IMG/VR virus record: IMGVR_UViG_2541047873_000001
DNA: 64,000 nucleotides
DNA from: a virus
Taxonomy: Duplodnaviria > Heunggongvirae > Uroviricota > Caudoviricetes
Strand: one strand, 5' to 3'
Part shown: positions 1 through 64,000 of the stretch, in pieces
Position numbering within the stretch: position 1 is the first letter of the stretch
Layout of the letters: each line of letters begins with the position of its first letter
Notes under the pieces: generated by a model
Told to the model about the DNA's origin: nothing
What the model saw: only the letters and a program-made list of their open reading frames with translations
Database searches by the model: none
Made by a program: the position numbers and the translations under genes

Positions 1-671
1 GGCACCGTGCAAATACATGCCCGGCAGGTTTAGTGCGTAAAGTGGTTTCAGCGAGAGCATTTTACGGAGTAAACGACAGTGACTTGAGCCACGGAAGGTC
101 TTTTTATGGTGTTCATTGATGATGATCTGGCAGTGAGTATGTTAAGTGGGCCAGGCTGCATCGGGTCATCATCAGTGCACATCCTCAACGTTAAGGAGGC
201 GCAGAGTTGGGTTTTCCTCTTATTTTGCTGACTCTGAGTCTCCTTAACGTTGCGGTAATGCACCTATGCGGATGTGGCCTTGCATTGTGTCTTGAAAGAA
301 TGGGGTAAGGCCGGGGATATTCCCAGGGGGAGGCACCCCCGCTGCAACGAACAGCCATAGACGGCAGTCGAGTGATGAAAACGTGAAAAGACTTTAAACC
401 TCGTTACGGCTGGCGTGGCAAACGCGACAACCGGGATAGGACGGTGACGGGCGGAGAGAGAGCCGCTTCAAGATAAAAGCCGACTATGGATTCCTTTCTG
501 CGGGCCTTTGAAAGTGAATCTTGCTCAGGCAGTCGGCTTTTATGTTGATACGTAGCGATAACCGCGACAGGCGCGGCGGTAAGTATGGCGGGGTTATTCC
601 TTCCCCGTTGAGGACACCGAGTTGCCAGGTTGACCATACGCCTAAGTGGCAATACCGCGAGTGGGATATTT

Positions 672-697
672 GCCCACCTTCGGGTGGGTGTTTTTTC
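672..697 (+). terminator. rho-independent terminator-like hairpin
   Basis: Stem cccacc/ggtggg with ttcg loop followed by a T6 run; ORF 521-736 reads through it so is probably not real. Confidence 0.5.
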
Positions 698-1157
698 AGT
701 GTTTTCGTCATGGTTAGCGACTTTGCGGCGGTTTAGAACCCGACCATTAAAGTAAATGCAAACGATGATCTGATGATGGTAGCGGCCTAAGAAGCCTGAC
801 GCCACGGGGTATGAGTCGTCCCCCGTCAAAAAATCGACCGCAGAGTGTCCCCGTCTGTGTATTAGGGAACGGGGAGGCATAACAGGCAAGGGCGCTGGTG
901 TGATTAACCAGATGAATGAGAAGGGTCAGGTCTTTCTGGTCAGCGCCCTTACCTGTTACGTCCCTCCCGCGTAACAGCCATTGGTTAATGGCTTTCTGGG
1001 ATAATGTCTTGTAACGGGTATATCCCGTCATGCTGAAGGCGCTAATCACGCTGGAAGCCAGGGTTATGCATCCCCTGTTACCGAATTGCAGCCAGGGCGC
1101 GGTGCGCCGAAAAGCATACGGAGGTGGAAGCCCTCGCCGGAGACGTACCCGGCAAGT

Positions 1158-1234
1158 GATGGTGTAGCTCAGTAGGATAGAGCAGCAGCCTTCTAAGCTG
1201 TCGGTCGGTGGTTCGAATCCACCCACCATCGCCA
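1158..1234 (+). tRNA. tRNA-Arg (anticodon TCT)
   Basis: Cloverleaf by eye: 7 bp acceptor gatggtg/caccatc, D-arm gctc..gagc, anticodon loop cttctaa, T-arm ggtgg-ttcgaat-ccacc, encoded CCA. Confidence 0.8.
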
Positions 1235-1239
1235 ATTTA

Positions 1240-1326
1240 GGGGAGTTAGTCCGTAGGGGTAGCGGGGTAGACTGTAAATCTACTGTCATTGCGACTCGGA
1301 TGGTTCGACTCCATCACTCCCCACCA
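1240..1326 (+). tRNA. tRNA-Tyr (anticodon GTA), type II
   Basis: Acceptor ggggagt/actcccc, anticodon stem gtaga/tctac with loop ctgtaaa, long variable arm, T-loop ttcgact, encoded CCA. Confidence 0.75.
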
Positions 1327-1330
1327 AATT

Positions 1331-1406
1331 GCCGGTTTAGCTCAGTTGGTAGAGCGCCTGCCTTGTAAGCAGGATGTCAGCGGTTCGAGTCCGTTAACCG
1401 GCACCA
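1331..1406 (+). tRNA. tRNA-Thr (anticodon TGT)
   Basis: Acceptor gccggtt/aaccggc, D-arm gctcagttggtagagc, anticodon stem cctgc/gcagg with loop cttgtaa, T-loop ttcgagt, encoded CCA. Confidence 0.8.
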
Positions 1407-1414
1407 ACACAACA

Positions 1415-1488
1415 GGTAAGGGTATTTTGCGACGTCGGAGATCGCCGAGCTTGGCAGAGGGTTCGAATCCCTACGAAGTACCCTTACC
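1415..1488 (+). ncRNA. tRNA-like element (degenerate tRNA or structured small RNA)
   Basis: Perfect 10 bp closing helix ggtaagggta/tacccttacc enclosing a D-arm-like hairpin (gcga..tcgc) and a canonical T-arm (aggg-ttcgaat-ccct), but no anticodon arm can be fitted. Confidence 0.3.
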
Positions 1489-1594
1489 GTTGTGATGAAT
1501 GCACAGGCTGATGTGCCGCAACTACAGTAGTGCGCGCTTTGCGGGGCTTGCTACAACCCTGTGTCGGAGTTCAGCACCGACCATCACAATCACT

Positions 1595-1681
1595 GGAGAG
1601 TAGGGAGCATGGTGCTCAAGCGGTCTTGAAAACCGTCCCATTGCGCAAGCGATGATGGTTCGATTCCATTACTCTCCGCCA
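1595..1681 (+). tRNA. tRNA-Ser (anticodon TGA), type II
   Basis: Acceptor ggagagt/actctcc, anticodon loop cttgaaa, long variable arm, T-arm atgg-ttcgatt-ccat, encoded CCA. Confidence 0.75.
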
Positions 1682-2110
1682 GCGCAACGTTAAGAGTATT
1701 TGGCTAATTAAGCGAATGCCGGAAGCAGAACCGGATCACCAAATGCGTACAGGCGTCATCGCCGCCCAGTCAGCCAAATGCTCTTACCATTGCGGTGAAT
1801 GCGGCTAAGCGCACGCGGAACAGTTAAAACAGTAAAGGTGGTCTTTTTACTGGCGTAACGAGAATCCATAAGTGATCCGGCGTTAATTGTTAACTGGTTA
1901 ACGTCACCGGGAGGCACCCGGCACCGCAACCTAACAGCAATGGCGTTTTGTCTTAAAAGGTGGCTGCAAGTGATGGATTTTTGGGCGTTTGCCGATAAAA
2001 ACCCGGAGTGGACATTATTGTTTCTGCTGGTGGTTGCATACGGGGTAGAGCAAGCGGCAAAAGCCTTACGCGGTTCTGGCAAAAAGCGTAAGCGTAATTA
2101 ACAGTAATCT

Positions 2111-2186
2111 GGCCCTTTAGCTCAGTGGTTAGAGCGGGCGACTCATAATCGCACGGTCACCGGTTCAAGTCCGGTAGGGGCCACCA
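2111..2186 (+). tRNA. tRNA with CAT anticodon, most likely tRNA-Ile2 (lysidine type) rather than Met
   Basis: Acceptor ggccctt/aggggcc, D-arm gctcagtggttagagc, anticodon loop ctcataa, T-loop ttcaagt; body closely resembles E. coli ileX-type tRNA; P1 also encodes a tRNA-Ile. Confidence 0.7.
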
Positions 2187-2638
2187 CATTTGGTTGTAAC
2201 ACGGCGTATGGCACATGCGTCGTTAGCGGTCTGGTGTAGCTGTTAGGTACCTTTTACTAACACTGCATGGGCACACCAGGTAGCCGGAATGTGCAAGCCC
2301 CGTTCATAGCGTCGGACTGCGGATTCACCATCCTGGCGATTCGGTGTGACAGCCGGAAGAGCACGGCGTACAACAGGAAAAGGCGTTTAATTAGCGTGAG
2401 CGCCGTTTCCGTTGTGGTAATTGCGGCTATGCGCTCGTGACGAAGCCATTTTCATTCACTACGTTCTGATAAGTGTCGTCGCCGGGCGTGGCTAACCTGG
2501 CAGGTGGAGGCACCACCGCCACAACTCCTTTCAATTCATCATATAGCCGCTCAGGCTGTAACCCTTAATTAATACGAAGTTACGACGTCACTACCGGTTC
2601 AGCCGGGGGATAGTCGCGCGTGTAAAAAAGGAGACGTT

Positions 2639-3214
2639 ATGTTAACGGCGAACGATAACGCGTATTTAGAAGATGATCTCGTTTTGAGTGACTTTATAGG
2701 GCGACGAGAATGCTGGACGCAAAAGCGCGAGGAGCTTTATGCAGCGTTAGTTCGTAAAGGCGTCAACATCGAAACCGCACAGAACGGTGATATGACAGTG
2801 GTAAGTGTTGGACTGCACGGCGTAAGTGTGTCAGCAATCAATCATGAGCCGTACATTGCGTTATCCGAGTCGATGGTAAGGTTAGTTAAGTTCCTGAAGT
2901 ACACAGAAGCGAATAACGTGCTCATCGCCAAAAAGAACATCCCGTTCTCATCGGCCTTTTACTGGATGATGAAGGGGCTTGATGCCCGGCGAACATCATG
3001 GCCTAAAGGGAGCTATATATCGATGCTCCGTGGCAGTGTTGGTAGCAAAGAAAAGCTCGTCGAATTCCTGCCGGAAGAGGCATTCGATATTGTTGAAGGT
3101 TGTGATGTGATGGTTATGCCTCGCCTGGTAATGATGAATGGGGATTTACAGGCGCAGACAGACTGGTTTGCAACTGGAGTTGATATTATCGCTACTGACT
3201 GGGAGGTTTTTTGA
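2639..3214 (+). CDS. hypothetical protein with DUF2829-like C-terminal domain
   Basis: 191 aa ORF; C-terminal half has W..G...RR.SWPKG and terminal TDWFATGVDIIATDWEV signature resembling DUF2829 (Tad2-type) domains. Confidence 0.5.
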   Translation: MLTANDNAYLEDDLVLSDFIGRRECWTQKREELYAALVRKGVNIETAQNGDMTVVSVGLHGVSVSAINHEPYIALSESMVRLVKFLKYTEANNVLIAKKNIPFSSAFYWMMKGLDARRTSWPKGSYISMLRGSVGSKEKLVEFLPEEAFDIVEGCDVMVMPRLVMMNGDLQAQTDWFATGVDIIATDWEVF

Positions 3215-3594
3215 TGTACGAGGCTACTAAATTACGCACTGAGGATGCGATGCACATTGGTTGGGACATCATCACCTGCAAGATAACATCATGCAAGGCT
3301 ACACGCACAGACGCCGGACACAAGAGCACAATATCAGGTTATGTCGTGATGTCAGTCAGGAGTGTGCGCATACGCTTCAGATGGAAAGCCAGCCAGGTTA
3401 CATCATCAATGCCGCTTACCGTCGAGCAGGATTATTTATGCTTACCCGAAATAGACGGAGCGTTGCTGGTGGGCAATAGTGGTCGAAAAGCCGATTTTGA
3501 AGCCAGTCTGAAGATGGCGCAGGCGGTGATCAACAAACATAAAGGGAAGTGGGAGGCAAAAGTTAAGCATGTTGTTCGTTTATCCCGCTGGTAG
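3211..3594 (+). CDS. hypothetical protein
   Basis: 127 aa ORF whose ATG overlaps the upstream stop (TGATG coupling); no recognisable domain. Confidence 0.35.
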   Translation: MMYEATKLRTEDAMHIGWDIITCKITSCKATRTDAGHKSTISGYVVMSVRSVRIRFRWKASQVTSSMPLTVEQDYLCLPEIDGALLVGNSGRKADFEASLKMAQAVINKHKGKWEAKVKHVVRLSRW

Positions 3595-3607
3595 TGTTAG
3601 CAAATTG

Positions 3608-3625
3608 ATATTAATTTTCTAATAC
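3608..3625. promoter_or_regulatory. C1 operator-like site
   Basis: attaattttctaataca, one mismatch from the recurring 17-mer AAATTAATTTTCTAACA; sits ahead of the gene preceding pacA, as P1 Op88 sits ahead of lpa. Confidence 0.45.
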
Positions 3626-3701
3626 ATCATGTTTTTGACAGTCTTCTCAGTATTAACAAGCTGATTATCATCCCCTCGGTCTTTTTCTATCCGGGGGATA
3701 A

Positions 3702-4094
3702 ATGGAGCAAATCAGTAGCGCCGAAATAGCGGATATCATGATCAGGGCTAACTGCTATCTGACGGTCACCGAAATCACCAGCCGTGCAAAAGCACAATAT
3801 CCTCACCTTCATGTGTCGCGCGTAAACGTAAATAACATCATACGTTTTTTTGTTCGTTCCAGTCGTGCCATTTGCGAAATAGACGACCGCGTATACCCCC
3901 GGAAATATTGGTTACATGGCCTGAATGGATACCAGTTCAAGGTGCGCGGGCGCACTCCTGAATTCGGTCGGCTGTTGGTGAAAAACACCAACCGAAAGAT
4001 AGAAGCTCAATTACGAAAGGAGCAGCGTCAGTTGGTGGCGATGACTAACCAGCTATGGAACGCCGCTGTGAAAAAACGTGAGGCTTCCCTATGA
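3702..4094 (+). CDS. Lpa-like late promoter activator candidate (by synteny)
   Basis: 130 aa basic protein directly upstream of pacA, preceded by an operator-like site; same arrangement as P1 lpa-pacA-pacB; no sequence-level identification. Confidence 0.35.
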   Translation: MEQISSAEIADIMIRANCYLTVTEITSRAKAQYPHLHVSRVNVNNIIRFFVRSSRAICEIDDRVYPRKYWLHGLNGYQFKVRGRTPEFGRLLVKNTNRKIEAQLRKEQRQLVAMTNQLWNAAVKKREASL

Positions 4095-5455
4095 CGTTAA
4101 TTAACTGGGAAGCGCATCGAGCTAAGTTCCTGGAGTTAAGAGAAGAAACCGGGATCACCATAAAAGAATATTGCGAGCAGCATGACCTCAGCTTTAACAC
4201 CGCCAGAAAGCATCTCAATATGAAAAAAAATGAGGTTAAGGCGAAAGCTAAGGCTGCCGGGAAAAGTACAAAACAGCGCGCAAAAAGCAGCGCCACCGGC
4301 TCAAAAAAAGAGCAAAAAAAGGCTGATAAAAGCACAGAATTTACAAAAACTGACAAATCGTTAGCTGGTGGACGGTTCCGCGCCATGCCGCAAAAACAAA
4401 ATGCGGATCACAAAGAAAAGCCAAGTAATAACAACAAGATACACAAGGATGTGAAGGGATCATTTTGTGATGAAATGGGAGAAATGATCCCTAAAAGCAG
4501 CGAAAAAGCCCAACGAAACAAGGGATCATTGCAAATGATCCCTGACTCATCAGCTCAAAGCGCCACTTTGCCTGCCACCAACGTCGCCCGTGAGATGATG
4601 AAGAACGGCGCGACTGAACATTTACGACTTGCGATACAGATGGCGCAGGAACGAGCAATTCAGTATCAGGCCATCGTTGACCAGGAAGCGGAGCGACTAC
4701 AGGAAGAGATTGACGCCCTCGGCGATACACAGCCAGAGGGGATGCACCCAGGGCAGCGTCTTCTCGGCCTAATAAGCGATGCGGCCTACTACATGAATGA
4801 CTTTATCAGTAGGTTGGCAGCCATCTACCAGACCGAGCAGAAGCTACGCCAGGGGGATGAAAAACTTGCGCAGGGCGCGCGTCAGCAGGCATTCAGGGAG
4901 GCTGAGGCCAGAGAAAAACTGGCGATTGCCCGCCTGCAAGCCGAGCAGCGTGGCAAAGAGATTGAGTATCGCATTGGCGCTGACGCACGCGCCGCCAGGG
5001 TTATCGCCGCCGCTATACGTATGCGTGAGCGCGAGGAGCTGGACGATATAGGCGTAGCTGAATATATCGAGCGGCAGGGCGTCAGTGTCCCGGCTATCCT
5101 GGCGGCACGAGCGGCAAAAGCGATCTCACTTCTGGAGCCTCCGGTTTCTGACGTTAACGATGTTGATGATGAGCAACTGGATAAAGAGGCGAAGCAGTTT
5201 GCCGAGCAACAAGCTGGACTCCCACAATGGCTTGCACAACGCCGGGCTGAAGTAGCGAAAATCGTTGATAGGCTTGGGATGGGGGATTACGACCGGAACG
5301 GAGAACGTAAAGCCGGTGAATTTGAGGCCAATGATGAAGACCTGAATATAGACCCTTCCGCCACGGCTGATATCTACGGTGATTATGACGCGGGGGATAC
5401 CGGTTTTGATGCTGTAGATGACGAGATTGCGATAGACCAGCCGGAGGATGACTAA
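4091..5455 (+). CDS. pacA: terminase pac-recognition subunit PacA-like
   Basis: 454 aa; N-terminal HTH-like segment, long charged coiled-coil middle; stop overlaps the large terminase start (TAATG); contains the GATC cluster. Confidence 0.6.
   Translation: MTLINWEAHRAKFLELREETGITIKEYCEQHDLSFNTARKHLNMKKNEVKAKAKAAGKSTKQRAKSSATGSKKEQKKADKSTEFTKTDKSLAGGRFRAMPQKQNADHKEKPSNNNKIHKDVKGSFCDEMGEMIPKSSEKAQRNKGSLQMIPDSSAQSATLPATNVAREMMKNGATEHLRLAIQMAQERAIQYQAIVDQEAERLQEEIDALGDTQPEGMHPGQRLLGLISDAAYYMNDFISRLAAIYQTEQKLRQGDEKLAQGARQQAFREAEAREKLAIARLQAEQRGKEIEYRIGADARAARVIAAAIRMREREELDDIGVAEYIERQGVSVPAILAARAAKAISLLEPPVSDVNDVDDEQLDKEAKQFAEQQAGLPQWLAQRRAEVAKIVDRLGMGDYDRNGERKAGEFEANDEDLNIDPSATADIYGDYDAGDTGFDAVDDEIAIDQPEDD
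4403..4546. other. candidate pac site (Dam-methylatable hexamer cluster)
   Basis: Five GATC-containing hexamers (GGATCA / TGATCC) in both orientations within about 140 bp inside pacA, including two copies each of gggatcatt and aatgatccc; P1 pac has clustered TGATCA/G hexamers within pacA. Confidence 0.5.
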
Positions 5456-6963
5456 TGGCTGGTGGTCGTAAGATTAAGTGCGTCACCAGTGATCCACGTT
5501 GGCGCGATATGGTTATCAGGTATCGATACAACTTTACCCAGGCGGTTGTCGATATTTTTGGGATGTTACCCTCCCACCAGCAGCAGCAGATCATTCAGTC
5601 AGTGCAGGAGACGGGGAGCAGGACGACCGTTACGTCCGGACACGGAACGGGTAAGTCGTCCCTTACCGCGATGTTGCTACTAATTTTCATGATCCTGTTC
5701 CCCGACGCCCGCGTCATTATTGTTGCGAACAAAATAGGCCAGGTAAAAACAGGCGTATTCAAATACGTGAAACAGTTTTGGGCGAATGCTGTTAAGCGTC
5801 ACGGCTGGTTACAGACCTATTTTGTCCTGTCTGACACCATGTTTTATGAGCGTTCCCGTAAAGGGATATGGGAAGTGCTCTGTAAAGGTTATCGACTCGG
5901 TAACGAAGAGGCACTGGCGGGGGAGCACGCTGAGCATTTACTGCTAATCCTTGATGAAGCATCGGGCATATCCGATAAGGCGATTAACGTCATGACGGGG
6001 GCGTTAACGCAGAAAGATAACCGTATGCTCATGCTTTCCCAGCCTACGCGTCCAAGCGGTTACTTTTATGAATCTCACCATTCAAGGGCAAAGGCAGAAG
6101 GCAATCCGGAAGGTGTCTGGACGGCAATAGTCCTTAACTCTGAAGAATCACCATTCGTTGAACCGAGCTTTATTCGTGAGAAATTGCTGGAGTACGGCGG
6201 CAGGGATTCGCTGGAGTACATGGTTAAGGTGCTGGGCCAGTTCCCGCGTGCAATTAACGGGTATTTGCTTGGTCGTGATGAGTGCGACCGCGCCGCACGG
6301 CGTAAAGTGTTGCTGGAGAAAGATTGGGGCTGGGTAGCGACCGCTGACGTCGGTAATGGTCGCGACAAATCGGTGCTCAATATATGCAAAGTATCCGGTT
6401 ATCGTGAGAAACGACGCGTTGTGAACTTTAAGATACTGGAGATGCCAGGCACTATGGACCCGTTGGCTTTTGCCGACTTTATCTATAACGAATGCACTCC
6501 TGATAAATACCCGAACATCACCATTGCTGTGGATGCTGATGGCTTTGGTTCAGATACGTGTGCGCAGCTTGTCCGCCGTGGTGCTAATCCCGTTCGCATC
6601 CGTTGGGGTAAGCCTATGTTTGCGCTAAGAGACAGAGAACGCTTTGTCAATCAGCGTGCTTACGCCAATATTATGGCAGGGGATGCCATTAAATCAGGGC
6701 GTATGCGTATCGATAGTGACCCCAAAACCGCAGATCAGGCATCAAAAATCCCGTATATGCTTAACGAAGAAGGGAAGGTAGCGATGATGCGCAAGGAGCA
6801 CATGCGGCAGAAGTTAAACATCAAGTCGCCGGACAGATGGGATACCTACTGCTTCACTATGCTGGTGGATTACGTGCCTGCTAATGAAGACATTGGCGCA
6901 GAACTCGCAACATTCCGCGATCAGGTGTTGGCAGAAGTGGATATTCCTGATATTGACATTTAA
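5455..6963 (+). CDS. pacB: terminase large subunit PacB-like
   Basis: 502 aa; Walker A-like GHGTGKS and downstream LLILDEASG (Walker B-like) ATPase motifs; follows pacA with 1-nt overlap. Confidence 0.75.
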   Translation: MAGGRKIKCVTSDPRWRDMVIRYRYNFTQAVVDIFGMLPSHQQQQIIQSVQETGSRTTVTSGHGTGKSSLTAMLLLIFMILFPDARVIIVANKIGQVKTGVFKYVKQFWANAVKRHGWLQTYFVLSDTMFYERSRKGIWEVLCKGYRLGNEEALAGEHAEHLLLILDEASGISDKAINVMTGALTQKDNRMLMLSQPTRPSGYFYESHHSRAKAEGNPEGVWTAIVLNSEESPFVEPSFIREKLLEYGGRDSLEYMVKVLGQFPRAINGYLLGRDECDRAARRKVLLEKDWGWVATADVGNGRDKSVLNICKVSGYREKRRVVNFKILEMPGTMDPLAFADFIYNECTPDKYPNITIAVDADGFGSDTCAQLVRRGANPVRIRWGKPMFALRDRERFVNQRAYANIMAGDAIKSGRMRIDSDPKTADQASKIPYMLNEEGKVAMMRKEHMRQKLNIKSPDRWDTYCFTMLVDYVPANEDIGAELATFRDQVLAEVDIPDIDI

Positions 6964-7000
6964 AAGCCCCGGCGATTCGGGGCTTGTGGGTGGCTTGCGA

Positions 7001-8038
7001 TTACCAGAGTTTTGCCGCGTACATCGTTTGTGTGAATGTGTACCCATAGCGTTCTTCAACGCTTTTACCGTATTTTTTCCTGGCTTCAGTAAGGCGGATG
7101 CCTGTCAGGTCATCGCCGGAGGCAATCATAACTTCCAGTAGTTCCAGGTCCATTTTATCCAGCCTTGCCATTGCATCTTTAGCCTCTTGAATTTTCCGGC
7201 TAACGATCTGGTGTATGGCTGGATCGGCTTCGGCCAGCATTTTATCTGATTTGTTTTTTAAACTCTGATTGCGGATATCAATGTTTCTCAGGATATATGA
7301 CTTCACGACATAGCTTGGCTGCTGCTTTTCCAGATCACGAACCCGATAAAGGTCAAATTCGCCGAGAAGTCCGCACGGAAGCGGTTTAATGCCAGTGTAA
7401 ATGGTAAGGGTGCGGCGCTCACCAACGTTGTTAACAACGGGAATCTCTGTGTTTGCTTTTTTTGCAAAGATCAGCGCACCGTGCGTACCCACTCTGAAGC
7501 GTGAAAGTCCATTGTTGCCCTCGATATTGGTGGTAATCACCACATCGGTATAACCTTCTTTTCTTGCGCGGTATACCTCGCCCTCACGTTCAGCGGCGAA
7601 GAATCTGCGTTCTTCTTCAAGCGCACCGACAACCTGTGAAAATATCCTGTTTTTCATGCTTTTCTTTATAGTTTTATCGTATTTTTTCAACAGGTCTTCG
7701 CGCGTAAATGTTCTCGTTGTGGTTGCGCTTTGCATAACGATATGCGTACTCTGATTAGTATCCTCAACAATGAATGGGATCGGTAAATAAACCGACTCAA
7801 CAATGTTTGAGGCTTTGTCATCATCCTTGCGACACAGATCAACAAAGGCTTTCCATTCGGCTACGCATTTTTCAGCTTCTTCTAATACAGCCGGATCATG
7901 TGTTAATGCAACATGGCGAAATTCCTCGCCAACATAACTGGTATCATGGAAAACAGAGTTTGCGACCACCAGCTCTTTCCACCGTTCAGCGGTTTGCAGG
8001 AACCGTTTGTACTCATTCTCGATCGACTTCTTACTCAT
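7001..8038 (-). CDS. c1: C1-like immunity repressor (by position)
   Basis: About 345 aa from the internal MSKK start (track ORF extends to 8326 with no better start); lies between pacB and the recombinase as c1 does in P1; operator-like sites flank its promoter. Confidence 0.5.
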   Translation of the reverse strand: MSKKSIENEYKRFLQTAERWKELVVANSVFHDTSYVGEEFRHVALTHDPAVLEEAEKCVAEWKAFVDLCRKDDDKASNIVESVYLPIPFIVEDTNQSTHIVMQSATTTRTFTREDLLKKYDKTIKKSMKNRIFSQVVGALEEERRFFAAEREGEVYRARKEGYTDVVITTNIEGNNGLSRFRVGTHGALIFAKKANTEIPVVNNVGERRTLTIYTGIKPLPCGLLGEFDLYRVRDLEKQQPSYVVKSYILRNIDIRNQSLKNKSDKMLAEADPAIHQIVSRKIQEAKDAMARLDKMDLELLEVMIASGDDLTGIRLTEARKKYGKSVEERYGYTFTQTMYAAKLW

Positions 8039-8056
8039 TATTCCTACTCGATTTAG

Positions 8057-8067
8057 TTTTCTAACAT
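8057..8067. promoter_or_regulatory. C1 operator-like site (c1 promoter region)
   Basis: ttttctaacat core; a second inverted copy (tattagaaaa) lies at about 8131-8140. Confidence 0.45.
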
Positions 8068-8233
8068 AAAAGTCCTGTGACAAATTTATGCCGAATAACA
8101 AGGTGAGTAAAGGATAAAACCGCTTTTTTTTGATTGTTCCTATTAGAAAATGTAACCAGGAGCGGCTACCGCATGGCTGACGGATTTGCGAAGTGATCTG
8201 GTCGGTGTTTTTTTGGGAAAAAGTCCCGATTTC

Positions 8234-8265
8234 TAACTTTAAATAATTGGCATTATTTAAAGTTA
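8234..8265. other. rox-type site-specific recombination site
   Basis: taactttaaataat-tggc-attatttaaagtta: perfect 14 bp inverted arms around a 4 bp spacer, about 150 bp upstream of the recombinase gene; matches my recollection of the Dre target rox (reverse complement). Confidence 0.8.
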
Positions 8266-8417
8266 GGCTATAATCTCCAGTAAACAGGCAGTATTGACAA
8301 GGATGAAAAATCATGCCTCGAATCAAAGGCTTGAATTTTGAAAATTAACTTATAACTACCCTGTCAGTTTTCTATTTTTCACGTAGCGTTATCTGTATAT
8401 AGAGGTTTAATAGTTTC

Positions 8418-9446
8418 ATGGGTGAACTAGTTATCTCCGGCGGTTCTGGTGGTTTTCTGCGCGATATTGGCACCGAATACCAGGAAGCTGCAAAAAACTT
8501 TATGCAGTTCATGAACGACCAGGGAGCTTATGCCCCAAATACACTTCGTGATCTCCGTCTGGTGTTTCATTCCTGGGCGCGGTGGTGTAACTCGCGCCAG
8601 CGCCCCTGGTTCCCGATTACGCCGGAAATGGCCCGCGAGTATCTTCTCCAGTTGCATGAGGCCGATCTGGCTTCGACCACCATTGATAAGCACTATGCCA
8701 TGCTTAACATGCTGCTTTCGCAATGTGGCCTCCCGCCGCTGTCGGACGATAAAAGTGTGTCTCTGGCCATGCGGCGCATCCGGCGCGAAGCGGCAACGGA
8801 AAAAGGCGAGCGAACAGGCCAGGCTATACCGTTGCGGTGGGATGATCTGAAATTGCTCGACGTGTTGCTGTCCCGTTCCGAGCGGCTGGTGGACCTGCGC
8901 AATCGGGCGTTTCTCTTCGTGGCATACAATACCCTGATGCGTATGTCAGAAATCTCGCGCATCCGCGTCGGAGATCTGGACCAAACAGGTGACACTGTAA
9001 CGCTGCATATTTCACACACGAAGACCATCACGACCGCCGCAGGACTTGATAAGGTGCTTTCTCGTTACACTACCGCCGTACTGAACGACTGGCTGGAGGT
9101 GTCCGGACTTCGAGAACATCCGGACGCGGTGCTATTCCCGCCAATACACCGCAGTAATAAGGCCAGAATCACGACAACGCCCCTTACTGCACCTGCAATG
9201 GAGAAAATATTCAGCGATGCCTGGGGGTTGCTGAACAAACGAGATGCCACGCCGAACAAGGGAAGATACCGGACGTGGACAGGCCATAGTGCGCGTGTTG
9301 GTGCGGCAATTGATATGGCTGAGAAACAGGTGTCAATGGTCGAGATCATGCAGGAAGGCACATGGAAAAAGCCCGAAACACTTATGCGATATTTGCGCCG
9401 TAGCGGGGCATCCGTTGGTGCAAATAGTCGCCTGATGGATTCATAA
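8418..9446 (+). CDS. dre: Cre-family tyrosine recombinase (Dre-like)
   Basis: 342 aa; colinear with P1 Cre by eye (WFP, LAFxxxAYNTLxRxxEIxRIRVxD, GHSARVGAAxDMA, C-terminal Tyr region). Confidence 0.9.
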   Translation: MGELVISGGSGGFLRDIGTEYQEAAKNFMQFMNDQGAYAPNTLRDLRLVFHSWARWCNSRQRPWFPITPEMAREYLLQLHEADLASTTIDKHYAMLNMLLSQCGLPPLSDDKSVSLAMRRIRREAATEKGERTGQAIPLRWDDLKLLDVLLSRSERLVDLRNRAFLFVAYNTLMRMSEISRIRVGDLDQTGDTVTLHISHTKTITTAAGLDKVLSRYTTAVLNDWLEVSGLREHPDAVLFPPIHRSNKARITTTPLTAPAMEKIFSDAWGLLNKRDATPNKGRYRTWTGHSARVGAAIDMAEKQVSMVEIMQEGTWKKPETLMRYLRRSGASVGANSRLMDS

Positions 9447-9463
9447 ATTAATTTTCTAACAAT
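9445..9463. promoter_or_regulatory. C1 operator-like site
   Basis: taaattaattttctaacaa immediately after the recombinase stop; the 17-mer recurs at 24982-24998. Confidence 0.45.
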
Positions 9464-9490
9464 CTTTTTAGACAGTGCATTTTAATGTAA

Positions 9491-9522
9491 AGTACCCTCG
9501 CCTATTGCGGAGGGTACTTTGC
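9491..9522 (+). terminator. hairpin terminator after recombinase gene
   Basis: 9 bp stem agtaccctc/gagggtact with 10-nt loop, short T tract. Confidence 0.4.
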
Positions 9523-9863
9523 ACAATCGTATTACGGAATCAAAACGCTTCACTGTTGACGGTTACACCATAACCTTCACTGCGGGCGTTAAGCGCGACC
9601 AGGCGGTCGTGGTGTTCGGTGTTATGACCGGGCTTGATGCCGTTCCCGTGTTTAACCTCGAAAAAAACTGGCGAAATCTGGAGGAAGCTGAACGCTACGT
9701 CCGGAAAGTAACCGTCATTGCTGCTGAAAAACTCCTGGCCCACTATCAGGAAAATTATCGCGCTATGACCGAGAAAATTAACCATGTTTTCACTCGCCCC
9801 ACCAGCGGCTTCATTGCCCCTGATGCAAATGCCGGGCGCTATCCGGCAAGGGGGCGCAAATGA
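9519..9863 (+). CDS. hypothetical protein (start uncertain)
   Basis: Track ORF begins with TTG; codes in the same direction as downstream genes. Confidence 0.4.
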   Translation: MHNRITESKRFTVDGYTITFTAGVKRDQAVVVFGVMTGLDAVPVFNLEKNWRNLEEAERYVRKVTVIAAEKLLAHYQENYRAMTEKINHVFTRPTSGFIAPDANAGRYPARGRK

Positions 9864-10348
9864 AAACTTACTACCCATCCCTGAACTGCTATCCAACCAC
9901 TAATCCTGAGCTGTCAGGGAAACTTCTGTCCCTCCTGGCTGATAGTCCTGATGAATGGCATAAGCCTGGTGATATCAACACACAGTTCCCTGAGTACGGG
10001 TGTATCCGCACCAGAAATGAGCTGAAGAACCTCATTGCTCACGGTTTTGTCCGTCACCGTAGCGGGAAAGGCTATCAGTTGGCCATCCCACAAGGAGAGG
10101 CAAGAGAACTCTTTGGCTATCGAGAAAGCCAGACGCAAGCGCGGGTGATCGCAGAAATTATCCGTAATGGCAGCGTCTATGCCCGCAAATTCTGGCTGTC
10201 TGGCGGTGGTGATGCATCACAGTTCTTGCGTGCTGTGCGATCGCTGGAGGAACAAGGTGTTATCGAGAATACCTGCGTCTCCGTTCCGACCGCTCCGCAT
10301 ATCAAACGCCGGATTTATACATTTACCCGGAGAGCTAAAAAGCAATGA
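9860..10348 (+). CDS. hypothetical protein, possible winged-helix DNA-binding
   Basis: 162 aa; basic segments (HGFVRHRSGKGYQL) suggest a winged helix; start overlaps upstream stop. Confidence 0.45.
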   Translation: MKTYYPSLNCYPTTNPELSGKLLSLLADSPDEWHKPGDINTQFPEYGCIRTRNELKNLIAHGFVRHRSGKGYQLAIPQGEARELFGYRESQTQARVIAEIIRNGSVYARKFWLSGGGDASQFLRAVRSLEEQGVIENTCVSVPTAPHIKRRIYTFTRRAKKQ

Positions 10349-10839
10349 TTAACGTGAAAGTGAAACGCCTTCATCCGGCGGCAAAACTCCCCGTTTACGC
10401 CACCGCCGGATCGGCGGCGATGGATTTTGTTGCTGTTGAAATAACGCCGGGTATCGATAGCAACGGCGCTATTTCCTCAAGCTGGTGGGTGCATACCGGC
10501 CTCGCTATGGCGATCCCTCCTGGCTGGTGTCTGAAACTTTATCCTCGTTCCGGATTGGGCTGCAAAAAGCATACGCGCCTGGCTAACTGCGTAGGAATTA
10601 TCGACTCCGATTATCGCGGTGAAATCAAAGCAAAACTGATTACAGATCCCGGTGGTGAAGGCGTTTGCCTCAAGCCAGGAATGGCGGTCATGCAAGGCAT
10701 TTTTGAGCGTGTTGAACCGGTATCGCTGGTAGAAGTTGATGAACTCGATGAAACAGAGCGAGGTGCTGGTGGCTTTGGTAGCACATCGGAAGACCGCATT
10801 GAAATCAAGCGTACACCGCTTCAGTACGCAAAGTTTTAA
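10345..10839 (+). CDS. dut: dUTP diphosphatase
   Basis: 164 aa; dUTPase motifs PxYATxGSAAxD, RSGLG, GxIDSDYRGE, C-terminal GxGGFGSTS. Confidence 0.9.
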   Translation: MINVKVKRLHPAAKLPVYATAGSAAMDFVAVEITPGIDSNGAISSSWWVHTGLAMAIPPGWCLKLYPRSGLGCKKHTRLANCVGIIDSDYRGEIKAKLITDPGGEGVCLKPGMAVMQGIFERVEPVSLVEVDELDETERGAGGFGSTSEDRIEIKRTPLQYAKF

Positions 10840-10853
10840 GTAGAGGAAAGGCT

Positions 10854-11504
10854 ATGAATAACATGCCAACGAAAGAGCTTTTTAAGTTCCTTCCCAAATA
10901 CAAAGCTCACAAAAACGTTAGTGCATCGAAAATCAAAAATGTTGTTATTTTCGGCGTAACTGATGCCCCACTTTGGGGCTGCATCGAACTCGTTGAACCA
11001 AAAGGGGCAACAGTTTGTGTTGACGCAATGTTTTTACAAAAACACCGACCAAAAACTGGCGGGTATCTGATCGTTTATGAAAACGGTTATCTGTTCTATG
11101 CCCCGGAGAAACCATTTGAGGAATGCTATGGCCTGGTTAACGACGCCTCCAAAAATGGAACCACGGTCATCATTACGGATGACAACGGCGTGATGATTAA
11201 TCTTACTGGGAGCGTAACTATTTCTGCTGGTGGCATCACCACCCAGCAAGAAGAAATCGACCTTGAAGCAGCCGACTTCTCTGATGCGCTAATGTGGTTG
11301 AAGGAAGGCAAGAAAGTTGCCCGACGCGAGTGGAAAGGCGAAAAGCAATTCTGCTGGTTAGTTCTCGCTGGAAGCGTCAATTTACACGGCATTCACGTTC
11401 CTTATGGTGACCATTTTGTATTGAAAGATGCACAAAATATGGACAGCGTTTGGTTGCCGTCTGTGGATGATTTACTGGCCTGTGACTGGTTTGTTGTGGA
11501 GTGA
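10854..11504 (+). CDS. DUF2829 (Tad2-like) domain protein
   Basis: 216 aa; C-terminal about 75 aa FSDALMWLKEGKKVARREWKGEKQF ... WLPSVDDLLACDWFVVE fits the DUF2829 pattern; N-terminal about 130 aa unknown. Confidence 0.6.
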   Translation: MNNMPTKELFKFLPKYKAHKNVSASKIKNVVIFGVTDAPLWGCIELVEPKGATVCVDAMFLQKHRPKTGGYLIVYENGYLFYAPEKPFEECYGLVNDASKNGTTVIITDDNGVMINLTGSVTISAGGITTQQEEIDLEAADFSDALMWLKEGKKVARREWKGEKQFCWLVLAGSVNLHGIHVPYGDHFVLKDAQNMDSVWLPSVDDLLACDWFVVE

Positions 11505-11510
11505 TTTAAC

Positions 11511-12308
11511 GTGGAAAATACCAAGAACATTCAATATCGCCTGCGTAACGGCCTGCTGGTGGATGTAAACGATGATATGTCCCTGCCCTTTGCCACCATT
11601 GAGCGAACCATCCTTACATACCTGGGTTTAGACGAAGAGTTAGATAGTGAGAATGGCATTGCTATCTGGCGTGACGGAAAAACGGGAGTCAGACGTTTTA
11701 TTACGGCAAGAGGCATTCAGTGCACACAGGAAGAATTGTTTGAACTGGCGCAGTCTTATGGATGCATCGCGTTAGATCCCCTGCATGACCCAGCCATAGC
11801 GCAACAACTCATTCGAGAGCTGTCGCTTTCGGTCACGCCAATAATCTTCCGCCAGGGAACCTTAACCGGCACATGGCGTGTAGAACGCATCTCTAAATAT
11901 CAGCCATATAATATCCATTTGAACGGCACTATTACTGGTGTGGATCAACCAGTAGCAGGTGAAAACAAAGACCTGGAACTTGCAGTAATGATGGCTGCTT
12001 GTCGCGTGCTTGGCCTGGGCAAGCAGATGTTTATCCATTTCCCAAACGGCGCGGAAGGCGAAGTAGAGCTGATTTCCTGCGACTTTTCCTTAACCTGGAT
12101 GCTTGATGAATTCCTGGACAAAACAGTATTCCGTGCTGAAGAACTGGATATGTATGTCACCTCAAGTATTCCTAATGACGTGAAAGTTGAGGCCATCGCT
12201 ACAGCCAGGGCGAAATGCCGTGCGGCGATTGCAGAACAGGCCAAAGAAGAACAGTCCGATGAAGTCGCGGCAGATGTGGAAGCAGAGGATGCTGATGCTG
12301 ACGCCTAA
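11511..12308 (+). CDS. hypothetical protein with acidic C-terminus
   Basis: 265 aa from GTG start; C-terminal acidic tail EAEDADADA; hairpin terminator follows at about 12358-12390. Confidence 0.5.
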   Translation: MENTKNIQYRLRNGLLVDVNDDMSLPFATIERTILTYLGLDEELDSENGIAIWRDGKTGVRRFITARGIQCTQEELFELAQSYGCIALDPLHDPAIAQQLIRELSLSVTPIIFRQGTLTGTWRVERISKYQPYNIHLNGTITGVDQPVAGENKDLELAVMMAACRVLGLGKQMFIHFPNGAEGEVELISCDFSLTWMLDEFLDKTVFRAEELDMYVTSSIPNDVKVEAIATARAKCRAAIAEQAKEEQSDEVAADVEAEDADADA

Positions 12309-12388
12309 AAGCAAGAAATTAGCTGGCTGACAGCAGAAAAAATCATTGAGTGATAGTAGGAAGCCCGCTTGGTTGAGCGGGCTTCTTT

Positions 12389-12769
12389 TCAAATATTGGA
12401 ACCATATAGTTCACGTAGTTTTTCCGCTACTGAAGATACGGGGATTTCACCAGTTGCAGCCCCCACCGCAAGTTCCACCAGCACGGGAGAATCATATACC
12501 TGTATACCGTTACGGCGTAGAAATAGCAGCGCACTGTTTAGCGCGGTACGCTTATTGGCATCATTGAATATATGCCCTCTCGCTGTAGCCACCAGGTAGG
12601 TGGCGGAGACTTCGAAAAGGTCGGTGATCTCTTCGTAGGCAACTCTGGCCTGAACTCTCCCGATAATGGCCTCTGCCCTACCCGGATCTGACATTCCCGG
12701 CAGGCCGCCGTAGCGGTTTATATTCGCATCATGAAGCGCAATAAGTTCTTCCGGTGATATATGCCTCAT
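12389..12769 (-). CDS. doc: Doc toxin (Fic-fold kinase)
   Basis: 126 aa, near-identical by eye to P1 Doc ([17 protein letters not shown]...[23 protein letters not shown]). Confidence 0.95.
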
Positions 12770-12990
12770 TATCGGTTAACCAGTTCCTTGTTGGTGGAGT
12801 CCAGGGTGTCAAACAGGGATGCAAATTCAGCATCCAGCGCCGCTTTTTTGTAGGCTTCGAAAGTAGCCTTGCTGACAATTACTGCTGGCTCACGGCCTCT
12901 GCGGGTGATTTCAACCTCTTCCCCTGCTTCAACATTATTGAGCACTTCGCTAAGGTTGCCGCGTGCGGTACGGAAGTTAATGGATTGCAT
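12769..12990 (-). CDS. phd: Phd antitoxin
   Basis: 73 aa from [39 protein letters not shown], matching P1 Phd; stop overlaps doc start. Confidence 0.95.
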
Positions 12991-13098
12991 AAACACCTCG
13001 TGTACTCGTTATGTGTACGCAATTATAGGTTTTAATGATGCTGAATACCACTTCTTGGTGCCTTAAATCCTCGAGATGCAGTCTTGCAATTGCTGGGA

Positions 13099-13521
13099 TT
13101 AAGCAGAATAAGTGGTTGGAATTCTGAGCAGTAATCCAATCTTGGCTATGTGCTCATATGGCAGCTCTCCGGTTTTACCATCATGTATCGAGGCTATCAG
13201 ATTCAATTCATGCGCCGCTTTACGAATTTCAGTTTCTGATGGAACAAGGCGAAAACCGATGGGTAACATTTTGATATAGAAAGGTAATAGTTCGTACTTC
13301 ACCCGTAACTGTGCTGCCGCATCTTTCAAATCATGGATGATTTCTTGTTTTAAGTCAGAGCGGGGATTCGATAGCTTTGCTTGGTTAGACAATAACAGAT
13401 GCGATATTTCCCCCAACTGTTCCTTGAATGAAATGTAAGACTCAACCCCCTTGATGATGAGTCGACCTAGGACAAAAACGCTTACTCCAGTGACAACAGT
13501 GACAAAAGCAGACGAACTCAT
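13099..13521 (-). CDS. membrane-anchored hypothetical protein (low-GC moron)
   Basis: 140 aa; N-terminal transmembrane helix (AFVTVVTGVSVFVLGRLII); lower GC than flanks; sits between phd-doc and humD. Confidence 0.55.
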   Translation of the reverse strand: MSSSAFVTVVTGVSVFVLGRLIIKGVESYISFKEQLGEISHLLLSNQAKLSNPRSDLKQEIIHDLKDAAAQLRVKYELLPFYIKMLPIGFRLVPSETEIRKAAHELNLIASIHDGKTGELPYEHIAKIGLLLRIPTTYSA

Positions 13522-13655
13522 TCGCGTACCTAAAAAGAGAATTATAACCTCATCTTATCTTCAAGTGAGTAACCGCGTCTAATGGGAGGAATCATTTAAA
13601 TGGCCAGGGCGATATAGGTCCAGTCATGCCTCTCTATGGTTTCTCTGAAAACAAA

Positions 13656-14045
13656 TCATATAGCAGGACTATCATCAAATTCACCGCCCCTGGCGTCATT
13701 GATAATGTGGGTGATCACACCAAAAACAGCATTACTGCCCGTGTATCCATCGTCATCCACTGGTAACGCCTCTTTCTTCCCGGTGCTTAAATCCTCCAGG
13801 TGCTGGCGCGGATACTTCCTGTATCTCTTTATGCGATATTCACCCTCCATAGCGCATATAAGCAGTGAACCATCAACCGGAGTAAGTGAGGAATCAACCA
13901 CCAGCAAAGCACCTTGCAATATTCCCTCACGGTGATGGCTGTCTGCCGCCCGCATGAAGTAGGTCGCAGAAGGATGTCTGATTAGTTGCTGATCAAGAGA
14001 AATTCGGCTTTCAACATAATCCGCCGCAGGAGAAGGGAAGCCCAT
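13656..14045 (-). CDS. humD: UmuD-like S24 peptidase
   Basis: 129 aa; UmuD/LexA C-terminal domain motifs (FPSPAADYVE, RAxxDSH..GIL.G.LLVVDSS, GEYRIKRY). Confidence 0.85.
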   Translation of the reverse strand: MGFPSPAADYVESRISLDQQLIRHPSATYFMRAADSHHREGILQGALLVVDSSLTPVDGSLLICAMEGEYRIKRYRKYPRQHLEDLSTGKKEALPVDDDGYTGSNAVFGVITHIINDARGGEFDDSPAI

Positions 14046-14063
14046 AGCGTTTTACCTCAATAA

Positions 14064-14083
14064 TACTGTTTATTCATACAGTA
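14064..14083. promoter_or_regulatory. LexA (SOS) box
   Basis: tactgtttattcatacagta = TACTGT-N8-ACAGTA, 20 bp upstream of the humD start. Confidence 0.8.
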
Positions 14084-14168
14084 TACATTGAAAAGGCATA
14101 GTTTGTGAAAGCGGGGTTTGTAGGCGCGCCACGCTGGGGGCTAATCACATTTCTCCCCCAGCTTGCCG

Positions 14169-14420
14169 TTATTTTTTTGGTGCATCCTCGTTCTGATACA
14201 CCGGATCGCTCCCTTTTGGCAACTGGAGGCTTAACTGCCGGTAGTGCCGTAGCCGTTCCATGAAATAGGCGCGCAGGTTTTCCGGTTGCTCACGGGCCAC
14301 CTGCTCTGCAATCACAGGTATATTCAGCCGTTCTTTGTAAGCAACGCCGCTGGCGGCAAGGTCTACGTTCACCTTGTCTCGCTCTTCCTGGCTTTTAGCT
14401 GCTATATTTCGATCTGACAC
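14169..14420 (-). CDS. hot: Hot, homolog of DNA polymerase III theta subunit
   Basis: 83 aa; [43 protein letters not shown] aligns with HolE theta. Confidence 0.75.
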
Positions 14421-15055
14421 AAGAAACCTCCAGGAGTTAGTGGATCAGGCACATGCACAATAACGTTCTCAATGTTAGCCGTTCAATTCAGACAATCAGG
14501 GACTGCACCAGTGTGGTGGCATCAATCCCATTGCGAAACAGCATAGACGAACTGCAAATTCGTGTATTGAATCCGAATCAGGCTAATAAGCAATTGCGCT
14601 TTATTTTGACGCTGAAAAGTGAAACAGAGGGGATAAAGCACAGCGTAAAAGTGTTTTCTGAGGCCATTCTGCTTAATGGGAAGCTCCGGCATCTGATAAG
14701 GCCAGAACGTCAATATCCTGACGTCCTGGCGCGAGAAAAAGACCTTCTTTCTGAAGTTCAGGATAGGGTGATCGATTTCGTCAAATGCTATCCCCTGCAT
14801 TGAGGGCAGATGTTCCCTTCCGCAAAGTAGGGAAAACTGCTATCAAGTTCATCACACCATCTGCGATGGTCGTAGCACCAAAACGCCTCCCACGGTGCAC
14901 GGAAATACTTCATCCATCAGGACACGCGATCAGGTATATCTGCTGGTGGCAGTTCTTCTGGCAATAATTTGCCTGATAATTCCCTTTCCGCCCGCGACAG
15001 CATTTTTTTGAGGCTCGCGTTCTCTTTTTCAAGCTCATCTACGCGCACCTGTAAT

Positions 15056-15508
15056 TCAGCTTTCGTTGGCATGGTCCGCCTCATGCTTTTCAGCCACCAG
15101 CGGCAATAAAGCCCTGGCCATCTTATGAACCAACAGAGCATCGATAATGCCAAGCGTATGCCCCGGCTTAATGTTTAATGCCGCCTCAAGGTGACACCTT
15201 TCCAGGTCACTTTTCTCGGCTTGTTTATGATGATCTGGCGTAATAACGTCGCCCAAAACACGGCTAATTCTTTCTCGTAATTGCTGGGTGCCAGCACACT
15301 TGATCGCTGTATCGTGGAGACGGTTAACCAGTTCGCGATAAACATGCGGCTTAATTCGGATACGTTCACCGGTGACGCCCTTTCCTGGTGCTGGCACCGA
15401 ACTATCCGGAATATCCGGATAGTTGCCAGCCAGTCTGCGCAAAACAGCCTTAACACCCTCAATACGGTCATCATCGCAATTTTCCAGCGTATCTATGCGG
15501 TCGTGCAT
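15056..15508 (-). CDS. hypothetical protein sharing a domain with the C-terminus of the 23528-24166 product
   Basis: 150 aa; YRELVNxLxDxA....GTxQLRER motif shared with the other ORF. Confidence 0.5.
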   Translation of the reverse strand: MHDRIDTLENCDDDRIEGVKAVLRRLAGNYPDIPDSSVPAPGKGVTGERIRIKPHVYRELVNRLHDTAIKCAGTQQLRERISRVLGDVITPDHHKQAEKSDLERCHLEAALNIKPGHTLGIIDALLVHKMARALLPLVAEKHEADHANES

Positions 15509-15562
15509 GATGATTGCGTTATCAATATCAGGATTGCCGGTCCACTCATTACCGCGATTGGA

Positions 15563-16138
15563 TTAGGCAGCCTGGTTGCCGCGTACTGGTTGATTCTCGG
15601 CTTTACCCTGTCTGTCGTCGCTGCATGAATGCCCTTCCAGCCAGACCAGTGCTTGTCGCATGAAATACGCAATATGCTTGCCGTGGTAATCGTCTTCATC
15701 GATGTGAAAAGCGATACTGCGGATATATTCAATTGCGTTTTCAATGGCCTCCGGCGTTACCGGTGCTGACATATTTTGATTTTGGAGTGCCAAGACGCGG
15801 CTGGCATCCTCTACGCCTTTAACTGCATCTGCGCAGTAGTTATAGCGATTGCATTCCACTAACTTCTGCTTGAGATTTTCAATTGCTTGTGCGACATCAG
15901 CCTGCAATTCCGGAACTGGCGGAGTGGCATATAACGGCACCCACTTTGGTGCTTTATCCCCGACCGAACGCTGATACCAGTCACCCGGTTTGTATTCATA
16001 AAACTCACCAACAGGCTCTGCTTCCAGCGATGCCAGCGCAATTTCATAAGCACGGCGCTCAATATTGTCTCGCACGTCCAGACTGCCTATGCGCTCTTTG
16101 ATTTCTTTAATCAGTTCTTTGTCGGTTAAAGTGGTCAT
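15563..16138 (-). CDS. hypothetical protein
   Basis: 191 aa, codon-like composition, same orientation as flanking operon. Confidence 0.5.
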   Translation of the reverse strand: MTTLTDKELIKEIKERIGSLDVRDNIERRAYEIALASLEAEPVGEFYEYKPGDWYQRSVGDKAPKWVPLYATPPVPELQADVAQAIENLKQKLVECNRYNYCADAVKGVEDASRVLALQNQNMSAPVTPEAIENAIEYIRSIAFHIDEDDYHGKHIAYFMRQALVWLEGHSCSDDRQGKAENQPVRGNQAA

Positions 16139-16148
16139 AAATTATGCC

Positions 16149-16682
16149 TCAGTTGTATCCGATTGGATTAACCGCAACAATAACGCCATCCGCGAACAAA
16201 TCTTTAATGAGGTGTTCGCTCGGCTCGCCTTTTTCGTACTCTTCAATAAGGTAAGTGTCTCCATCCTCATTGATATAAACTGGAAGAATGGAACCGTTGA
16301 TGAAGTAGGTTCCGTTGTTATCGAGGATTTTTGCCTCGGCGATTTGTTTTTTGGTAAAAAGATCTTCTTTTTTCAAAGTTGCCATATCTGTTTCCTTATG
16401 TGGGTTAATTTTATTGTGTAGCTTCCTGAATGGGGTCCACACTATATCGATATACAGTTCAACTAACGGTTCAAATACTTTCCCCATTAGAACAGTCACT
16501 AATATTGAGGCTATTGGTATCAGCAACACGAAAAACAGAATGATAAACAGCAATTCTATTGCTCTACTCTTTCGCGGATATTCTTTTCTGAATAAAGTGG
16601 GCATTTCCTCCCCATTAAATGCCTCAATGATTTCTCCAGTGTTTTGCGCTGCACCTGAATTATCTTTAAATCCTTCTTTCAT
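16149..16682 (-). CDS. membrane hypothetical protein (AT-rich moron)
   Basis: 177 aa; central hydrophobic helix (LLFIILFFVLLIPIASILVTVLMG); region is about 39 percent GC versus about 50 percent around it. Confidence 0.5.
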   Translation of the reverse strand: MKEGFKDNSGAAQNTGEIIEAFNGEEMPTLFRKEYPRKSRAIELLFIILFFVLLIPIASILVTVLMGKVFEPLVELYIDIVWTPFRKLHNKINPHKETDMATLKKEDLFTKKQIAEAKILDNNGTYFINGSILPVYINEDGDTYLIEEYEKGEPSEHLIKDLFADGVIVAVNPIGYN

Positions 16683-17410
16683 CGTTTGCTATCTTCCTCA
16701 CACCCAAGATATGAAAGAGATGTAATTGCTTTTGCACGGAAACCACCAACCTTGCTAAGTGCGCTTTTAAGTGCGTCAAGGTCAGATTGTGATTTGATCA
16801 TGAAAGTTAACCGCGCAATTCCAGACATAGAGTCAGAACCATTCACTGCGTTGTAGTGATATATGTATCGGGTGACTGATTGAGTCACGCCCTCCTGCTG
16901 GTGGTTTATATTGGCGTCCTGTCTTGTGTTGGCCTGCTCCAACTCTTCGATACGTTCAGCCATCGCAGCACACTCTTCAAAGTTGCTTAATGCTTTTCGC
17001 TCCGATTCAGCGCATTGTTTTTCCAGTTCTGCTATGCGCTTACCTCCATCCGCGATTACTCCCTCGTAATGCTCGCGCTGCTCGTTGAGTTTTGATTTTG
17101 CCGACTCCAGTTGTTTTGTTAGTTCCGCAATACGGCAAACATCGTTGATACGCGTTTCCTCTAATGCGTTGATCTCATCCAGTAGTGCCAGCGCAACTTT
17201 TGGTGGGATAGCCGCGATATAACGGGCATTAGCACCAGCATTCCTTTGCCCATCAATGCCAGGCCAGTCAATAAAGTATCCGCAATGCCTACCCTCAGAC
17301 GTGCGCGAAGGATAAATGCCGTTATGACCCGGCAAAATATATGCTACCCATTCATCTTGCGTTGCCTGTTCCGCCGCCTCGCGCAGTTCTTGATAGTTAA
17401 TTTTGCTCAC
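16679..17410 (-). CDS. Ead/Ea22-like protein
   Basis: 243 aa; N-terminal MSKINYQELREAAEQA shared with two paralogs downstream; coiled-coil centre. Confidence 0.65.
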   Translation of the reverse strand: MSKINYQELREAAEQATQDEWVAYILPGHNGIYPSRTSEGRHCGYFIDWPGIDGQRNAGANARYIAAIPPKVALALLDEINALEETRINDVCRIAELTKQLESAKSKLNEQREHYEGVIADGGKRIAELEKQCAESERKALSNFEECAAMAERIEELEQANTRQDANINHQQEGVTQSVTRYIYHYNAVNGSDSMSGIARLTFMIKSQSDLDALKSALSKVGGFRAKAITSLSYLGCEEDSKR

Positions 17411-17663
17411 TGGTTGCCTCCGCTTCCCACGTTTTCAGACTTTCACCACAGAACGGGCAAAATGAAATTCGAATCGGCGATTTAGAAAACTCGCCTGACC
17501 GCAGCATGATCAGGTCTTGTGAATGAATTAATGCATGGTTATAGATTTTGTATTTCAGCAGACCTTTTCGCGTCGTGTATTCAGCGTCATGTTCCAGGGA
17601 TTGCGTCAACGCCGCGCACGGTTCTATCTTGTTGCCATTAATTTGGCATTTTGACTCACTCAC
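17397..17663 (-). CDS. small zinc-ribbon hypothetical protein
   Basis: 88 aa with CxxC pair (CPFCGES). Confidence 0.4.
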   Translation of the reverse strand: MSESKCQINGNKIEPCAALTQSLEHDAEYTTRKGLLKYKIYNHALIHSQDLIMLRSGEFSKSPIRISFCPFCGESLKTWEAEATSEQN

Positions 17664-18246
17664 TGGTTGCCCCCTGAATACGCTTAAACTCGATTACCCA
17701 TACCCACGGGTTAGATAGCCAGTTATCCTGCCCGTAAATACTGCGCCAGATATCACCAAAACCAACGCGATAAACAGCTTCAGGTGGCGTAATCTTGTAC
17801 GTCGCCGGAGTTGCGCCTTCTGCTTTAGCATCTGCCTCGCTCATGTCATGCAGCCGTTCCACACGCACGTCGGTAATTTCCAGAAGAATGCGCGATGCCC
17901 AGCGCGGCATGTGAATTGATGGCGTCCACTTTTCTGATACTGGTTTATTACAAACATCGACCGGAACCCGGTGCGTTTGTTCTGTCCAGGAGTTACGCAC
18001 GCTTGCGCGATAAACCAGCGTTGCGACGTCCGTCGCTTTGCCATGTACCCGGTAGGTTTCGCGAACCCAAATACGATCGCCCGGTTGACCATATGGACAA
18101 TGCTTGGCAAGCAACTCTGCGGCAACTGCTCGTCCATAGAATTTTTCTTCAACAATCCTGCGAGTCTGTGTTTTATTCCCGCCAAGAATTGCCCGGACCA
18201 TCTCATCGTTAAAAATCATCCCGCGTTCTTTCATTTTTTGATCCAC
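17656..18246 (-). CDS. hypothetical protein
   Basis: 196 aa; N-terminal MIFNDEMVRAILGGNKTQTRR motif; family not placed. Confidence 0.5.
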   Translation of the reverse strand: MDQKMKERGMIFNDEMVRAILGGNKTQTRRIVEEKFYGRAVAAELLAKHCPYGQPGDRIWVRETYRVHGKATDVATLVYRASVRNSWTEQTHRVPVDVCNKPVSEKWTPSIHMPRWASRILLEITDVRVERLHDMSEADAKAEGATPATYKITPPEAVYRVGFGDIWRSIYGQDNWLSNPWVWVIEFKRIQGATSE

Positions 18247-18250
18247 TCCA

Positions 18251-19246
18251 TCAGTTATTGAACGTGATCACTCCGCGCTCGATGGCGAAGTCGAAAAGCT
18301 GGTTGGCGGCTACGTAAAGGCGTATGCCATGTGCTTTTTCCCATGCCCGGACATCGTTTTCTGCGCTTCTGGCGCATTCATCGCAAAGAGGAACGGCCCA
18401 GCGATCGTGTTCGTTTAACGAGCGGGCGCGGTACATGAACGGGTGATTAACTTTGCCTCCGCATCCGATGCACGGACGAGAAATCACAAACCGGAGATAA
18501 GCCGGGCTTTTACCGAGAACCGCTTTTGGTCGGCGCATATACAGCAGGCCGGAATCCTCATCTACAGACAGGTTGACGATCTGCTCTGCGGTTATGTCCA
18601 CCAGCTCACGGGTGCTGTGCTCCCAGGTGATATCCGATTCTTTCAGTGTGCCGGTAGGGATTTCCTGTTTTGGCTGACAAAATGCAATGCGACCGGCTTC
18701 ATCTGGCAGCTCGTCTTTCAGATTCCGGCGAATGGCCCAAAAAGTGAGTTCAACCATGCTCAGATCGCGTTCTGGCGGTAGTTTTAACTCGCTCGCAGCC
18801 CAGTTCATAACCCAGTTGGCACGATTCAGGGATAACTGGTCATCCAGCTTGCCGTACCCCTTCATCATGTATTCCGCATCATGCTTCCAGCACAGGCGAA
18901 CGGCAGAGCCGTTATAGAAATGAGTGGTTAGCTGGTGGCTGCAATCGCGCTTATCGTGCGCCTGGCAATCGTGGATATTGGAACTTACCCAATGAACAAG
19001 CGAATCTTCACCGCCTAATGCGTTAAATACGCGCTCGCTTTGAAAAAATGCTTTCAGAGACTGGTTGGCAACCAGCGAATAGTTCAGATCCACTACGCCA
19101 TCTGGCGTGTTTTCAGCCTGTTCGCGCGGAAGTGGAGAGATAATGAAACGGCGACCTGCGCCAATGTAGTTGCTGGTGGGCTTGTCTACCGGAAAGACAG
19201 CCACACCAGCTCCGTTTACGAAATGAGGTGTGATTATTGCACTCAT
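18251..19246 (-). CDS. DUF968 (YdfU-like) protein
   Basis: 331 aa; C-terminal Cys cluster RPCIGCGGKV...PLCDECA typical of lambdoid DUF968 proteins; first gene after an operator-like pair. Confidence 0.55.
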   Translation of the reverse strand: MSAIITPHFVNGAGVAVFPVDKPTSNYIGAGRRFIISPLPREQAENTPDGVVDLNYSLVANQSLKAFFQSERVFNALGGEDSLVHWVSSNIHDCQAHDKRDCSHQLTTHFYNGSAVRLCWKHDAEYMMKGYGKLDDQLSLNRANWVMNWAASELKLPPERDLSMVELTFWAIRRNLKDELPDEAGRIAFCQPKQEIPTGTLKESDITWEHSTRELVDITAEQIVNLSVDEDSGLLYMRRPKAVLGKSPAYLRFVISRPCIGCGGKVNHPFMYRARSLNEHDRWAVPLCDECARSAENDVRAWEKAHGIRLYVAANQLFDFAIERGVITFNN

Positions 19247-19288
19247 AATGTATACCGACTCTGTTTTGTTCCGAGCGGTAAAATAATA

Positions 19289-19319
19289 TGTTAGAAAATT
19301 AAAATCAATATTCTAACAC
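19289..19319. promoter_or_regulatory. pair of C1 operator-like sites
   Basis: tgttagaaaattaaaatcaatattctaacac: two inverted copies of the TTCTAACA core between two leftward operons. Confidence 0.5.
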
Positions 19320-19350
19320 GGTTATGAGTGCATAAACGATGTGTTCAGGA

Positions 19351-20037
19351 TTACGGCTGTCCTCCCTTCACCTGCTTTAGCGTCAGATTTCCGCAAAAAA
19401 CCGCGCCAGTGTCTATGTAGTGCTGGTTCCAGAAAGATTTCGGGCTGTTTACTGGCGTATGCCCGAAAATAAAGCTATCTGCACCAGTGATCATTCCACC
19501 AACACCATCAACCGCGTCATAAAATCGCTCACGCCGCCAGGTAACATTGAGATCGCTAACAGGTTTACCAAACTGGTATTCGTTATCAGGATAGTCGGCA
19601 TGGGCTATAACGATAGTTTTATGCCCGGTGTTCAACTCAATGATATAGGGTAAACGTCTTACCAGCTCCACCAGCGCCCTGGCTAATATTTCCCGATCAG
19701 CGTCCAGCATGAAGAACCATTGGCCGCCATTCATTAGCCAGTTATTCACGTTGCCTGCGGGGCTTAACGCATCGATCATTAATCGCTCGTGGTTTCCCAT
19801 AACCGACCGAAACCAGGGCATCTGCAATAGCTCCAGGCATTCAACATTTTCGGTGCCGCGATCGATAAGGTCGCCAACCGATATCAGTAAATCCTGTGTC
19901 GGGTCAAAGTCCACACGATGAAGTTCAGACATCAATCTGGTGTAGCAACCATGCAGATCACCAACAACCCATATGTTTCTGTAGCCTGAACCATCAATAC
20001 GGCTATATAAATTCACTTCATGCAGCGCCTGGGTCAT
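19351..20037 (-). CDS. Ser/Thr protein phosphatase (lambda PPase family)
   Basis: Metallophosphatase motifs GDLHG, GDLIDRG, GNHE from internal start MTQALHEV. Confidence 0.85.
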
Positions 20038-20345
20038 GCGGCAACCTTCTCCCGCAGCCAGATACAAACCGGGCCATCTTCAGTGTCATGAATAGAGCCA
20101 ACAAACCATCCTTCGCCCTCTGGTCGCTCTGGTTCCCAGGCGGCAATATCGGGACCATCTGCGTCCAGATTAAAATGATCTTCATCCATACTGCGAATAG
20201 TCCACTGAAGATTATTTTCCTTCATCCAGGCGTCAAATTCCTCAGTGGATATATATTCACGATCTGCGCAAAACTTTTCATACTCCGGATGTGTCCAGCA
20301 GCCATATTCATCACGTTCTACCGGCATTTCTTTAATGATGCTCAC
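20034..20345 (-). CDS. hypothetical protein
   Basis: 103 aa, overlapping starts and stops in a tight leftward operon. Confidence 0.45.
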
Positions 20346-20566
20346 TCTTCATCCTCCAAGTCGGCAACGGCCTCCATCACATCAGAACCGCGAATAACCT
20401 CAAAAGCACGGCAGGCCATTTCAAACACCTGTTGTTCTTGCGGATGCGGTGACTCCCAATACTTAAAACCAGGTCGATGCTCGTAACCCAACATGGAATA
20501 AAAATCGCCAGCAAGTTCAATCGCGGCATCAACAAGTTCGCGATTTGTCATCGTCTGTTCTGTCAT
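20342..20566 (-). CDS. hypothetical protein
   Basis: 74 aa, translationally coupled in the operon. Confidence 0.4.
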   Translation of the reverse strand: MTEQTMTNRELVDAAIELAGDFYSMLGYEHRPGFKYWESPHPQEQQVFEMACRAFEVIRGSDVMEAVADLEDEE

Positions 20567-20838
20567 TTTGTTTTCTCCTGTCTGAACATCACTATCATCA
20601 GGTCGCCTTTTGTCGCTATCCTGGCTGTTGTACCTGGTTCAATGCGGCTAAGCTCAAATGCGTCATAGAACGCTTCTAATGCCTTCTGGCGTAGTTCCTG
20701 TTTGCGCCGTTTTTTCCACTGTTTTAGGAAAATGGAACCCAGCCATCGCCATGTACGGGACATGATGTAAAGCCAACCGAGAAGTGCCAGACCGGTATTT
20801 AGGAGCGTATCGATCGTTATTGTCGTGTCGATATTCAC
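20563..20838 (-). CDS. small membrane protein
   Basis: 91 aa with one transmembrane helix (TLLNTGLALLGWLYIM) and basic stretch. Confidence 0.45.
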   Translation of the reverse strand: MNIDTTITIDTLLNTGLALLGWLYIMSRTWRWLGSIFLKQWKKRRKQELRQKALEAFYDAFELSRIEPGTTARIATKGDLMIVMFRQEKTK

Positions 20839-21545
20839 TGGCTGCCTCCTTTGCGAAGCTGTTCAGCAATACTTACGCATATCTCTGCGCCTCTAATCAG
20901 CCCCGGAACGTTCTTGTTTGGCCCAACTTCACCATCGACAAAATCAATCATCGCGTTACGAGCCATATCCACGCCCTGCGCACGTACTTCAGCCAGGAAA
21001 GCATCGGTGGCTGGGGTGTCAACACGGATACTGTCGCGCAAGATGAAAAATGCATTGAGCATTCCAGTCTCTGGCACTTCATCCTGATGCTTCTCATACG
21101 CATCAAGAGCCTTCATCATCTCAGCTCCGAATGGTTGAGGGTGCACAGACTTCAGCTCCGCATTCTCCGCCGCCAGCACCACGCGTTCGCTCTCCAGTTC
21201 TGTAATGCGCCGTCTTGCAGCATCCAGTTCAATCGACAATTTTCCCAACTGCTCTTTATGCTTCTTGTATTCCTGATATGCGTGCCAAGACTGACCTTTG
21301 CGCACACTATCCGTGATATCAGTAATCTGTTCTGGTGTTAGCGTGGTCAGTGGCTGTGCTGGGAAAATCAGCACTTTCCCGGCATCCCAATCAAAACCCA
21401 CCTGAATTGACTGAACCTCAACTGATGGTGTTGAACCGATGCGACCAGGCGAATGAACAACGATCGTTACATTCATATCGCGACGATGGCTGTGGTTGTT
21501 GGACAAAATACGATTCACCAACTCCGAGAATTTGGAAAATTTCAT
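20835..21545 (-). CDS. Ea22-like coiled-coil protein
   Basis: C-terminus ...[10 protein letters not shown] shared with the 22550-23224 product (…AQLRKGGNQ); coiled-coil centre. Confidence 0.55.
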
Positions 21546-21907
21546 GCTGATTCCCTTTGCTCTTCCTGGATAATGTTGTTGCAATCTTTCACGCACTCGT
21601 TGCAGATGAAAACGTTGTCCCCGGCAATTAACTTTTTAACGGTGTGCTGGGATTTGTTGCAGAAGCTGCAATAAAGCGTTGGACTGGCTGATACGGATGG
21701 TGCGCCAGATGTCAGCCGCGCGATGTCGTTCTTGCGACGCAATATCACACGGCTGCACTCGACCAGCATCTCCGGGGATATATCCTCCTCCGTGGCGAGC
21801 GCCTCCAGACGTTCGAGCAAGCGAAATACTTTTTCCTGGGTGATTGCAGAATGCGATGTGGTCATCTCACTCTCCTTTGAGGCGAATGCCAGCGGCACGG
21901 GAATCAT
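21542..21907 (-). CDS. small protein with ClpX-type zinc-binding domain
   Basis: 121 aa; C-terminal [35 protein letters not shown] matches the ClpX N-terminal C4 zinc-binding domain. Confidence 0.6.
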
Positions 21908-22553
21908 TCCATCGCTTTACTTCTTCACGAATTACGTCAATGCATTCTTTCGAATCCATTAGGTAATCTTCATCAAAAAGCCTTTCCTGTTCGTTTTCTA
22001 TCGCAACAATGATTGCTTCAACTAACTTTTGTGCCTGAGAACCACTTTCTAACTCTGCAATGCGCTTCTCTGCGGCTTCCAGCTTCTCGCGCATATCGTC
22101 AACGTACTCGACCAGAGATCCGCCAGCAGGAATTTCGCACTCCTCGACCAGTTGGAAGTAGATATCAGCTGCGGCCCGTGTGTTGCTATGCCTAGCGTCG
22201 CCCATCTCACCTTCACGAAGAGCATCGCGTTCGGCGGTAAGATTGGCTATTTTGCTGTCTTTGCCTTCAAGCTCAACGCGCAGCTTCCCTACCGTTAGCG
22301 CAATATCCTCGTTCTCCTGGTCGCGGCGTTTGATGTATTGCTGGTTTCTTTCCCGTTCACCCAGTAGTGCCAGCACGGTTTCTGGTCCGGCCAGAAATTT
22401 GAAGGCGTTGAGCGCATCAATATCCACACCGTAATCTTTAAGTTCCTGTTCACTTAACAAATCATCATCAGCTGGCAACATTAACAGGCGTTCCATTGCT
22501 GGAATTGCACGTTCCGCCGCCTCACGCAGTGCCTGGTAATTAATTTCGCTCAT
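21867..22553 (-). CDS. Ead/Ea22-like protein
   Basis: 228 aa; N-terminal [16 protein letters not shown] paralogous to the 16679-17410 product. Confidence 0.65.
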
Positions 22554-23224
22554 TGGTTGCCTCCTTTGCGAAGCTGGGCAGCGAACCTATCAGCTGCATC
22601 CGCGCAAGCAGAAGCAACGGAATCAAAAAATGGATCATCTCCTGTATCGCGCATCGTCAAAGCGAATGCCTCCACCCCTTGTGCCTGTATTTCTACAAGG
22701 GATGCCTTAGATGTACTGCTTTTCGCCTCGCCTAATTCGTTATGAGCGATGTTCGCTATACATGCGATGTCTATATCTGGATGATTAATTGGGCAATGGC
22801 TAAGAATTGCCTCAAGTGCTGCTTTTTTGCTTTGGCATTCCGCCACCAGCGCCCCGCAATTGCTTTCCAGCTCTGCAATACACTTTTTAGCGGCCTCCAG
22901 CTCAACACGCAGATTCTCAAGCGTTAGAGCCTTCTCCACGTTCTCGTCCAGCAGTTCAATCACATCAGGATCGCTACCATCAACTACTGATATGCGCGAA
23001 TTTTTGTAATGCTCGTCAGCATAAGTTCGTCCAGTTTTGAAGCATCCGTCATCCTCCATGCCGGAACAGGCATAAACAACATGTGATCCAGATATGCGCT
23101 GCATTGACATTTCCTCGCCACAAACAGGGCATTTAGGCGCTGGTTTCGGTGAATAACGTTCACGTAACGGATAGTAAAGCTCGATCTCCGCCAGTTGCTC
23201 TGGCGTTAAACCTTCAGACTTCAT
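22550..23224 (-). CDS. Ea22-like protein with N-terminal zinc ribbon
   Basis: 224 aa; CPVCGEE...C..C motif, coiled coil, Ea22-type C-terminus. Confidence 0.55.
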   Translation of the reverse strand: MKSEGLTPEQLAEIELYYPLRERYSPKPAPKCPVCGEEMSMQRISGSHVVYACSGMEDDGCFKTGRTYADEHYKNSRISVVDGSDPDVIELLDENVEKALTLENLRVELEAAKKCIAELESNCGALVAECQSKKAALEAILSHCPINHPDIDIACIANIAHNELGEAKSSTSKASLVEIQAQGVEAFALTMRDTGDDPFFDSVASACADAADRFAAQLRKGGNQ

Positions 23225-23531
23225 GTACTCTCCTTTCGAAATAAACGTACTGATTAATCATTCCCAGGGGCATTTCGAGTTTTTCTGCGATCTCACGGCG
23301 GGGAACACCACACTGATGAAGCTGCCGCGCCAGTTCTATATCGCTCTGCCGGTATTTGGCTGACTGGTGAAAGTCTCCTTTCAGAATCATGCTGATCCGC
23401 AGTTGCCGCGCTTTAGTCCTGACAGCACCACCGGTACGCCCGATCAGTCTCCCAATACCCTCGACTGTCATAGTCCCGGCGCACTGGCGGAGTATCATGA
23501 TTTCTGCCCTTCCCCATCCCCGCCAGCTCAC
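23214..23531 (-). CDS. small HTH DNA-binding protein
   Basis: 105 aa with HTH-like segments (TVEGIGRLIGRTGGAVRTKARQL, GVPRREIAEKL). Confidence 0.45.
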   Translation of the reverse strand: MSWRGWGRAEIMILRQCAGTMTVEGIGRLIGRTGGAVRTKARQLRISMILKGDFHQSAKYRQSDIELARQLHQCGVPRREIAEKLEMPLGMINQYVYFERRVHEV

Positions 23532-24166
23532 GCAGAACTCCTTCTAACCAAAAGAACGCCATCTTCAGAAACAACGTTGCAGGACTTCAGGTAATTCATT
23601 GCCTCTTTCGGTAATGGATTCTTTGGATCGGCGCTTGCCAGGGATTTCGATAACCTCATGATAAATTTGATCATTACCTTCTGACGGAGCTTGTGCTCAT
23701 GAGATGCAGACAGGTAATAGGAAATGGTATGGGCTAAACGCTCACGAAGCTGTTCTGTGCCGTGATATACAGCAGCGATATCACGCAGTGCATTGACCAG
23801 TTCCCGGTAAATATGCGGAGCAACCTGGCATTCAATGTTGGTTGGTGACTCATAAATTACATTCAGCCCCAGCTTTTGAGCCAGCTCGTGCTCTGCACGA
23901 GCGCCAACTGATTCCTCCCACCCCTTGAGCAAATAGACCGCATTAGCCGAACGCACCATTGCAAGGCAAATATCCATGTATTCGCTCTGGCAGAGGCCAG
24001 CAGGTAACAGCGCCGGATTCAGAACAATATGCCCTACCTCCATCAGCTCTTTTGCTTTCGAAAAAAACGCTGTGCGGTTGTAGTCGGGATAACCAGTCAT
24101 CGGACCCGCGATGTAAATTTTCATAATGCGTTTTGACATCAAAGTTTCCCCAGGAACGTTACGCAA
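23528..24166 (-). CDS. DUF4406-like (nucleoside deoxyribosyltransferase-like) protein
   Basis: Internal start MKIYIAGPMTG...YN...F is the DUF4406 signature; C-terminal extension shares a domain with the 15056-15508 product. Confidence 0.55.
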   Translation of the reverse strand: MRNVPGETLMSKRIMKIYIAGPMTGYPDYNRTAFFSKAKELMEVGHIVLNPALLPAGLCQSEYMDICLAMVRSANAVYLLKGWEESVGARAEHELAQKLGLNVIYESPTNIECQVAPHIYRELVNALRDIAAVYHGTEQLRERLAHTISYYLSASHEHKLRQKVMIKFIMRLSKSLASADPKNPLPKEAMNYLKSCNVVSEDGVLLVRRSSA

Positions 24167-24335
24167 AAGTTGATGAGAGCAAAGAGTTCAATGCCCAGCT
24201 CAAACAACGCCAGGACAGTGAAAAACAGGGCATATAGCAACCCAATTTCTGTACCGGATTGCTGGTGGATTGCACTTATTGCGACAAGCATCATGACCTC
24301 CTGATATAGCGTCTGAAAAAAAGTATCTTCATTTT

Positions 24336-24367
24336 GTGTTAGAAAATCAATTTTGATTTTCTAACAC
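24336..24367. promoter_or_regulatory. palindromic double C1 operator-like site
   Basis: gtgttagaaaatcaa ttttgattttctaacac: perfect 32 bp palindrome of two operator cores between the leftward operon and ref. Confidence 0.6.
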
Positions 24368-24411
24368 ATTTGATCAACCATAGCGGCGATGTAGACAAAC
24401 CGGGTATTTCT

Positions 24412-24987
24412 ATGAAGCAAAGCTATTGGGAGAAACAGACACAAAAAGCCCTGCAAAAACTGGCTGATCCGAAATGGCGGGAGGAACAAAGGGCAAAGCG
24501 TCTTCAGCAAGCTCAACGCCAGCAGCAGCGTGCGCGAGAAAAAGCCGCATCGCCTGAATATCGGCAAAAGAAAATTGAAAAAGCGAAGCAATATGAACAG
24601 CGAAGAAAAGAGAAGGCCGCTTCTGCTCCTGTCAAAAAAACTCGCGCGTCACGCGGCCTGAAAGGCAGAACACTCACAGCAGATGAGCGCCGGATACAAA
24701 CTGCCATCGGTGCTCTCCCCTGCATTGCCTGCCATATGCACGGACAGCATAGCCCTGTGGTATCCCTGCACCACATCTTCGGAAGAACAGCAGAGAACGC
24801 GCATAAATACGTCCTCCCTTTGTGTAAATGGCACCATCAACACGCAGCGCCAGCAGAGATCCGCGAGCAATACCCCTGGTTGGTTCCTGTTCATGCTGAT
24901 GGAAAAATAGGCGGCAAAGCAGATTTCAGGCGGCACAATGCTGATGAAATGACGTTGTATCAGATGGTGACTGAATTAATAAATTAA
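24412..24987 (+). CDS. ref: Ref-like HNH endonuclease (recombination enhancement function)
   Basis: Lys/Arg-rich N-terminus then HNH core GALPCIACHMHG...SLHHI.GRT...PLCKWHHQ resembling P1 Ref; operator-controlled as in P1. Confidence 0.7.
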   Translation: MKQSYWEKQTQKALQKLADPKWREEQRAKRLQQAQRQQQRAREKAASPEYRQKKIEKAKQYEQRRKEKAASAPVKKTRASRGLKGRTLTADERRIQTAIGALPCIACHMHGQHSPVVSLHHIFGRTAENAHKYVLPLCKWHHQHAAPAEIREQYPWLVPVHADGKIGGKADFRRHNADEMTLYQMVTELIN

Positions 24988-25592
24988 TTTTCTAACATTT
25001 TAAGTTGAATTATGAGATCCACCGTTGTACATTCACAACCGATTGGTACACCGGTCAACTTTTTGAGACAAACCGTTTGGTTTTTCGTATGATTGCCGCC
25101 GCCATACCAATGGCGGTGCAATATAGGTGGCTGAAAAGCCCCCGTTGACTCACGGTGTTCCAGCCTTTATTGCGCCGCCACCAGACCGTGGAACAGTCGA
25201 TGGCGGCTCCGAAAGCAAGGAGTCACTACACTATGAACAGCTACTGTCTTTTCCCATCACTCGTTGTCCGCCACTCACGCGATAATCTGCATTCTTTACT
25301 CGCGCTGGGGGTGTCAAAATGACCGTTCGCTACCTCAACTTTCAAATCCAGAACATCACTGGCGGTTGCTATGACTGGTTTGTCACTCTCGGAAAAGAAG
25401 TGATCACCGGGAAGCTGGATGAAGTGAAAGCTAAAGCAATGGCCTACGCCTGCAAGCAAGCCCAAAAGAAGAAAAGAAAAGCATAAGAAAACACACAGTT
25501 GCGCCCTGGCATTATCGTGGGGTATATTTCTACGGCACCTTAGAAAAACGGGTGCCGGGATTGGAACCCCGGATAATGCAAAAGGCGACACA

Positions 25593-25616
25593 GACGCCGA
25601 AAGCGTCTTTTTTTGT
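25593..25616 (+). terminator. rho-independent terminator
   Basis: gacgc-cgaaa-gcgtc hairpin followed by T7. Confidence 0.7.
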
Positions 25617-25639
25617 GTCATGCCATCGCACAGCCATGC

Positions 25640-25790
25640 GTAGCGTTTAGCTCAGAGATCAATGGTAGTGCTGGCTGGGCTGCCGAAAGGCAGGCCGGTT
25701 CCCTTTTGCGCCGGTAGTTCCAACCCAGTCAGTGCTACCGCCATTGAGATTGGAACCTCACGCGGTAGCTCCTTAAATTAGCAAAAGGAG
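25640..25790 (+). ncRNA. c4-like structured regulatory RNA candidate
   Basis: No ORF; 16 bp stem (25664-25679 with 25724-25739) enclosing hairpins; repeated GGTAG/CTACC elements complementary to the region just ahead of the downstream RBS; position matches P1 c4. Confidence 0.35.
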
Positions 25791-25799
25791 GCTGCCAAT

Positions 25800-26015
25800 A
25801 TGGCTACTATCCCTACCCCAACTCATTCTGAATTTATCTGGCGTTTCTATTCCTGCCAAAAACACCTCTATATCTGCGTAATGGCTGCTACCGAAGCAGA
25901 GGCGCGCTCATACCTTCCCGAAGAACCCTGTATTTTTGCTGCTCGCTTCACTCTTGATGCGATGGAGATCCTCAATTACTGGAATCTGCCGATGAACTGC
26001 GTGGAGGTGCACTGA
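25800..26015 (+). CDS. small protein in Icd position
   Basis: 71 aa ORF with strong RBS (aaaggagg) overlapping the antirepressor start, as icd overlaps ant in P1; no sequence-level call. Confidence 0.3.
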   Translation: MATIPTPTHSEFIWRFYSCQKHLYICVMAATEAEARSYLPEEPCIFAARFTLDAMEILNYWNLPMNCVEVH

Positions 26016-26956
26016 TGAATCTGTCCATCTCTCAAAAAGCGACAATGACCAGCATTGAGATCGCGGAACTGGTGGGAAGTCGTCACTCTGATGTTAAACG
26101 CAGCATCGAAAGACTTGTTGCTAAAGGAGTTATCCAACATACGCCATTGGCTACAGTTGAGAATAATCAATCACTTAGCCCTAATAAATACACAAAAGCC
26201 TATTTCTTCGAAGGCGAACAAGGCAAGCGCGATAGTATTATCGTCGTCGCGCAGCTCTCTCCGGAATTCACCGCCCGGCTGGTGGACCGCTGGCGCGAAC
26301 TGGAGAATGTCAGGGGACCGTTAAAATCAAAAGCCGAAATCCTGGCTGAAATGGCGCAAATGCATCTTGAGCATGAACGCAGGATCAACGCCGTAAATGC
26401 CCAGGTAGCCGAGGTATCGGCACAAGTGTCCAGGGTCACCGAAACACTTGAGCAGATCAAGAAAGGCAATATTCCAGAAGGCTACATTGGCTATCGCCAG
26501 TTGGCGGCAAAATGCGGCCTGACTGAAGCCAAATGCCGCAACCTGGTCAACGCTTACCGGATACCCACTGATACGCATGAGTTTTTAACTCCCGACGGTT
26601 TGCTTGCGCGACGCTCCATTGTGGCCCTGGCCCCCTTCCGGAAAGCCTTTAAGCAGGTTATGTCGGAGGCAGAACCACGTAACAAACGCTGGTATCATCC
26701 CAGGATGGGGCTATTTCAGGCCATTCACCATCCTGTGCCTGAAAGTCCAAAGGCAAACCTGTCGTTGCATACCGCCAGAGAGAAGATTAAAACAGGGTAT
26801 GCAACCGTATGCCGTCGAGCATCCTGGCCTGAAAGTGTCTGGGTATGGCCCGAAAGAGGCTCACGGAAAAACTGGCGCACCATTCGCGACGGCAAGATCT
26901 GTGCGATTGATTTACAGCCAGAAGATGTAGCAGCGACCGACTGGATTGTTAGTTAA
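26015..26956 (+). CDS. antirepressor, Rha-family N-terminal domain
   Basis: 313 aa; N-terminal MTSIEIAELVGSRHSDVKRSIERL typical of Rha-type phage regulatory proteins; hairpin terminator at about 26964-26986. Confidence 0.65.
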   Translation: MNLSISQKATMTSIEIAELVGSRHSDVKRSIERLVAKGVIQHTPLATVENNQSLSPNKYTKAYFFEGEQGKRDSIIVVAQLSPEFTARLVDRWRELENVRGPLKSKAEILAEMAQMHLEHERRINAVNAQVAEVSAQVSRVTETLEQIKKGNIPEGYIGYRQLAAKCGLTEAKCRNLVNAYRIPTDTHEFLTPDGLLARRSIVALAPFRKAFKQVMSEAEPRNKRWYHPRMGLFQAIHHPVPESPKANLSLHTAREKIKTGYATVCRRASWPESVWVWPERGSRKNWRTIRDGKICAIDLQPEDVAATDWIVS

Positions 26957-27012
26957 TAGATTTGCCCCGGTCATGCCGGGGCTTTAACTACTAAGTGACC
27001 GGACACAGCAAA

Positions 27013-27333
27013 ATGTATGCCACGAAAAAAATTGATTTCACTTATTCTTCCGCCACAATTGAGCGGCGCTTCACCCTCATTAGAGAGTTGGAACTGTCAA
27101 AAGTCTGGTATCAAATTCTACTGGATGAAGAGTTCTCACTGATGATAATGGCTAAAAAAGAAGCAATGCCGAATGACCGGCATAAAGTCATTGCCAGCCT
27201 TGACCTGGTGACAAACAGATACTGGGAGACAGAGGAACTGCGTGAAGCGGGAGTAATTCGTGACCTGATGGAGAGTTCCGTTCCCCGCCGCTATCGTGCG
27301 GGAAACGAAATCTCCGTGATTAAAGGGGCTTAA
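27013..27333 (+). CDS. hypothetical protein
   Basis: About 106 aa from MYATKK; no recognisable domain. Confidence 0.4.
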   Translation: MYATKKIDFTYSSATIERRFTLIRELELSKVWYQILLDEEFSLMIMAKKEAMPNDRHKVIASLDLVTNRYWETEELREAGVIRDLMESSVPRRYRAGNEISVIKGA

Positions 27334-27809
27334 AGCTCACCAGCACGCTGTTTTTCAAGCGTAGATTTAACATTGGGCGCTTTCCCTTTAAAAGAATGGA
27401 AAGTGCCACATTTTTCTGTTTTAACCTCGCGCAGAGCTTCGCCATCGGCGTTCTGCCATTGATGAGATAACGTCATATCACCGCGAGAAGGAACATCCAG
27501 CGAGTACAACGTGTAAGTTCCCCCCATCTCGGCATACTCCTGGAACACATAGCTCATTACGTCAGATTCAGTTTTCCGGTGCGCGTTATCAACCTTATTC
27601 CCATTCAGAAATATGGCGTTCGGATAGATTTTTATATCAAACCTACCGCACTTTACCTGCAAATTCCCAGCATTAGCAATCAAAGGAAAAAACATTAATG
27701 CCGCTATAGCCAGCTTATTCAAGTTTGATGTCTTTGTTGAAGAAAATGGTTTCTCTTTTTTTATGCGTATCATTTCATTAACTCCAGACATTGTTGTCTT
27801 TTCATCCAA
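27330..27809 (-). CDS. secreted or lipoprotein-like hypothetical protein
   Basis: N-terminal signal peptide (KLAIAALMFFPLIANA). Confidence 0.5.
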   Translation of the reverse strand: MDEKTTMSGVNEMIRIKKEKPFSSTKTSNLNKLAIAALMFFPLIANAGNLQVKCGRFDIKIYPNAIFLNGNKVDNAHRKTESDVMSYVFQEYAEMGGTYTLYSLDVPSRGDMTLSHQWQNADGEALREVKTEKCGTFHSFKGKAPNVKSTLEKQRAGEL

Positions 27810-27816
27810 TTTGAGG

Positions 27817-28446
27817 TTAATTAGTACAATTCATTTTTGCAGCGACTTCGGCTACCCCACGATCAATGTAAGGCTGCTCACTTAATATCTTTTGGATCTC
27901 ACTACGAATGCATTCCGCTGTAGGTTGCTTAGGTGCTTGTTTTTGCTTCGCGGATCGTTCAAGTTCCATCATGTTATTGAATCCTGCCACATCACTTTGC
28001 CGAAGCATCCCTTTCCGGATAAGAAACTGCTGCCCTTCAGGCACCCAAGCCAGCATATACAAAGGCTGCAATAGATCTCCCATTCCTTGCTGACGATAAA
28101 GCTCAAACTGCAACACGCCGTTACTTAACACCGACATTGTGTCTTTGGTGGAATACCCTGTCTTTTGTATGGCTTTGCCTGTTTCATCTGCTGCATATGC
28201 AAATACACAGAACTCAATGTTGCTTTTAAAGAATGGCTCTACAGGTTTCAGCGGGATATTTTCTTTCTGGCAATAGTTTGAAACTTCATCAGGCGTATAG
28301 TTTGTTTTGGCGTTTCGCAACACCTTCAGCCCAGCCTCATACTTTGCAGGTAACGCGCCTGCATAGGCAGCATTAAGAGAAACTCCCCCCAATATAACCG
28401 CGAGCACTGCTCCCAAAACCCTTAACTTCACAAAACCATCCTTCAT
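27817..28446 (-). CDS. secreted hypothetical protein
   Basis: 209 aa from MKDGFVKLRVLGAVLAVILGGVSLNAAYA (signal peptide); track ORF extends further upstream. Confidence 0.5.
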   Translation of the reverse strand: MKDGFVKLRVLGAVLAVILGGVSLNAAYAGALPAKYEAGLKVLRNAKTNYTPDEVSNYCQKENIPLKPVEPFFKSNIEFCVFAYAADETGKAIQKTGYSTKDTMSVLSNGVLQFELYRQQGMGDLLQPLYMLAWVPEGQQFLIRKGMLRQSDVAGFNNMMELERSAKQKQAPKQPTAECIRSEIQKILSEQPYIDRGVAEVAAKMNCTN

Positions 28447-28711
28447 GTAAACAAACTGAAGTTTTATGTTACAAAAACAAACATCTACGCCAAAATGACT
28501 TAGGCCAAATTCAGCGCGAATAAAAAAATCAAAAAAATTGTTGACACTATTCTGGAAATCACAATCTGGACAAAATCCATTGCGCAAACGGCTCCCGTTG
28601 AAGGTTCTTTTGACGACTAACTTTCAGCCGATGCGCGGTAGGGAGTCATAACGCCAAAGCAGGCCGCCATGTGCGGCCTTTTTTTGTGCCTGCTATCGTG
28701 GAGTAAAAGCC

Positions 28712-29365
28712 ATGCAAAAGATCGCAATATTCAGTCTTTCTACTAACAAGCCGCTGATGGCTACGGCAGTCCTGAAAGACGGCGCGCTTGTAATTGACAA
28801 AGTAAAGCCGCTCCCTGCATCTGCTATTGAACAAAAACGAAAAATTCCACCAGCAATTGCCGAGCTGCGTAAAAGTGAATTTAAGGTGCTGGTTGACGAA
28901 ATCACGCCAACCATTTCAGCCGGTACAGGTGCCAGCCAGGTAACATTAAAAACACGGCACGCCGACGGCAGAGCAGCGATCATTGTCGGCATGGAGAGAT
29001 ACCGGGAGCTGAAACTACAAAGGCTGCTATCCCTGCCTGACAAGAACAAAGGGGCATTTGAGATCCCCGACTCTATCGTCGATACCGAATACAACGGCAA
29101 CGGTGAAGAGGTTTATCGAGTTAACTGGCAAGATATCCGACCAGAGCACATCCTGATGATTCTGTGCTGCTATGCAACGGTATACCACAATGTTGCCAGC
29201 GCGGATTACCTGAAACAAATGACAGGAGCGGTAGAGAAAGAAAACAAAGCAGGGATAATGGCCTCGTTCCTGTCCATTATCAGCGATCAAAAAGCTAAAG
29301 CAGGAAATACCCAACCAAAATCGCTGGCCGGGCAAGTAATTGATGAAGATACGGTGATACTTTAA
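28712..29365 (+). CDS. hypothetical protein
   Basis: 217 aa; preceded by TTGACA and TGGAAATCACAA motif. Confidence 0.5.
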   Translation: MQKIAIFSLSTNKPLMATAVLKDGALVIDKVKPLPASAIEQKRKIPPAIAELRKSEFKVLVDEITPTISAGTGASQVTLKTRHADGRAAIIVGMERYRELKLQRLLSLPDKNKGAFEIPDSIVDTEYNGNGEEVYRVNWQDIRPEHILMILCCYATVYHNVASADYLKQMTGAVEKENKAGIMASFLSIISDQKAKAGNTQPKSLAGQVIDEDTVIL

Positions 29366-29696
29366 TCAACTCAGTAGCTTTGTTAACTCCCTTAATACCA
29401 GGTAGAAGAGTAACAAAAATACTAACGCCAGTATTTGCGTGGTCAACGAGGCGTTCATAAACAGAACAATTAGCTTTAACAATTCGAGAATAACGTCCAT
29501 GTCATTCACACTATTTAATTTTTAATCTACAGCCAGCAAACAATGAAGCTGGCCCCCGCATAAAGATTAATGAAAGTCACTTGTCACCAGTGAGGGGATT
29601 TATGAACCACATCCCCCTGAACTGGTGGACTGTCTATTTCTCGCATTTCACACCCTGCATACAGTTCCCCCCAGGTTATGACTGTGAGGAACTGTT

Positions 29697-30026
29697 ATGA
29701 GTTACAGCAGGCTCGACGATCGATGCATTGAAGACGATGTGCTGCGCGCACTATTCCATCAGGAGATGATCAAGCGGGTATCGGAGTACCACTCCGATAA
29801 TTTCCAGTACACGATAAAAATTGATGAGGTTTATCGCTCAGACCTGGCGGCCTATCGCGCCTATGGCAACGCTGATTTGCGCTGGGTATTTCGCGTGCTG
29901 GTGGGCCATGAGTCAGAAATGGAAGAAATGCCGGTAGGGACAACGTTAACTCTTCCTGACGCAGCATGGCTAAGAAACAAGATTCGCGATTACGCTGGCT
30001 CGGCACCGGAGATAGAAAATGCCTGA
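29697..30026 (+). CDS. hypothetical protein
   Basis: 109 aa; stop overlaps next gene start. Confidence 0.45.
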   Translation: MSYSRLDDRCIEDDVLRALFHQEMIKRVSEYHSDNFQYTIKIDEVYRSDLAAYRAYGNADLRWVFRVLVGHESEMEEMPVGTTLTLPDAAWLRNKIRDYAGSAPEIENA

Positions 30027-31215
30027 CTTCCTGAAAAATCAGGACGGGCGATATATCACTGACGGCCTGTCCTCTAAGGATTTCACACGCGTATTTGAAC
30101 TCATCAGGAAAGAGCAAAACCGCAAACGCCGCCAGGCGCACAGGACACTCACGCCGGGCAGGCTTAGGAATAAATCAGCCGAAGACATTCTTAAGCTGGG
30201 GAAAAAGAAAGGCGGCACGTTCTTTACGCGTGACGATCTGAAAGGCTTCGAAAAGCTGCGAAGCAAAGCACGCGAAAAATACGACAGCAAGACGGCTGGC
30301 ATTACATACGCACAACTGGTAGCGTCCAGCCAGGCTATCGATATTAAGCGAGCAAATAACGCCGTAGACGACGGTTCTGGTATCAAAAGAGCTACGCCCG
30401 TATCTCTTCGTCACAATGTGATTAATATCCGCGTGGAAGCGTCCGATATATCCGTTCACCAGCACCACATTGTCCGGGTACGTTTTGAAGAATGGGATCA
30501 GATGGTCGATGACATCGCAGAAGACGATAAATCAGCCCTGAAAGTCACAAAATCACTGTGTGCCGGGCGAGTGTCTTTCGATTGTGACTGCGGTCGCCAT
30601 CAATACTGGTATCGCTACATCGCCACTGCGGGTAACTTTGCCCTGGCCCCGCCAAAAGAATACGCCTATCCAAAAGTTCGCAACCCTAAGCTGCAAGGCG
30701 TCGCCTGTAAACATGTGATCCACTCAATGACACGACTACAGTCTGCCAGTTGGCAGATGAGTATTGCTCGCGCCCTGCAAAAAGCTGCAACGCAAGTTGC
30801 CTTTGGTGACGATCGCCGCCGCACGACAAAACACTTCACAAAAGAAGACGAGAAGGCGTTCAATCGAAACCGTAGCAGCAAAACGAATGTTGAGGCAGCT
30901 AAACGTGAATGGAAGCTCTATCAGAAACGCCAGGCCGCTTTAAGCACAAAACTGGCAAAGGACAACGGCAAGATTGACAAGCTACGTGACCAGCTGACCA
31001 GGGCCAGAAAGTTGTCCGATGCACAGAAAAAACGGGCAGCAGCAAAAGAAGCAGCCTTGCAACGTGAGAAACAGAAAAACAAGGAGCTTCAGCAACGCCT
31101 TGCCGATCAATTCGCACTGAAGAAGCAAGCGTTCATTGATGCGCTGGTCATGACAGGAACGTCACCTGAGCAAGCTGAAAAAATGTTTATGGAGTATGTG
31201 AAGAAAGGTTCTTAA
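30019..31215 (+). CDS. SWIM-type zinc-finger protein with basic coiled-coil C-terminus
   Basis: 398 aa; CDCGRH...CKH (CxC..CxH) SWIM-like motif; Lys/Arg/Gln-rich coiled-coil C-terminal third. Confidence 0.5.
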   Translation: MPDFLKNQDGRYITDGLSSKDFTRVFELIRKEQNRKRRQAHRTLTPGRLRNKSAEDILKLGKKKGGTFFTRDDLKGFEKLRSKAREKYDSKTAGITYAQLVASSQAIDIKRANNAVDDGSGIKRATPVSLRHNVINIRVEASDISVHQHHIVRVRFEEWDQMVDDIAEDDKSALKVTKSLCAGRVSFDCDCGRHQYWYRYIATAGNFALAPPKEYAYPKVRNPKLQGVACKHVIHSMTRLQSASWQMSIARALQKAATQVAFGDDRRRTTKHFTKEDEKAFNRNRSSKTNVEAAKREWKLYQKRQAALSTKLAKDNGKIDKLRDQLTRARKLSDAQKKRAAAKEAALQREKQKNKELQQRLADQFALKKQAFIDALVMTGTSPEQAEKMFMEYVKKGS

Positions 31216-31223
31216 TTTACAAC

Positions 31224-31248
31224 AAAGGCGGTTATCCCGCCTTTTATA
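31224..31248. terminator. bidirectional hairpin terminator
   Basis: aaaggcgg-ttatc-ccgccttt flanked by T runs on both strands, between convergent genes. Confidence 0.6.
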
Positions 31249-31986
31249 TTACTTGTCCTTTGATGTCGATTGAGACTCATATATTGTCTCTACGTCATCT
31301 ATTAGTTTATTAATACCCCACAATCCAGTGTCTTTATAAAAATCGCTTTCTTCAATTGCTTTTAATAAATCGGCAAAATCTTCTTGGGTGGAAATTCTTT
31401 TCTTTTTTGCTTTATATACATCGACAATTACTTTTATGCCGTGATACAGAGCCAATCTGGCACTCTCAGTCTCTCTCTTCTTCTCTTCAATTGCAGACAA
31501 TAATTTATATTGATCTTCTGTTTGCTTTTCTAGACTTAAAAGCTTGCTCTCTTTTTGCTTCAAGTTGATCTGCAACTCTTTTATTCTTGCCCTCTCTTCT
31601 AAATCAAACTCATAGTCAATGTATCTAATTCTTGCATAGTTCCTGCCTGTTGCTTTTGATATATACATTGTTATATAAGGCATTACCACTGACGCAGTGG
31701 TTCCATATATAAATGGCATAACAAAATGAGCCACAAACGGAGATACAATGATGGGGCCAACATAAGGAAAGTGATATTTCTCACCAACCCATACTATAGA
31801 CAATGTTGTATATATATCGTACTTTGATTTAAATAATATAATAATATCCTGCCAGTTAACGACAAAGAAAGAAACCACAACATATGCAAACAACTTATTG
31901 AATAACTTGTCTCTTATGGCTTCTTCTATTGTGTTCCTGACTGTGACATTTTCATCTTTATTTTCTAATGATGAATCTTTGCTCAT
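31249..31986 (-). CDS. AT-rich membrane-anchored coiled-coil protein
   Basis: About 245 aa; roughly 33 percent GC versus about 50 percent flanks; hydrophobic helices in residues 30-110 then long coiled coil; immediately downstream of higA on the same strand. Confidence 0.6.
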   Translation of the reverse strand: MSKDSSLENKDENVTVRNTIEEAIRDKLFNKLFAYVVVSFFVVNWQDIIILFKSKYDIYTTLSIVWVGEKYHFPYVGPIIVSPFVAHFVMPFIYGTTASVVMPYITMYISKATGRNYARIRYIDYEFDLEERARIKELQINLKQKESKLLSLEKQTEDQYKLLSAIEEKKRETESARLALYHGIKVIVDVYKAKKKRISTQEDFADLLKAIEESDFYKDTGLWGINKLIDDVETIYESQSTSKDK

Positions 31987-32047
31987 ATAAAAATTCAAAC
32001 CTTCTTATCTTTATTTTTGGTGAAGGCGGTCTTCCAGACCGCCAAAC

Positions 32048-32407
32048 TCAAACACCAACCAGGCTTTCAAGAGGAATGCCAAACTGGGAATGTAAACGAC
32101 GAATCATAGGTAACGTCAAATTTCGCGTGCCATTAAGCACTTCGTAAACACGGTTTGACTTACCAATTGCCGGTTCCAGATCCTTCACTGTCAGCCCTTG
32201 CTGTTCCATACGAAACTTAATGGCTTCAATAGGTGATGGTGGCTCAATTGGGTAATGCTTTTTCTCGTACTCTTCGATGAGCAGGCACATTACTTCAAAG
32301 AAATCGCCTTCCGGTGTGTTCATTTCCGGTTCGTTATCGAACATCGGTTCGACCGCACGCAGTGCGGCCTCATAATCTTGTTCTGTACGGATAGGTTTAA
32401 TGTTCAT
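32048..32407 (-). CDS. higA: HigA-type antitoxin (HTH)
   Basis: 119 aa; C-terminal HTH GKSNRVYEVLNGTRNLTLPMIRRLHSQFGI resembles HigA. Confidence 0.75.
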   Translation of the reverse strand: MNIKPIRTEQDYEAALRAVEPMFDNEPEMNTPEGDFFEVMCLLIEEYEKKHYPIEPPSPIEAIKFRMEQQGLTVKDLEPAIGKSNRVYEVLNGTRNLTLPMIRRLHSQFGIPLESLVGV

Positions 32408-32410
32408 GAT

Positions 32411-32713
32411 TTACTCCAGTTCTATTGTATCCGCTTCAATGGCATCATATTCCTTATGTGTTCCAATAAACTTAACGAACATCCATCCTCGCTGATAAGC
32501 AATTGCGACAATTAACCTGTAATCATTTCCCTTAATATTAAACACCACGCGCCTGTTTTTAAGGATGCTGGCTGTCCGGTACTGTTCTTTGATCTCAGCC
32601 GGATTTTTCCAGTCAGCCTTTGTTGCTTCATCAACCCATGCCTTTAATGGCTGTTCTGCATCGGGATTCTTCGCCCAGAAATCCCTTAGTGTTTTTACCG
32701 AAATTATTTTCAT
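32411..32713 (-). CDS. higB: HigB-type toxin (RelE/ParE superfamily)
   Basis: About 100 aa from MKIISVK; FNIKGNDYRLIVAIAY...FIGTHKEYD matches the HigB pattern; toxin gene precedes antitoxin. Confidence 0.8.
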   Translation of the reverse strand: MKIISVKTLRDFWAKNPDAEQPLKAWVDEATKADWKNPAEIKEQYRTASILKNRRVVFNIKGNDYRLIVAIAYQRGWMFVKFIGTHKEYDAIEADTIELE

Positions 32714-32732
32714 CACAGATTCCTTCTCTCTG

Positions 32733-32779
32733 AAAGTATAGTAGTCCCAATATGGGACAATGTAAAGCACTTTAGTCCC
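32733..32779. promoter_or_regulatory. tandem palindromic operator candidates in higBA promoter
   Basis: agtcccaatatgggac and agtcccatgctgggat: two imperfect palindromes 31 bp apart just upstream of higB. Confidence 0.5.
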
Positions 32780-32857
32780 ATGCTGGGATATGAATTGAAA
32801 TCACAATCTCCAGACAATGCCCCTCGATACCAGATAAATCGACCTTTGAGGACGCTT

Positions 32858-33649
32858 ATGGGCCGTTTTGATGAATGGCTTGCTGATGATGCAAGCCTGA
32901 TGAGAAAGGGAACAGAACATGACAGCACGCAGAGAGAAGAGACAACGACGGTTGAAGCGAATGAAGGAAGCACAACGGAAAATGGGAATGTCAGTGCAGG
33001 GCCATTCAGTATTCTGGAAGAGCACGCCGCCACCCAATCTAATAGCCATGATAATTGGCCTGATAATGCTGGTGACTCTGTTACGGAAGTGATTGAACCT
33101 GACATCGCTCCCCTACCGGCATCGCTCGCTAACAGAGAACCAAACCAGCAGCTTAAAACCCGATATAACGGACACAAAGCGTTCAACGACCAGATCCGCG
33201 CCGATTGGATGCTCATTATTGAATCAAGCCCTGACGCATTCGAGGCGCTTTTATATCGCCCGGCTGATGGCACCTATGGCGTCGTAAACGATGAAACAGG
33301 TGAAGAGTCATTCACGCAACTGGACAACAACCAGCGTGAGCTTACCTATCTGGAACCGGAAATCGTATACGTCCTGGACAACCCGGACGGAAGGGATTCG
33401 TTTCATGCCATTGATGCCGATGGAGAACAGGATGGTCTTGCTGATGAAGTGCTAATCCTGCGTATTGCTGCAAACAACGTACCTGTTGGTTCAATCCTGG
33501 AATGGAACGAAGAAATGGCGAATGGCCTCGCCCGCCGCTGGTGGTACGTGCACCGAATCTTCAGCTACGGAACACAACACGTCGGCTCCCTTTATTACTG
33601 CATCCCGGCTAGGAACTTTGATACCACTCAAAACGGAGTGATCGAATGA
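32858..33649 (+). CDS. acidic hypothetical protein (possible baseplate or virion protein)
   Basis: About 263 aa from MGRFDEW, very acidic; first gene of an operon ending in a spike protein. Confidence 0.45.
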   Translation: MGRFDEWLADDASLMRKGTEHDSTQREETTTVEANEGSTTENGNVSAGPFSILEEHAATQSNSHDNWPDNAGDSVTEVIEPDIAPLPASLANREPNQQLKTRYNGHKAFNDQIRADWMLIIESSPDAFEALLYRPADGTYGVVNDETGEESFTQLDNNQRELTYLEPEIVYVLDNPDGRDSFHAIDADGEQDGLADEVLILRIAANNVPVGSILEWNEEMANGLARRWWYVHRIFSYGTQHVGSLYYCIPARNFDTTQNGVIE

Positions 33650-34413
33650 CATCCAACAAAACTCTCCTGTCCCGCATTGGCGAGTGGCAGACAACGCGTA
33701 CTGGAAAATTCCAGACAACTGGTCTGGAAAGAGTGGATAACGCTTTTGCTACGCTAATCAGCGACATTTTTTCTGACGTAACGCTGGTGGAACCAGCAAA
33801 AGAAGAAAGGCGCTTTGCATCATTCCTGAGTCGCCCACCAGCGGAGCGTGTTTATGTTGCCCGTTTTGATAACGCGGTCGAGTTCCTTAAAGCGGTTCGC
33901 CGTGCTAATGCCGGGCAAGGGAGAAAGCCAGAGAATCCGAACATTAATCGCGATGCGCTCCCTCTGATTAATATCTCGCGCTCAATGGATATCAGCTATA
34001 TCAACAATGACCAGCAGATAGACCGCAAAAGCTGTGATCACTTCTGCGAACCTGACAGCGGTATGCCTTTAGTAGCCCTGGAATACACCCAGGCAAATCT
34101 GACGTATGACGTTACGTTAATGGCGACGGATAAGGCGACCATGAGTCTGATGTGTAATTCGCTAGGAGCACGTCTTCGCTTGATGGCAGGAACGCAGTTT
34201 GAAGCAACAACCCCGCTGGTACGAGTACCCGTCCCGCTAATTTGCGCGGTTCAGGATGCTAAAGACATCAGTTTTACTGATGTTTCAGCCCCAATTGGGG
34301 AAGAGCGTATTTATGCTGCACAAACGGCAATTAGTGTTATAGCAGACGTGATCACCGCCTGGGAGCTGGACGCGAAACGAATTATTACTGAAACCTCTCT
34401 GAGAATGGGGTAA
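33646..34413 (+). CDS. hypothetical structural protein
   Basis: 255 aa, translationally coupled. Confidence 0.45.
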   Translation: MTSNKTLLSRIGEWQTTRTGKFQTTGLERVDNAFATLISDIFSDVTLVEPAKEERRFASFLSRPPAERVYVARFDNAVEFLKAVRRANAGQGRKPENPNINRDALPLINISRSMDISYINNDQQIDRKSCDHFCEPDSGMPLVALEYTQANLTYDVTLMATDKATMSLMCNSLGARLRLMAGTQFEATTPLVRVPVPLICAVQDAKDISFTDVSAPIGEERIYAAQTAISVIADVITAWELDAKRIITETSLRMG

Positions 34414-34416
34414 GCC

Positions 34417-35397
34417 ATGTCCCAGGAGCTACAGCAATACTTTCTACAGTCCATTACCATCAACGGAAACAAAGTGCCCAGGGAGTGGATATTCACTGCC
34501 GTATATGTGGAAAAGGCAAACCTGCGAGCACCATTGCTGAAACTGGAAATTCACGACATTACCGGCACCATAATTGATGACTGGAAAACAAAATACGGCG
34601 CAGCACTGGTTGCAGAGATGGGAGATCCACAAGGCAATTCAGGCACGTTTAAAACAACTTTTTTCGTAACATCTGCGGTGCTGGCTGGTGATGTCATCAC
34701 GGTCATTGCAGTCAGTGAAGACGTTCGGATATTTAAGATCCCCGCTATACGGGCTAACCTGCATACAAATAAAACGCCTGATACCATTTTCAAGACGTAT
34801 ACCGGTACACTGAAAATCGCCTCCAGCGCATTGAAACGAAGCTGTACGTACCATCTTTCCGCCGGGGAAAAACCCTCCAAAATGCTATCTGAAATGGCCC
34901 GCGATAAAGGCGCTTTATGCTGGGCCTGCCGTGGTCAGTTTAACTTTTATACATTAGCTGACCTTATGAAAGCCAAACCATCATTCACCTATGAAGGGAA
35001 CAACCCCAGGGCGGAATACACGATTTCAAAAATGAGGCTTATACAGCAAGAGTATGCCGTTACGGCAAATACTCAGTATCGATTTACCGGCTATTCAATG
35101 ACTGAAGGCTATGTCGAATATGGCGATAGCTCACTTCCAATACGCTATATATCCGATCCGGATATGGAAACTCTGCGCAATATGCAATTGTCGCTCGTAC
35201 CCAAAATGGATATTGAGGTCGCGGGTAATCCCGACATCACGCCGGGAATGGTTATTGAGATCCTCGTGTATCGTTACGACCAGGAAAATAAGCTGGACGA
35301 ATCGTTGCCTCGTAAGCTGTTGGTGAAAAACGTAGCCCATTTTGAGGACCGGATCGGCTATACAACACGAATGATATTAGGAGTACCCAACCAGTGA
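34417..35397 (+). CDS. baseplate hub-like protein candidate
   Basis: 326 aa directly upstream of the spike gene. Confidence 0.4.
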   Translation: MSQELQQYFLQSITINGNKVPREWIFTAVYVEKANLRAPLLKLEIHDITGTIIDDWKTKYGAALVAEMGDPQGNSGTFKTTFFVTSAVLAGDVITVIAVSEDVRIFKIPAIRANLHTNKTPDTIFKTYTGTLKIASSALKRSCTYHLSAGEKPSKMLSEMARDKGALCWACRGQFNFYTLADLMKAKPSFTYEGNNPRAEYTISKMRLIQQEYAVTANTQYRFTGYSMTEGYVEYGDSSLPIRYISDPDMETLRNMQLSLVPKMDIEVAGNPDITPGMVIEILVYRYDQENKLDESLPRKLLVKNVAHFEDRIGYTTRMILGVPNQ

Positions 35398-36071
35398 AAC
35401 GCAGAGCGCAAATCGTAGGGACCAAACACCCTGCCGGACTTATGCGAGCGCAGGTCCGCATACTGCCTGACTGGAACGGTGTACCGGATGAAGACCTCCC
35501 ATGGGCAGAGTATCAAATGCCTATCGGTAACGCCTTTACACCTACAGTCAGCGGCGATTTAGTCTGGGTCGAATTTCCTTATCTGGATGCTAAAGGCAGG
35601 ATAGACACGCGCCGACCTTTAATCGTTGGTGCGGCGCAGGATGCCCCAGGAGGCGTACCAAATGTGCCTCCGGAAGCCTCCGGACAAGGAAGTGGATGGT
35701 CGCCAGAAGAAGTTGATGGTGCCCCTGCCCGCCCCCAGTTTTCGGCGACTGAAGATTTTGTTATTCACCGAAACAATATCCTTGAGGTCAGAACGGCTGG
35801 CGGTGGCTATGAAATAGCAAACACCGCCGCAGGATCAAGGATAGGGATGAACGAATCCGGCCAGATTTACATAATCGGCCCGGCGAATATAGTGCTTAAT
35901 GCTGGAGGTGAGGTTAACGTCAAATCAAGCAGCAAAACCAATGTATCCTCAGATGGAGACGTTAATGTAAAAGGCAGCAATGTAACCGTCGCAGCTGATG
36001 GTGATATAGCCCTGAAAGCTGGTGGCGCGCTAAAAGCAACAGCGAGCAATTTCTCCTTTGTGAAGGGATAG
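35394..36071 (+). CDS. baseplate central spike (gpV/gp5-like)
   Basis: 225 aa; Gly-rich C-terminal beta-repeat region (NVKSSSKTNVSSDGDVNVKGSNVTVAADGDIALKAGG). Confidence 0.55.
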   Translation: MKRRAQIVGTKHPAGLMRAQVRILPDWNGVPDEDLPWAEYQMPIGNAFTPTVSGDLVWVEFPYLDAKGRIDTRRPLIVGAAQDAPGGVPNVPPEASGQGSGWSPEEVDGAPARPQFSATEDFVIHRNNILEVRTAGGGYEIANTAAGSRIGMNESGQIYIIGPANIVLNAGGEVNVKSSSKTNVSSDGDVNVKGSNVTVAADGDIALKAGGALKATASNFSFVKG

Positions 36072-36100
36072 CAAAATGCAAAACTGTATTAGATAATTGA

Positions 36101-36117
36101 GTTTTATTTTCTAACAC
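36101..36117. promoter_or_regulatory. C1 operator-like site
   Basis: gttttattttctaacac ahead of the rdgC operon. Confidence 0.5.
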
Positions 36118-36130
36118 AGTTTTGCTAAAC

Positions 36131-37036
36131 ATGAGATTAGTCGCCTTTAAAAACATATACGTCTATCGCCTTGCCCGCGAAATAAAACTGGACTCAACCA
36201 CCGTTAGTGATGCCTTAAGCCAATTCACATTCACTCCATGCGCATCACAAGAAATGGCAAAAGTCGGATGGGTGCCGGTTCTGGCTGACAACCTGATCCA
36301 TGAATACCACGGTTTTCTACTTCTCCAGCAACAGCGAGAAATTAAGCTCCTGCCCTCTCATGTCATTAAGGAGGAAGTGCAGAAAAAAGTGGAAAAGCTC
36401 GAAAATGAGCAATCTCGTAAGCTGAAGAAGTCGGAAAAAAACACCCTGAAGGATGAAGTTCTCCACTCTTTGTTGCCTCGTGCATTCACTCGCAAATCAT
36501 TGTCGCGAATCCTTATTGATCGCGACAACTATCTGGTCTTCGTAGAAGCTTCCAGCGCCAGAAAAGCTGAAGAAATGCTGGCGCTCTTACGTAAATCACT
36601 TGGCAGCCTGCCAGTGATTCCATTCACGCCGATAGAACCGCTCGAAATGACTATGACCGAATGGTTCAAGTCAACATTTCCTCAAGGCTTTAAAGCAGGC
36701 GAAGAAGCCATATTGAAATCTCTGTTCGATGACGGCGGCGCAGTTCGTTGCAAGAAAGTAGACCTACAGTCAGAGGAAATAATGACTCATATTGAAGCCG
36801 GAAAAGTTGCAACAACAGTTGCAATCAACTGGCAGGACCGCGCGACCTTCAGGTTAAACGATGACATGAGCATCAAAGCACTGACGTTTTGCGATGATCT
36901 CTATGACCAGAACGATGACATCGACCGTGAAGATGTTGCCCAGCGATTTGATGCTGACTTCATTCTGTTCACAAGCGAATTATCCGCGATGTTTAGCTCG
37001 CTGGTGGAGGCCATTGGCGGTGAAGCAGAGCATTAA
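36131..37036 (+). CDS. rdgC: recombination-associated protein RdgC
   Basis: 301 aa; colinear with E. coli RdgC (FKNxxVYRL, FTPCxSQxMAKxGWVP, LKDEVLHSLLPRAF, LALLRKSLGSLPV, DELRDQNEDIDREDxAQRFDADFIL). Confidence 0.85.
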   Translation: MRLVAFKNIYVYRLAREIKLDSTTVSDALSQFTFTPCASQEMAKVGWVPVLADNLIHEYHGFLLLQQQREIKLLPSHVIKEEVQKKVEKLENEQSRKLKKSEKNTLKDEVLHSLLPRAFTRKSLSRILIDRDNYLVFVEASSARKAEEMLALLRKSLGSLPVIPFTPIEPLEMTMTEWFKSTFPQGFKAGEEAILKSLFDDGGAVRCKKVDLQSEEIMTHIEAGKVATTVAINWQDRATFRLNDDMSIKALTFCDDLYDQNDDIDREDVAQRFDADFILFTSELSAMFSSLVEAIGGEAEH

Positions 37037-37700
37037 TAACCGACCGCTGGCGGTGAGTCTTTGTGATTATACAGGGAATATGGTTTCCCCCTGGCTGGAA
37101 CACGGCATTGATGCAGTCATTGTCGATCCGCAACACCAGGAGTCCGGCAGCCAATTGATGGAGTCAGGTGCTGTACTCACACGTATCAGCGCAATTATTG
37201 ACAGTGATGAGGTCTACAATTTCCTTCGGAAAAATTTGCACAGAGTTGTATTTTTAGCCGGTTTCCCTCCGTGTACTGACCTGGCTGTATCTGGCGCACG
37301 CTGGTTCGCAGATAAAGCGAAAAAAGATCCGGTTTTCCAGTTCAAAGCAATGCAGGTTGTCTGGCAGTGTTACGACATTGCAAAGATGATTGGTTGCCCG
37401 TACATGATTGAAAACCCGGTCAGCCAAATATCGACATTCTGGCGTAAACCTGATCACATATTCCATCCTTATCACTTCACTGCATATTGCAAGGAAGACA
37501 ATTACACCAAAAAAACATGCCTGTGGAGCGGACAAGGATTCATCATGCCAACTCCGCGAATCGACGAGTCGTTAGGTGATCCAGACAACCGAATACACAA
37601 GGCACCGCCAGGACCTGAAAGAGCGAATTTTCGTAGCGCGACACCTTACGGTTTTGCAAGAGCTGTATTTGAAGCAAATAAGGAGGGAATCCGTGGCTGA
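37020..37700 (+). CDS. degenerate C5-cytosine methyltransferase-like protein (start uncertain)
   Basis: AGFPPCTDLAVSGA resembles C5-MTase motif IV (PCQ to PCT), MIENPVS resembles the ENV motif; motif I region degenerate; stop overlaps dam start. Confidence 0.45.
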   Translation: MKQSINNRPLAVSLCDYTGNMVSPWLEHGIDAVIVDPQHQESGSQLMESGAVLTRISAIIDSDEVYNFLRKNLHRVVFLAGFPPCTDLAVSGARWFADKAKKDPVFQFKAMQVVWQCYDIAKMIGCPYMIENPVSQISTFWRKPDHIFHPYHFTAYCKEDNYTKKTCLWSGQGFIMPTPRIDESLGDPDNRIHKAPPGPERANFRSATPYGFARAVFEANKEGIRG

Positions 37701-38610
37701 TATTGGTGCTAAATTTATTTCTTATAGCGACAATCATCGTCCTGCGGCGGAAGCCACTATCAGCCATATGCGACGTATTCGCTCGGAGGACGAATTTGAT
37801 CGCCCCGTCTTTAAGTGGGTCGGCGGCAAATTTTCTGCACTGCCCATTATCTTCGAACACCTGCCCCACGGAAAACGGTTGATAGAACCTTTCGTTGGAG
37901 GTGGCGCTGTTTTCACTAATGCCGGATTTAAAAGCAACCTGCTGAACGATATCAATAATGACCTGATTAACTTCTATCAGACATTGCAGCGTGAAGGGCA
38001 TTCTCTTATCACACTGGCATATCGTTTTTTTCAGGATTACAACTCTGCTGATGCATTTTTGAATGTTCGCAATGCATTCAACAATGGTGCTTATGATTCC
38101 CTTCACCATGCAGCGGCGTTCCTGTATCTCAATCGTCATTGTTTTAATGGCGTCACTCGCTATAACCGTAAAGGAGAGTTCAACGTCGGATATGGAAAGC
38201 AGAAATCCCCCCACTTCCCTCTCGCGGAAATGGAGGCGTTCCTGGCTGACGATATTTCAAAGTATTCGGAATTTGTGTCCGGCGATTTTGCTGGTGTAAT
38301 TGAGGCTGCAGGGAATGATGATGTGATTTTCTGCGATCCCCCCTATGAACCATTGCCCGACACTACCGGATTTACAAATTACTCAGGGCATAGCTTTAGG
38401 TTTGAAGATCAACAACGGCTGGTGTCACTGCTGGTGGATGCCCACAGACGCGGAGCGAAAATTGTGATAACAAACAGTGGTGCGCCTAACATTCGCGAAC
38501 TTTACGTTGGCAATGGCTTCAAGGTGTATCCTATGCCATCCCGTCGCTCTGTATCCTGTAAAGCATCAACCCGAATGATAGCTAACGACATTATAGCCAC
38601 GCTCAATTAA
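37693..38610 (+). CDS. dam: DNA adenine methyltransferase (Dam family)
   Basis: GTG start after aaggaggg RBS; FKWVGGK, EPFVGGGAV, FLYLNRHCFNG, DPPY motifs; hairpin terminator at 38613-38636. Confidence 0.9.
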   Translation: MADIGAKFISYSDNHRPAAEATISHMRRIRSEDEFDRPVFKWVGGKFSALPIIFEHLPHGKRLIEPFVGGGAVFTNAGFKSNLLNDINNDLINFYQTLQREGHSLITLAYRFFQDYNSADAFLNVRNAFNNGAYDSLHHAAAFLYLNRHCFNGVTRYNRKGEFNVGYGKQKSPHFPLAEMEAFLADDISKYSEFVSGDFAGVIEAAGNDDVIFCDPPYEPLPDTTGFTNYSGHSFRFEDQQRLVSLLVDAHRRGAKIVITNSGAPNIRELYVGNGFKVYPMPSRRSVSCKASTRMIANDIIATLN

Positions 38611-38644
38611 GAAAAGCCCCATATGGGGCTTTATAACATCAAAT

Positions 38645-38740
38645 AAACGCCATTACGGTACACTAATAACACCATTCTGGTACTAAAAAGGCATCAAGGT
38701 AGTATCAAAATACCACATGGAACCAAAACGGTGTTATTCC
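38645..38740. repeat. partition-site repeats downstream of parG
   Basis: Repeated aacacc...ggtactaaaa and ggtatcaaaatacc motifs, also found upstream of parA. Confidence 0.5.
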
Positions 38741-38744
38741 GGCG

Positions 38745-39032
38745 TCATTTTGTATCCTCAGACTCTGCAAGCATGAGGATAGCATGGCGGATCATATTCA
38801 ATTTGCTGCGATTATGCTTTTTGCTTAACGCATCAAGTACCTGGTACTCGTATTCATTGAAGCCAACACGAATGGATTTAAAATCACGTGGGGCGTCCTT
38901 ATCGAGCACTTTGTTGTCTTCTGGTTGCTCACCCGGCACCAAATCAGCTTTGCTGGCAAAAGCCTCAATTCGGCGTTCAAGATCGAGGTCTTTTACTTCG
39001 GGGGCTTTTACCGATTTACGAGGCTTAATCAC
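38745..39032 (-). CDS. ParG-like ribbon-helix-helix centromere-binding protein
   Basis: 95 aa; small protein overlapping the ParA stop; C-terminal SIRVGFNEYEYQVLDALSKKHN resembles RHH partition proteins. Confidence 0.5.
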   Translation of the reverse strand: MIKPRKSVKAPEVKDLDLERRIEAFASKADLVPGEQPEDNKVLDKDAPRDFKSIRVGFNEYEYQVLDALSKKHNRSKLNMIRHAILMLAESEDTK

Positions 39033-39666
39033 TTAATAACTCCTTAACCAACATCTGGATTTCACCTTTAGCTTTCCCGTTGTCCATCTCAACAACGCCC
39101 TTCCCTTCAGCCATACAATCGCGGTAAACCTTGCGATCGCGAATGATGGTTTTCAGCAACTTCAGTTGCGGATATTCAGCAAGGTACTCTTTGGCCTCAT
39201 TGGCTTCATTCACAACCGGATTGGATGGGGCCATTGTTAAGACTGCGCACGCCTTAATGCTAGGATTAGGCATCAGATCCAAAGCCTCTTCAAAGACTTC
39301 AACAAAATGCGCCAGCGTGTCTAAATCTGGCTGAGATGGCCTGAATGGAACAAGCAAAACATCCGCCGCAGTAATACCGGTGCGCATCTCTTTGCTATCA
39401 CGACCAGCGGTATCAACAACCACAAATTCATAACGCTTGTCCAGATCAAGAAGTGTTTCACGAATATTCCCAAACTTCTGGACGCAATGAATTACTGGAG
39501 AAACCTCTGCCGCATTACGGTCCGATGCCCAACGGGCAGATGTTCCTTGCTTATCTGCATCAAGTAGAACTACGTCCTTATTTGCGCGGGCAAGCTCCGC
39601 ACAAATGTTTACGCTGGTGGTTGATTTGCCACAGCCACCTTTTTGGCTGGCTACCAATATAATCAT
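39025..39666 (-). CDS. parA: ParA-family partition ATPase (small ParF type)
   Basis: 213 aa; deviant Walker A KGGCGKST at N-terminus, no N-terminal HTH extension. Confidence 0.85.
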   Translation of the reverse strand: MIILVASQKGGCGKSTTSVNICAELARANKDVVLLDADKQGTSARWASDRNAAEVSPVIHCVQKFGNIRETLLDLDKRYEFVVVDTAGRDSKEMRTGITAADVLLVPFRPSQPDLDTLAHFVEVFEEALDLMPNPSIKACAVLTMAPSNPVVNEANEAKEYLAEYPQLKLLKTIIRDRKVYRDCMAEGKGVVEMDNGKAKGEIQMLVKELLSD

Positions 39667-39669
39667 ATC

Positions 39670-39900
39670 CGTTCCTCGGTGTTATTTTGGTATCAAAATG
39701 GTTCCAAACAGAAGCCTTATTGATGCGGTTTTGGCTCTATAGTGGAGTCACTATGCTTTGCAAAAGTATAACACTAAACACTCTAAATTTGCCCTCTGTT
39801 GCATCCTGTTTAACACGAAATCAGCCTCAAAGTGGAACCAGACACAAAACAGCACCATAACAACACCGTTTTGGTACTAAAATAACACCAGATTAGAACC
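39670..39900. repeat. partition-site (centromere) repeats upstream of parA
   Basis: ggtgttattttggtatcaaaatggttcc and aacaccgttttggtactaaaataacacc: iterated GGTA(C/T)(T/C)AAAA and AACACC elements. Confidence 0.55.
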
Positions 39901-39907
39901 ATGACAG

Positions 39908-39936
39908 TATAAAAAAGGCTGCAAATTGCAGCCTTT
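39908..39936 (-). terminator. rho-independent terminator after parR
   Basis: On the minus strand: hairpin ggctgcaatttgcagcc followed by T6. Confidence 0.6.
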
Positions 39937-39951
39937 GAAGATGTAGATTTG

Positions 39952-40317
39952 TTAATCAGGGAGTGAGTTTGCCAAATTCTGTGCAGAGCGGCTTTTCGAA
40001 ACGCCAGGTTTTTTAACATCCACTGAGGCAGAGGGGTTTCCTTCAGGGTTTTCCCGAACTTCAGGCGAAATTTCAAGAAATGAAACCAGCATTTTTCTGA
40101 TCACTTCAGGGCTATTATCACCGGATAAAAGCGATGCCAACATGGGAGGTAATCTGCTATCAACCTCGCCAAGAGCGATACCTGCAAGCATCGCTGTGCG
40201 CGCCATATCATTGCGATCTCTTAATGGATGGCCCTCAAGTTTTGCATCAGCATATTGCTCACTGGCGTTAAGACCAGGACGAAGATAAAACAATACTTTT
40301 CGACGTTCCTGAGACAT
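39952..40317 (-). CDS. parR: ParR-like centromere-binding protein
   Basis: 121 aa directly downstream of parM; N-terminal RKVLFYLRPGLN...ARTAMLAGIAL resembles R1 ParR. Confidence 0.55.
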   Translation of the reverse strand: MSQERRKVLFYLRPGLNASEQYADAKLEGHPLRDRNDMARTAMLAGIALGEVDSRLPPMLASLLSGDNSPEVIRKMLVSFLEISPEVRENPEGNPSASVDVKKPGVSKSRSAQNLANSLPD

Positions 40318-40327
40318 GGCAACCTCA

Positions 40328-41287
40328 TCAACCGATAGATTTTAGACCATAGACAAGAGCAAGTTGTGGATCATCAGCAACGAAAAACCTATCGTCACGA
40401 ATGTTTACCTGCTCACGGATAGCATCAGCAACAAGCGGCGCGCCGCCACCAATGACCATAACATGCGTGTATCCTTTGAAATCACTGATCACATCCAGTA
40501 CGCGTGTACGGAGTCGTTCTATGCTTGACGAAATGGCTTTCTTAACATCATCAATAGCTGACGGATCGTTAATATTGTCGGTCAAATAATCCTCATCATC
40601 ACGATTAATGATTAATTGATCGACATTATAATTAGAGGTTTCGGTATTCGCTTTTGCAAGTGCCTGTCTGACCTCTTTAGTTACCAGCGAAACGCCGAGA
40701 TTAGAATCGCCAAATACGCGAGAAACGGCGGTCATTTGCCCGGCGACCATCGACACATCCAGAGTGGTCCCACCAAGATCAACAATAAGCACAGAATGCG
40801 CTGGCACAAGGCTGTCGCACAGACCGATCCCTGCGGGTATTGACTCCGGGCGCACAGTCACTTTTTTGATAGTAAAAACCTGACCTTTGTTAAGGGTGAC
40901 TGGTCGCATCAGGCTGGCCTTTTTCCGCTCAATATTTTTCATGTTGTATTGTGCGTCGTCGTCATAAAACTCTGCCAGTGGCAACGTGACAACTATTTCC
41001 ACTTCTTGAGGCTCAATGCCACTTGTAAGCAGGGCATGATGAACAGCAAGCACATTAAGCGGGCTGTATTGCCATTCAACGTTATTCGTCGGCAGCACAT
41101 CCGGCGAGATCAAGTCATATGAATATTTTTCGTCATCAATGATGTAGTTAAACGGCTTTCCTGCGCCAAATGTGGCGGACCATCCACGTTTAAAACTGTT
41201 CGGACAGATATGGGTTCGAGTTTCCCCGTCTTGTTCCCACAGCATTTTGATATTGGTAGAACCATCGTCGATAAAAATGCGCATCAT
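40328..41287 (-). CDS. parM: ParM actin-like segregation ATPase
   Basis: Internal start MMRIFIDDGSTNIKM matches the ParM/StbA N-terminus; actin-fold phosphate motifs (DLGGTTLD, VIGGGA). Confidence 0.85.
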   Translation of the reverse strand: MMRIFIDDGSTNIKMLWEQDGETRTHICPNSFKRGWSATFGAGKPFNYIIDDEKYSYDLISPDVLPTNNVEWQYSPLNVLAVHHALLTSGIEPQEVEIVVTLPLAEFYDDDAQYNMKNIERKKASLMRPVTLNKGQVFTIKKVTVRPESIPAGIGLCDSLVPAHSVLIVDLGGTTLDVSMVAGQMTAVSRVFGDSNLGVSLVTKEVRQALAKANTETSNYNVDQLIINRDDEDYLTDNINDPSAIDDVKKAISSSIERLRTRVLDVISDFKGYTHVMVIGGGAPLVADAIREQVNIRDDRFFVADDPQLALVYGLKSIG

Positions 41288-41294
41288 ATTGCTC

Positions 41295-41480
41295 CACTTC
41301 TGAGACACATTTGAGAAAGAATTGAATTTTATATGAGAAAACAAAATAAGACCAGAAGTTAGATAGCGTAAAAAGCATCAAACTAGAGATGTAAAAGAGA
41401 CACAAAAGAGACTTATATGACACATGATATACCCACGATACCCATTTGAGACAAATCAGAGACAAATATGAGAAGTAAGA
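41295..41480. repeat. parC-like centromere iterons
   Basis: At least eight copies of (T/A)GAGA(C/A)A at about 10-11 bp spacing upstream of parM. Confidence 0.6.
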
Positions 41481-41536
41481 AATCTGAAGAGTGAAAATCA
41501 CAAAGTGGAGAAGATTTAAGAAAAAGGAGGTGTTAG

Positions 41537-41821
41537 ATGAGTGCAATAGCGACCAGTGACACAGTTTGTTCTGGTCATGGAGGATTCCCTCCGCGACCTG
41601 TAGCAGAAACAGTTTCCTGGTTTACCGTAAATGGAAAGCCAGTGGTTGTAGATGGGGGAGCGTTCCCCAGCCATACTGACGGAAATAGCGCGCACCCCGG
41701 ATCAGCCGTATCGACGCGCTCATGGTTTGCAATAGGCGGGAAAGGAGTTGTTTGTGTGGGAGATCCCCTTTCTTGTGGCTCAGTCATCGCCAATGGTGAG
41801 GCAATTTTTCAGGTGTCATAA
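41537..41821 (+). CDS. PAAR-domain protein
   Basis: 94 aa; Gly/His-rich with repeated (D/S)GG/GHG elements and conserved Cys typical of PAAR spike-tip proteins. Confidence 0.75.
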   Translation: MSAIATSDTVCSGHGGFPPRPVAETVSWFTVNGKPVVVDGGAFPSHTDGNSAHPGSAVSTRSWFAIGGKGVVCVGDPLSCGSVIANGEAIFQVS

Positions 41822-42615
41822 TGCTTGATTCAATCGCTGAAGTTAATGCATTCAAAATTCTAAATGCATCTGGCACAACTACGCCTGCATCTATCACGCT
41901 AAGTAAAACAGCGTCATCCAATGCCAGTTCTCTGGAAGAGAATATCCAGGCTCTTATCCTGAAGGATAAAGCATACCCGGCGTCGGTGGTTTCATGGGTC
42001 AATCAGCTTTCTGTCTTTTCAGAACAACTGAAAACTGTCAGTGCAGAAGCAACCAATTTAGCCGACTCGCTGTCTCCGTATACTTCGCCAACTGAATTAC
42101 TTCAGATGAAAATTGGCTGGGAATGTTACGTCAAAGGTAATGAGTTATCTCCTCCGCCAGAATTTGCTCTCGTAACAGTTATGGGAGATACCCTGCATCC
42201 GCAATCGCTTATTGACGCGTTGGCTGCATTTGAACTGGTGCCAATCACTTCAGCCATGACTGCTATAAATGCAAAAGTTCAGGCGTCAAGCGGGGAGGCT
42301 TCAGGCAACGGAAGTTCCACCGGAACAACACAGCAACCAGCACTAACAGAAGAAGAGATCAAAGCACTAAAAGACGCTGTGGAAGCAGCAACAGAACAAA
42401 TAAATGCAATAAACAACACGAGCAGTAGTCTCTCAACACTTGCACAGCAAGTTAAGGACTCTACAGGAAAAGCCAAACAGGGACTGGAGAATGCTGTAGC
42501 TATTACGTTAACCGGTTCTCTACTGGGCGATGAAGTAATGAGTCCGGCAATCAGTTTGATCATGCCACAAGGTGTAATCGATGCGCTCCAAAGCAACGCT
42601 AAAAAGGAACCATAA
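41821..42615 (+). CDS. hypothetical protein coupled to PAAR
   Basis: 264 aa; ATG overlaps the PAAR stop (TAATG); Ala/Ser/Thr-rich, no recognisable domain. Confidence 0.5.
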   Translation: MLDSIAEVNAFKILNASGTTTPASITLSKTASSNASSLEENIQALILKDKAYPASVVSWVNQLSVFSEQLKTVSAEATNLADSLSPYTSPTELLQMKIGWECYVKGNELSPPPEFALVTVMGDTLHPQSLIDALAAFELVPITSAMTAINAKVQASSGEASGNGSSTGTTQQPALTEEEIKALKDAVEAATEQINAINNTSSSLSTLAQQVKDSTGKAKQGLENAVAITLTGSLLGDEVMSPAISLIMPQGVIDALQSNAKKEP

Positions 42616-42686
42616 CCACACCATTTAAGCCCATAAATGGTTACAAATTGGTACACATATCACACCAACAAAAAAATCTGAAGAGG

Positions 42687-43145
42687 ATGGTTTTGAAAAA
42701 GATAATTTTGATAGTAGTTGCGCTTTTAGCCATTTATGGAATTTACCGTACTACGGCGGCAGTTATCGATCACATCAGGTATATCCGTTCCCTGGAAGAC
42801 TCAAAATCACAACTTGAAAGCGAGAACAACACGCTTTCTACCGCATTGCAGTTAAGTGAAAAGTCGCGATCTGCCATGATGGCTGAAAACGAAAGAATTA
42901 AAACACTGGAGAAGGAGTACCAGCGCAAAACAGCAGAACTGAATACCAGCCTGATCAAACAACGGGAGGAAAGCCAGAATGAAATCAATCGTCTTGAAAC
43001 TGCGTTACGCAATGCCGGGGTTAATGATGTGCGTGTGCCTGATGACGTTATCAGGATGCAGCGGGAACGGGCAAAAGAAATCAATCAGCGTGCCAATGCA
43101 AATTACCGTAGAAGCCACCAGCAAACCGCAGGGAAATCTGATTGA
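42687..43145 (+). CDS. i-spanin (Rz-like)
   Basis: N-terminal transmembrane helix then coiled-coil periplasmic domain; start chosen at MVLKK after RBS. Confidence 0.6.
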   Translation: MVLKKIILIVVALLAIYGIYRTTAAVIDHIRYIRSLEDSKSQLESENNTLSTALQLSEKSRSAMMAENERIKTLEKEYQRKTAELNTSLIKQREESQNEINRLETALRNAGVNDVRVPDDVIRMQRERAKEINQRANANYRRSHQQTAGKSD

Positions 43146-43302
43146 TTATACCCCTTGCATAGTGCCAGAGGACACGCCTGTGCTGTTAAACAAGTATCCG
43201 GCATACACTGAACAGTTATTCAGCACTATCGATGAATGCAACCGACGAAACGCACTGAATAACCAAAGGAATAGGGAGATTTGGGAAGGGAAGGGGGGTT
43301 AA
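42979..43302 (+). CDS. o-spanin (Rz1-like lipoprotein), overlapped architecture
   Basis: Signal peptide with lipobox LSGC; begins in an alternate frame inside the i-spanin gene and extends beyond it. Confidence 0.6.
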   Translation: MKSIVLKLRYAMPGLMMCVCLMTLSGCSGNGQKKSISVPMQITVEATSKPQGNLIDYTPCIVPEDTPVLLNKYPAYTEQLFSTIDECNRRNALNNQRNREIWEGKGG

Positions 43303-43485
43303 GGCTCCTGAAGCCAGATGTCCTGGCTGTCAGCTTCTTCGAAACCGTGACAGACGTTAAAGTCACTCAAGCGATACTGGCGCTGACGGCCTCTATTTCG
43401 CTCATGCCAATGCATATATCCACCAGCAAATTGAACCGCCCCGGGAATCCTGGAGACTAAACTTCCTGAGAAAGAGGTAAACAGG

Positions 43486-43812
43486 ATGACTAAAAATACT
43501 CGTTTTTCCCCCGAAGTCCGTCAACGGGCAGTCCGTATGGTTCTGGAAAGTCAGAGCGAATATGACTCACAATGGGCGACAATTTGTTCCATTGCTCCAA
43601 AGATTGGCTGTACGCCGGAGACTCTGCGTGTCTGGGTTCGCCAGCATGAGCGGGATACCGGGGGCGGTGATGGAGGGCTCACCACCGCTGAACGTCAGCG
43701 TCTGAAAGAGCTGGAACGTGAAAATCGTGAACTGCGCCGCAGTAACGATATCCTTCGCCAGGCTTCCGCTTATTTTGCGAAGGCGGAGTTCGACCGCCTC
43801 TGGAAAAAATGA
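43486..43812 (+). CDS. IS629 transposase OrfA
   Basis: 108 aa HTH/leucine-zipper protein, recognised as IS629 OrfA by eye. Confidence 0.9.
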
Positions 43813-44699
43813 TGCCACTGCTGGATAAGCTGCGTGAGCAGTACGGGGTCGGACCGCTATGCAGCGAACTGCATATTGCCCCGTCAACGTATTACCACTG
43901 TCAGCAACAGCGACATCATCCGGATAAACGCAGTGCCCGTGCGCAGCGCGATGACTGGCTGAAGAAAGAGATACAGCGCGTATACGATGAAAATCACAAG
44001 GTATACGGTGTGCGTAAAGTCTGGCGTCAGTTGTTACGGGAAGGTATCAGAGTGGCCAGATGCACTGTGGCACGTCTCATGGCGGTTATGGGACTTGCCG
44101 GTGTTCTCCGGGGTAAAAAGGTCCGTACGACCATCAGCCGGAAAGCCGTTGCCGCAGGCGACCGCGTAAACCGTCAGTTCGTGGCAGAACGACCTGACCA
44201 GCTGTGGGTGGCTGATTTTACTTACGTCAGCACATGGCGGGGCTTCGTCTATGTGGCGTTCATCATTGATGTGTTTGCCGGATACATCGTGGGGTGGCGG
44301 GTCTCATCGTCCATGGAAACGACATTCGTGCTGGATGCACTGGAGCAGGCGTTATGGGCCCGTCGACCGTCCGGCACGGTCCATCACAGTGATAAAGGTT
44401 CTCAGTATGTATCGCTGGCCTACACACAGCGGCTTAAGGAAGCCGGATTACTGGCATCAACAGGAAGTACAGGCGACTCGTATGACAACGCGATGGCGGA
44501 GAGCATCAATGGTCTTTACAAAGCGGAGGTAATACACCGTAAGAGCTGGAAAAACCGTGCAGAAGTGGAACTGGCCACACTCACGTGGGTGGACTGGTAT
44601 AACAATCGACGATTGCTGGAAAGGCTGGGCCATACTCCTCCGGCAGAAGCAGAAAAAGCTTATTATGCTTCCATCGGAAACGATGATCTGGCAGCCTGA
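43809..44699 (+). CDS. IS629 transposase OrfB (DDE catalytic domain)
   Basis: 296 aa in the -1 frame relative to orfA, overlap at the A-rich aaaaaatg region consistent with programmed frameshifting. Confidence 0.9.
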
Positions 44700-45081
44700 G
44701 TTCACAGATAAAACACTCTCCAGGAAACCCGGGGCGGTTCAAATGCCAGCGGACAATCGCTATAGTCGATGTAGCCAATACCATTACCCAAACGCGCTTC
44801 GCGCGCCCCGGCTTTCCAGGACAGCAGAAAAGAGTCACGATCTGCCAGCATGACTACAAAATCATCTGGATCGCCTATGCAGTGAAGAATGCCTGCCTTG
44901 CATAACTGTTTGAGTGCCTTGGACTGACTCAGGATGTCTTCACCGTAATACTGAAAACAATCATCAACAATAGCGGGATAGCCAGCGGGTGGATTCAGGC
45001 TGGTTGGTATAGCTGACGCGATAGCCAGCATTAAACGATATTGTGTTTTCGATGGGTTCGCGTGACTCATGTTTCCTCTAC

Positions 45082-45474
45082 TCACTGTCTCCATGCATTT
45101 TTCAGCTCCGGAATATCAGCCATTTCAACCAGCTTCCGAAGCCCCGCGCTGACCTTCCCATTACCAACCGCAGCAAGCCAATCCCTTACTGACTTCGGCA
45201 TATAAAGAGTGGTGGTTACAGGATCTTCCACTCTTACAGGTGTGCCGATTTGAGGCCACTTAACAGATGCCAAAACGTCAGAAGGCGGGGTAAGCGCGGG
45301 AACATTAAGAATAGCCTTTCCTGAATGGAGAATCACGATTCGTTCAGCCAGGGAAAGAATGTCTCTTTCAGTAAGGATTGATGACAGTTGAGCTTCTACA
45401 AGGCATCTGCTGCTTGTATTCAGAGAATGGCTTTTAGCACCATTTTTGTATGAAACGAAGATCTTGTACGCCAT
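45082..45474 (-). CDS. hypothetical protein
   Basis: 130 aa; first gene of the leftward operon fronted by operator-like sites at 45491-45554. Confidence 0.5.
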   Translation of the reverse strand: MAYKIFVSYKNGAKSHSLNTSSRCLVEAQLSSILTERDILSLAERIVILHSGKAILNVPALTPPSDVLASVKWPQIGTPVRVEDPVTTTLYMPKSVRDWLAAVGNGKVSAGLRKLVEMADIPELKNAWRQ

Positions 45475-45490
45475 TTGTTCTAATGTTTTA

Positions 45491-45554
45491 TGTTAGAAAA
45501 TTAAGATTAAACCATACTAACACAAGATTGTTAACGAAAATTATTTTTCTAATG
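45491..45554. promoter_or_regulatory. C1 operator-like sites in divergent promoter region
   Basis: tgttagaaaattaag (inverted) and ttttctaatgc cores between the leftward operon and the capsid gene. Confidence 0.45.
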
Positions 45555-45633
45555 CTATTGACTAAATAACAAAGTGAGTATTGTCACCTCGTCAAAAGAA
45601 TCTTCACGCCGCGCCCGAATTTAGGGTTTAACC

Positions 45634-47331
45634 GTGAACAAGAACATTGAGCCAGCTCGTAAGCGCGAGCGCGAGATTATGAATCGGGCGGCAAGCGTCA
45701 TGGCTATGACCGTCGATCCAACCACTGATGCTGCCGGTAACATGATTACCGACAACGAAGTGATGATGGCTAACCTGGAAAAAGCTATCCAGAAAGAGCC
45801 AATGTTTGAAGGCGTTGGACCAGAAGCAGCTCGCCAGATCATTGGTAGCTGGGCCATGTCTATTCATGAATACAAACGCCAGCATGGGCATTATCCGGCA
45901 AGCGATGTATTAGCCAACGCCCATGTAGCACTTGAGCGCCTGATGATGGAGTCCGCTAAAGAGACGCATGAAGGCGCTGGCAAAGCCATGTTTGAATCAG
46001 TAGCCAAGGACATGCGCACCTCCGATGGTGTAATGAAGGTTGCACAATATGCCGCACTGATCCTGCCTGCTTCTCTCGGCGCAGCCACCAGCGACGCATG
46101 TACGTTTATCCCTTGTGATCGTGATGAAACCAATATTTACGAGCTGACCAACGTTGCTGGTACAAAATTCGGTACATTCGAGCAGGGCGATGAACTGAAC
46201 ATGCAGTCTGCTGGCGTGTATTCGCAGATGAAACGCCTGTACATCCTGACCGAAAAAGGCGATGGCAGCAAAACCACCTTCCAGTTTGATATCCAGAACT
46301 TCGAAGGCCAGGCCTGCCCGCTGCGCCAGGGCTACAACAAACTGCTGATTAACCGCAAACCGTCCAAAGTAGATGATGGTGACGGCAACCTGTATTTCAA
46401 CGACAAAGACGTCAACGGCAACTCTTTCTCTGCTACAGCAAAAGTTAAATACGATACCGGCGTTATCGATATCACCTTTAATGAAGCACCAGCAGAAGGC
46501 ACAGAAATCGCTGTTCAGGTTGAAATCAACATTGAACGCAATCCGAGCCTGATACCAGTCATTAACCAGTCCATGCGCAATTACGCCCTGCGCCCGTCGC
46601 AGTACGTGATCGCATCCGAACATACGGTTATGACAGCATCTGACCTGAGCCGTGAACACGGACTCGAACTGGCAGCATTGCAATTCTCCGCAATGCGCAA
46701 CTGGATTTCCCACGAAATCGATATGATGCGCCTGCGCACTCTGGTATTCCACACAGTTTACGGTCGTGAATTTGATGTGGCACTGCCAGAAGCGCAGAAC
46801 TACGAATCGTGGGTTGGTTTAATTCGCCATGTAGTGAACGCGCTGTCACAGGACATGGCTGACCGCACCCTGACTACCGGTATCCGTGGTGGCTTTGCTG
46901 GTGGCGATGCTGCTAACTTCCTGCGTTCCTTACCGCCGCAGCACTTCCAGTTGGCACCGGGCTATGTACAGTCGCCGTACATTCAATACATCGGTACCCT
47001 GTTTGGTTCCATTCGTATCTACGAAGTGCCGAAGCCTATCTGCAAACAATTCCAGGAACATGGCTACGACTTTGGCCTGGACGACATCTACTTCTATGGT
47101 CGTGGCGAAGGCATTGGTAAAGCTGGCCTGGTCGCTGGTGATGCTGTGCCTGCTATTCCGTATGTCCACGAAACAAATCCAGCCCTGGTAAACCGCACCA
47201 CTCTTTGGGGTACAGCAATCAACGATGTGCATCCGCGCAACGGTGAGAACTATTTCACTCGCCTTCGCCTGACACGTTCGAAAGAAGGTGCGATTGACAT
47301 GTTGAGCGGGCAAATCAACGAAAAAAAGTAG
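45634..47331 (+). CDS. major head protein candidate
   Basis: 565 aa from GTG start; size and position ahead of the tail genes match P1 gp23; no domain-level confirmation. Confidence 0.5.
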   Translation: MNKNIEPARKREREIMNRAASVMAMTVDPTTDAAGNMITDNEVMMANLEKAIQKEPMFEGVGPEAARQIIGSWAMSIHEYKRQHGHYPASDVLANAHVALERLMMESAKETHEGAGKAMFESVAKDMRTSDGVMKVAQYAALILPASLGAATSDACTFIPCDRDETNIYELTNVAGTKFGTFEQGDELNMQSAGVYSQMKRLYILTEKGDGSKTTFQFDIQNFEGQACPLRQGYNKLLINRKPSKVDDGDGNLYFNDKDVNGNSFSATAKVKYDTGVIDITFNEAPAEGTEIAVQVEINIERNPSLIPVINQSMRNYALRPSQYVIASEHTVMTASDLSREHGLELAALQFSAMRNWISHEIDMMRLRTLVFHTVYGREFDVALPEAQNYESWVGLIRHVVNALSQDMADRTLTTGIRGGFAGGDAANFLRSLPPQHFQLAPGYVQSPYIQYIGTLFGSIRIYEVPKPICKQFQEHGYDFGLDDIYFYGRGEGIGKAGLVAGDAVPAIPYVHETNPALVNRTTLWGTAINDVHPRNGENYFTRLRLTRSKEGAIDMLSGQINEKK

Positions 47332-47472
47332 CAGTGGCGAACGTGTCAGTTTCACCAACGGCAATTGAAGTAAACGAAGGTGAAACTATCGCCGCAAGCA
47401 CTTCAAAGACACGAAAAACACCCAAAAAGAAGTAAGACCAGCCCCTGAATAGGGGGCTATATGGAGGAAAAA

Positions 47473-47751
47473 ATGGCTGATATTCAGGTAACTATTACAC
47501 CTTCCGATGCGACAGATAAATCTTTCACTATCGAGTCAGATCATCCGGAAATTGTGAGCGTAGATGGCAAAACCTGTACCGCACTTAAAGCAGGTCAGGC
47601 TGTGCTCACTATCAAGACCACCGATGGCAATAAAACGGCAACATGCACCGTAACGGTTAATGAAGCCACAAAGAACGTAAGCGCCGTCAGCGTTGAACCG
47701 TCAACCAAAGAAGTGACGGTAGGTGACAGCTTCACGGTCGGCGAAGCCTGA
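47473..47751 (+). CDS. Ig-like (Big_2-type) domain protein
   Basis: About 92 aa; beta-rich with SVDGKTCTALKAGQAVLTIKTTDGNKTATCTVTV typical of Big_2 folds. Confidence 0.5.
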   Translation: MADIQVTITPSDATDKSFTIESDHPEIVSVDGKTCTALKAGQAVLTIKTTDGNKTATCTVTVNEATKNVSAVSVEPSTKEVTVGDSFTVGEA

Positions 47752-47816
47752 TAAAAGTCTCCCCATGCTAATGGGGAGACTTCTCTCATCCGCTCGATAA
47801 AGAGGAAAAGAGCAGC

Positions 47817-49472
47817 ATGAATAAAATTGGTTTTTCTGTTGGTCAGGCGGCGGGCGTTGCGGTAGCGGACGTAAATGCCGATGCTATTCTGTCCAACACA
47901 TCTGGCGGTGCTTCCGTCTTTGCCGGGCTGGTGATTTCCCGCAGAGGAGCACCAGGCAAGGTTTTGCAGGTTACAGCAGCCAACTATCAGAGCGTGTTAG
48001 GTTCACCTCTTCACCCGCGCACCGGGGCCGCATTTGAACCATATCGCCACGTTGAACGCGCAGTAAAAGGCGGCACCGGTTATGTGGTTCGCGTATGCGC
48101 AAAAGACATGAAAGTACCGGGCATTGCCGTTTCTGTTCAGGCCAGGTCGAAAAGCACCAAGTCAGCAAAAACTCTGCAAATTGCTCCGACCGAAGCAACG
48201 GTAAATATCGGCGATACACTGACCGTTCGTGCCGTTTCTGGAGCCACTTCTCCGGTAACTTTCGCTGCAAGCGAAACACCTGAAATTTCCGGCAGTGAAC
48301 TGGCTATTTTCTACATAAAGGACGGTGATGCTTCGACAAACCGCACGTTATCACTGACCCGTGAGGACGAAGAAAATGACCTGTTCACTCTGGAACTGAA
48401 AGAGACACAGACCGATGGTTCTGTAGAAACATTGGAAAGCTACCAGGTTTCTTTCGATCCGGATGCAACGAACGATATGGGCCAGCCAGCATGGATTCCT
48501 GCGTTGTTAGAAAGTCAGTCCTCCAGGCTTGGAGCTGTACTGGCTGATGGTGCCGAAGACTCCGCTCACTTGCTGACTTTCGAAGATGTAGCGTTTGAAG
48601 GCGGTACAGATGGCGATCTGTCCTCAATTGACGCTGATGATTATCTGAAAGCGTTAGAGGTTCTCGAAGCGTCAGAAGTTAATTATACCGCGCTGCTTTC
48701 TCTGGGCTGCTACGACGCATCCGTGCTGGCAAAAATCAATTCGCTGGCAGAAGACGTTCGCGTGGATATGTTCTACGACCTGAAATGTGCTCAGACTGGT
48801 GAAAACGCTATCGCAGAAGCTAAATCACATGGTTTCGGCAAATCCCACCAGGCTGCACGTTATCACTTCCCGTACTCATGCCGTGACACTTTCAGCGGTA
48901 TGAATGTGGTTTACGGAATCAGTTGTGATGCGTTCGTGGCAAAAGCGAAAGGCGTTGCGCTTGTGTCTGATGTAGGCGGCTGGCATTACGCCCCGGCTGG
49001 TCTGTCTCGGGCAATCATTGATCGCCAGAACATCACCAGACTCTCCGGAATTGGCACAATCGATCGTGAAGCGTATGTGACCGCTCGTATTAACCCTGTA
49101 AGCGTTGCAGCGGATGGTTCTGTCTACATCGACGACTCCCTGACGACATACAGCAAAAATAACTATCTGCGATTCCAGCACGTTTCATCACTGATGAATG
49201 CAATTGCCCGCAATTTCTATGAAGTTGCTCAGGCAATCAAGCATGAACCTGATGGCGTTACGCAGGAAAGTCTGACTAACGCACTGACAGATCTTCTGGA
49301 CCGTTTTTATGCGGCTGGTGCGCTGGTTACACCACGCGATGAATCTCAAGGTTCTGACCCTTATGTGGTCAAGGTAACTCAAAAAGACATCGACTTGTGG
49401 GAAGTGGAATGGTCCGTGTGCCCAACAGGCACTGCCCGTCGAATCCTCGGCAAACCAATCCTGATGCGTTGA
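47817..49472 (+). CDS. tail sheath-like structural protein
   Basis: 551 aa with an Ig-like insert; assignment by size and position only; a capsid role is not excluded. Confidence 0.4.
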   Translation: MNKIGFSVGQAAGVAVADVNADAILSNTSGGASVFAGLVISRRGAPGKVLQVTAANYQSVLGSPLHPRTGAAFEPYRHVERAVKGGTGYVVRVCAKDMKVPGIAVSVQARSKSTKSAKTLQIAPTEATVNIGDTLTVRAVSGATSPVTFAASETPEISGSELAIFYIKDGDASTNRTLSLTREDEENDLFTLELKETQTDGSVETLESYQVSFDPDATNDMGQPAWIPALLESQSSRLGAVLADGAEDSAHLLTFEDVAFEGGTDGDLSSIDADDYLKALEVLEASEVNYTALLSLGCYDASVLAKINSLAEDVRVDMFYDLKCAQTGENAIAEAKSHGFGKSHQAARYHFPYSCRDTFSGMNVVYGISCDAFVAKAKGVALVSDVGGWHYAPAGLSRAIIDRQNITRLSGIGTIDREAYVTARINPVSVAADGSVYIDDSLTTYSKNNYLRFQHVSSLMNAIARNFYEVAQAIKHEPDGVTQESLTNALTDLLDRFYAAGALVTPRDESQGSDPYVVKVTQKDIDLWEVEWSVCPTGTARRILGKPILMR

Positions 49473-49515
49473 TTTATCTTCCCCGCTGAAACGCGGGGAT
49501 GAATGAGGTTTCCTA

Positions 49516-50262
49516 ATGAAAAACTATTCTGTTGTTGATCCATTCATGCGCGCGCTATTTGCAGGCAAAACAGCCGATAACGCAGATACAGCCATACTGG
49601 AAAGCGCCAAAGATTCTGGTTGTTTTGAAAGTGGCGATAACGCCATCCTGGAAAGTGCCAAGAATGGAACAGATGGCGCGGATATCGAAGCCGCAATGAT
49701 GGAAGCGGTGGAATCCCGTGCACAAAGTGACATCCGCAGTCTGGCAGCTTCAATGCTGGCGAGCTGGGTAGAAGATGGCGACCCTGAAGCGGATTCATTT
49801 GATGCGCTGGCAATCACAATGGCTGGCCTGGCCGACATTGACGAAGACACGGAACTGACCGACGAACAGGTTGACGCATATAACGACGCACTCGCGGCGT
49901 TGGCTAACGCGGCTGTGGCCCTGGGCGCTGATCAGGACGACGTCACCGAGATGATCGATGACGAAGATGACGCGGCAGCAGAACGCGTATTTGACGCACT
50001 GTCAGAAAGCGATAGTGAAATGATGGAAGAAGCCATTGCGATTTACACCGTTGCTGGTGGCAATGCAGCAATGCTCGAAGCTGTCAGCAAAAAAGTCGTT
50101 CGTGATGGCAAGGTTACTATCATCCGCAAACGCCCGCGCCCGCGTCGCATGACGTCCTTACAAAAGCAGGCGCTGAAAAAAGCTCGCCGTAAGGCACATA
50201 CGTCGATAGCTAACACTCGCCGCCGTAAGTCTATCCGCATCCGCAAAAAACGCGGTCTGTAA
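49516..50262 (+). CDS. acidic structural protein with basic C-terminal tail
   Basis: 248 aa; highly acidic body, last about 45 aa strongly basic (RKRPRPRR...RRRKSIRIRKKRGL). Confidence 0.5.
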   Translation: MKNYSVVDPFMRALFAGKTADNADTAILESAKDSGCFESGDNAILESAKNGTDGADIEAAMMEAVESRAQSDIRSLAASMLASWVEDGDPEADSFDALAITMAGLADIDEDTELTDEQVDAYNDALAALANAAVALGADQDDVTEMIDDEDDAAAERVFDALSESDSEMMEEAIAIYTVAGGNAAMLEAVSKKVVRDGKVTIIRKRPRPRRMTSLQKQALKKARRKAHTSIANTRRRKSIRIRKKRGL

Positions 50263-50325
50263 TGATGTAAGCCACCTGTAATGGTGGCCTGTTTGGGAGA
50301 AATAGCAGTGATTTGCGGCGCGATC

Positions 50326-50898
50326 ATGGCAGACGGCATAAGCCCGCTAATGAAAGCCTACATCAAGTCAAGTGAGGATATGGTAGTCGGATATATCGGC
50401 GAAGGTTCCTCTGCCGAACTATCGTCTCTGTGGCAGTCGCCATTTGAAGATAAAGCGATGGGCAGCATGTTAGGCGCTATTAGCGAGGCTGCATCATCTC
50501 TTGCAGGCATCGTGCAGACATCATCAGGGTACACGAGTAAAAGCCGGTTCAACTCCACCCTCGTGTGGGAAGGGCAACAACCGCCGGAATTTACCCTTGT
50601 CCTGGATTTTTTAGCTACATCCAGCGCAAAAATTGAGGTGAATGACGCCATCACGACGTTGCTGAAAATGGCATCGCCAGAACTAAACGACATTACGCCT
50701 TTTGGTCGAGTCCCGGAGGCCGTAACGATAAATATCGGCAGGAACGTGATGTTAACGAACGTTGTGATCAAAAGCGTCAGCTATCAGCTTGACGCCCCGC
50801 GCACATCGGAAGGCTATTTCACCCACAACACGGTCACTCTGCAATGCAGTGGCAACACATCTATTAACCGCAGCAATATCTCATCTGTTTTTGTTTAG
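50326..50898 (+). CDS. hypothetical tail or structural protein
   Basis: About 190 aa in the structural operon; start uncertain. Confidence 0.45.
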   Translation: MADGISPLMKAYIKSSEDMVVGYIGEGSSAELSSLWQSPFEDKAMGSMLGAISEAASSLAGIVQTSSGYTSKSRFNSTLVWEGQQPPEFTLVLDFLATSSAKIEVNDAITTLLKMASPELNDITPFGRVPEAVTINIGRNVMLTNVVIKSVSYQLDAPRTSEGYFTHNTVTLQCSGNTSINRSNISSVFV

Positions 50899-50906
50899 GA
50901 GTAATT

Positions 50907-51398
50907 ATGGCCGGTTTTTCAAACACAAAAGCCGATCTCGCCTTCCTGAAAGCCAGATTCAACAAGAACCTGGCAGCAGGCGAAAAATTAATTGGCACTG
51001 AATATTGGATGACCATTAAGGGATACGAAAATCTGTCAGTGCTGATCCGCACCGCGCAGTTACCGGAAATGACGCGTGAAGACGTAGAAGATTACGCTCC
51101 AGGCGGTATGAAGTTCAACCAACACGGCCCGCTGCGTAACTCAGGTGAATTTCAGGTTACCTGTGCGGAGACGATTGAAGGTGTTGTACTCGCTGCCGTC
51201 AAAGAGATGGTTTATCAGAAGAAATATCTGGATATCTCTTTCCAGGCTGCCGCTGAATCTAACAGCGGTGACAGCAAAGGTCTGTCACGTACTTACTCAC
51301 ACTGCAAAGTGTATTCCGATGCCGTTGATTTCTCATCAGAAGATGTAACGGCGGTTGTCAGACCGACCCTGCGTATTGTGTACAACTGGGTTGAGTAA
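50907..51398 (+). CDS. tail tube-like protein candidate
   Basis: 163 aa; size and position after the sheath-like gene. Confidence 0.4.
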   Translation: MAGFSNTKADLAFLKARFNKNLAAGEKLIGTEYWMTIKGYENLSVLIRTAQLPEMTREDVEDYAPGGMKFNQHGPLRNSGEFQVTCAETIEGVVLAAVKEMVYQKKYLDISFQAAAESNSGDSKGLSRTYSHCKVYSDAVDFSSEDVTAVVRPTLRIVYNWVE

Positions 51399-51449
51399 TA
51401 CCGATCCCGCTCAAAAGAGCGGGATTATCCCCCTCCGTCCGGAGTATTT

Positions 51450-52001
51450 ATGACACCTTCTGAACTATTAGAAAGCGTTAAAGCGCGATTCAATCCTCTT
51501 CTTGTACGGGAAGAGGAAACACTGAAAGCATTCCTGCTCAAAGCGTTGACTACTTACCAGGACAGGGCAGGCGTAGTTAAGGCGTTAAAGCTGGAGAAAT
51601 CAGACGGCACGGCGATCCCTGTTCCGGATGATTATCTGTCTCTGGTCCACGTCACTGACCACAACGGGCTTCTGGTTTACGCCGACGAGATTGCCGGTTT
51701 TGTCGAACTTGAGCTTACCGGTTCTGAACGCTGGCCTTTCAAGATGCAATACCTTGTAAATCTCCGCGATCGCAACCTGGATGAGTGGCAAGTGCCACCT
51801 GCGATTATCGGAATGCTTGAGGAATATCTTGAAGCACTTATCAATGTCCGCAACGTTGCCCGCCAGCGAAGGGCGTCAATTGATGGCAAGTTTGATTACT
51901 CCGATCTTCCTGATGAGGCGACGCTCTACGCGCGTGTTCAGGAGATAGAAGAAAAAATGGCAGCCAACCGGGCCATTATCCCTGGTGCTACCATTTTTTA
52001 A
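51450..52001 (+). CDS. hypothetical structural protein
   Basis: 183 aa. Confidence 0.45.
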   Translation: MTPSELLESVKARFNPLLVREEETLKAFLLKALTTYQDRAGVVKALKLEKSDGTAIPVPDDYLSLVHVTDHNGLLVYADEIAGFVELELTGSERWPFKMQYLVNLRDRNLDEWQVPPAIIGMLEEYLEALINVRNVARQRRASIDGKFDYSDLPDEATLYARVQEIEEKMAANRAIIPGATIF

Positions 52002-52014
52002 CACGGAGGGCTAC

Positions 52015-52722
52015 GTGAGTATTTTTAGTGCTACAACGCAAACGCTAGCCAGTGCGGTATCGTTTAGCGCGAAATCGTTCACCAGCAACCTTATCAGCGA
52101 CATTCTGGATAGAGCGGTGTCTGGCAGTGGCGTTAGTGGGAGCTACGGCAATGACATCGCTTACGGAAAGAACGTAGTTGCTACGGCTATGCGTATCCGC
52201 TATGCCCAGGGCTGGCAGTGGACGGTAGACGTAGACGGATTAAGCGGCTTTGATATGTTCGTTAAGGACATCACTTACAGTAGCGGGAATATTGAAACAG
52301 AAAGCAAAATCATTGGTAGCGTCGAGTTCAATAAGCCAACGCACGTAACCGCCGGGCCGGTAACAATGACGGTCAGAGACACAGAAGACGGCAAAATAAT
52401 GAATTGGTTCAAAGAGCGCCGCGCTCGTGTAACCAATAGCGATGGTACGCTAAACCTGCCGCCAGATTATCTCATGAATATCAGGCTATACCGCGTTACA
52501 CAGGAAGGCGGGAAAGAGCTGGAAGAGGAAATGCGTGTATTTCCGACTCAGATAGGAGAGATCAGCCGCTCACGTGATCAGGTGTCCGAATTCTTGTCCT
52601 ATCCGATCACGTTCCAGCGATACACATCTGCCGGTTCCGGCCTGTCCGCATTAGTCAATGGAGCTGCTGGTTTAGCAACAAGCGCACTTAAAAGCGCCGC
52701 CAGCAACGTGATCAAGTTTTGA
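52015..52722 (+). CDS. hypothetical structural protein
   Basis: GTG start after acggaggg RBS; about 235 aa. Confidence 0.45.
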   Translation: MSIFSATTQTLASAVSFSAKSFTSNLISDILDRAVSGSGVSGSYGNDIAYGKNVVATAMRIRYAQGWQWTVDVDGLSGFDMFVKDITYSSGNIETESKIIGSVEFNKPTHVTAGPVTMTVRDTEDGKIMNWFKERRARVTNSDGTLNLPPDYLMNIRLYRVTQEGGKELEEEMRVFPTQIGEISRSRDQVSEFLSYPITFQRYTSAGSGLSALVNGAAGLATSALKSAASNVIKF

Positions 52723-52759
52723 AATGCAGTATTAAAGTGCGAGAAGGTGGGGAAGGGGC

Positions 52760-53050
52760 AAACTTGAGGGCAATATCTACACCTGCTGTTTACGTCAATG
52801 ATGGCATTTTTTACACATCACAACAAAATCAACGCGTTACAACCATAAAACATTCAACAGTAGTGCGATAAAAATAGCTATAGCATACGATGCCATCTGA
52901 GGGTGATTTTTACACATTCCTTATTAATCAATAAATTACAAATAATGTTAGCCGTTAAAGATCCAACCAACTAACTAATGATGTAAGAATTGCCCTCAAT
53001 CTCCCATCTTTAAGGGCAAATCCTACACCTACAGAGAGGTGTAGAAATTG
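52760..53050. repeat. iteron cluster downstream of repA (incA-like)
   Basis: About five iteron-like copies in both orientations (ttgagggcaatatctacacc, ctgagggtgatttttacaca, ttaagggcaaatcctacacc and inverted copies). Confidence 0.6.
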
Positions 53051-53053
53051 CCC

Positions 53054-53809
53054 TTAAGACTGCTGATAGGTGAATTTTATTTTTGTAACTCTGCCACCTT
53101 CTGTAACCTCTGAGAAAACTATTTTCATTTTTGTGTTTTTTTCGATTTCAGCTACAGCTTTTGCCAGAAAGCTTCTCTTAAATTCGGCGTACCGTTGATA
53201 GCTTTTGGGAAGACCATAACGCTCCCGCATCCATTCAACGCCAAGTATAGCGAAGCCGCTCCCATCATCCTTTCTATACTGGCATAAGGACTCATAAAGC
53301 CGCATAGAATAAGGGTTTGTCAGGCGAGACACTTCAGTAAAATTCAGCCTCGTGAACCTCTTATCAAGCAGAGTAAAAAACGGCATGAGATATGGATTCA
53401 GATGAATAATGTAAGTCCCCCGGCGTGGTGAGTAAGCCTCCTTAATCATCCAGGGATAAGACTCATAACTGTCTTCTGATTCGGTTGATTCATCAGGGTT
53501 ATATATCGTGACTTTCTTCTCACTAAGTCCGGAGATAGCTTTACGAATATCCTTGCTGGCTTCAGCAGAGGGCAAATTATACATCTCTGCATATTCGTTG
53601 ACCGTCAACTCACAGGCACCTGAACCAAGAACGCCATCCTTAGAAGCATAGCGAAGTCTTCCCACCACAATAAACAACAGTCGCTTTTGGTCGCGTGTCA
53701 GGTGATAAGCCGCCTCTGTGATCTCATTGGCCTGCGCCAAGCTACGGCTAATTGGTGTCGCTGATTCAATCAGACTGACGGCTTTTGCCGTTAATTCCGC
53801 TCTGTTCAT
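53054..53809 (-). CDS. repA: replication initiator RepA (iteron-binding)
   Basis: About 251 aa from MNRAEL; flanked on both sides by iterons as in the P1 R replicon. Confidence 0.75.
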   Translation of the reverse strand: MNRAELTAKAVSLIESATPISRSLAQANEITEAAYHLTRDQKRLLFIVVGRLRYASKDGVLGSGACELTVNEYAEMYNLPSAEASKDIRKAISGLSEKKVTIYNPDESTESEDSYESYPWMIKEAYSPRRGTYIIHLNPYLMPFFTLLDKRFTRLNFTEVSRLTNPYSMRLYESLCQYRKDDGSGFAILGVEWMRERYGLPKSYQRYAEFKRSFLAKAVAEIEKNTKMKIVFSEVTEGGRVTKIKFTYQQS

Positions 53810-53832
53810 AACCCTGTGTGATCCTTCAAATG

Positions 53833-53952
53833 GTGAGGGCAATTTTTACATCACTTTGAGGGCAATTACTACACCTTTTGAGGGCAAATCTTACACCTGC
53901 TGAGGGCAAATCTTACACCTCAATAGCTTAATTGAGGGCAAATCTTACACCT
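53833..53952. repeat. origin iterons (incC-like), five direct repeats
   Basis: Five copies of TGAGGGCAA(A/T)T(C/T)TTACACC at about 22-23 bp spacing immediately upstream of repA. Confidence 0.8.
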
Positions 53953-54038
53953 TGGTCCTCTACAAGCCCCGCCACCCCTGGCCTCCGTGATGCCTAAAAA
54001 GGATCTAAAAAGGATTAAAAAGAGAAAAAGGTTTATAA

Positions 54039-54047
54039 AAATACTCT
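54039..54047. promoter_or_regulatory. DnaA box
   Basis: ctgtggata (reverse complement tatccacag) next to an AT-rich stretch with GATC sites (aaaaaggatctaaaaaggattaaaaag). Confidence 0.5.
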
Positions 54048-54195
54048 GTGGATATGTGAATTGCGTCACTTAAGGTGTAAAAATCACCCTCAATAGTTGC
54101 TGTTCGATCGACAAAGATCCTTATTCAATACTCCCACAAATCACACACTCCCTATCCTCTGAAAAACTAACTGAACCTAGCTTTCGGAGGAATCC

Positions 54196-55020
54196 TTGAA
54201 CATTCCCAAATTCCCATTGCCTTCACAGCCTGAAATAGAAATTCAGTTTCATGCACCTACTGTGAAAGATGCCCTGAAATATTCAGACATCAATCCGGCA
54301 GAAGACGAGGCAACCACAACAGAATACCTCAATGCTATGCAAGACGGCGAAATTAACGACAGCTCAAACTGGACAGTTCAGGATCGCAGAACCGCGCTTT
54401 GGTGGATCTTTGTTAATTCCAGGCCTGATGCCGTCATGACTTACTCATACGAGTGTGGTCACTGTGGAAACGTTCATCACGCAGATATTAACCTTTCAGA
54501 CCTTGCCGAAACGGTAGAAATCCTGACTGTCCCGCCGTTTATTAAAACTATGGTCCCTATAAACGGAGTACCAACCGAGTGGACGCTTAAACCACTAACA
54601 GGGAAAGGAGCTGAATTGCTTGAGCGTATGCGCGCCACTTTGCCTGATATGAAAACTCCAGAGTACAGTGCTGAGGTTGCTCGTCTCCGCATAGCTGAGT
54701 TGGCCTTGTGTACATCTCTGAACGACGATCCAGAAGACTTCACACAAGCTGCAAACAGACGATTCGATATCATTGAAAACATGGCTCTGGAAACCGAGTT
54801 TACCCCTCTGGTAGCTCGCATTCAGCTCATGCAGAAAGACCTTCGCCACGGCTTAAAAATGGCTATTGAACGAGGCACAAGCCGCCTGATCCTACCGCCA
54901 CAACGCTGCAAAAACGCTAAGGAGGGTGCAGACGTGACTACCACGCTGTACGCCCCATTTCTCAATAGAGAGTTTATCCCATCAATTAGATCTGAATGGA
55001 TGGCTAACCATTATCAATAA
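54196..55020 (+). CDS. hypothetical protein
   Basis: 274 aa; contains CGHCGNVHH. Confidence 0.45.
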   Translation: MNIPKFPLPSQPEIEIQFHAPTVKDALKYSDINPAEDEATTTEYLNAMQDGEINDSSNWTVQDRRTALWWIFVNSRPDAVMTYSYECGHCGNVHHADINLSDLAETVEILTVPPFIKTMVPINGVPTEWTLKPLTGKGAELLERMRATLPDMKTPEYSAEVARLRIAELALCTSLNDDPEDFTQAANRRFDIIENMALETEFTPLVARIQLMQKDLRHGLKMAIERGTSRLILPPQRCKNAKEGADVTTTLYAPFLNREFIPSIRSEWMANHYQ

Positions 55021-55071
55021 CCTGACGTTATACGGCTACCAGCCAGTTAGTGACGTTGAACAATTACCGCA

Positions 55072-58000
55072 GTGGCGGGCACTCCATATGGAAAAAGCAC
55101 TGGAAGAGAAATACAAAGCCCACGCCAAAAAAACAGGGTGATCACCGCCGATGTAAGTGAGGTTATTTTGAACGATAAAAAAGACCGAATAGCGATAATC
55201 GACGCAATACAAACGGCAAACGCGAAAGAGCTAGCTGCGCTTTCAGAAATAAAAAAAGCACTTGAGTCTTACGGACGCAATCCTGATACCAGCGACGCAC
55301 CACAAGGACGCGTAAGTCGTCGCCTGGCCCGAACAGGGAAAGCAGGGGCGCAACGCAACAGTTTCACACAGGGGCCGTATAAAGACCGGCTCCCTACCAG
55401 GAAACAGAGATTACGTATAAACAACACTAGCGAGATAGATAATCCGCAAAAAGCAGCAGCAGATCACCGCACCGCTCATTCGGAATCAAAAACAGCACCG
55501 CTGGCTGAAGGCAAAGCCACGAAGTCATCACCTGAGCGCATTCAATCGCTCACTCCTGACATTCAGCCTGCAAGGCAAGAACAACCAGTTAGAGAAAACC
55601 AGAGCATCGCTGGTGCACCGTTACGGGATAGCAACGGACGATTTGCCTCTCAGAAAAAAAACGAGGATCTCGCACGCCAGAATGAGCTACGCGCACAGGC
55701 AAAACTACAGGTTGGGTTCCTGCGAAAACTCGGTTCCATTATGGGGGTTGATGGTTCAGGGAAAGCCGACGATGGAGCTGTAACCGATGCTGCCGGGGTA
55801 GGGGCTGGTGGTCCACTATGGATGGCAGCACGGGGCGTATTTGATATCAGCCGCGAGATTACTGGTAAGGCTAAATCATTGAAAGAATGGATAGATAATG
55901 GCAACGACAAGGCGGCTGGCGCACCGGTGGTCGCAAAAGCCCCCGCCATTACTTACCCGGCACCTGACAATGAAAGGAAGACTCCAGATAACGCGCCCGG
56001 TTCAGCAAAGGCATTTACTGAAGCCGTTAAAGAAAAATCTGTGCGTGCGATCGAAGAACAAACGAAAGTTCTTCAACGCAACGACAGCCAGATAATTGAT
56101 GAGCTGGAAACTGTATCCGAAGAGATCCGGAAGCTAAGAAAGTCCCAGGAGAGTGGGCTAAAACTGAGCGACCTCCTCGGCGGTGGCAGATTACGTACCA
56201 AAATATCCCCTACACGCGGTCGTAGCAGTGCACGTGGTGGCAACACGGGCCGCACTGGAGACAGTAAAGAAAACAAGGGCAAGAAGGGAAAAAACACCAG
56301 CAAACCTACTGAGACGGGCAGGAGTCAGGAAGGCAAAGAGGGGAAAAAAAATCAGCCAGGCAAAAACAACAGTGCGGGCGAGGAAAAAAATCGGACAAAA
56401 AATGCTGGTGGGAACGAGGGTAGTACCTCACCAAAATCATCGGGTGATAAATCTTCAGTTAAAACCAGAGCAGGTAAGGTCACTGAAGAAAGTGTAGCCA
56501 AAACGGCGACTGGTGGAGCGGCAGGGAAAGACGCTGGTAAAGCGGCAACTTCCGCTGGGGAAAGCCTTACCAGGAAAGAGGCGGGTAAGGTTGCCGTTGC
56601 CACTGGTGAAAACATCGCGAAAAAAGAAGCTGGAAAAGTGGCTCTCAAAGCTGCCGGAGGTGTTGCCGCAAGGGCCGGATTCAGGGCGATTCCAGTCATC
56701 GGCCAGGTGGCTATGGTTGGTTATGATGCCGTAGACGGCTACAGCGACACAGAAGCGCAGAGGGCGACTTATAACCTGAAGGAAGGGCAGGACGTTACAA
56801 CACAGCAAAAGAGCGCCTACGCCGCTGCTAACGTCCTGGATATGGGCGGTCTGGTGACGGGAGCGGCTAACCTCATTGGCGAGGGGATGTCCGCGCTAGG
56901 CTTTGAAGGTGTCGGACAAAAACTTCAGAGTCTTGATACCAGCAATATCGCTCGCGGCATAAATAGTTCTATCGACGCGTCGAAGAACGCATTCAGCAGC
57001 CTAAAAGAATCGTTCTCATCAAGCAGCGAAGGCACTGCGCAGGTTAAGAAAGCCGTTGAAGATGGCACCAAGCAAACGGTAGCCGCAATTAATGATCTGG
57101 CCCGACAGCTACAGGGCGGGCGCAGAGGTGAGGATGGCGTGGGTGAACACGGCTACAAATCGCCAGACGAATTTAAAGCGCCTGAAAAAAATACAATAAC
57201 GGCTGATCTGAATATAGGCGGAAGCAACGCCAAGAACAGGAATTACCGGAATAACAACCTGGGGAACCTGGTTTTTGCAAATCAGGAGGGGGCGGTACTG
57301 GAAGCGCCGAACGCGAAAGGCGAACAGCGTTTTGCGCGGTTTAATACGCCCGAAGAAGGGATTCGGGCATTGGCAAACCAGGTATCGAGTTATTACAACG
57401 GTACAAGTGCTGCCGCCGGGTATCAGAAGCTGCAAACAGTATCCAGCATCATTTCAAAATGGGCACCACCAACAGAGAACAACACCAATCAGTACATTGA
57501 AAACGTCAGCAAATATCTCGGGGTATCCCCCAACGATAAAATAGACGTTAGCAACCCTGAAGTTATGACGCACCTTGTTCGCGCCATTGCGACGAAGGAG
57601 GGGGGTAACCCGGCGGTTAACAACAATTTCATCAAAACAGCTCTTGGTTCATTCAACGCTAAAACTGGGCGTTGGGAAGGGCAATTCAATGATGAAACGC
57701 TGGAACACATTAATAAAATCCAGAAGGAAAAGGGCGGTCCTCTAATCGCTCGCAACTCCCAATATAGTGTCGGTAGCAAAGTCAAATACGCCAACGGCTC
57801 ATCTTCTGCTATTCCTGCGTCAAGCGTAGCCCAGGCTGTAATGCCTAGCCCTACTGACGTGGTTCAACACGCACAGGCAGCTAAAAAACCGAAGGCAGCT
57901 CAACAGGAAAATGCCCAAGCGATCAGCCACGCGAAAGCTAGTGGCAATTCTTCCGCCGCAGCCGGATTGACGGAGCGGTTAATGAGTGCAGACGGTGTTG

Positions 58001-58935
58001 GGGGCGTCATCGCCGGGATAGTTGGGGGAGATCCCAATATGGGGCTAAATCTCGGCCCCGTCAGTTCTCCGGAAGAGATGTCCTCGTTAGCAGCAAAAGC
58101 CAAGCAATTGGATAAGTTTCTTGTTGAAAAAATATCCAGAGCAACGGGCAAAAACTTTAGTTTCCAGAAGGCGGAACAGATCGCCGATATCACTACGGCT
58201 ATACAGCAAAAGCGCAACGTTAACCGCGATACAGAAACCATTGGCCTGCTTCCGGAGAGTCCGGCAACCATCAGCGAGAAGCGTGCCACATCGACACCGG
58301 CGGGTGTGCAGATGTACGACAACGGCTACAAGGTGGTTGAAGGTGAGGACAGGGGCTTCTTTGGCTCGCTATTTGATTCAACTGTGTCAGGGCTTAACCA
58401 GGTAGGCTCCGCCGTCCTCCCCGCCGTTGGAGATAACCTCTCGCGACTTGTGGGCGGTATTGATAGCACCGGAATGTTAAATGACTTTGTATTGCAGTCC
58501 TCTGGACAGAATACCGATGTTGCTCGCGCTATTAGTCCGTTAACAAGGAGTGTTGGCGGTTGGCTGAATGGTGGCATACAGAAAACGGCGGATACGATCA
58601 GGGACACAACTGGCGCAATCAATCAAAGCCTGTTTGCTTCGGGCGTGGCTGCTAAAGAACCGTTCCTTGCAATGCCTCCGCAGCTACCAATCGTCACGGA
58701 CCTCGCACGAAGCGGAATAAGGCAGATGCTAACAACAGATACCGCAAATAACGATCCGGCTATGTTGAAAGCACTGGAGAACGTTTATTCCGTTCTTAAA
58801 GAGATTCTTGGCGTAAGCAAAGACAACCGCAAAGGCGATCAGGACAAAGTTGTGAACACATCACAACCACAACCTCGTCAGCGTGCCAGCACGACTATCA
58901 ATGACCCATCTCTTGACAAATTACTGGAGGATTAA
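55072..58935 (+). CDS. tape measure / injection protein with putative peptidoglycan hydrolase domain (start uncertain)
   Basis: About 1287 aa; Lys/Gly-rich region with repeated KEAGKVA units; conserved-looking block (NNLGNLVFANQ...FARFNTPEEGIRALANQV...ISKWAP...LVRAIATKEGG) suggests a cell-wall hydrolase domain; P1 Sit is an analogous protein. Confidence 0.55.
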   Translation: MAGTPYGKSTGREIQSPRQKNRVITADVSEVILNDKKDRIAIIDAIQTANAKELAALSEIKKALESYGRNPDTSDAPQGRVSRRLARTGKAGAQRNSFTQGPYKDRLPTRKQRLRINNTSEIDNPQKAAADHRTAHSESKTAPLAEGKATKSSPERIQSLTPDIQPARQEQPVRENQSIAGAPLRDSNGRFASQKKNEDLARQNELRAQAKLQVGFLRKLGSIMGVDGSGKADDGAVTDAAGVGAGGPLWMAARGVFDISREITGKAKSLKEWIDNGNDKAAGAPVVAKAPAITYPAPDNERKTPDNAPGSAKAFTEAVKEKSVRAIEEQTKVLQRNDSQIIDELETVSEEIRKLRKSQESGLKLSDLLGGGRLRTKISPTRGRSSARGGNTGRTGDSKENKGKKGKNTSKPTETGRSQEGKEGKKNQPGKNNSAGEEKNRTKNAGGNEGSTSPKSSGDKSSVKTRAGKVTEESVAKTATGGAAGKDAGKAATSAGESLTRKEAGKVAVATGENIAKKEAGKVALKAAGGVAARAGFRAIPVIGQVAMVGYDAVDGYSDTEAQRATYNLKEGQDVTTQQKSAYAAANVLDMGGLVTGAANLIGEGMSALGFEGVGQKLQSLDTSNIARGINSSIDASKNAFSSLKESFSSSSEGTAQVKKAVEDGTKQTVAAINDLARQLQGGRRGEDGVGEHGYKSPDEFKAPEKNTITADLNIGGSNAKNRNYRNNNLGNLVFANQEGAVLEAPNAKGEQRFARFNTPEEGIRALANQVSSYYNGTSAAAGYQKLQTVSSIISKWAPPTENNTNQYIENVSKYLGVSPNDKIDVSNPEVMTHLVRAIATKEGGNPAVNNNFIKTALGSFNAKTGRWEGQFNDETLEHINKIQKEKGGPLIARNSQYSVGSKVKYANGSSSAIPASSVAQAVMPSPTDVVQHAQAAKKPKAAQQENAQAISHAKASGNSSAAAGLTERLMSADGVGGVIAGIVGGDPNMGLNLGPVSSPEEMSSLAAKAKQLDKFLVEKISRATGKNFSFQKAEQIADITTAIQQKRNVNRDTETIGLLPESPATISEKRATSTPAGVQMYDNGYKVVEGEDRGFFGSLFDSTVSGLNQVGSAVLPAVGDNLSRLVGGIDSTGMLNDFVLQSSGQNTDVARAISPLTRSVGGWLNGGIQKTADTIRDTTGAINQSLFASGVAAKEPFLAMPPQLPIVTDLARSGIRQMLTTDTANNDPAMLKALENVYSVLKEILGVSKDNRKGDQDKVVNTSQPQPRQRASTTINDPSLDKLLED

Positions 58936-58940
58936 GACCG

Positions 58941-59315
58941 ATGCTTTATGAGATTGATGCCCGCCTTCAGACAAACGAGAGCGGGGTGGTGATCGCTGAA
59001 GGCGACACAAACGCCTGGATAGCCCGACTCGATGAATGGCTACGGACACCAAATGGCAGCGTTTACGGATTGCCGTCATGGGGGAATCCGATGGAGGAGT
59101 TCAAACACGAACCCTTCGGTTCTGATACGTCACACATTGTTGAAGTGGCGATTGAAGCGCGAATGATGACGAAGCTACAGCAGGACTTACCAGGGCTTGG
59201 ACTCCAGGCGATCCGCTGCGCGACTGTCTCTGAAGACCAGTTACTAATTAGCTTCCAGGCAAAAGGAGGCACCGTGAATGTTGTTATGCAGAAAGATAGC
59301 GGAGATACAGCGTGA
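58941..59315 (+). CDS. baseplate protein candidate
   Basis: 124 aa directly after the tape-measure gene. Confidence 0.4.
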   Translation: MLYEIDARLQTNESGVVIAEGDTNAWIARLDEWLRTPNGSVYGLPSWGNPMEEFKHEPFGSDTSHIVEVAIEARMMTKLQQDLPGLGLQAIRCATVSEDQLLISFQAKGGTVNVVMQKDSGDTA

Positions 59316-60742
59316 GTATTACCGAATTACTGGACAAGTTTAATGCCAAGCTGAACGAAAACCCCTGGTGGGCGCGATTTGTAAACAGCCAGTTTATTCA
59401 AATGCAGTCCGTTTTGGGCGCGCAGATTGTTTATATTGCGCGTACATTTGCAAGCCGTGCACTTACAGAAGGATTCATTTCCACCGCGACGCGTAGAGCA
59501 AGTATTCTCGCGGCAGCGGAAGACCGTGGCTATGTCGGTCGTTTGGTCGATGCGTCATACGGCACTGTTTCCATCACCAACAAAACCGACAGGGATATTA
59601 CTCTACCCGGAGGGGCTGAATTACTGACAAGTGACCAGACACCAATTGCAACCAGCAGTAGTGTTGTTATCCCTGCTGGTGAAACAGTACCCGGCATAGA
59701 AGTAAAACAGCATGAAGCAGTCAGCGTAACGTTCGACGTGGTGCAAGAAACACCATTCTTGACGCTGTTACTTTCCCGTGAGTTAACAGCAGAAGTCGCC
59801 AGCCTGGAAGTTGTCGTGATAACTAATGGTGTCGAGGAAAAATGGACACATAACCCCCTGTTCCGCATGTCCAGGGATAACAGTAAACATTATGTGTTGG
59901 TTTATAAGCCGACAGAACAGATCGGCGTGCGCTTCGGTGATGGATCAATGGGGATGATGCCAGCGGCAGGGAGTCAGGTACGCATTGATATTATGGCAAG
60001 CCTCGGTGATTACACGCTGGCTGAAGGCCAGAAACTTGAACCAGCAGGGAACATCTCCGGGTATGTCGAATCACTGGAAGTAAAAACCGATTCGATCATT
60101 TCTGGCGGTGGTGGCATGGAAACTACCGAGGAAACCCGAAACAGGGCGCAGTATTATGTGGCCTACGATGAGCAGGTTGTTTGGGGCGGTGATTACCGCC
60201 AGTTCATTCAGAACGTGGTCAGTGGCACGTCATGGCTTAACGTGTGGGGGGAGGCGCTACAGGAGAAAATCACGGGCTTTGATGTGCGTAATATCAACAA
60301 AATTTTCTTTTGTGGGCACAAGCCCGGCGTAACACAGGAAGCTCTGAAAACAGAGATATTATCAGCCCTTGAGAGTATCCCTAATGAGCTGAATAAGAAG
60401 TTCGAATACGTCGCCACCAATGAACAGCCGTTCAACATCAAATTTACCGGTATCGTAAAAAAGAGTGTGCTGGTGGATGACGCGCTAACTGCAATTAAAG
60501 CGGCACTGGAGGAGAACTTCGGTAAAGACTCCATGTCATTTAGCCAGCTATTGCAGAGTGATGACGATTCACAGCAATGTTATGCACAGGTCAAAGTAAA
60601 AGATATCTGGCGAGTAATCGAATCGCTGGATATGTTCCTGTCTTATGACGTGGCTACGCAGAACATGAAAGAAGCTGTGTACTTTAATGATTTTGTTTAT
60701 CTGGACGTGGAATCATCAACGTTCAGCATAACCTATCCGTAA
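59312..60742 (+). CDS. baseplate J-like protein candidate
   Basis: 476 aa; position and size fit a baseplate wedge protein. Confidence 0.45.
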   Translation: MSITELLDKFNAKLNENPWWARFVNSQFIQMQSVLGAQIVYIARTFASRALTEGFISTATRRASILAAAEDRGYVGRLVDASYGTVSITNKTDRDITLPGGAELLTSDQTPIATSSSVVIPAGETVPGIEVKQHEAVSVTFDVVQETPFLTLLLSRELTAEVASLEVVVITNGVEEKWTHNPLFRMSRDNSKHYVLVYKPTEQIGVRFGDGSMGMMPAAGSQVRIDIMASLGDYTLAEGQKLEPAGNISGYVESLEVKTDSIISGGGGMETTEETRNRAQYYVAYDEQVVWGGDYRQFIQNVVSGTSWLNVWGEALQEKITGFDVRNINKIFFCGHKPGVTQEALKTEILSALESIPNELNKKFEYVATNEQPFNIKFTGIVKKSVLVDDALTAIKAALEENFGKDSMSFSQLLQSDDDSQQCYAQVKVKDIWRVIESLDMFLSYDVATQNMKEAVYFNDFVYLDVESSTFSITYP

Positions 60743-60751
60743 GAGGTCACA

Positions 60752-61594
60752 ATGCAGAATAACTGGCTAAAAGAGCGTCTGACGCAATTTAAACAGGATT
60801 CTAAATTGTGGGCCGCCTTTGTTGATACGATTCAGGACGTGTGGAATGAATCGGTTGAACCTATTCTCACGCGAATAAGCAACCGTAAATCGTTTTTCAC
60901 AATGGCAAGGGAGGATATGGACACTCGCATTGCTGAATATGGTCGTTTCTTTGTTATCACAGAAACGGACAAAACACGCAGGCCAATGCTATTAGCTCAA
61001 CGACTGGATGAGGTGCACTTCAAAGGAACAGTAAGGCCGATAGAGCAAACGTTCTGGCGTGAATTTGGCACAATCCCCGTCTCATGGGAACCTTTGTATG
61101 CGCCTGTCGATACAGAAAAACATCCCTATGGTTCATTCTTCGCGACCGCAAATGAAATACCGACCGCTCAGGCACAATATGGTGAGTTTTTCCTGACATC
61201 CAGAGGGCTGGTTGTCGTCAACCAAAATAAGCTGTATCGAGCTTATGATAGCGATGACCGAGACGTTGCTGTACAGAAGCTACTTGCTGATTTTGATACG
61301 GTTATAGCGCCGCTATTGCCATTGCATATCGTGTTTGATGGTGTTTCTTTCCAGTTAAGCGCAACATTGCCGGAAATGGCGGAGATCCTGAATTGCTTAT
61401 CTGCGGAAGTGTCCTTTATTGAGGGGGTGTACACGACGCAAGAGATGGTCGATGAGCTATCTATTAGCGATACGATCATTCAAATAGGCGGCATCCAGTT
61501 CGCAGGAAGGCCAGACCGGACGACGGAAAGAGTGCTTCATCTCGATGAACTCCCGCTCGACGCCTGGGCGCTGGATTATAATTTTGCACCTTAG
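60752..61594 (+). CDS. baseplate or tail protein candidate
   Basis: 280 aa. Confidence 0.4.
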   Translation: MQNNWLKERLTQFKQDSKLWAAFVDTIQDVWNESVEPILTRISNRKSFFTMAREDMDTRIAEYGRFFVITETDKTRRPMLLAQRLDEVHFKGTVRPIEQTFWREFGTIPVSWEPLYAPVDTEKHPYGSFFATANEIPTAQAQYGEFFLTSRGLVVVNQNKLYRAYDSDDRDVAVQKLLADFDTVIAPLLPLHIVFDGVSFQLSATLPEMAEILNCLSAEVSFIEGVYTTQEMVDELSISDTIIQIGGIQFAGRPDRTTERVLHLDELPLDAWALDYNFAP

Positions 61595-61710
61595 CAAACC
61601 AGGCCCCGCCAACCTGGGTGGGGCCATTTCTCAAAACAAAAGACCACTGGAAATCACAAACTGAACATACTGCCCTTCGATTTATTGCTTGTTAAAGGGG
61701 CTATGTTCGT

Positions 61711-62157
61711 ATGGCTGAAACTTTAAAATCCCAAAGCGATTCCAGTATTTACAAGGCGCAACTCCTTTCTTACTACTACTCTCGCCGTGCAGAGTCTGCA
61801 ATCGGCAGAGGTGAGCGTTTTGTTATGACAAAGGCTTATTGGTGCAAGTCCGATCTTGTGACGGTAAATAGTGCTGGTGGCTGGACTATTTCTGATATTC
61901 CGCTCGACTTCAAGTTAAGTGATGCACAGCATTTTGCTGAATCCAATCTCATTCTTTCCAGCCTCGATGGTGTCATTACGATTAATGCCGCTTTTCCACA
62001 AGAAACGATGCCGGACGATACACCTTACGATTTCAATACGCTGGTTCTCGTAGATGCAGAGGATCAGGCTTTTGGGGTTGTTTGTACTCAACAGGACACC
62101 TTATTCAAAGGTAAGCGATACAGCTTGCTCATGACCATTGAACAGGTCGAGGGATAA
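61711..62157 (+). CDS. hypothetical tail protein
   Basis: 148 aa; preceded by TGGAAATCACAA motif. Confidence 0.45.
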   Translation: MAETLKSQSDSSIYKAQLLSYYYSRRAESAIGRGERFVMTKAYWCKSDLVTVNSAGGWTISDIPLDFKLSDAQHFAESNLILSSLDGVITINAAFPQETMPDDTPYDFNTLVLVDAEDQAFGVVCTQQDTLFKGKRYSLLMTIEQVEG

Positions 62158-62159
62158 TT

Positions 62160-64000
62160 ATGTGCGCAGATAAAGTAAAGAACATTGTCACCTTATCTTC
62201 GGACATTTCCGCTCCACTAATTGCAGACATGCAATACTTTGAGCTGTATAGCACCGAAGCTCTAAACAGGAAGATGAAAAATATCGTTCTGCCCGGTGTG
62301 TACTGTGGGTTTGAACCGGTGCCAGGGGATGGCCTGTTTGTGCGGATTACATCCGAGAAAACAGAGGGAAGAGGGGCGGCTTCAGTTGACGTGGGTAAAT
62401 GTCAGATATCCGTGCAGCAAGTCAGTGATGTTGTTGTTCCTGTAGAAGCAGGTGTAACGACAATCATCGTTCTTGAAGCTAATTACGAACATGGAGTGAA
62501 AACCAGCCAGGTAGATAGTTCATCGGATATTAGCGCAGCGAGAATTATAGCTCTCGTTGATGAGGGCATAGCATCTAACCAGATTGAGCTATGCCGAGTG
62601 ATCGTGCCTGACAATGCTCAAGCCGTTACCGCAGATATGATTAGCACTAAATATCGCGCTAATCGTGCTGTAGGTGTTGAGTTCTCCAGTGCTTTGGATA
62701 GTGACGAAGAATATAAAGCTGCAACCCCCCTTGCTATCAGCACGTTAAATAAACTTAAAGCTCCGGTTGATAGCCCGGAATTTATAGGTATCCCTACATC
62801 TCCAACTCCGGAACAAGGTACAAACAGTACACAAATCGCAAACGCTGCCTTTGTTCAGGCCGCTATAACCGCCCTTATTGATGGTTCTCCTTCAGCGTTG
62901 GATACGCTGAAAAAAATTGCAGATGCAATAAACAATGATCCCCAGTTTAGCCAGACGATTAATGATGCTTTAGCTCTTAAAGCGCCGTTATTAAGCCCGG
63001 CATTTACGGGGGTTCCAACAGCTCCTACGGCGTCACAAGGTACGAACAACACTCAGATTGCAACAACCGCTTATGTTCGTGCCGCTATTTCTGCATTGGT
63101 CGGCTCATCACCAGAAGCTCTTGATACTCTTAATGAGCTTGCTGCGGCGCTGGGCAATGACCCGAACTTTGCGACTACAATGACAAATGCCCTGGCAGGT
63201 AAGCAGCCTCTCGACGCAACCTTAACCGCGCTCGCTGGCCTGGCGACGGGGGCAAATAAATTACCGTACTTTACCGGAACAGACACTGTAGCCCAGACTG
63301 ATTTAACGTCAGTCGGTCGCGATATTCTTGCTAAAACAAGCACACTGGCTGTTATCCAATACCTTGGTTTAAGAGAACTCGGAACCAGCGGAGAAAAGCT
63401 CCCCCTGTTGAGCACAGCTAATACCTGGAGTGCACGCCAGACTTTCAGCGCGGGGATCACTGGTACGCTGACCGGGAACGCCGATACTGCGACGAAATTA
63501 AAATCAGCCAGAAAGATTAACGGTGTGGCATTTGATGGGTCGGCAGATATTACTCTGACCCCTGAAGATCTTGGCTTAACGGATATTGCTTCTCAAGCTG
63601 GTAACGCAGTTCAGCGTTCTGGCGACACAATGGGGGGGCAGCTAAAAATTGGCACAATAAATGCCCTTCGAATATTTAACCAGGACTTTGGCCTTATCTT
63701 CAGGAGATCCGAGGAATATCTTCATCTTATCCCGACAAATGAAGGGGAGGGTGAAAATGGTGACATCGGGCCATTAAGACCATTTTCTATAAACTTAAGA
63801 ACTGGGTTGGTGTCCATCGGTAACGGCGTAAAAGTTGGCGGTGGTATTACTGGTAATTTGACGGGAAACGCAGATACTGCCACAAAGCTCAAGACAGCTC
63901 GAACGATCGGCGGAGTGTCATTTGATGGCAGCGCCAATATCGACCTGCCTGGCGTGAATAAAACAGGTAATCAGAGCACTACCGGCAATGCTGCAACCGC
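62160..64000 (+). CDS. tail fibre protein (partial, runs off window end)
   Basis: Open frame from ATG 62160 to the window end with no stop; repeated QGTNxTQIAxxA(F/Y)V...GSSPxALDTLxELAxAL and TGNADTATKLKxAR.I.GV.FDGSA.I fibre repeats. Confidence 0.8.
   Translation, partial: MCADKVKNIVTLSSDISAPLIADMQYFELYSTEALNRKMKNIVLPGVYCGFEPVPGDGLFVRITSEKTEGRGAASVDVGKCQISVQQVSDVVVPVEAGVTTIIVLEANYEHGVKTSQVDSSSDISAARIIALVDEGIASNQIELCRVIVPDNAQAVTADMISTKYRANRAVGVEFSSALDSDEEYKAATPLAISTLNKLKAPVDSPEFIGIPTSPTPEQGTNSTQIANAAFVQAAITALIDGSPSALDTLKKIADAINNDPQFSQTINDALALKAPLLSPAFTGVPTAPTASQGTNNTQIATTAYVRAAISALVGSSPEALDTLNELAAALGNDPNFATTMTNALAGKQPLDATLTALAGLATGANKLPYFTGTDTVAQTDLTSVGRDILAKTSTLAVIQYLGLRELGTSGEKLPLLSTANTWSARQTFSAGITGTLTGNADTATKLKSARKINGVAFDGSADITLTPEDLGLTDIASQAGNAVQRSGDTMGGQLKIGTINALRIFNQDFGLIFRRSEEYLHLIPTNEGEGENGDIGPLRPFSINLRTGLVSIGNGVKVGGGITGNLTGNADTATKLKTARTIGGVSFDGSANIDLPGVNKTGNQSTTGNAAT

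Follow-up and report, generated by a model that had tools for sequence, protein, structure and literature searches.

Three consecutive open reading frames in the window (the whole stretch of 64,000 nucleotides analysed here) raise the question of which function they share, and above all what the last of them does, since its product combines a SWIM-type zinc motif with a long basic coiled coil. In the first-pass annotation they were described as a three-gene operon with no function evident for any member. We found the three reading frames exactly where that annotation had placed them:

28712 to 29365, plus strand: mat homologue, 217 aa, 'maturation control protein' (phrog_1837, E 4.5e-90).
29697 to 30026, plus strand: gene 26 homologue, 109 aa, pI 4.86, plug or T4 gp53-like wedge subunit (phrog_1269, E 1e-35).
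30019 to 31215, plus strand: gene 25 homologue, 398 aa, 45.6 kDa, pI 10.07, 'tail stability' protein (phrog_1722, E 1e-195, residues 2-396 of the product).

With such PHROG matches all three are real genes. The window belongs to a phage D6-like (P1-family) plasmid prophage, and the region shows 85.6% nucleotide identity to phage D6. The corresponding genes are called mat, 26 and 25 in the annotations of D6 and P1, and tblastn and PHROG agree. Sequence homology makes it almost certain that the interval carries these three late morphogenesis genes of the prophage. Functions are thus apparent where none had been seen: each gene has its orthologue in P1, the homologues are virion assembly proteins, which is the outcome that the first-pass annotation had named as contradicting it, and gp26 has been solved in the baseplate. 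By tblastn, the mat product shares 85% identity with D6 orf78 and 32.7% with P1 Mat over 94% of the protein (E 1e-30); gp25 is 96% identical to D6 orf74, and 84% of it aligns with P1 gp25 at 56.7% identity (E 1e-112). A reference for the essentiality of P1 mat is cited in PMC10695390. The profile and structure searches that the first-pass annotation had proposed were carried out: PHROG identified all three proteins, gp26 was matched to solved P1 chains and the fold of gp25 to ZSWIM8. Scans of the three native proteins against Pfam, NCBIfam and PADLOC gave nothing meaningful, and single-sequence and profile searches of the PDB returned only noise for the mat product and for gp25. A PADLOC match to DpdA (E 0.0095) contained no significant stretch and was treated as noise. 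The locus itself is ordinary, as it consists of common D6/P1-like phage-plasmid genes, which the D6 annotation already lists on the basis of homology.

The role of gene 26 could be assigned from its homology to a solved structure. Residues 3-100 of its product match by phmmer the chains 9ay5_S and 9vzk 'Gp26' (E 2.4e-18), and P1 cryo-EM has established gp26 as a six-fold plug which joins the wedges to the hub (PMC12810830; 10.1101/2025.07.21.665459). This homology shows that the gene 26 product should be a small acidic baseplate plug, comparable to T4 gp53, acting as glue between wedges and hub. With 125 residues, the P1 chain exceeds the protein of the window by 16, and no other difference stands out. 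For both P1 genes 26 and 25, amber mutants are cited in PMC10695390.

We then turned to gp25, of which the P1 homologue is among the last morphogenesis genes of its cluster without a molecular role. Two segments of the protein are central to the argument:

30583 to 30714, plus strand: SWIM-type Cys2-Cys-His module formed by C189, C191, C230 and H232, with a conserved 38-residue insert between the ligand pairs.
30889 to 31152, plus strand: C-terminal basic coiled coil, residues 291-378, with long helices at 291-313 and 317-378 in the AF2 model.

The CxC...CxH motif noticed at first reading corresponds to C189-x-C191 ... C230-K-H232, and its SWIM character is supported by a fold search with gp25, which retrieved ZSWIM8 and phage 'SWIM-type domain-containing' proteins. 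The family is large, with 636 representatives at 50% clustering. When gp25 is compared with the SWIM zinc finger (PF04434; found in ZSWIM8, MuDR transposases and bacterial SNF2-associated proteins), the two share the CxC...CxH arrangement, a second half of the form G-x-x-CKH-[VI] and beta strands ahead of CxC; unlike PF04434, gp25 carries the conserved 38-residue insert and stays below the Pfam model. Indeed, neither native gp25 nor its core domain has a match to Pfam SWIM even at E<=10, and this spacing looks longer than in the Pfam model, which counts 38 positions in total. On these grounds the four residues might be regarded as a chance pattern, or as a structural feature that involves no metal, instead of a SWIM-type zinc site. 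We consider such a reading very improbable: C189, C191, C230 and H232 are invariant in 76 homologues, 35 of them close and 41 distant (22-40% identity), against a mean column identity of only 20%. Moreover, the BFVD matches include two proteins named SWIM-type, and one of the 41 distant family members, a natural sequence, matches Pfam SWIM with an E-value of 0.0024. The model is missed because of the insert; when the latter was deleted in silico, and only then, gp25 reached 17.6 bits (E 0.0028), which is still below the gathering threshold of 19.6 bits. The SWIM assignment therefore holds at the level of motif and fold.

The other part of the initial description, a basic C-terminus forming a coiled coil, was equally confirmed. 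Residues 263-398 hold 36 K/R against 19 D/E, and the coiled-coil segment itself (residues 291-378) 24 K/R against 11 D/E; this segment has one dominant heptad frame in which 17 of 26 a/d positions are hydrophobic, compared with 7-11 in the other frames. The N-terminal region of gp25 is basic too. Composition and fold thus show that gp25 consists of a Cys2-Cys-His SWIM-type module pinning an alpha/beta core, followed by a heptad coiled coil; to judge from its ligands, the module would bind zinc. P1 gp25 and D6 orf74 are homologous to the protein of the window over its full length, are likewise encoded right after gene 26 and share with it both the invariant Cys/His motif and the coiled coil at the C-terminus. 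In the window and in D6 an inserted cassette, instead of gene 7, follows gene 25; otherwise nothing essential differs from P1 gp25. What sets gp25 apart from the known SWIM proteins is its nature as a phage morphogenesis protein and the fusion of the domain to a coiled coil; our literature search found no description of a SWIM module in such a context. The module is conserved in gp25, yet missing from public annotation.

Several observations tie gp25 to the plug protein. The ATG of gene 25 overlaps the stop codon of gene 26, with 8 nt in common (ATGCCTGA), an arrangement that points to translational coupling. All of the 87 loci with both genes have them side by side; the same is true of P1 and, at 35% identity, of Acinetobacter phage ABMM1. 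This overlap, this adjacency and the opposite charge of the two products (pI 4.86 versus 10.07) form the basis on which we link gp25 with gp26. The partnership is not universal, since in Xanthomonas phage Rb1 the gp25 homologue comes after a tape-measure-like gene and no gp26-like reading frame is present upstream. The gene orders of ABMM1 and Rb1 also led us to consider a head scaffold function for gp25; this idea received no support from PHROG, according to which the neighbours are tail-fibre-like, gp26-like or unknown.

The 'tail stability' attributed to gene 25 comes from the notes of the P1 GenBank record, and the amber mutants are summarised in two studies (PMC9024508, PMC10695390). We propose, with about an even chance of being right, that gp25 is mainly a non-virion or sub-stoichiometric factor in tail and baseplate assembly. 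According to this proposal, gp25 would act while the tail and baseplate are being assembled, mostly outside the virion. More tentatively, and with a probability clearly below even, its job might be to help the acidic gp26 plug and the wedge-hub lock to form correctly. Without gp25, tails would then be metastable and would contract prematurely, which would match the P1 label. When genes 25 and 26 of P1 were knocked down by CRISPRi, the loss in plating was only about 10-fold (PMC10695390).

Data on the P1 virion bear on this proposal from two sides. P1 gp25 appears in neither list of modelled proteins (PMC12810830; tail-baseplate preprint 10.1101/2025.07.21.665459), although the first of these papers claims that almost all P1 proteins were identified from head to tail. 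In virion mass spectrometry, gp25 was detected by only 2 peptides (8.4% coverage), a weak signal, and the authors note that it may be an assembly cofactor (PMC9024508). The same two peptides, since they came from CsCl-purified virions, may instead reveal a true virion component, of low copy number or flexible, located in the tail lumen with the tape measure or at the baseplate periphery and hidden by the symmetry averaging of cryo-EM. Cryo-EM also failed to resolve the tape measure protein Sit, as well as UpfB and the fibres (PMC12810830), and the same mass spectrometry run missed gp26, for which six copies are expected, so that detection is not quantitative either way (PMC9024508). The position of the Rb1 homologue right after a tape-measure-like gene favours the low-copy component as well. 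A long coiled coil, such as that of gp25, is typical of lumen and tape-measure-associated proteins. With the absence from both models and the weak peptide signal on the other side, we regard a virion location as possible, but on balance unlikely, and retain an assembly factor acting mostly outside the particle as our working proposal. For this factor, the SWIM module, the heptad coiled coil and the linkage to the plug gene indicate concrete point mutants and interaction partners.

The organisation of the three genes as one operon was examined by comparison with related loci. In two of them (L006 and L007) and in dozens of viral contigs, mat, 26, 25, 7, 24 and 6 either overlap or follow each other at distances of 0-24 nt. 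This gene order shows that an ancestral tail/baseplate operon, mat-26-25-7-24-6-5, began with mat, 26 and 25, and that foreign accessory cassettes have split it in the lineage of the window, at the junctions mat|26 and 25|7; the comparative data thereby place mat in this operon. Variable inserts occur at both junctions in D6-clade loci, and the GC content of inserted segments is low (0.33-0.43) compared with that of the core genes (0.48-0.51). The two junctions behave as hot spots for cargo, such as HicAB, a PD-Lambda-2-like defence cassette and small membrane peptides. In P1, mat adjoins ref (2716-3468 in the record), away from the 26-25 pair (76851-78455) and not within 5 kb of gene 26, whereas in the window and in most relatives it stands directly before gene 26.

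In the window, the gap between mat and gene 26 (29366-29696) is 331 nt long, not 330 as first counted, has a GC content of 0.417 and contains short inverted repeats, where hairpins had been announced. Two minus-strand features lie in it:

29366 to 29509, minus strand: small hydrophobic reading frame (phrog_38362, E 2.6e-23), equivalent to D6 orf77 and part of the inserted cassette.
29564 to 29582, minus strand: late-promoter-like site of P1 type, AAGTGACTT-tcat-TAATCT, directed towards the small reading frame, which it would putatively serve.

As the first-pass annotation had suspected, the small reading frame encodes 44 aa from ATG (the D6 annotation), or 47 aa from a GTG at 29509. Within the D6 clade it occurs only in those loci where the gap measures about 332 nt; elsewhere the junction holds HicAB or other inserts, or there is no gap. 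The 9-nt box of the late-promoter-like site is identical to the annotated P1 LPmat box, with the same 4-nt spacing, and the site as a whole is fully conserved in D6.

We also considered which elements could drive expression of the three genes. Those on the plus strand are the following:

28541 to 28546, plus strand: TTGACA hexamer, conserved in D6.
28553 to 28576, plus strand: promoter-type motif TGGAAATCACAA-N6-CAAAAT, with TGGAAATCACAA at 28553-28564; candidate phage-specific (late?) promoter.
29646 to 29665, plus strand: second promoter-type motif TTTCACAC-CCTGCA-TACAGT, 31 nt upstream of gene 26; putative promoter.

TTGACA and TGGAAATCACAA had together been noted ahead of the operon. Both are present, and TGGAAATCACAA is one copy of a recurring promoter-type element. 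TTGACA, on the other hand, is not the driver: no -10 lies 16-18 nt from it, the promoter scan showed no sigma-70-type site there, and the hexamer is absent from the other five motif sites, so we rejected it as a sigma-70 -35 element. The pattern WWTCACAN-N6/7-NANANT has six sites, all on the plus strand and 30-160 nt upstream of plus-strand gene starts, against 1.5 +/- 1.2 sites expected from simulations. The copy at 28553 to 28576 is conserved in D6, there with a better -10 (CATAAT). It resembles the annotated -22 boxes of P1 late promoters, AAGTGACTT and AAATGACTA, and is 2 nt further from the -10; a late-promoter-like element is located upstream of mat in both phages. From its position and recurrence, this motif is probably a phage-specific promoter, perhaps a late one. 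Concerning the second copy, the last ~65 nt before gene 26 are common to D6-clade loci with different inserts, and two relatives (L009 and L123) have AAATCACA-N7-GAYAAT in the same place.

These data allowed us to reconsider the transcription of the locus. It could be supposed that a single transcript from the upstream motif covers all three genes and that the gap is a mere spacer. In agreement with this, no plus-strand terminator is predicted between 28690 and 31224, and the three reading frames overlap in diverged relatives. The genes do belong together in this sense, but the data do not support a self-contained unit driven from TTGACA, or a clean stand-alone operon, because cassettes split mat|26 and 25|7 and gene 26 has its own motif copy. 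A strong terminator also separates the upstream motif from mat, the gap carries a convergent reading frame with its own late-promoter-like box, the second motif copy lies 31 nt before gene 26, and P1 keeps mat and gene 26 far apart. We therefore find the single transcript rather unlikely. Instead, two copies of the phage-specific motif would drive expression, one ahead of the terminator-containing leader upstream of mat and the other from directly before gene 26.

The terminator in front of mat is not mentioned in the first-pass annotation. It is part of a larger element:

28574 to 28689, plus strand: conserved leader RNA, structured as a three-way junction and with an intrinsic terminator at its end, as found by terminator scan and covariation; its loop is UUUUGACGACUAAC.

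The intrinsic terminator, a stem at 28661-28679 followed by T7, came from the terminator scan and lies downstream of the motif but ahead of the mat start codon. Upstream of mat, the leader is present in no fewer than 9 diverged sequence types, where 83% of cells are paired, versus 74.7 +/- 1.0 in shuffles, and 14 pairs show double changes, versus 8.2 +/- 1.7; neither value was reached in any of 500 shuffles. An Rfam scan of 27500-32500 at E<=1 matched no family anywhere in this interval, so that the leader is, in particular, no c4-type antisense RNA, and a search of the window for an antisense target of the loop returned the loop itself only. A covariance model retrieved no further copy from the window or from the P1 loci, which means that late operons do not carry this leader in general. 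In contrast to mat of the window, P1 mat showed no such leader in the P1 stretches searched, nor, at blastn sensitivity, did any P1-type phage record. As far as the leader is concerned, which is all that the comparison covers and which has no sequence or Rfam relationship to the lambda RNA, the arrangement is similar to lambda PR'-6S RNA-tR', with a promoter-like motif, a structured RNA of ~100 nt, an intrinsic terminator and then a long late structural operon, a likeness that includes no room for another promoter in the late operon. We know of no antiterminator in the P1/D6-like phage family, and the leader may instead act as a small RNA or as an attenuator. In a phage family that serves as a model, leader and terminator together form a candidate for a new cis-regulatory RNA upstream of the operon.

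Such a leader, conserved, structured and carrying a terminator ahead of the operon, could also be expected if gp25 were a nucleic-acid-binding regulator, whose SWIM module and basic helices would bind DNA or RNA. The leader of mat and late mRNAs would be possible targets, and the effect on tails would be indirect. The pI of 10.07 and the basic N- and C-terminal regions are compatible with this, and SWIM domains occur in DNA-binding proteins, in which Makarova et al. are said to have described them in 2002. In addition, the Rb1 homologue is annotated 'transcriptional regulator MvaT'; this label was unsupported in Pfam scans of 41 family members. P1, however, carries gene 25 but, in the stretches searched, no such leader, the gene is always found within structural gene clusters, and the label in the P1 record is tail-specific and does not refer to late genes in general. 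A regulatory role thus appears improbable, and we keep to gp25 as a factor in tail and baseplate assembly.

Taken together, the identity of mat, 26 and 25, the split operon, gp25 as an assembly factor and the two promoter-type motifs make up an explanation which, as a whole, we judge to be evenly poised between right and wrong. A broader view, which requires two things at once and which we put forward as speculation that probably does not hold in full, is that gp25 would represent a new class of Zn-dependent, SWIM-type coiled-coil non-virion assembly factors, which put the gp53-like plug in place and thereby determine how stable the baseplates of contractile tails are, and that in D6-like lineages the entire tail operon mat-26-25-7-24-6-5 would be gated by a structured leader RNA, of a kind not described before, with a promoter-proximal terminator. 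If true, such gating implies an antitermination or attenuation step in the control of P1-family late genes. To our knowledge, this control is thought to rest on the activator Lpa alone.

At the other end of the locus, a further terminator separates gene 25 from a convergent reading frame of 249 aa (31249-31998):

31224 to 31244, detected on the plus strand by terminator scan: terminator hairpin after gene 25.

The three-ORF layout of the first-pass annotation was reproduced, with these coordinates and lengths:

28712-29365, + strand, mat homologue, 217 aa
29697-30026, + strand, gene 26 homologue, 109 aa
30019-31215, + strand, gene 25 homologue, 398 aa

These ORFs, and a small minus-strand ORF between mat and gene 26, all match PHROG families (E 2.6e-23 to 1e-195), which marks the four as genuine genes rather than chance ORFs. 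The region shows 85.6% nucleotide identity to the P1-related plasmid prophage Escherichia phage D6, in which the counterparts are annotated 'maturation control protein, similar to P1 mat', 'baseplate wedge subunit, similar to P1 gene 26' and 'tail protein, similar to P1 gene 25'. Mat shares 33% identity with P1 Mat, the gene 26 product (gp26) matches the solved P1 Gp26 chain (9ay5, 9vzk; E 2.4e-18) and the gene 25 product (gp25) is 57% identical to P1 gp25; the identical gp25 sequence is found on 126 public contigs, named there only 'phage tail protein' or 'hypothetical protein'. P1 work lists amber mutants for both gene 26 and gene 25, cites an essentiality reference for mat and treats the three as essential (PMC10695390); cryo-EM identified gp26 as the six-fold plug attaching the wedges to the hub (PMC12810830; 10.1101/2025.07.21.665459). 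Since the P1 genes are treated as essential and gp26 is placed in the baseplate, the homologues are established virion assembly proteins, and the earlier view that no member has an evident function does not hold. The sequence features had been read correctly, the genes of the locus were already known, and the new points are confined to a better gp25 annotation (a SWIM-type zinc module and a coiled coil, in what is probably a non-virion factor), the history of the operon and a leader RNA.

The Cys/His motif noticed earlier in gp25 is present as C189-D-C191 and C230-K-H232. The gp25 family has 295 members by a word-indexed search and 636 representatives at 50% clustering. No variation was seen at C189, C191, C230, K231 or H232 across 35 close and 41 distant members; these residues lie within a highly conserved block (SFDCxCGRHQYWYRY...FPKIRNP.L.G..CKHV.). 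AF2 modelled full-length gp25 with a pLDDT of 81.5, as a core of three strands and helices with C-terminal helices at 291-313 and 317-378, and the core alone (residues 90-262) with a pLDDT of 87 and a pTM of 0.84. A BFVD fold search gave matches including phage 'SWIM-type domain-containing' proteins (E 1e-5 and 2e-4). The Pfam SWIM model did not match native gp25; a 38-residue insert had to be deleted in silico to raise the score to 17.6 bits, still under the cut-off of 19.6. Because the score stays below threshold even then, we call gp25 SWIM-type by motif and predicted fold, not a Pfam-defined member. The rival reading, a non-metal motif, is favoured by this Pfam result but is judged unlikely, given the invariance of the residues and the fold matches. 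The description of a SWIM-like motif followed by a basic coiled coil agrees with the invariant motif, the predicted C-terminal helices, the clear heptad frame of the C-terminal segment and a pI of 10.07; gp26 is acidic (pI 4.86).

P1 gene 25, to which gp25 is homologous, is labelled 'tail stability' in the P1 record. The literature now assigns gp7 the role of stopper and gp24 that of tail terminator; the other two 'tail stability' genes have been given structural homes, unlike gp25. The authors of PMC12810830 state that they identified nearly the full set of P1 proteins, head through tail; gp25 is modelled neither there nor in the tail-baseplate preprint (10.1101/2025.07.21.665459). Mass spectrometry of P1 virions yielded just two gp25 peptides, and a cofactor role was suggested (PMC9024508). 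The gene 26 stop and gene 25 start codons overlap, and the two genes are adjacent in all 87 loci holding both, plus Acinetobacter phage ABMM1. We infer that gp25 acts in baseplate or tail assembly as a zinc-stabilised factor that is largely absent from the virion; most plausibly it would assist formation of the acidic plug and the wedge-hub lock, and tails made without it would be liable to premature contraction. Alternatively, gp25 may be a flexible low-copy virion component, for which the two peptides speak and against which its absence from the two structures does, or, less probably, a nucleic-acid-binding regulator, for which its basic charge speaks and against which its structural-gene neighbourhood does. 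For the assembly factor, the specific idea of a gp26 partner is weakened by the gene order of Xanthomonas phage Rb1, in which the gp25 homologue follows a tape-measure-like gene and there is no gp26-like ORF:

PQ569993.1 (locus L005), 5800-6879, gp25-family homologue, annotated 'transcriptional regulator MvaT'

The preceding gene encodes a tape-measure-like protein of 948 aa with a transglycosylase-like C-terminus. Pfam scans of 41 family members gave no backing for the MvaT name.

In P1, 26-25-7-24-6-5 form a single cluster downstream of late promoter LP26 and C1 operator O26; mat adjoins ref (record positions 2716-3468), remote from 26-25 at 76851-78455. In most diverged relatives (Mat identity 30-56%), successive genes of the run mat, 26, 25, 7, 24, 6 overlap or lie 0-24 nt apart. 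Judged by gene order, mat is the first gene of an ancestral tail operon, which is new, and P1 is the exception in mat placement. Mat gave no domain, PDB or defence-family match and its family is restricted to P1/D6-like elements; its first position in the operon suggests a role connected with the tail or baseplate.

The D6 clade carries variable inserts at both the mat|26 (63, about 332, 919 (HicA/HicB) and 1003-1668 nt) and 25|7 junctions (up to 2909 nt). In the window these regions contain:

29366-29632, mat|26 insert, carrier of the small hydrophobic ORF
29366-29509, - strand, small hydrophobic ORF, 47 aa from GTG or 44 aa from ATG, phrog_38362
29582-29564, - strand, putative P1-type late-promoter-like box AAGTGACTT-tcat-TAATCT, perfect, serving the small ORF
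31224-31244, terminator hairpin after gene 25 (terminator scan)
31249-32770, - strand, low-GC cassette in the 25|7 junction, GC 0.33-0.43
32411-32770, - strand, ORF matching PD-Lambda-2_A, E 1.9e-41
32048-32407, - strand, ORF matching PD-Lambda-2_B, E 6.7e-43, over only the first 119 of the profile's 402 positions
31249-31998, - strand, 249-aa ORF without family match

The cassette may be variant anti-phage defence or toxin-antitoxin cargo. The mat|26 gap measures 331 nt (330 bp had been given) and has the hydrophobic minus-strand ORF and short inverted repeats described earlier. The small ORF is convergent to mat and abuts it, so that transcripts running on from mat would be antisense to the small ORF. 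In relatives this junction, an insertion hot spot, holds HicAB or different inserts.

Upstream of mat, TTGACA (28541-28546) and TGGAAATCACAA (28553-28564) were found as the first-pass annotation had reported. The exact TGGAAATCACAA occurs only twice in the window and is a case of a looser element, WWTCACAN-N6/7-NANANT, with six sites, all on the + strand and each 30-160 nt 5' of a + strand gene start (1.5 ± 1.2 sites expected by chance in first-order Markov simulations):

Site starts, + strand: 28557 (mat), 29646 (gene 26), 32799 (gene 7), 41496, 42658, 61652

D6 keeps the motif, with the -10 improved to CATAAT. The annotated -22 boxes of P1 late promoters, AAGTGACTT and AAATGACTA, resemble it, but in the window motif the spacing to the -10 is 2 nt longer. 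The element is probably a lineage-specific late promoter. TTGACA was rejected as a sigma-70 -35, having no -10 at sigma-70 spacing and being absent from the other motif sites. A second P1-type late-promoter-like site, AAATGACTT-aggc-CAAATT (28493-28511, + strand), lies about 60 nt 5' of the TGGAAATCACAA motif; in D6 this box is less well preserved and reads ACATGATTT.

Since a motif copy at 29646 precedes it, gene 26 appears to have its own promoter, besides possible read-through from mat, no + strand terminator being predicted within 28690-31224 by the terminator scan. Ancestral clustering and the lack of a predicted internal terminator speak for the proposed three-gene operon; the terminator ahead of mat, the mat|26 insert and the apparent promoter of gene 26 speak against it. 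A 14-nt inverted repeat, 86% complementary, spans 29661-29695 (+ strand), in which a C-rich 5' arm pairs with the ribosome-binding site of gene 26 (GAGGA). This 5' arm would be carried by mat read-through transcripts but mostly missing from those of the proposed internal promoter. This pairing is weaker in D6. In two related loci (L009, 5480-5570; L123, 4590-4679), the promoter-type motif, here AAATCACA-N7-GAYAAT, lies 5' of gene 26, directly followed by a short GC-rich hairpin and T-run overlapping the expected transcript start, a layout that would halt upstream read-through before re-initiation.

A structured element was found downstream of the promoter-type motif and ahead of the mat start codon:

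28574-28689, + strand, leader RNA element, 116 nt

Its 3' end is a strong intrinsic terminator by the terminator scan, and compared with D6 it is more conserved than the coding region. A pattern scan and a covariance model placed it directly 5' of mat in nine or more diverged sequence types of D6-like phage-plasmids, several of them outside the seed alignment; no copy turned up in the searched P1 stretches, in P1-type phage records (at blastn sensitivity) or in the rest of the window, and Rfam gave no match. The common fold is a three-way junction (long outer stem, hairpin with the invariant loop UUUUGACRAYUWAC, short second hairpin) followed by the terminator. Paired cells amount to 83% against 74.7 ± 1.0 in shuffles and pairs changed on both sides to 14 against 8.2 ± 1.7, neither value being reached in 500 shuffles; the covariation score is 0.276 against 0.03-0.11 in slid controls. 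As a caveat, the structure comes from a single member and the alignment was in part adjusted to the model. The start of the operon in relatives lies 15-20 nt past the terminator, so tail-operon transcription must cross this terminator. This layout is like that of lambda PR'-6S-tR', a promoter-proximal terminator/attenuator, and by this analogy the leader could be a promoter-proximal terminator or attenuator, or alternatively a small RNA gene.

Follow-up and report, generated by a model that had tools for sequence, protein, structure and literature searches.

The window, by which is meant the whole stretch of 64,000 nucleotides that was analysed, is a D6-like phage-plasmid, to which the plasmid NZ_LR890273.1 is near-identical (99.9% identity). 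Phage-plasmids of the D6 type are carried by approximately 2% of complete E. coli genomes. Three ORFs on the minus strand, namely higB, higA and a third gene (here called X), were found where an earlier sequence-only reading of the DNA had placed them. They lie antisense to the late tail operon, between homologs of the P1 tail genes 25 and 7. In P1 these two genes abut, with a gap of 3 nt, and the higBA-X cassette is therefore inserted cargo. The same slot is filled by variable antisense cargo in D6-like phage-plasmids, other occupants being a 'stationary phase growth adaptation protein' and IS3, and both features bear out the proposal that the cassette was acquired. Further toxin-antitoxin (TA) pairs of D6-like elements sit at another slot, upstream of gene 26. 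The features of the locus are as follows (for the gene-7-like gene the PGAP start is given; a further ATG is open upstream at 32780).

30019-31215, plus strand: P1 gene-25-like tail gene (phrog_1722, E-value 1e-195; D6 orf74, 'similar to P1 gene 25'), left boundary of the slot
31224-31244, unstranded: bidirectional terminator hairpin, common to X and the convergent gene-25-like tail gene
31225-31232, unstranded: 8-bp direct repeat AAGGCGGT, gene-25-side border of the X module, from the junction comparison with the X-less relative L008
31249-31986, minus strand: X, 245 aa, predicted membrane hairpin, long helix and variable C-terminal head, member of phrog_8191
32023-32030, unstranded: second copy of the 8-bp direct repeat AAGGCGGT, higA-side border of the X module, from the same comparison
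32025-32043, minus strand: residual stem of the higBA terminator (GGCGGTCT/AGACCGCC), now without a T tract
32048-32407, minus strand: higA, 119-aa antitoxin/repressor, HTH at the C-terminus (HTH_3, PADLOC and PDB matches)
32411-32713, minus strand: higB, RelE-fold mRNA interferase toxin of 100 aa (Pfam, PADLOC and PDB matches)
32738-32766, minus strand: PhigB, sigma-70-like promoter (-35 TTTACA, 17 nt, -10 TACTAT)
32744-32758, minus strand: operator candidate 1, GTCCCA-N3-TGGGAC, a perfect palindrome between -35 and -10
32775-32788, minus strand: operator candidate 2 (GTCCCATGCTGGGA), an imperfect palindrome (TCCCA-N3-TGGGA) lying upstream of -35
32858-33649, plus strand: P1 gene-7-like tail gene (phrog_1906, matched by residues 26-289), right boundary of the slot

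The first two genes of the cassette possess the expected domains and have homologs of solved structure, as would a real HigBA pair, which is what they had been taken for. HigB matches the Pfam domain HigB_toxin (PF09907, E-value 3.3e-34) over positions 1-74 of the 74 in the profile, the E. coli HigB structure (PDB 5IFG_A, 1.1e-7) and the PADLOC model PD-Lambda-2_A (PDLC03979, 1e-41). HigA carries the HTH_3 domain at residues 63-115 and matches E. coli HigA (5IFG_B, 2.1e-8) over residues 6-112, while its match to PADLOC PD-Lambda-2_B (6.7e-43) covers only positions 1-119 of a 402-position profile, the protein ending at residue 119. The toxin gene comes first and the two genes are tightly coupled, with the higB stop at 32411-32413, the higA ATG at 32407 and 3 nt between them; their GC contents are 40.9% (higB) and 45.3% (higA). 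Judged by its sequence, HigBA is a classical, self-sufficient type II TA module, and higBA occurs without X in two of the relatives compared (L008 and L010). In publications on D6-like prophages higA-higB appears only as a post-segregational killing system and the third gene is unmentioned (PMC6799933).

The closest comparison is with HigB-HigA of E. coli K-12 (YgjN-YgjM; 5IFG, PF09907), with which the pair has in common its toxin-first order, RelE-fold toxin, C-terminal HTH antitoxin and candidate palindromic operators over the promoter, as well as sequence homology. The window antitoxin is shorter, however (119 versus 138 aa), and the window pair is located on a phage-plasmid, inside a tail operon and with a third gene fused at its 3′ end. 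With the 103/139-aa subtype found on Klebsiella plasmids the identity is approximately 25%.

Upstream of higB, the sequence-only reading had pointed to two palindromic operator candidates at 32733-32779. Both are present, but that span ends 9 nt short of the second. Candidate 2 is related to candidate 1, with five of six arm positions matching. In L010, where the pair lies in an unrelated plasmid context, the arms of both are conserved and their spacers vary; homology to L010 stops just upstream of candidate 2. The same PhigB promoter is carried by L008.

The third gene stands out by its composition, as had been noted before, having a GC content of 33.3% against 48.25% for the window. It is the only stretch below 38% GC in the 64 kb and the lowest in GC, with values equally low in just 0.1% of 738-bp segments. 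Its start is the ATG at 31986, since the alignment with homologs begins at MS(K/A)DSS and the PGAP annotation of NZ_LR890273.1 has the same gene of 738 nt. A TTG at 31998 is also open as a start. X is a real gene under purifying selection, with an overall dN/dS of 0.16-0.33, the values being lower for the N-terminal part (0.11-0.17) than for the C-terminal part (0.2-0.69).

In silico analysis of the 245-aa protein shows hydrophobic segments at residues 32-52 and 72-106. Its AlphaFold model, built on a 55-sequence alignment (mean pLDDT 88.6), has a two-helix membrane hairpin and a single helix of approximately 110 residues (83-193) followed by three short helices. The N-terminal hydrophobic segments described from the letters are thus present, as is a long helix, but the coiled coil is less firm, the heptad periodicity of the long helix being weak; the modelled stalk is probably a coiled coil. 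Hydropathy and the positive-inside rule predict that X sits in the inner membrane with its N- and C-termini cytoplasmic. Conserved N-terminal motifs of the family are KDKLxN, NWQ and LPxxxG...P, and residues N44, P91, G95, P103 and Y191 are invariant in 17 divergent members. X is a full-length match to phrog_8191 (5.9e-115), a family with no assigned function. Searches in PADLOC (E ≤ 1) and NCBIfam gave no match and that in Pfam only a sub-threshold hit to DUF6947 (17.7 bits, cut-off 27), while a search for fold relatives that included the PDB found none, so that a protein which the sequence-only reading did not recognise also has no relative of known function in HMM and structure searches. 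The matches obtained when 55 members of the family were scanned are coiled-coil noise (for example LmuB, JetC and ZapB). With regard to SLATT/DUF4231 and the 2TM effectors of CBASS, no match to X of the window was found in Pfam or PADLOC, and one of the 55 members had a marginal match to 'Effector 2TM' (4e-4).

Comparison with L008 defines the borders of the X gene. In this X-less relative, higA is followed by one hairpin and TTTGTTGT, which the terminator scan flags as a terminator. In the window X separates the higA hairpin from the T tract, with the 8-bp repeats at both junctions, and the hairpin that stays beside higA (32025-32043) received no terminator flag from the scan. X is thus a module of its own, 798 bp long, whose point of insertion lies precisely where the stem of the higBA terminator met its T tract. 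The hairpin at 31224-31244 was flagged on the plus strand and on the minus strand is followed by TTTGTTGT, the tail flagged in L008, in keeping with the suggestion that a bidirectional terminator closes the unit. Lying between stem and T tract, X is probably transcribed by read-through from PhigB, and a probable fusion of X to the higBA transcript is suggested by the displacement of the T tract and by how closely X follows higA. The promoter scan gave no promoter-like site in the higA-X spacer, although a weak promoter internal to the cassette may serve X. In D6 itself and in L009, a tail partly rich in T follows the hairpin downstream of higA and may allow termination.

X evolves independently of HigBA. 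HigB is 100% and HigA 98-99% identical between plasmids whose X alleles share only 37-38% identity; at least eight alleles of X were found in the 25/7 slot, and D6 orf73, which occupies this slot behind the same HTH gene, is 37% identical to X of the window. X is absent from L008 and is split by IS903B in Klebsiella plasmids (L012), with higBA intact in both cases. Conversely, X is intact in elements where higB has been replaced or lost and HigA is truncated, frameshifted or IS-split (L055, L027, L057, L040). Homologs with no TA neighbor at all are found in chromosomes as well as in prophages of the P2-like and lambdoid kinds, at sites such as the P2-like S/V slot, the lambdoid tail end and the nin region, and others adjoin AAA_21 and methylase genes or lie near AAA_13. 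An X allele is present in approximately 80% of the D6-like plasmids in PLSDB (roughly 100 of 122 records) and X is absent from P1 itself. What had been described as an acquired three-gene cassette is accordingly acquired but not one unit, X being a module of its own whose alleles are swapped beside an invariant HigBA. An obligate three-component system, put forward as one of its possible identities, is unlikely, as X is dispensable for higBA, persists without HigB or an intact HigA, and occurs with no TA pair nearby.

Nevertheless, five different TA pairs in separate lineages are followed on the same strand, after 55-92 bp, by a gene of the X family, the pairs being HigB1/HigA1, HigB2/HigA2, RelE/HigA, TacA/TacT and RelB/ParE-RelE. 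Stand-alone copies mostly have an upstream gap of approximately 200-750 bp, with one behind umuC at only 54 bp. The order HigB-HigA-X recurs in a Klebsiella/Leclercia triad, in which X is 41% and HigB and HigA are 25% identical to those of the window, and the distant P1-like phage L039 has an X of 24% identity. Twice independently, the loss of HigB was followed by the presence of another TA pair directly upstream of X, namely RelE/HigA in D6-like elements and TacAT in L040/L051. The family was collected with the aid of a profile search (at least one new remote member) and a scan of genome contigs (two loci). The co-occurrence of X homologs with TA pairs, suggested from the sequence as a check for HigBA, appears far commoner than for a random neighbor in the roughly 20 lineages, out of 72 representatives, for which genomic context was sampled, a linkage which is not yet a statistic.

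A number of known systems were compared with the cassette. In the three-gene system PD-lambda-2, defence depends on the third gene, whereas neutralisation does not (Vassallo et al. 2022, PMC9519451). HigB of the window is like component A of that system and HigA corresponds to the N-terminal HTH region of component B, and here too a third gene follows that would not be needed for neutralisation. However, HigA stops short of the C-terminal peptidase domain, covering 119 of the 402 profile positions, X does not resemble the P4-antitoxin-like component C, and no PADLOC model matched X. Membership of PD-lambda-2 was thus rejected despite the strong matches of the first two proteins, the peptidase domain and component C being missing. 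A toxin-antitoxin-chaperone arrangement was also rejected, as X, predicted to be membrane-bound and to contain a long helix, gave no SecB match in Pfam. E. coli K-12 has the relB-relE-relF (hokD) operon, in which a TA pair is followed on the same strand by the gene of a Hok-type membrane peptide of approximately 50 aa. The window resembles it in architecture, having a RelE-superfamily TA operon with a membrane-protein gene downstream on the same strand, an analogy from which X departs in its 245 aa, long cytoplasmic helix and head. A Hok-type third gene was rejected on account of this size and the lack of a Hok/Gef match in Pfam. Finally, P22 SieA and SieB, lambda RexB and T4 Imm are 'moron'-type membrane proteins of prophages that function in superinfection exclusion or abortive infection. 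Like these, X would be a small inner-membrane protein, prophage-expressed, AT-rich and located in a variable slot of a temperate phage, and its homologs hold such slots in P2-like and lambdoid prophages. No similarity of sequence or fold between them and X was found, and the resemblance is one of context.

The anatomy and evolution of the cassette as described can be put forward with high confidence. The reading as a whole, in which higBA and X are nested modules and X is a membrane anti-phage factor expressed in the lysogen, is offered tentatively and at slightly less than an even chance. By this reading, higBA would be mainly a plasmid-addiction module, pairing an mRNase toxin that depends on the ribosome with an antitoxin/repressor of the HTH type, and autoregulated via the two TCCCA-N3-TGGGA operators over its promoter. 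Transcription from PhigB would read through into X and end at the hairpin of X, so that expression of X would be low and antitoxin-controlled in the lysogen, at a time when the late tail genes around it are not expressed. X would act as a superinfection exclusion or abortive infection factor made in the lysogen, with the hypervariable cytoplasmic C-terminal head setting specificity and the conserved membrane domain as the effector. The short periplasmic loop argues against a classical block of injection from outside. Nothing among the PADLOC, Pfam and NCBIfam models links X itself to phage resistance by homology, and its anti-phage function is a reasonable candidate role, but one that we regard as less likely than not. 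A wider form of the reading, in which the X family consists of membrane-anchored anti-phage effectors wired to autoregulated type II TA promoters of any family, is speculative and improbable as it stands. The TA pair would then sense shut-off and act as a switch: once an infecting phage has blocked host expression, loss of the unstable antitoxin would relieve repression of the operon and set off X, whose target specificity would be tuned by its hypervariable cytoplasmic head. Such a design would explain why replacement TA pairs have landed upstream of X.

Among the alternatives is an integrated three-gene defence, in which HigBA is the sensor or regulator and X its required partner, whether as effector, as membrane anchor or as trigger receptor, phage-induced shut-off removing the antitoxin so that the operon is derepressed or the toxin freed. 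The gene order held across deep divergence (X at 41% in Klebsiella/Leclercia and 24% in L039), the two replacements of a lost HigB upstream of X, and the PD-Lambda-2 A/B matches of HigB and the HigA N-terminus, together with the need of PD-lambda-2 for its third gene (PMC9519451), all speak for it. However, X alleles that are more than 60% different sit beside identical HigBA, which makes a specific protein-protein interface unlikely, and higBA persists without X (L008) or with an IS-split X (L012). X in turn persists beside a truncated HigA with no HigB, homologs stand alone, and the TA families found upstream are mechanistically unrelated (mRNase versus acetyltransferase). We consider such a system unlikely.

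Mere co-location, with X and the TA modules being unrelated cargo of the same permissive slots and X having a promoter of its own, would accommodate the many homologs that lack a TA neighbor, the other cargo of the 25/7 slot and the additional TA pairs upstream of gene 26. Against this, same-strand spacing of 55-92 bp behind five TA pairs is hard to obtain by chance, the insertion lies precisely between a terminator stem and its T tract, and the spacer is without a promoter-like site in the scan; this explanation is rather improbable. More improbable again is a role in the biology of the phage-plasmid, be it membrane tethering or partition, control of lysis timing or adaptation of the lysogenic host. 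X is near-core in the D6-like plasmids of PLSDB and lies among virion genes, and scaffold proteins are commonly built as a long helix on a membrane anchor. However, P1 and some D6-like plasmids that look viable lack X, which runs antisense to the late operon and has homologs in unrelated phages, plasmids and chromosomes. Its alleles are extremely diverse and its GC is low, as is typical of genes in conflict rather than housekeeping genes. Least probable, and very much so, is a membrane-damaging toxin held in check by HigA repression and reinforcing post-segregational killing in the manner of relF/hokD. The layout is analogous to relB-relE-relF, the membrane domain is conserved and X lies downstream of an autoregulated TA promoter. 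Against this, X survives undamaged in elements that have only a pseudogene of higA and in those with no TA pair nearby, and at 245 aa with a large cytoplasmic part and no Hok/Gef match it is unlike Hok-type peptides. The idea of X as a toxin neutralised by HigA was likewise rejected, since X remains intact next to HigA that is truncated, frameshifted or IS-split, and also stands alone.

TA pairs are abundant on plasmids and prophages, and their roles beyond addiction are debated. The present locus adds an uncharacterised family, highly variable yet under purifying selection, which is attached at the 3′ end of five TA operons. If X is unrelated cargo, what remains is an ordinary HigBA addiction module beside a moron gene of no known function. 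Should X instead be an exclusion or abortive infection factor driven by a TA promoter, as tentatively preferred here, it would represent a defence family missed by PADLOC, Pfam and NCBIfam, TA operons would gain a concrete regulatory job, and the 25/7 slot of D6-like phage-plasmids would be a defence hotspot.

The sequence-only reading had placed the three ORFs of the cassette correctly, and its naming of the first two as higB and higA holds, with matches to Pfam HigB_toxin (3.3e-34) and HTH_3 respectively. Both genes belong to the HigB/HigA family (PF09907) and show homology to 5IFG, the solved HigB-HigA complex of E. coli. The third gene is referred to here as X.

Features of the cassette region
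29697-30026, gene 26-like tail gene of the D6/P1 type
30019-31215, gene 25-like tail gene of the D6/P1 type
31249-31986, minus strand, X, predicted 245-aa membrane protein
32048-32407, minus strand, higA
32411-32713, minus strand, higB
32738-32766, minus strand, higB promoter PhigB (TTTACA, 17 nt, TACTAT; promoter scan)
32858-33649, gene 7-like tail gene of the D6/P1 type (PGAP start), followed by 24-like and 6-like genes

The region is related to phage D6, and 1.8 kb of it matches the E. coli plasmid NZ_LR890273.1 (92.8 kb, rep_cluster_1704) with 99.9% identity. In P1, genes 25 and 7 are separated by 3 nt within a single late operon, so the cassette, which lies antisense to the tail operon, is inserted cargo. 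The gene 25/gene 7 junction is a cargo hotspot of D6-like phage-plasmids. Compared with P1, the window and four related loci (L008, L055, L056, L057) show higBA-X, higBA alone, a RelE/HigA pair with a HigA relic and X, an IS3 insertion, or a "stationary phase growth adaptation protein" by itself. A second slot lies directly 5′ of the gene 26-like gene, where some D6-like plasmids have a RelE/ParE-HigA pair (L056, 955-1526; L009, 1-175; L055, 1-91) and the window only a 47-aa ORF (29366-29509). Elsewhere the window carries a plus-strand cluster of five tRNA genes (1158-2186; Arg-tct, Tyr-gta, Thr-tgt, Ser-tga, Met-cat) and Rfam matches to isrK (25535-25613, 62.5 bits) and the adjoining C4 antisense RNA of the P1/P7 immunity region (25658-25745, 76.7 bits). 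An IS3-type insertion sequence is indicated at 43767-43883 by an ALIL pseudoknot (120 bits), the element responsible for frameshifting in IS3-family transposases.

The two palindromic operator candidates claimed for the higB promoter are present. A perfect palindrome, GTCCCA-N3-TGGGAC, sits in the PhigB spacer, with an imperfect one 31 bp 5′ of it. The E. coli plasmid pMTY1886_NA2 (L010; 97 kb, typed IncHI1B) carries higBA (1966-3669; 90% and 96% protein identity) beside an integrase gene, with an unrelated flank and without X, and thus the higB-higA pair is mobile by itself. The arms of both palindromes are kept in this copy, variation being confined to the 3-nt centres, and homology to the window stops exactly at the outer palindrome. 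This gives good comparative support for their being operators. An ATG at 32780 opens a longer gene 7-like ORF overlapping the outer operator; the start at 32858 is backed by PGAP and a PHROG match (residues 26-289), with which the divergent intergenic region measures 144 bp.

Some D6-like plasmids, such as L008, have higB-higA without the third gene. In L008, a single hairpin followed by TTTGTTGT lies 3′ of higA and is flagged as a terminator by scan. The window has the same stem (32025-32043) followed by TTCACCAAAAA, which is not flagged, while the TTTGTTGT tract is found beyond X, 3′ of a second hairpin. The latter (31224-31244), in the gap where X and gene 25 converge, is the hairpin already proposed to close the unit. 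Stem and tract are 798 bp apart, flanked by 8-bp direct repeats AAGGCGGT (31225-31232 and 32023-32030, from the junction comparison with L008). Judged by this comparison, X forms a module of its own, inserted into the higBA terminator. Since that terminator is without its U tract, whichever direction the event took, transcription from PhigB is likely to read through into X, and the three genes would be co-transcribed. No promoter-like site was found by scan in the 61-nt higA-X spacer.

Allele comparison indicates that X evolves independently of HigBA. Among D6-like elements HigB is 100% and HigA 98-99% identical, but X alleles are just 37-38% identical (residues 1-120, 47-52%; residues 121-245, 22-27%). 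The slot holds at least eight X allele groups, and one X protein (P0008) looks mosaic. In phage D6 and many plasmids an unrelated RelE (PF05015)-HigA pair stands in place of higB, with the 119-aa HTH gene and X kept. The orphaned HTH gene is decayed in this arrangement (truncated in L055, frameshifted in L027, IS3-split in L057) and X is intact. In complete E. coli genomes the truncated-HTH footprint is the most frequent one, at 19 of 40 matches taken by even sampling (one verified); 100 of 5426 such genomes have a match, every one on a plasmid of about 90 kb. P1 lacks X, but among the 122 PLSDB records of D6-like plasmids roughly 100, or about 80%, have it.

The AT-richness reported for X is confirmed: it is at 33.3% GC (window, 48.25%), and nowhere else in the 64 kb does GC fall under 38%. 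Hydrophobic helices in the N-terminal third, with a long coiled coil after them, had also been described, and the hydrophobic segments lie at residues 32-52 and 72-106. The AlphaFold model (pLDDT 88.6, 55-sequence alignment) has an N-terminal helix, a membrane helix, a short beta hairpin, an unbroken helix (83-193) and a small three-helix C-terminal head. Basic residues border both hydrophobic segments on their cytoplasmic sides, and X is therefore predicted to be an N-in/C-in membrane hairpin whose long helix is cytoplasmic. Closer alleles have a dN/dS of 0.16-0.33, with 0.11-0.17 in the membrane half and 0.2-0.69 in the C-terminal half, which marks X as a functional gene whose N-terminal part is conserved and whose C-terminal part changes fast. 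The protein is as unrecognised by profile and structure searches as it was by eye, with no relative in Pfam, NCBIfam, PADLOC, PDB or BFVD; it is a member of phrog_8191.

Searched with a profile, 1.84 billion representatives yielded 72 clusters (E ≤ 1e-3), most of them full-length proteins (about 200-380 aa) and a few of them short fragments. Seventeen divergent members share the architecture and invariant N44, P91, G95, P103 and Y191. About 20 independent genomic contexts were surveyed; X lies behind HigBA and other toxin-antitoxin (TA) pairs but also stands alone. Where TA-linked, it is directly 3′ of the pair on the same strand, with a gap of 55-92 bp.

Contexts of X
Behind HigB1-HigA1: window slot
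Behind HigB2-HigA2 (103/139 aa, K-12-like subtype): Klebsiella IncFIB/HI1B plasmids (e.g., K. pneumoniae pKPN945A, L012 5001-6798), a D6-like contig, a Leclercia chromosome
Behind HigB-HigA: distant P1-like phage (PmgC 53% identical; X 24% identical to the window protein)
Behind TacA-TacT: same slot of the distant P1-like phage
Behind RelB-ParE/RelE: IncF plasmid
Stand-alone: P2-like E. coli prophages (L014-L016, 4001-4651; P0029, 216 aa), antisense between gpS (tail completion) and gpV (spike)
Stand-alone: lambdoid prophages, tail end and nin region
Stand-alone: 3′ of umuC-like genes
Stand-alone: beside an AAA_21 ATPase and a C5 methylase
Stand-alone: several chromosomal islets, in one case close to an AAA_13 gene

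In the Klebsiella triads X is often split by IS903B with higBA intact (about 16 of 60 among the tblastn matches listed, all Klebsiella). The distant P1-like phage has its own slot 5′ of pmgC, carrying either HigB-HigA-X or TacA-TacT-X (L039, 3218-4705; L040, 2722-4657; L051, 2068-3726); a 68-aa N-terminal HigA remnant beside TacA-TacT in L040 records the replacement. In the stand-alone contexts, neither the annotation nor the searches showed a TA gene beside X. Their upstream gaps are mostly long, consistent with own promoters, the exception being L037, 54 bp behind a umuC-like gene. P0029 neighbors a 247-aa gene with a faint HNH match, and the gpS/gpV junction may be a further small cargo slot.

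At its core the cassette is of a familiar type, a HigBA addiction module within a cargo slot of a prophage; in the D6-like prophage literature higA-higB is treated as an addiction system and the third gene is unmentioned (PMC6799933). With relBE-relF(hokD), higBA-X would share architecture only. The cassette has no SecB-like gene, which rules out a TAC system. HigB and HigA very strongly match PD-lambda-2 components A and B (N-terminus), but PD-lambda-2B has a C-terminal peptidase and PD-lambda-2C is P4-antitoxin-like (PMC9519451); both features are missing, and the cassette is therefore not PD-lambda-2. It is unlikely that X is a toxin held in check by HigA, as X needs neither HigB nor HigA. 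The earlier idea of an acquired three-gene cassette stands as to inserted cargo but not as to unity, X being its own separately evolving module. An obligate three-component system is likewise unlikely, since HigBA does without X in L008 and X stays intact with a decayed HTH gene or without a TA pair.

Mere coincidence seems an unlikely source of the X-TA linkage in the roughly 20 contexts, given the operon distance behind five TA pairs and the two separate phage lineages in which a different TA took the position of a lost HigB. The simplest model is regulatory hitch-hiking, whereby the TA promoter would give X steady, antitoxin-limited expression in the lysogen and loss of antitoxin would derepress the promoter driving X. 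X looks like a typical conflict gene: it is AT-rich and moron-like, common in D6-like plasmids but lacking in P1, and its membrane part is conserved while its cytoplasmic head is hypervariable. These traits favor a membrane-anchored superinfection-exclusion or abortive-infection factor, a function we assign tentatively, as possible rather than probable. What is new is that an uncharacterised family of hypervariable membrane proteins is found fused, again and again, to TA operons at their 3′ end. The anatomy itself is not very surprising; the X family is a candidate defence family missed by current detectors.

Follow-up and report, generated by a model that had tools for sequence, protein, structure and literature searches.

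Late promoters of the kind considered here are well known from phage P1. Their mechanism, with the phage activator Lpa, the host protein SspA and late timing, has been described (PMC10695390, PMC1891329). P1 Lpa is a sequence-specific DNA-binding protein, which is thought to act via polymerase-bound SspA of the host (PMC1891329). In the GenBank record of P1, 11 late promoters are annotated (LPmat, LPpro, LPlyz, LPdar, LPs, LPsit, LP23, LP26, LPpmgL, LPhot and LPpac). Ten of the 11 consist of a 9-bp "-22 region" followed by 4 nucleotides and a -10 hexamer; in LPhot, the gap is 9 nucleotides. When extracted from the record, the promoters read (r)AC-AAGTGACTT-N4-TAnnAT.

Middle promoters of phage T4, which combine a MotA box at -30 with a -10 element and are served by MotA and AsiA, resemble this arrangement in that they are sigma-70 promoters with a -10 but with the box of a phage activator instead of the -35 element, and in that a polymerase-bound co-factor is needed. 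However, the comparison is an analogy only: the proteins are unrelated, the boxes differ in sequence and position, and Lpa and SspA are not known to work by sigma appropriation, as AsiA does. Small phage activators that switch on several late operons via a conserved upstream site are also found in Mu (C) and P2/P4 (Ogr/Delta), but their sites lie farther upstream (about -30 to -55) and are dyad-symmetric, and these proteins are unrelated as well. A DNA-bound activator that contacts a polymerase-associated SspA-family protein is exemplified by PigR of Francisella, which works with MglA-SspA in a model built on the precedent of P1 Lpa (PMC1891329). This precedent, like that of E. coli SspA as a co-activator, is relevant here only if the Lpa of D6-like elements keeps the SspA dependence of P1 Lpa.

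The DNA analysed in this work (the window) is the 64,000-nucleotide stretch of the IMG/VR record IMGVR_UViG_2541047873_000001, in which a recurrent motif had been predicted to be a candidate late-promoter or activator-binding element, possibly one for the Lpa-like protein.

Identity and gene map of the element

By its sequence, the element in the window is a D6-like member of the P1-family phage-plasmids. An 8-kb stretch around the copy of the motif at gene 7 has 82% identity to Escherichia phage D6 with 81% of its length covered, and 98.6% identity to the E. coli plasmid NZ_LR890273. When all D6 proteins were used in a tblastn search, almost the whole window could be mapped onto D6, with the orientation reversed. 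A total of 123 plasmid records match one 8-kb stretch of the window, and D6-like phage-plasmids are often found in E. coli, Salmonella and Shigella from clinical and animal sources.

The homologue of lpa (3702-4094, + strand) is followed by pacA and pacB. The c1 gene is on the - strand, as is a block of early and accessory genes, and cre is also present in the window. The + strand carries mat (start 28712), genes 26-25 (start 29697), genes 7-24-6-5 (ATG at 32858), upfC-upfB (ATG at 41537), the operon running from the homologue of the P1 capsid gene 23 through tub (start 45634), pmgB-sit-pmgA-bplA-16 (start 54196) and the tail-fibre operon R-S (ATG at 61711).

Several other features were noted in passing. 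Four tRNA genes lie within 1158-2183. An isrK-like RNA (25535-25613) and a C4 antisense RNA (25658-25745) upstream of icd and an antirepressor gene make up an immI-like region. An IS3-family insertion sequence at about 43400-44700, between the homologues of orf54 and orf53, is missing from D6; it has overlapping ORFs (43486-43812 and 43809-44699) and an ALIL frameshift pseudoknot at 43767-43883 (120 bits).

Recurrence of the box in the window

The original prediction listed four copies of the motif upstream of four operons. All four are real, with each string present exactly once in the window. Their coordinates hold for three copies (32795-32811, 41491-41508 and 61647-61663), and the first copy is displaced by one base (28552-28569, not 28551-28568). 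The motif named in the heading of the prediction, TGGAAATCACAA, is exact at just two copies (28553 and 61648). The distance to the start codon had been given as 35-150 bp and was found to be 157, 61, 43 and 61 nucleotides, counted from the motif start, which is close to that range. The number of operons was too low: the window has seven such putative promoters, since three degenerate copies had been missed. These are CATTTCACACcctgcaTACAGT before gene 26 (29644), TAAATAACAAagtgagTATTGT before the capsid gene (45563) and CAAATCACACactcccTATCCT before pmgB (54137), and they were found by inspecting the 5' regions of the other late operons on the + strand and by using a relaxed pattern.

The recurrence exceeds what is expected by chance. 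For the 9-mer AAATCACAA, 8 copies were counted (7 on the + strand, 1 on the - strand), against an expectation of 0.96, and this count was reached in none of 300 dinucleotide shuffles. The same holds for the composite pattern WWT[C/A]ACAM-6 nt-NANNNT, which has 10 matches on the + strand and none on the - strand, where 2.5 would be expected (0 of 300 dinucleotide shuffles). A looser test, in which GAAATCACAA was allowed up to one mismatch, gave 13 matches against 6.65 expected; it was equalled by one of 100 shuffles and is marginal when taken alone. When the window was scored with a matrix derived from six sites of D6 only, the five highest scores (21-26 bits) fell on the sites of R, capsid, upfC, mat and gene 7. 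On shuffled sequences, the best score of this matrix averaged 11 bits, and one shuffle hit 23.

Some matches were rejected upon inspection. The exact copy at 18480 lies antisense within the pdcB homologue with GATAAG in place of a proper -10 and is best read as a chance occurrence. Likewise, the copies at 42803, 43990 and 49810 are matches in coding sequence without a proper -10, and the match at 57250 was rejected as lying inside sit. A near-match at 3771, inside lpa, is due to conserved E-I-T codons and has no T at -7. The composite match at 42656, before orf55, was dropped because it is not conserved in the D6 lineage; it appears to be chance.

Architecture of the putative late promoters

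All seven sites are intergenic and on the + strand, and have the same layout: the box, 6 nucleotides and a -10-like hexamer of the form NANNNT, which ends 21-135 nucleotides before the start codon. The putative promoter of mat (28555-28576) has the box GAAATCACAA at 28555-28564, the spacer tctgga and the -10 CAAAAT at 28571-28576. In the putative promoter of genes 26-25 (29644-29665), the degenerate box CATTTCACAC is followed by cctgca and TACAGT, with 31 nucleotides left to the start codon. The box GAAATCACAA is found again in the putative promoters of genes 7-24-6-5 (32797-32818; spacer tctcca, -10 GACAAT) and of R-S (61650-61671; spacer actgaa, -10 CATACT), both of which end 39 nucleotides before the ATG. 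At upfC-upfB (41494-41515), the box is AAAATCACAA, the spacer agtgga and the -10 GAAGAT, at a distance of 21 nucleotides from the ATG. The two remaining putative promoters, those of capsid gene 23 (45563-45584) and of pmgB-sit-pmgA-bplA-16 (54137-54158), consist of TAAATAACAA, agtgag and TATTGT, and of CAAATCACAC, actccc and TATCCT, respectively.

To describe the conserved block, sites from the window, D6 and an Enterobacter plasmid were combined in a matrix of 25 sites, which are orthologous across three lineages and thus do not amount to 25 independent observations. In this matrix, a block of 12 bp from -27 to -16 is conserved, with the core AWWTCACAMwCT; the leading G/TGG that had been part of the predicted motif is not conserved. 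The T and the A-C-A of the box, as well as A-11 and T-7, are fixed in the matrix by the search pattern with which the sites were collected. The pattern demanded A-11 and T-7 of the three added sites only; the four original sites had been found without this requirement, and in all of them the 6-nucleotide gap leads to a hexamer whose second and sixth bases are A and T, respectively. Some of the -10 hexamers are very weak (e.g. GAAGAT and CATACT).

A recognisable -35 element is lacking from the 25-site matrix, in which no position from -35 to -31 exceeds 0.33 bits and -30 has no more than 0.5 bits. Different relatives have unrelated DNA in the -35 region of the gene 7 and pmgB sites. A scan of 28400-33000 with the sigma-70 consensus called none of the three sites in that stretch.

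The mat transcript would have a leader of about 135 nucleotides (28577-28711), the high conservation of which extends to the lineage where Lpa has 54% identity. Close to the start codon of mat, the leader finishes with a strong hairpin that resembles a terminator and has a T-run (28661-28679, AGGCCGCcatgtGCGGCCT TTTTTTG). The arrangement is alike in a Serratia relative, and the leader has no match in Rfam. The hairpin suggests that mat may be under attenuation or antitermination control.

Comparison with the late promoters of P1

The sites share several properties with the late promoters of P1. In both cases there is a homologous activator gene (PF25716), and an upstream box takes the place of the -35 element and is combined with a -10 hexamer. 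The target operons are also alike in kind and number, and orthologous ones include mat, 26, 23, R/S, lydA and prt. Sites in the window precede the orthologues of mat, 26, 23 and R/S, the P1 counterparts of which carry the Lpa-dependent promoters LPmat, LP26, LP23 and LPs; the capsid site occupies the position of LP23 and the R-S site that of LPs. If the P1 box is read on the other strand, it becomes AAGTCACTT (AAATCACTT in LPlyz) and matches AAATCACAA at 6-7 of 9 positions.

There are also clear differences. The box reads AAATCACAA(a)CT in the window but (r)ACAAGTGACTT in P1, where it is a 9-bp inverted repeat centred near -22, whereas the box of the window is asymmetric and not palindromic. 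The spacer to the -10 has 6 nucleotides in the window and 4 in 10 of the 11 P1 promoters, and the -10 hexamers of the window are weaker than those of P1 (TAnAAT). Lpa itself is only about 30-34% identical, with a predicted recognition helix unlike that of P1. Finally, the window has extra putative promoters before gene 7 and pmgB but no box before pacA. We searched the seven sites for the P1 box and did not find it; the sole P1-type box in the window is at 29574-29582 on the - strand. As a control, the D6-type pattern was searched in P1, where it gave 8 matches scattered over both strands, none of them at an annotated late promoter. Since the box is unlike that of P1 and lies 2 bp farther from the -10, the biochemistry of P1 can be transferred by analogy only.

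No promoters are annotated in the GenBank record of D6, and text searches of the literature returned no description of the D6-type box or of D6 late promoters, although an earlier publication is still possible. Elements of this kind are familiar from P1, from which the present ones stand apart by the sequence of the box, its asymmetry and the length of the spacer, together with a strongly diverged Lpa.

Conservation in related elements

Absence of the box from the late promoters of close relatives would argue against a promoter element, and the relatives were checked for it. D6, about 50 IMG/VR loci and the Enterobacter plasmid all have the box. A search of D6 (91 kb) with the relaxed composite pattern gave 11 matches, 9 of which are on the coding strand and precede a late gene by 44-156 nucleotides (ddrB, lydA, R, pmgB, 23, upfC, 7, 26 and mat). 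The plasmid with 98.6% identity has four more sites in the part beyond the window, before lydA, ddrB, prt and darB, which gives 11 candidate late promoters for the whole element (7 in the window), the number that is also found in P1. In the Enterobacter plasmid, the Lpa of which is 54% identical, the box, the 6-nucleotide spacer and the -10 are kept before nine late operons (capsid, 7, 26, mat, darB, prt, lydA, R and pmgB). A box of this kind is also found in the IMG/VR contig 3300009011_000012, where Lpa is likewise 54% identical.

At individual sites, the box is kept next to sequences that are not. The mat box is conserved in D6, about 25 IMG/VR loci, locus L029 and the Enterobacter plasmid. 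At gene 7, at least five unrelated upstream sequences among 28 IMG/VR loci abut (G/A/C)AAATCACAAtctcc(a/c)GA(C/A)AAT, and the homology between the loci sets in with the first A of the box. Homology also starts at the box at pmgB, where relatives have three unrelated upstream contexts. Before gene 26, the site is kept across lineages, and the different upstream sequence that is common to loci L030, L032 and L024 diverges from the window about 7 nucleotides ahead of the box. The D6 lineage has GAAATAACAAagtgatGACAAT at the place equivalent to the upfC site, with AAATNACAAAGTG kept between strongly diverged flanks, and relatives carry TAAATCACAAagtaggTATTGT at the capsid site. At R, the box and the -10 are the longest identical stretch in the g16-R spacer when compared to D6; conservation of this promoter was judged from D6 and the Enterobacter plasmid, because a scan of viral contigs with the R protein gave near-identical loci only. 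A box that is kept while its 5' flanks are replaced is the pattern to be expected if the box must travel with the operon.

Two of the putative promoters have no counterpart in P1, those of gene 7 and pmgB, because the respective operons are split by cassettes and each downstream fragment has a box of its own. The insertion between genes 25 and 7 in this lineage is a toxin-antitoxin cassette, and the one between tub and pmgB is a repA-like gene with iterons. Operons that run without a break in P1 (26-25-7-24-6-5 and pmgC-tub-pmgB-sit) would therefore tolerate the insertion of cassettes here.

The cassette between genes 25 and 7 (31249-32770, - strand) has two ORFs of 119 amino acids, at least one of which is HigA-like, and one of 249 amino acids. 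It is a variable spot, with at least five different sequences in relatives that all end at the gene 7 box. By the 5' end of the repA-like gene (53057-53809, - strand), a direct repeat of roughly 20 bp (TGAGGGCAAATCTTACACC-like) is present five times (53830-53960), and the copies look like replication iterons.

Another relative, a Serratia plasmid, encodes an Lpa-like protein with about 35% identity. It has the P1-like arrangement AACTCACTT-4-TAACAT before a putative capsid gene, and no D6-type box was detected in the half of the plasmid that was examined.

The Lpa homologue

The presumed activator is a protein of 130 amino acids (3702-4094, + strand) that matches the Pfam family PF25716 (BPP1_LPA) with an E value of 2.5e-50 over 128 of the 131 profile positions. 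It has 82% identity to the Lpa of D6, and 34% (BLASTP) or 29% (multiple alignment) to that of P1. An AlphaFold model, computed with 8 sequences, had a mean pLDDT of 76 and values above 85 over most of residues 10-70. In the model, three helices and a beta hairpin form an N-terminal winged-helix-like domain, which is followed by a long C-terminal helix. A fold search of the PDB with this model gave winged-helix matches (Fur, PerR, MecI and forkhead proteins), all of them weak (best E value 9e-3), so that we take the winged-helix fold of Lpa as suggestive.

Helix 3 (residues 40-52), the predicted recognition helix, is mostly invariant within the D6 group and differs from that of P1 nearly throughout. 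This divergence matches the difference between the boxes and would fit a changed DNA specificity of Lpa.

The stop codon of lpa overlaps the start codon of pacA (ATGA, 4091-4094). No late-promoter box is found ahead of pacA or pacB, whereas in P1 the gap between lpa and pacA is occupied by LPpac. From the overlap and the missing box, it appears that the packaging genes are probably co-transcribed with lpa in this lineage.

Interpretation and alternative explanations

The proposed role as a late promoter or activator-binding element is supported on sequence grounds by the fixed distance of 6 nucleotides to the -10, the missing -35, the position before late operons and the conservation of the box next to replaced flanks. 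We consider it likely that the repeated AAATCACAA is the upstream activator box of Lpa-dependent late promoters in a D6-like phage-plasmid, of the P1 kind but with a changed box. The observations behind this reading are a recurrence beyond chance, a fixed geometry, the strand and position before late operons, conservation against the flanks and the presence of the activator gene. Binding of Lpa to the box, a need for SspA and the positions of the transcription starts are what we infer by analogy with P1. A promoter would thus consist of the asymmetric 12-bp box (about -27 to -16) and a weak sigma-70 -10 element (NANNNT) located 6 nucleotides after AAATCACAA, without a -35. When the C1 repressor is lifted, the Lpa homologue would be made, and its winged-helix domain would bind the box, which is placed where the polymerase would otherwise need a -35 contact. 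Lpa, probably together with host SspA, would then recruit or activate E-sigma70, and the virion, lysis and anti-restriction operons would be switched on (eleven for the element as a whole, of which the window has seven). Transcription is predicted to start about 7 nucleotides after each -10.

It is unlikely, in our estimate, that the sites are late promoters whose box is read by another phage factor or a modified RNA polymerase while Lpa acts elsewhere. In favour of such a reader, the box is asymmetric, unlike the palindromic P1 Lpa site, and the P1-type box that is retained in D6-like elements could be the true target of the Lpa of the window. However, all of D6 has only one P1-type composite upstream of a gene, as compared to nine late operons preceded by the D6-type box; the gene map contains no other homologue of a late regulator; and the type of box tracks the type of Lpa across P1, the D6 group and the Enterobacter lineage. 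Host proteins might also be considered as readers, as the CRP half-site is TGTGA/TCACA and the IHF-like site WATCAA: the box contains the half-site core TCACA, and its AATCAC resembles the start of the IHF consensus. Yet each copy has one TCACA, with no second CRP half-site at 6-nucleotide spacing in any copy, and the box is centred near -22 and overlaps the spacer, which is neither a class I nor a class II position (dyad TGTGA-N6-TCACA at -41.5 and -61.5). The motif is furthermore restricted to late operons and never found on the strand of the early genes. The related idea that the box is part of ordinary promoters that need no activator has to contend with the missing -35 and the weak -10 hexamers, from which unaided initiation by sigma-70 should be poor. 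We thus regard a host-protein site or an activator-independent promoter as very unlikely.

The onset of homology among relatives, which coincides with the box or slightly precedes it at gene 7, pmgB and gene 26, would also be expected if the box were mainly a recombination junction, i.e. a short conserved linker for the exchange of modules between phage-plasmids without a direct role in transcription. Such a role would leave unexplained the fixed distance to the -10, the single orientation and the restriction to the 5' ends of late operons, and there is no module boundary at the conserved boxes of mat, 23 and R. Any function as a junction could simply follow from the box being a promoter that is kept with its operon, and we give the linker as a primary explanation very little credence, slightly less than a host-protein site. 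Mere chance in AT-rich intergenic DNA could be argued from the loose 10-mer test, which is only about 2-fold over expectation, and from the copies at 18480 and 42656, which do look like chance. It is effectively refuted by the shuffles, none of 300 of which reached the counts of the 9-mer or the composite, by the ranking obtained with the D6 matrix and by the conservation across lineages.

If the boxes are indeed Lpa-dependent late promoters, the rule AWWTCACAMwCT-about 3 nt-NANNNT would locate all late transcription units of D6-like phage-plasmids. The Lpa family would have changed both its DNA specificity and the geometry of its promoters between the P1 and D6 lineages, which would make P1 and D6 a natural pair for studying DNA recognition by an activator that replaces the -35. 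The rule would be of use for annotating and engineering D6-like elements; it opens no new biological question.

Putative promoters of the other type in D6-like elements and in P1

One perfect P1-type late promoter, gacAAGTGACTTtcatTAATCT, is found in the window at 29564-29582 (- strand), between mat and gene 26 and pointing away from gene 26. It faces an ORF for a hydrophobic protein of 44 amino acids (29369-29500, - strand; MDVILELLKLIVLFMNASLTTQILALVFLLLFYLVLRELTKLLS), which is a homologue of D6 orf77. D6 and most of the D6-like IMG/VR loci have kept this promoter; it is absent from L030, L032 and L024, where the DNA is different, and from L029 and the Enterobacter lineage. Its survival counts against a firm assignment of the D6-type box to the Lpa of the window. 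Conversely, P1 (L001, AF234172) has one perfect D6-type site, tggAAATCACAAagtacaTACCGT, at 31571-31591 (- strand). The -10 of this site ends 38 nucleotides before the start of lydC, a holin paralogue, and no promoter is annotated there.

These sequences raise the improbable but conceivable idea that the P1 supergroup has two Lpa-box specificities (AAGTGACTT with a 4-nucleotide spacer and AAATCACAAaCT with a 6-nucleotide spacer), where each lineage keeps one promoter of the other type before a small membrane or lysis gene, with possible cross-talk. If these promoters were functional, they might allow a phage-plasmid to detect the late activator of a heterologous relative, whether co-resident or superinfecting, and to answer it with a membrane-active protein. 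Such a response, if true, would amount to cross-talk or exclusion between phage-plasmids. Alternatively, the promoters of the other type might be mere relics of module exchange at the boxes.

A second recurrent motif

We also considered whether the box could be the operator of the C1 repressor, which is about 17 bp long, asymmetric and located at early and immunity promoters. This was rejected, as the AAATCACAA box is never found before lpa or near ref and cre. A second recurrent motif, ATTAATTTTCTAAT/C, has 6 occurrences in the window against 0.54 expected, a number that was reached in none of 100 shuffles. It is found at 3610, 9447, 24338 (- strand), 24983, 31956 and 45540, with copies ahead of lpa, behind cre, flanking ref and a short way upstream of the putative capsid promoter. 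ATTAATTTTCTAAT/C is a better candidate for the C1 operator of this lineage than the AAATCACAA box.

Follow-up and report, generated by a model that had tools for sequence, protein, structure and literature searches.

The systems closest to the locus studied here are found in phages P1 and D6. In P1 the homologous operon is arranged as Odmt/Op68-Pdmt-uhr-hrdC-dmt: an early operon fronted by a C1 operator, in which an RdgC-family gene (hrdC) is followed by a cytosine methylase function and then by Dam, the last two being the PF00145 and PF02086 domains of a single protein, Dmt. The best documented role of the P1 Dam is in packaging, where it is required for cleavage of pac (PMC12707154). P1 can do without hrdC and dmt when its host is Dam+ (PMC10695390), and the phenotypes of such genes may therefore be subtle. 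In D6 (GenBank MF356679) the corresponding trio is orf65-orf64-orf63, annotated as RdgC family, putative DNA-cytosine methylase (orf64) and Dam.

An operon of the P1 dmt type

By its sequence, the window (the whole stretch of viral DNA that was analyzed, 64,000 nt) represents an E. coli phage-plasmid that resembles D6 and is related to P1. It is 74% identical to phage D6 and 99.9% identical to one sequenced E. coli plasmid at the nucleotide level, and its gene order is collinear with that of D6 throughout. A sequence-only reading of the region had described a single operator-fronted operon of rdgC, a C5-methyltransferase-like gene and dam; the analysis supports this layout, and the operator-like site and the three overlapping genes are all present, with small corrections. 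On the + strand, rdgC (36131-37036) overlaps the middle gene (37020-37700, read from GTG 37020) by 17 nt, and the middle gene overlaps dam (37693-38610) by 8 nt; these start/stop overlaps are conserved, as are Shine-Dalgarno sequences. Directly 3' of dam lies a GC-rich hairpin, AAAGCCCCATATGGGGCTTT (38613-38632, no strand assigned), which the scan scored on the - strand and which on the + strand reads as a stem followed by TTTAT; it is the probable end of the operon.

D6 has the same trio in the same order, with the same overlaps, start signals and upstream palindrome. The two loci differ in sequence (about 74% nucleotide identity, with the middle protein 84% identical) and in the gene glnS, which follows dam in D6 and is absent from the window. 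The distance to P1 is greater: the window has no uhr, its operator is bivalent and of a different sequence, its cytosine methylase function resides in a separate protein of 226 aa that belongs to another sequence family and shows no similarity to Dmt's PF00145 domain, the genes for the two methylase functions overlap rather than being fused, and the operon directly follows a gene-5-like baseplate gene. The novelty implied by the sequence-only reading is not supported: the annotation of D6 covers the trio, and its P1 counterpart, hrdC-dmt under Op68, has been recorded before. The operon is real and well formed, yet ordinary within P1/D6-type phage-plasmids. We consider it probable that the region corresponds, in the D6 lineage, to the P1 dmt operon: a C1-repressed early operon in which Dam would license pac, RdgC would restrain RecA and the middle gene would encode an intact enzyme of the C5 type.

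Operator, repressor and promoter

The operon is preceded by a bivalent, palindromic operator-like site of 32 bp, GTaTTAGATAATTGAGTTTTATTTTCTAACAC (36086-36117, no strand assigned), recognized by recurrence of its motif and by conservation. The site proposed previously, GTTTTATTTTCTAACAC at 36101-36117, is present, but it is only the right arm of this palindrome. It has four matches in the window at no more than three mismatches (0.14 expected), and the core TTCTAAYAY occurs at about ten sites. Two further palindromes, at 24336-24367 and 19288-19319, have the same length and arms. D6 and related plasmids have kept the palindrome at 36086-36117, even as the flanking sequence has diverged. In the window the left arm reads GTaTTAGATAAT, a G-to-A change from the GTGTTAGATAAT shared by D6, three related plasmids and one plasmid of 99% identity.

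The presumed operator-binding protein is the product of a c1 repressor homolog (345 aa; 7001-8038, - strand), collinear with D6 orf1, which is annotated as 'prophage repressor, similar to P1 C1'. An operator-like site (8050-8067) lies immediately upstream of the gene. As in P1, the sites are dispersed and asymmetric; they lie upstream of c1 and of early operons, each alone or paired with an overlapping inverted copy. Both the analogy with P1 Odmt/Op68 and the way the motif is distributed make the immunity control suggested by the sequence-only reading likely.

An alternative is that the TTTTCTAACAY repeats are not C1 operators but late-promoter or activator boxes, or nucleoid-protein sites, which would place the operon outside immunity control. 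The position of 36086-36117 directly after a late tail/baseplate gene is consistent with this, and C1 binding, both to the motif in general and to the predicted operator 36086-36117, is something that we infer. The window site is also a poor match to the 17-bp consensus of the P1 C1 operators, which we take to be ATTGCTCTAATAAATTT: compared by eye, about 7 of 17 positions are common, which places the site outside that consensus. However, the c1 homolog is only 21% identical to P1 C1 (E 1e-7), and for this reason an operator sequence unlike that of P1 is to be expected. Moreover, the sites fall in the intergenic regions that hold C1 operators in P1 (upstream of c1, lpa, ref and hrdC-dmt), the motif recurs in the matching regions of D6 (upstream of c1, lpa, ref and rdgC), and both monovalent and bivalent (palindromic) forms occur, as they do in P1. 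We therefore hold the non-operator alternative to be very unlikely.

A weak candidate sigma-70 promoter can be read by eye from the sequence at 36069-36097 on the + strand: TAGCAA (36069-36074), a 17-nt spacer and GATAAT (36092-36097). The candidate -10 is conserved in related sequences and falls within the left operator arm. A stringent scan for consensus promoters found none, and because no consensus sigma-70 promoter was detected, read-through from the upstream baseplate gene may also contribute. In the plasmid-prophage state, the C1-type repressor of the element would bind the 32-bp palindrome, which takes in the likely -10 and would overlap the start of transcription. Once the element is induced or infects a cell, the translationally coupled trio would be expressed together as early functions.

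RdgC and Dam

The first gene had been taken for a clear homolog of rdgC, and profile searches bear this out: its 301-aa product matches PF04381 over its full length (E 1e-100, 337 bits against a cut-off of 25) and the NCBIfam equivalog NF001462 (375.6 bits, cut-off 330), as well as PHROG 724, and is 51% identical to P1 HrdC. It thus resembles E. coli RdgC in being a full-length family member above the equivalog cut-off, and differs from it in being carried by a phage-plasmid under predicted repressor control. By homology, RdgC/HrdC would be a DNA-binding protein that restrains RecA on replicating phage DNA. Anti-recombination and anti-restriction roles for the operon are plausible. We also considered the trio as a defense system and rejected this, since only Dam matches generic methylase models in PADLOC.

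The third gene, whose start overlaps the stop of the middle gene (GTGGCTGA), encodes a Dam-family N6-adenine DNA methyltransferase of 305 aa. Its assignment as a canonical Dam stands: PF02086 (E 2e-53, 182 bits, cut-off 22) and TIGR00571 (231.6 bits, cut-off 114.85) both match above their cut-offs, and the catalytic motif DPPY is found at residues 215-218. The protein shares 69% identity with the C-terminal half of P1 Dmt, linker included, from which we infer GATC specificity. The densest GATC cluster of the window (4406-4570, no strand assigned), with paired GGGATCAT/ATGATCCC, lies inside pacA (4091-5455), a position resembling that of P1 pac; the cluster is probably the pac site and a likely substrate of Dam. 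By homology, Dam would methylate GATC on replicating phage DNA. Its most likely role is to license cleavage of the GATC-rich pac in pacA for packaging, as in P1, and the methylation would incidentally protect GATC sites.

A small C5-methyltransferase-like protein

The middle gene encodes a C5-methyltransferase-like protein of 226 aa. Its best start is GTG 37020, which follows a conserved GGAGG-N9; the PGAP start lies 60 nt too late, and the product is labeled hypothetical by PGAP and RefSeq alike. As a result of the late start and this label, thousands of members of a very common phage methylase-like family remain unlabeled and absent from Pfam. The profile search that had been proposed for this protein succeeded in part. 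There is a full-length match to PHROG 757 (E 3.1e-78, residues 3-223), but none to PF00145, for the protein itself or for 57 homologs even at E 10, and none in Pfam at E 0.01 or in NCBIfam. BLASTP against P1 Dmt detected no similarity, phmmer and profile searches of the PDB returned no match for the family, and PADLOC made no link to known methylases.

PHROG 757 (VOG4567) is the 'Dcm' family of T1/TLS-like phages. It is present in 1588 phage records, and our family searches gave 7685 matches and 2550 clusters at 50% identity. Among the relatives, P0241 is a natural fusion of the middle-protein domain with Dam, and P0340 has an intein just ahead of the catalytic Cys. The members from T1/TLS-like phages, Jerseyvirus, Webervirus and Vequintavirus share with the window's protein the full-length match, the invariant motifs and the size of about 220 aa; these phages are lytic, and their copy of the gene sits by itself within the replication module, whereas in the window it lies between rdgC and dam. 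In the searchable literature we found no experiment or assay on any PHROG 757 or T1/TLS-type 'Dcm' member. DNA of KP36 resisted EcoRII, which its authors attributed to the host Dcm.

The motifs noted by the sequence-only reading are as it stated: FPPCT at residues 82-86, ENP at 131-133, and LCDYTG in place of FxGxG. FPPCT and ENP align with TPCQ and ENV of P1 Dmt, supplying the motif IV nucleophile and the motif VI acid. The FxGxG SAM loop of motif I is not found; the equivalent stretch is LCDYTGNM, and the sole residue in common is G19, at the beta1-loop-helix position. Structure prediction, which had been suggested as a check on the middle ORF, yields a C5-methyltransferase-like fold: the AlphaFold model (pLDDT 87, pTM 0.86) has the C5 catalytic-domain fold, with DNMT3B and bacterial C5 methyltransferases as its nearest neighbors, and matches in BFVD carry the name DNA-cytosine methylase. 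In a first hhalign comparison, for which the profiles were narrow, motif IV alone aligned and the result fell short of significance (E 0.64). With both profiles widened, motifs I, II, III, IV and VI fall in register with those of canonical C5 enzymes (P 0.002), at an hhalign probability of only 15%. Compared with the canonical enzymes (PF00145; M.HhaI, the DNMT3 catalytic domain), the middle protein shows no HMM-level similarity, has CDxTG where they have FxGxG, and is about 100 aa shorter, without a recognizable target-recognition domain. Between motif VI and the C-terminal RSATP helix, where such a domain and motif IX would be sought, there are no more than some 70 residues (134-205), modeled in part with low confidence, and a length of 226 aa leaves little room for target recognition.

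The sequence-only reading had called the protein degenerate, which is not supported. PCT, ENP and the odd motif I never vary across a very large and strongly conserved phage family, whose invariant positions include C15, D16, G19, D36, D61, FPPCT, ENP and RSATP; they are not the decay of a canonical enzyme. A decayed, catalytically dead C5 methyltransferase relic, retained only to space or couple rdgC and dam, would fit the missing FxGxG, the PCT for PCQ, the absence of Pfam and NCBIfam matches and the RefSeq label; we regard it as extremely improbable. Predicted fold, motifs and family together show the middle protein to be an intact, minimal C5-cytosine-methyltransferase catalytic domain, and by sequence comparison it sits where P1 Dmt has its canonical C5 domain. 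It is predicted to have a Rossmann SAM site, with Cys85 of FPPCT and Glu131 of ENP as catalytic residues. Most likely it would add 5-methylcytosine at a short motif and so protect or mark phage DNA.

It is unlikely that the protein is active as something other than a plain autonomous DNA m5C methylase, dependent on a partner (Dam or another), using another donor such as carboxy-SAM, or acting on RNA or at another pyrimidine position. The gene has helicase or replication genes, not Dam, beside it in T1-like, Jersey-like and rV5-like phages, where it stands alone; motifs IV and VI are the set for C5-pyrimidine chemistry; and the protein replaces, by position, a canonical C5 DNA methylase domain. 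More speculatively, and in our judgment with quite a small chance of being right, PHROG 757 (about 220 aa) could be the smallest class of C5-pyrimidine DNA methyltransferases, essentially without a target-recognition domain, and the D6-type module a two-protein composite methylase with Dam. Lacking such a domain, the protein would be nearly nonspecific or would borrow target recognition from its partner; if this were true, doubly modified GATC-linked sites would result. As to the Dam partner, it is encoded here by an overlapping, translationally coupled gene and is fused in P0241.

For the locus itself little changes: it is an expected early operon for DNA modification and recombination control, already annotated in D6 and P1. 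Interest centers instead on the biochemistry of a minimal methylase family that has no Pfam entry. More than 1500 sequenced phages carry PHROG 757, among them candidates for therapy against Klebsiella and E. coli, and cytosine modification by members of the family, if real, would affect restriction evasion, sensitivity to McrBC-type enzymes, and nanopore or bisulfite readouts.

The operon and its relatives

The 2.7 kb around the operon shares 74% identity with Escherichia phage D6 (GenBank MF356679), a plasmid prophage related to P1 that is collinear with the entire window, and 99-99.9% with several non-mobilizable E. coli plasmids of ~90 kb. The operon stands between P1-like tail and baseplate genes and StbA/ParA-type partition genes. 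The first gene, rdgC (36131-37036), encodes an RdgC homologue, as the sequence-only reading had it (PF04381, E 1e-100; PHROG 724; 375.6 bits for the NCBIfam RdgC model NF001462, threshold 330). The third, dam (37693-38610), indeed encodes a Dam methylase, scoring above the cut-offs of PF02086 and TIGR00571 and carrying DPPY at residues 215-218; a GC-rich hairpin (38613-38632) lies 3' of it. In D6 (59925-61586), pKOr024_2 and one Salmonella plasmid, dam is directly followed by glnS (glutaminyl-tRNA synthetase), which is absent at this position from the window (38611-38745) and from pPSS-08-1_2.

Between the two lies the gene for a 226-aa C5-methyltransferase-like protein (37020-37700). RefSeq/PGAP entries of near-identical plasmids begin it at ATG 37080, so that invariant motif-I residues are lost. 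On sequence grounds we consider GTG 37020 the likelier start: GGAGG stands 9 nt before it (GGAGG-N9-GTG, 37006-37022), both elements are kept in D6 and two diverged plasmids, and no other start retains C15, D16 and G19, the N-terminal residues that are invariant in the family. Given the chosen starts, the middle gene overlaps rdgC by 17 nt and dam by 8 nt (GTGGCTGA in the window, ATGAGTAA in D6). A conserved AAGGRGG precedes the second overlap and, together with the overlaps, makes translational coupling of the three genes likely. In a 94.5% identical plasmid (NZ_CP069647.1) rdgC and the middle gene (window 36131-37700) are annotated as several short fragments, which suggests frameshifts or sequencing errors there.

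The P1 counterpart consists of Odmt (Op68), Pdmt, uhr, hrdC and dmt. P1 HrdC is 51% identical to the window RdgC, and the window Dam shares 69% identity with the C-terminal half of P1 Dmt, a stretch that takes in the linker ahead of the Dam domain. The N-terminal half of Dmt, in contrast, is a canonical PF00145 C5 methylase for which BLAST found no similarity to the middle protein. The D6 lineage has therefore retained the operon and the order RdgC, cytosine methylase, Dam, while the cytosine-methylase slot is occupied by a protein from a different sequence family, unfused to Dam. The D6 GenBank record already describes orf64, the middle gene's counterpart, as 'putative DNA-cytosine methylase' and orf63, that of dam, as 'similar to C-term half of P1 dmt only'; the locus is thus an annotated feature of D6/P1-type phage-plasmids and not a novelty.

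The cytosine-methylase-like protein

The middle protein matches PHROG 757 ('DNA methyltransferase') over its full length (E 3e-78). Using tblastn, we found relatives in 1588 phage records, including T1/TLS-like Drexlerviridae, Jerseyvirus, Webervirus and Vequintavirus, where they are often labelled Dcm and stand beside helicase or replication genes. Large protein collections yielded 7685 matches in 2550 clusters at 50% identity, with no precomputed Pfam domain on these homologues. Since the middle protein fails the PF00145 HMM test and lacks FxGxG, we do not file it under PF00145; it is classed as a member of PHROG 757 predicted to work like a C5 methylase. We found no assay of a PHROG 757-type protein in the searchable literature. 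DNA of phage KP36, which carries a family member, is EcoRII-resistant, which its authors explain by the host Dcm (PMC3620542).

The sequence-only reading called this protein degenerate, a description contradicted by its conservation. Across 57 homologues (55-84% identity), C15, D16 and G19 in the beta1 loop, D36-P-Q-H at the end of beta2, I60 and D61 at the end of beta3, F82-P-P-C-T86, E131-N-P133 and R205-S-A-T-P209 are invariant. The methyltransferase fold is borne out by a confident AlphaFold2 model with Rossmann-type strand order (pLDDT 87, pTM 0.86), for which DNMT3A and DNMT1 are named. Foldseek against the PDB returned weak matches with FtsJ-type enzymes on top, and BFVD returned phage proteins named DNA-cytosine methylase, with canonical viral C5 methylases further down. 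In a profile-profile alignment of 119 family sequences with eight diverse canonical C5 methylases, P1 Dmt and rho11s among them, motifs I, II, III, IV and VI are in register over 123 columns (P 0.002, probability only 15%).

Two homologues bear on function. P0241 is a natural 563-aa fusion in which a PHROG 757-type domain (53% identity) precedes a Dam domain (48% identity), the order of window genes 37020-38610 and of P1 Dmt. In P0340, a Hint/LAGLIDADG intein sits exactly before the Cys of FPP|C-T (window Cys85, about 37272), and catalytic sites of this sort are typical intein insertion points. Fusion and intein position speak for an enzyme that is intact and under selection, with predicted C5-pyrimidine methyltransferase chemistry, rather than for a degenerate relic.

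Intein domains are also present in P0216, a relative of P1 Dmt. In the BFVD entries A0A6J5NPY6 and A0A6J5SE15, very large phage proteins of 1100-1400 aa, the same small methylase-like fold forms a domain; the name of one entry refers to a helicase/UvrB N-terminal region, and the arrangement is reminiscent of P1 DarB-type methylase-helicase proteins.

The probable operator and transcriptional control

The operator-fronted three-gene arrangement is present in refined form: the 17-mer originally marked (36101-36117) is the right half of a 32-bp palindrome (36086-36117), which alignment with D6 and four plasmids identifies as the most conserved block of the intergenic region. The 17-mer has four matches at up to three mismatches in the window versus 0.14 expected, and a core search found ~10 sites of the form WTTRATTTTCTAAYAY. 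Operator-like copies, single or as 32-bp palindromes, lie at 3602-3625, 8050-8067, 9452, 19288-19319, 24336-24367, 24990 and 45490, the palindromes at 19288-19319 and 24336-24367 being perfect or near-perfect. All are intergenic, in regions corresponding to operator positions of P1 such as lpa, c1 and ref, and site 8050-8067 is directly upstream of the c1 homologue (7001-8038, minus strand). D6 has the same motif in the corresponding regions, those immediately before c1, lpa, ref and orf65/rdgC among them, and the P1 C1 operators Oc1, Olpa and Odmt occupy the same kinds of place. By this analogy the motif is a probable C1 operator, to which we infer repressor binding, and the proposed immunity control is probable. 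The window C1 is only 21% identical to P1 C1, which fits an operator sequence unlike that of P1.

The left operator arm is GTGTTAGATAAT in all relatives, a 99% identical plasmid included, versus GTaTTAGATAAT in the window. The difference lies at position 36088: the window has GTaTTAG, against GTGTTAG in D6, three diverged plasmids and the 99% identical plasmid, and this change may leave the operon less tightly repressed here.

TAGCAA-17-GATAAT (36069-36097) is a candidate weak promoter whose -10 element would fall inside the left operator arm. A stringent scan found no promoter before the operon, so read-through from the upstream baseplate gene is a possible source of its transcription.

Possible roles of the operon

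In P1, pac cleavage depends on Dam methylation (PMC12707154). The window's densest GATC cluster, five sites in 170 bp paired GGGATCAT/ATGATCCC, lies at 4406-4570 inside pacA (4091-5455), 315-480 nt from the gene start, compared with ~280 nt for P1 pac. It is probably the pac site of the phage-plasmid and would correspond to P1 pac, which is controlled by methylation. Since P1 hrdC and dmt are not needed for plaques on a Dam+ host (PMC10695390), the effects of the operon may be conditional. Extrapolating from E. coli RdgC biochemistry, RdgC would temper RecA on replicating DNA. The cytosine-methylase-like protein would most plausibly provide protective methylation of that DNA.
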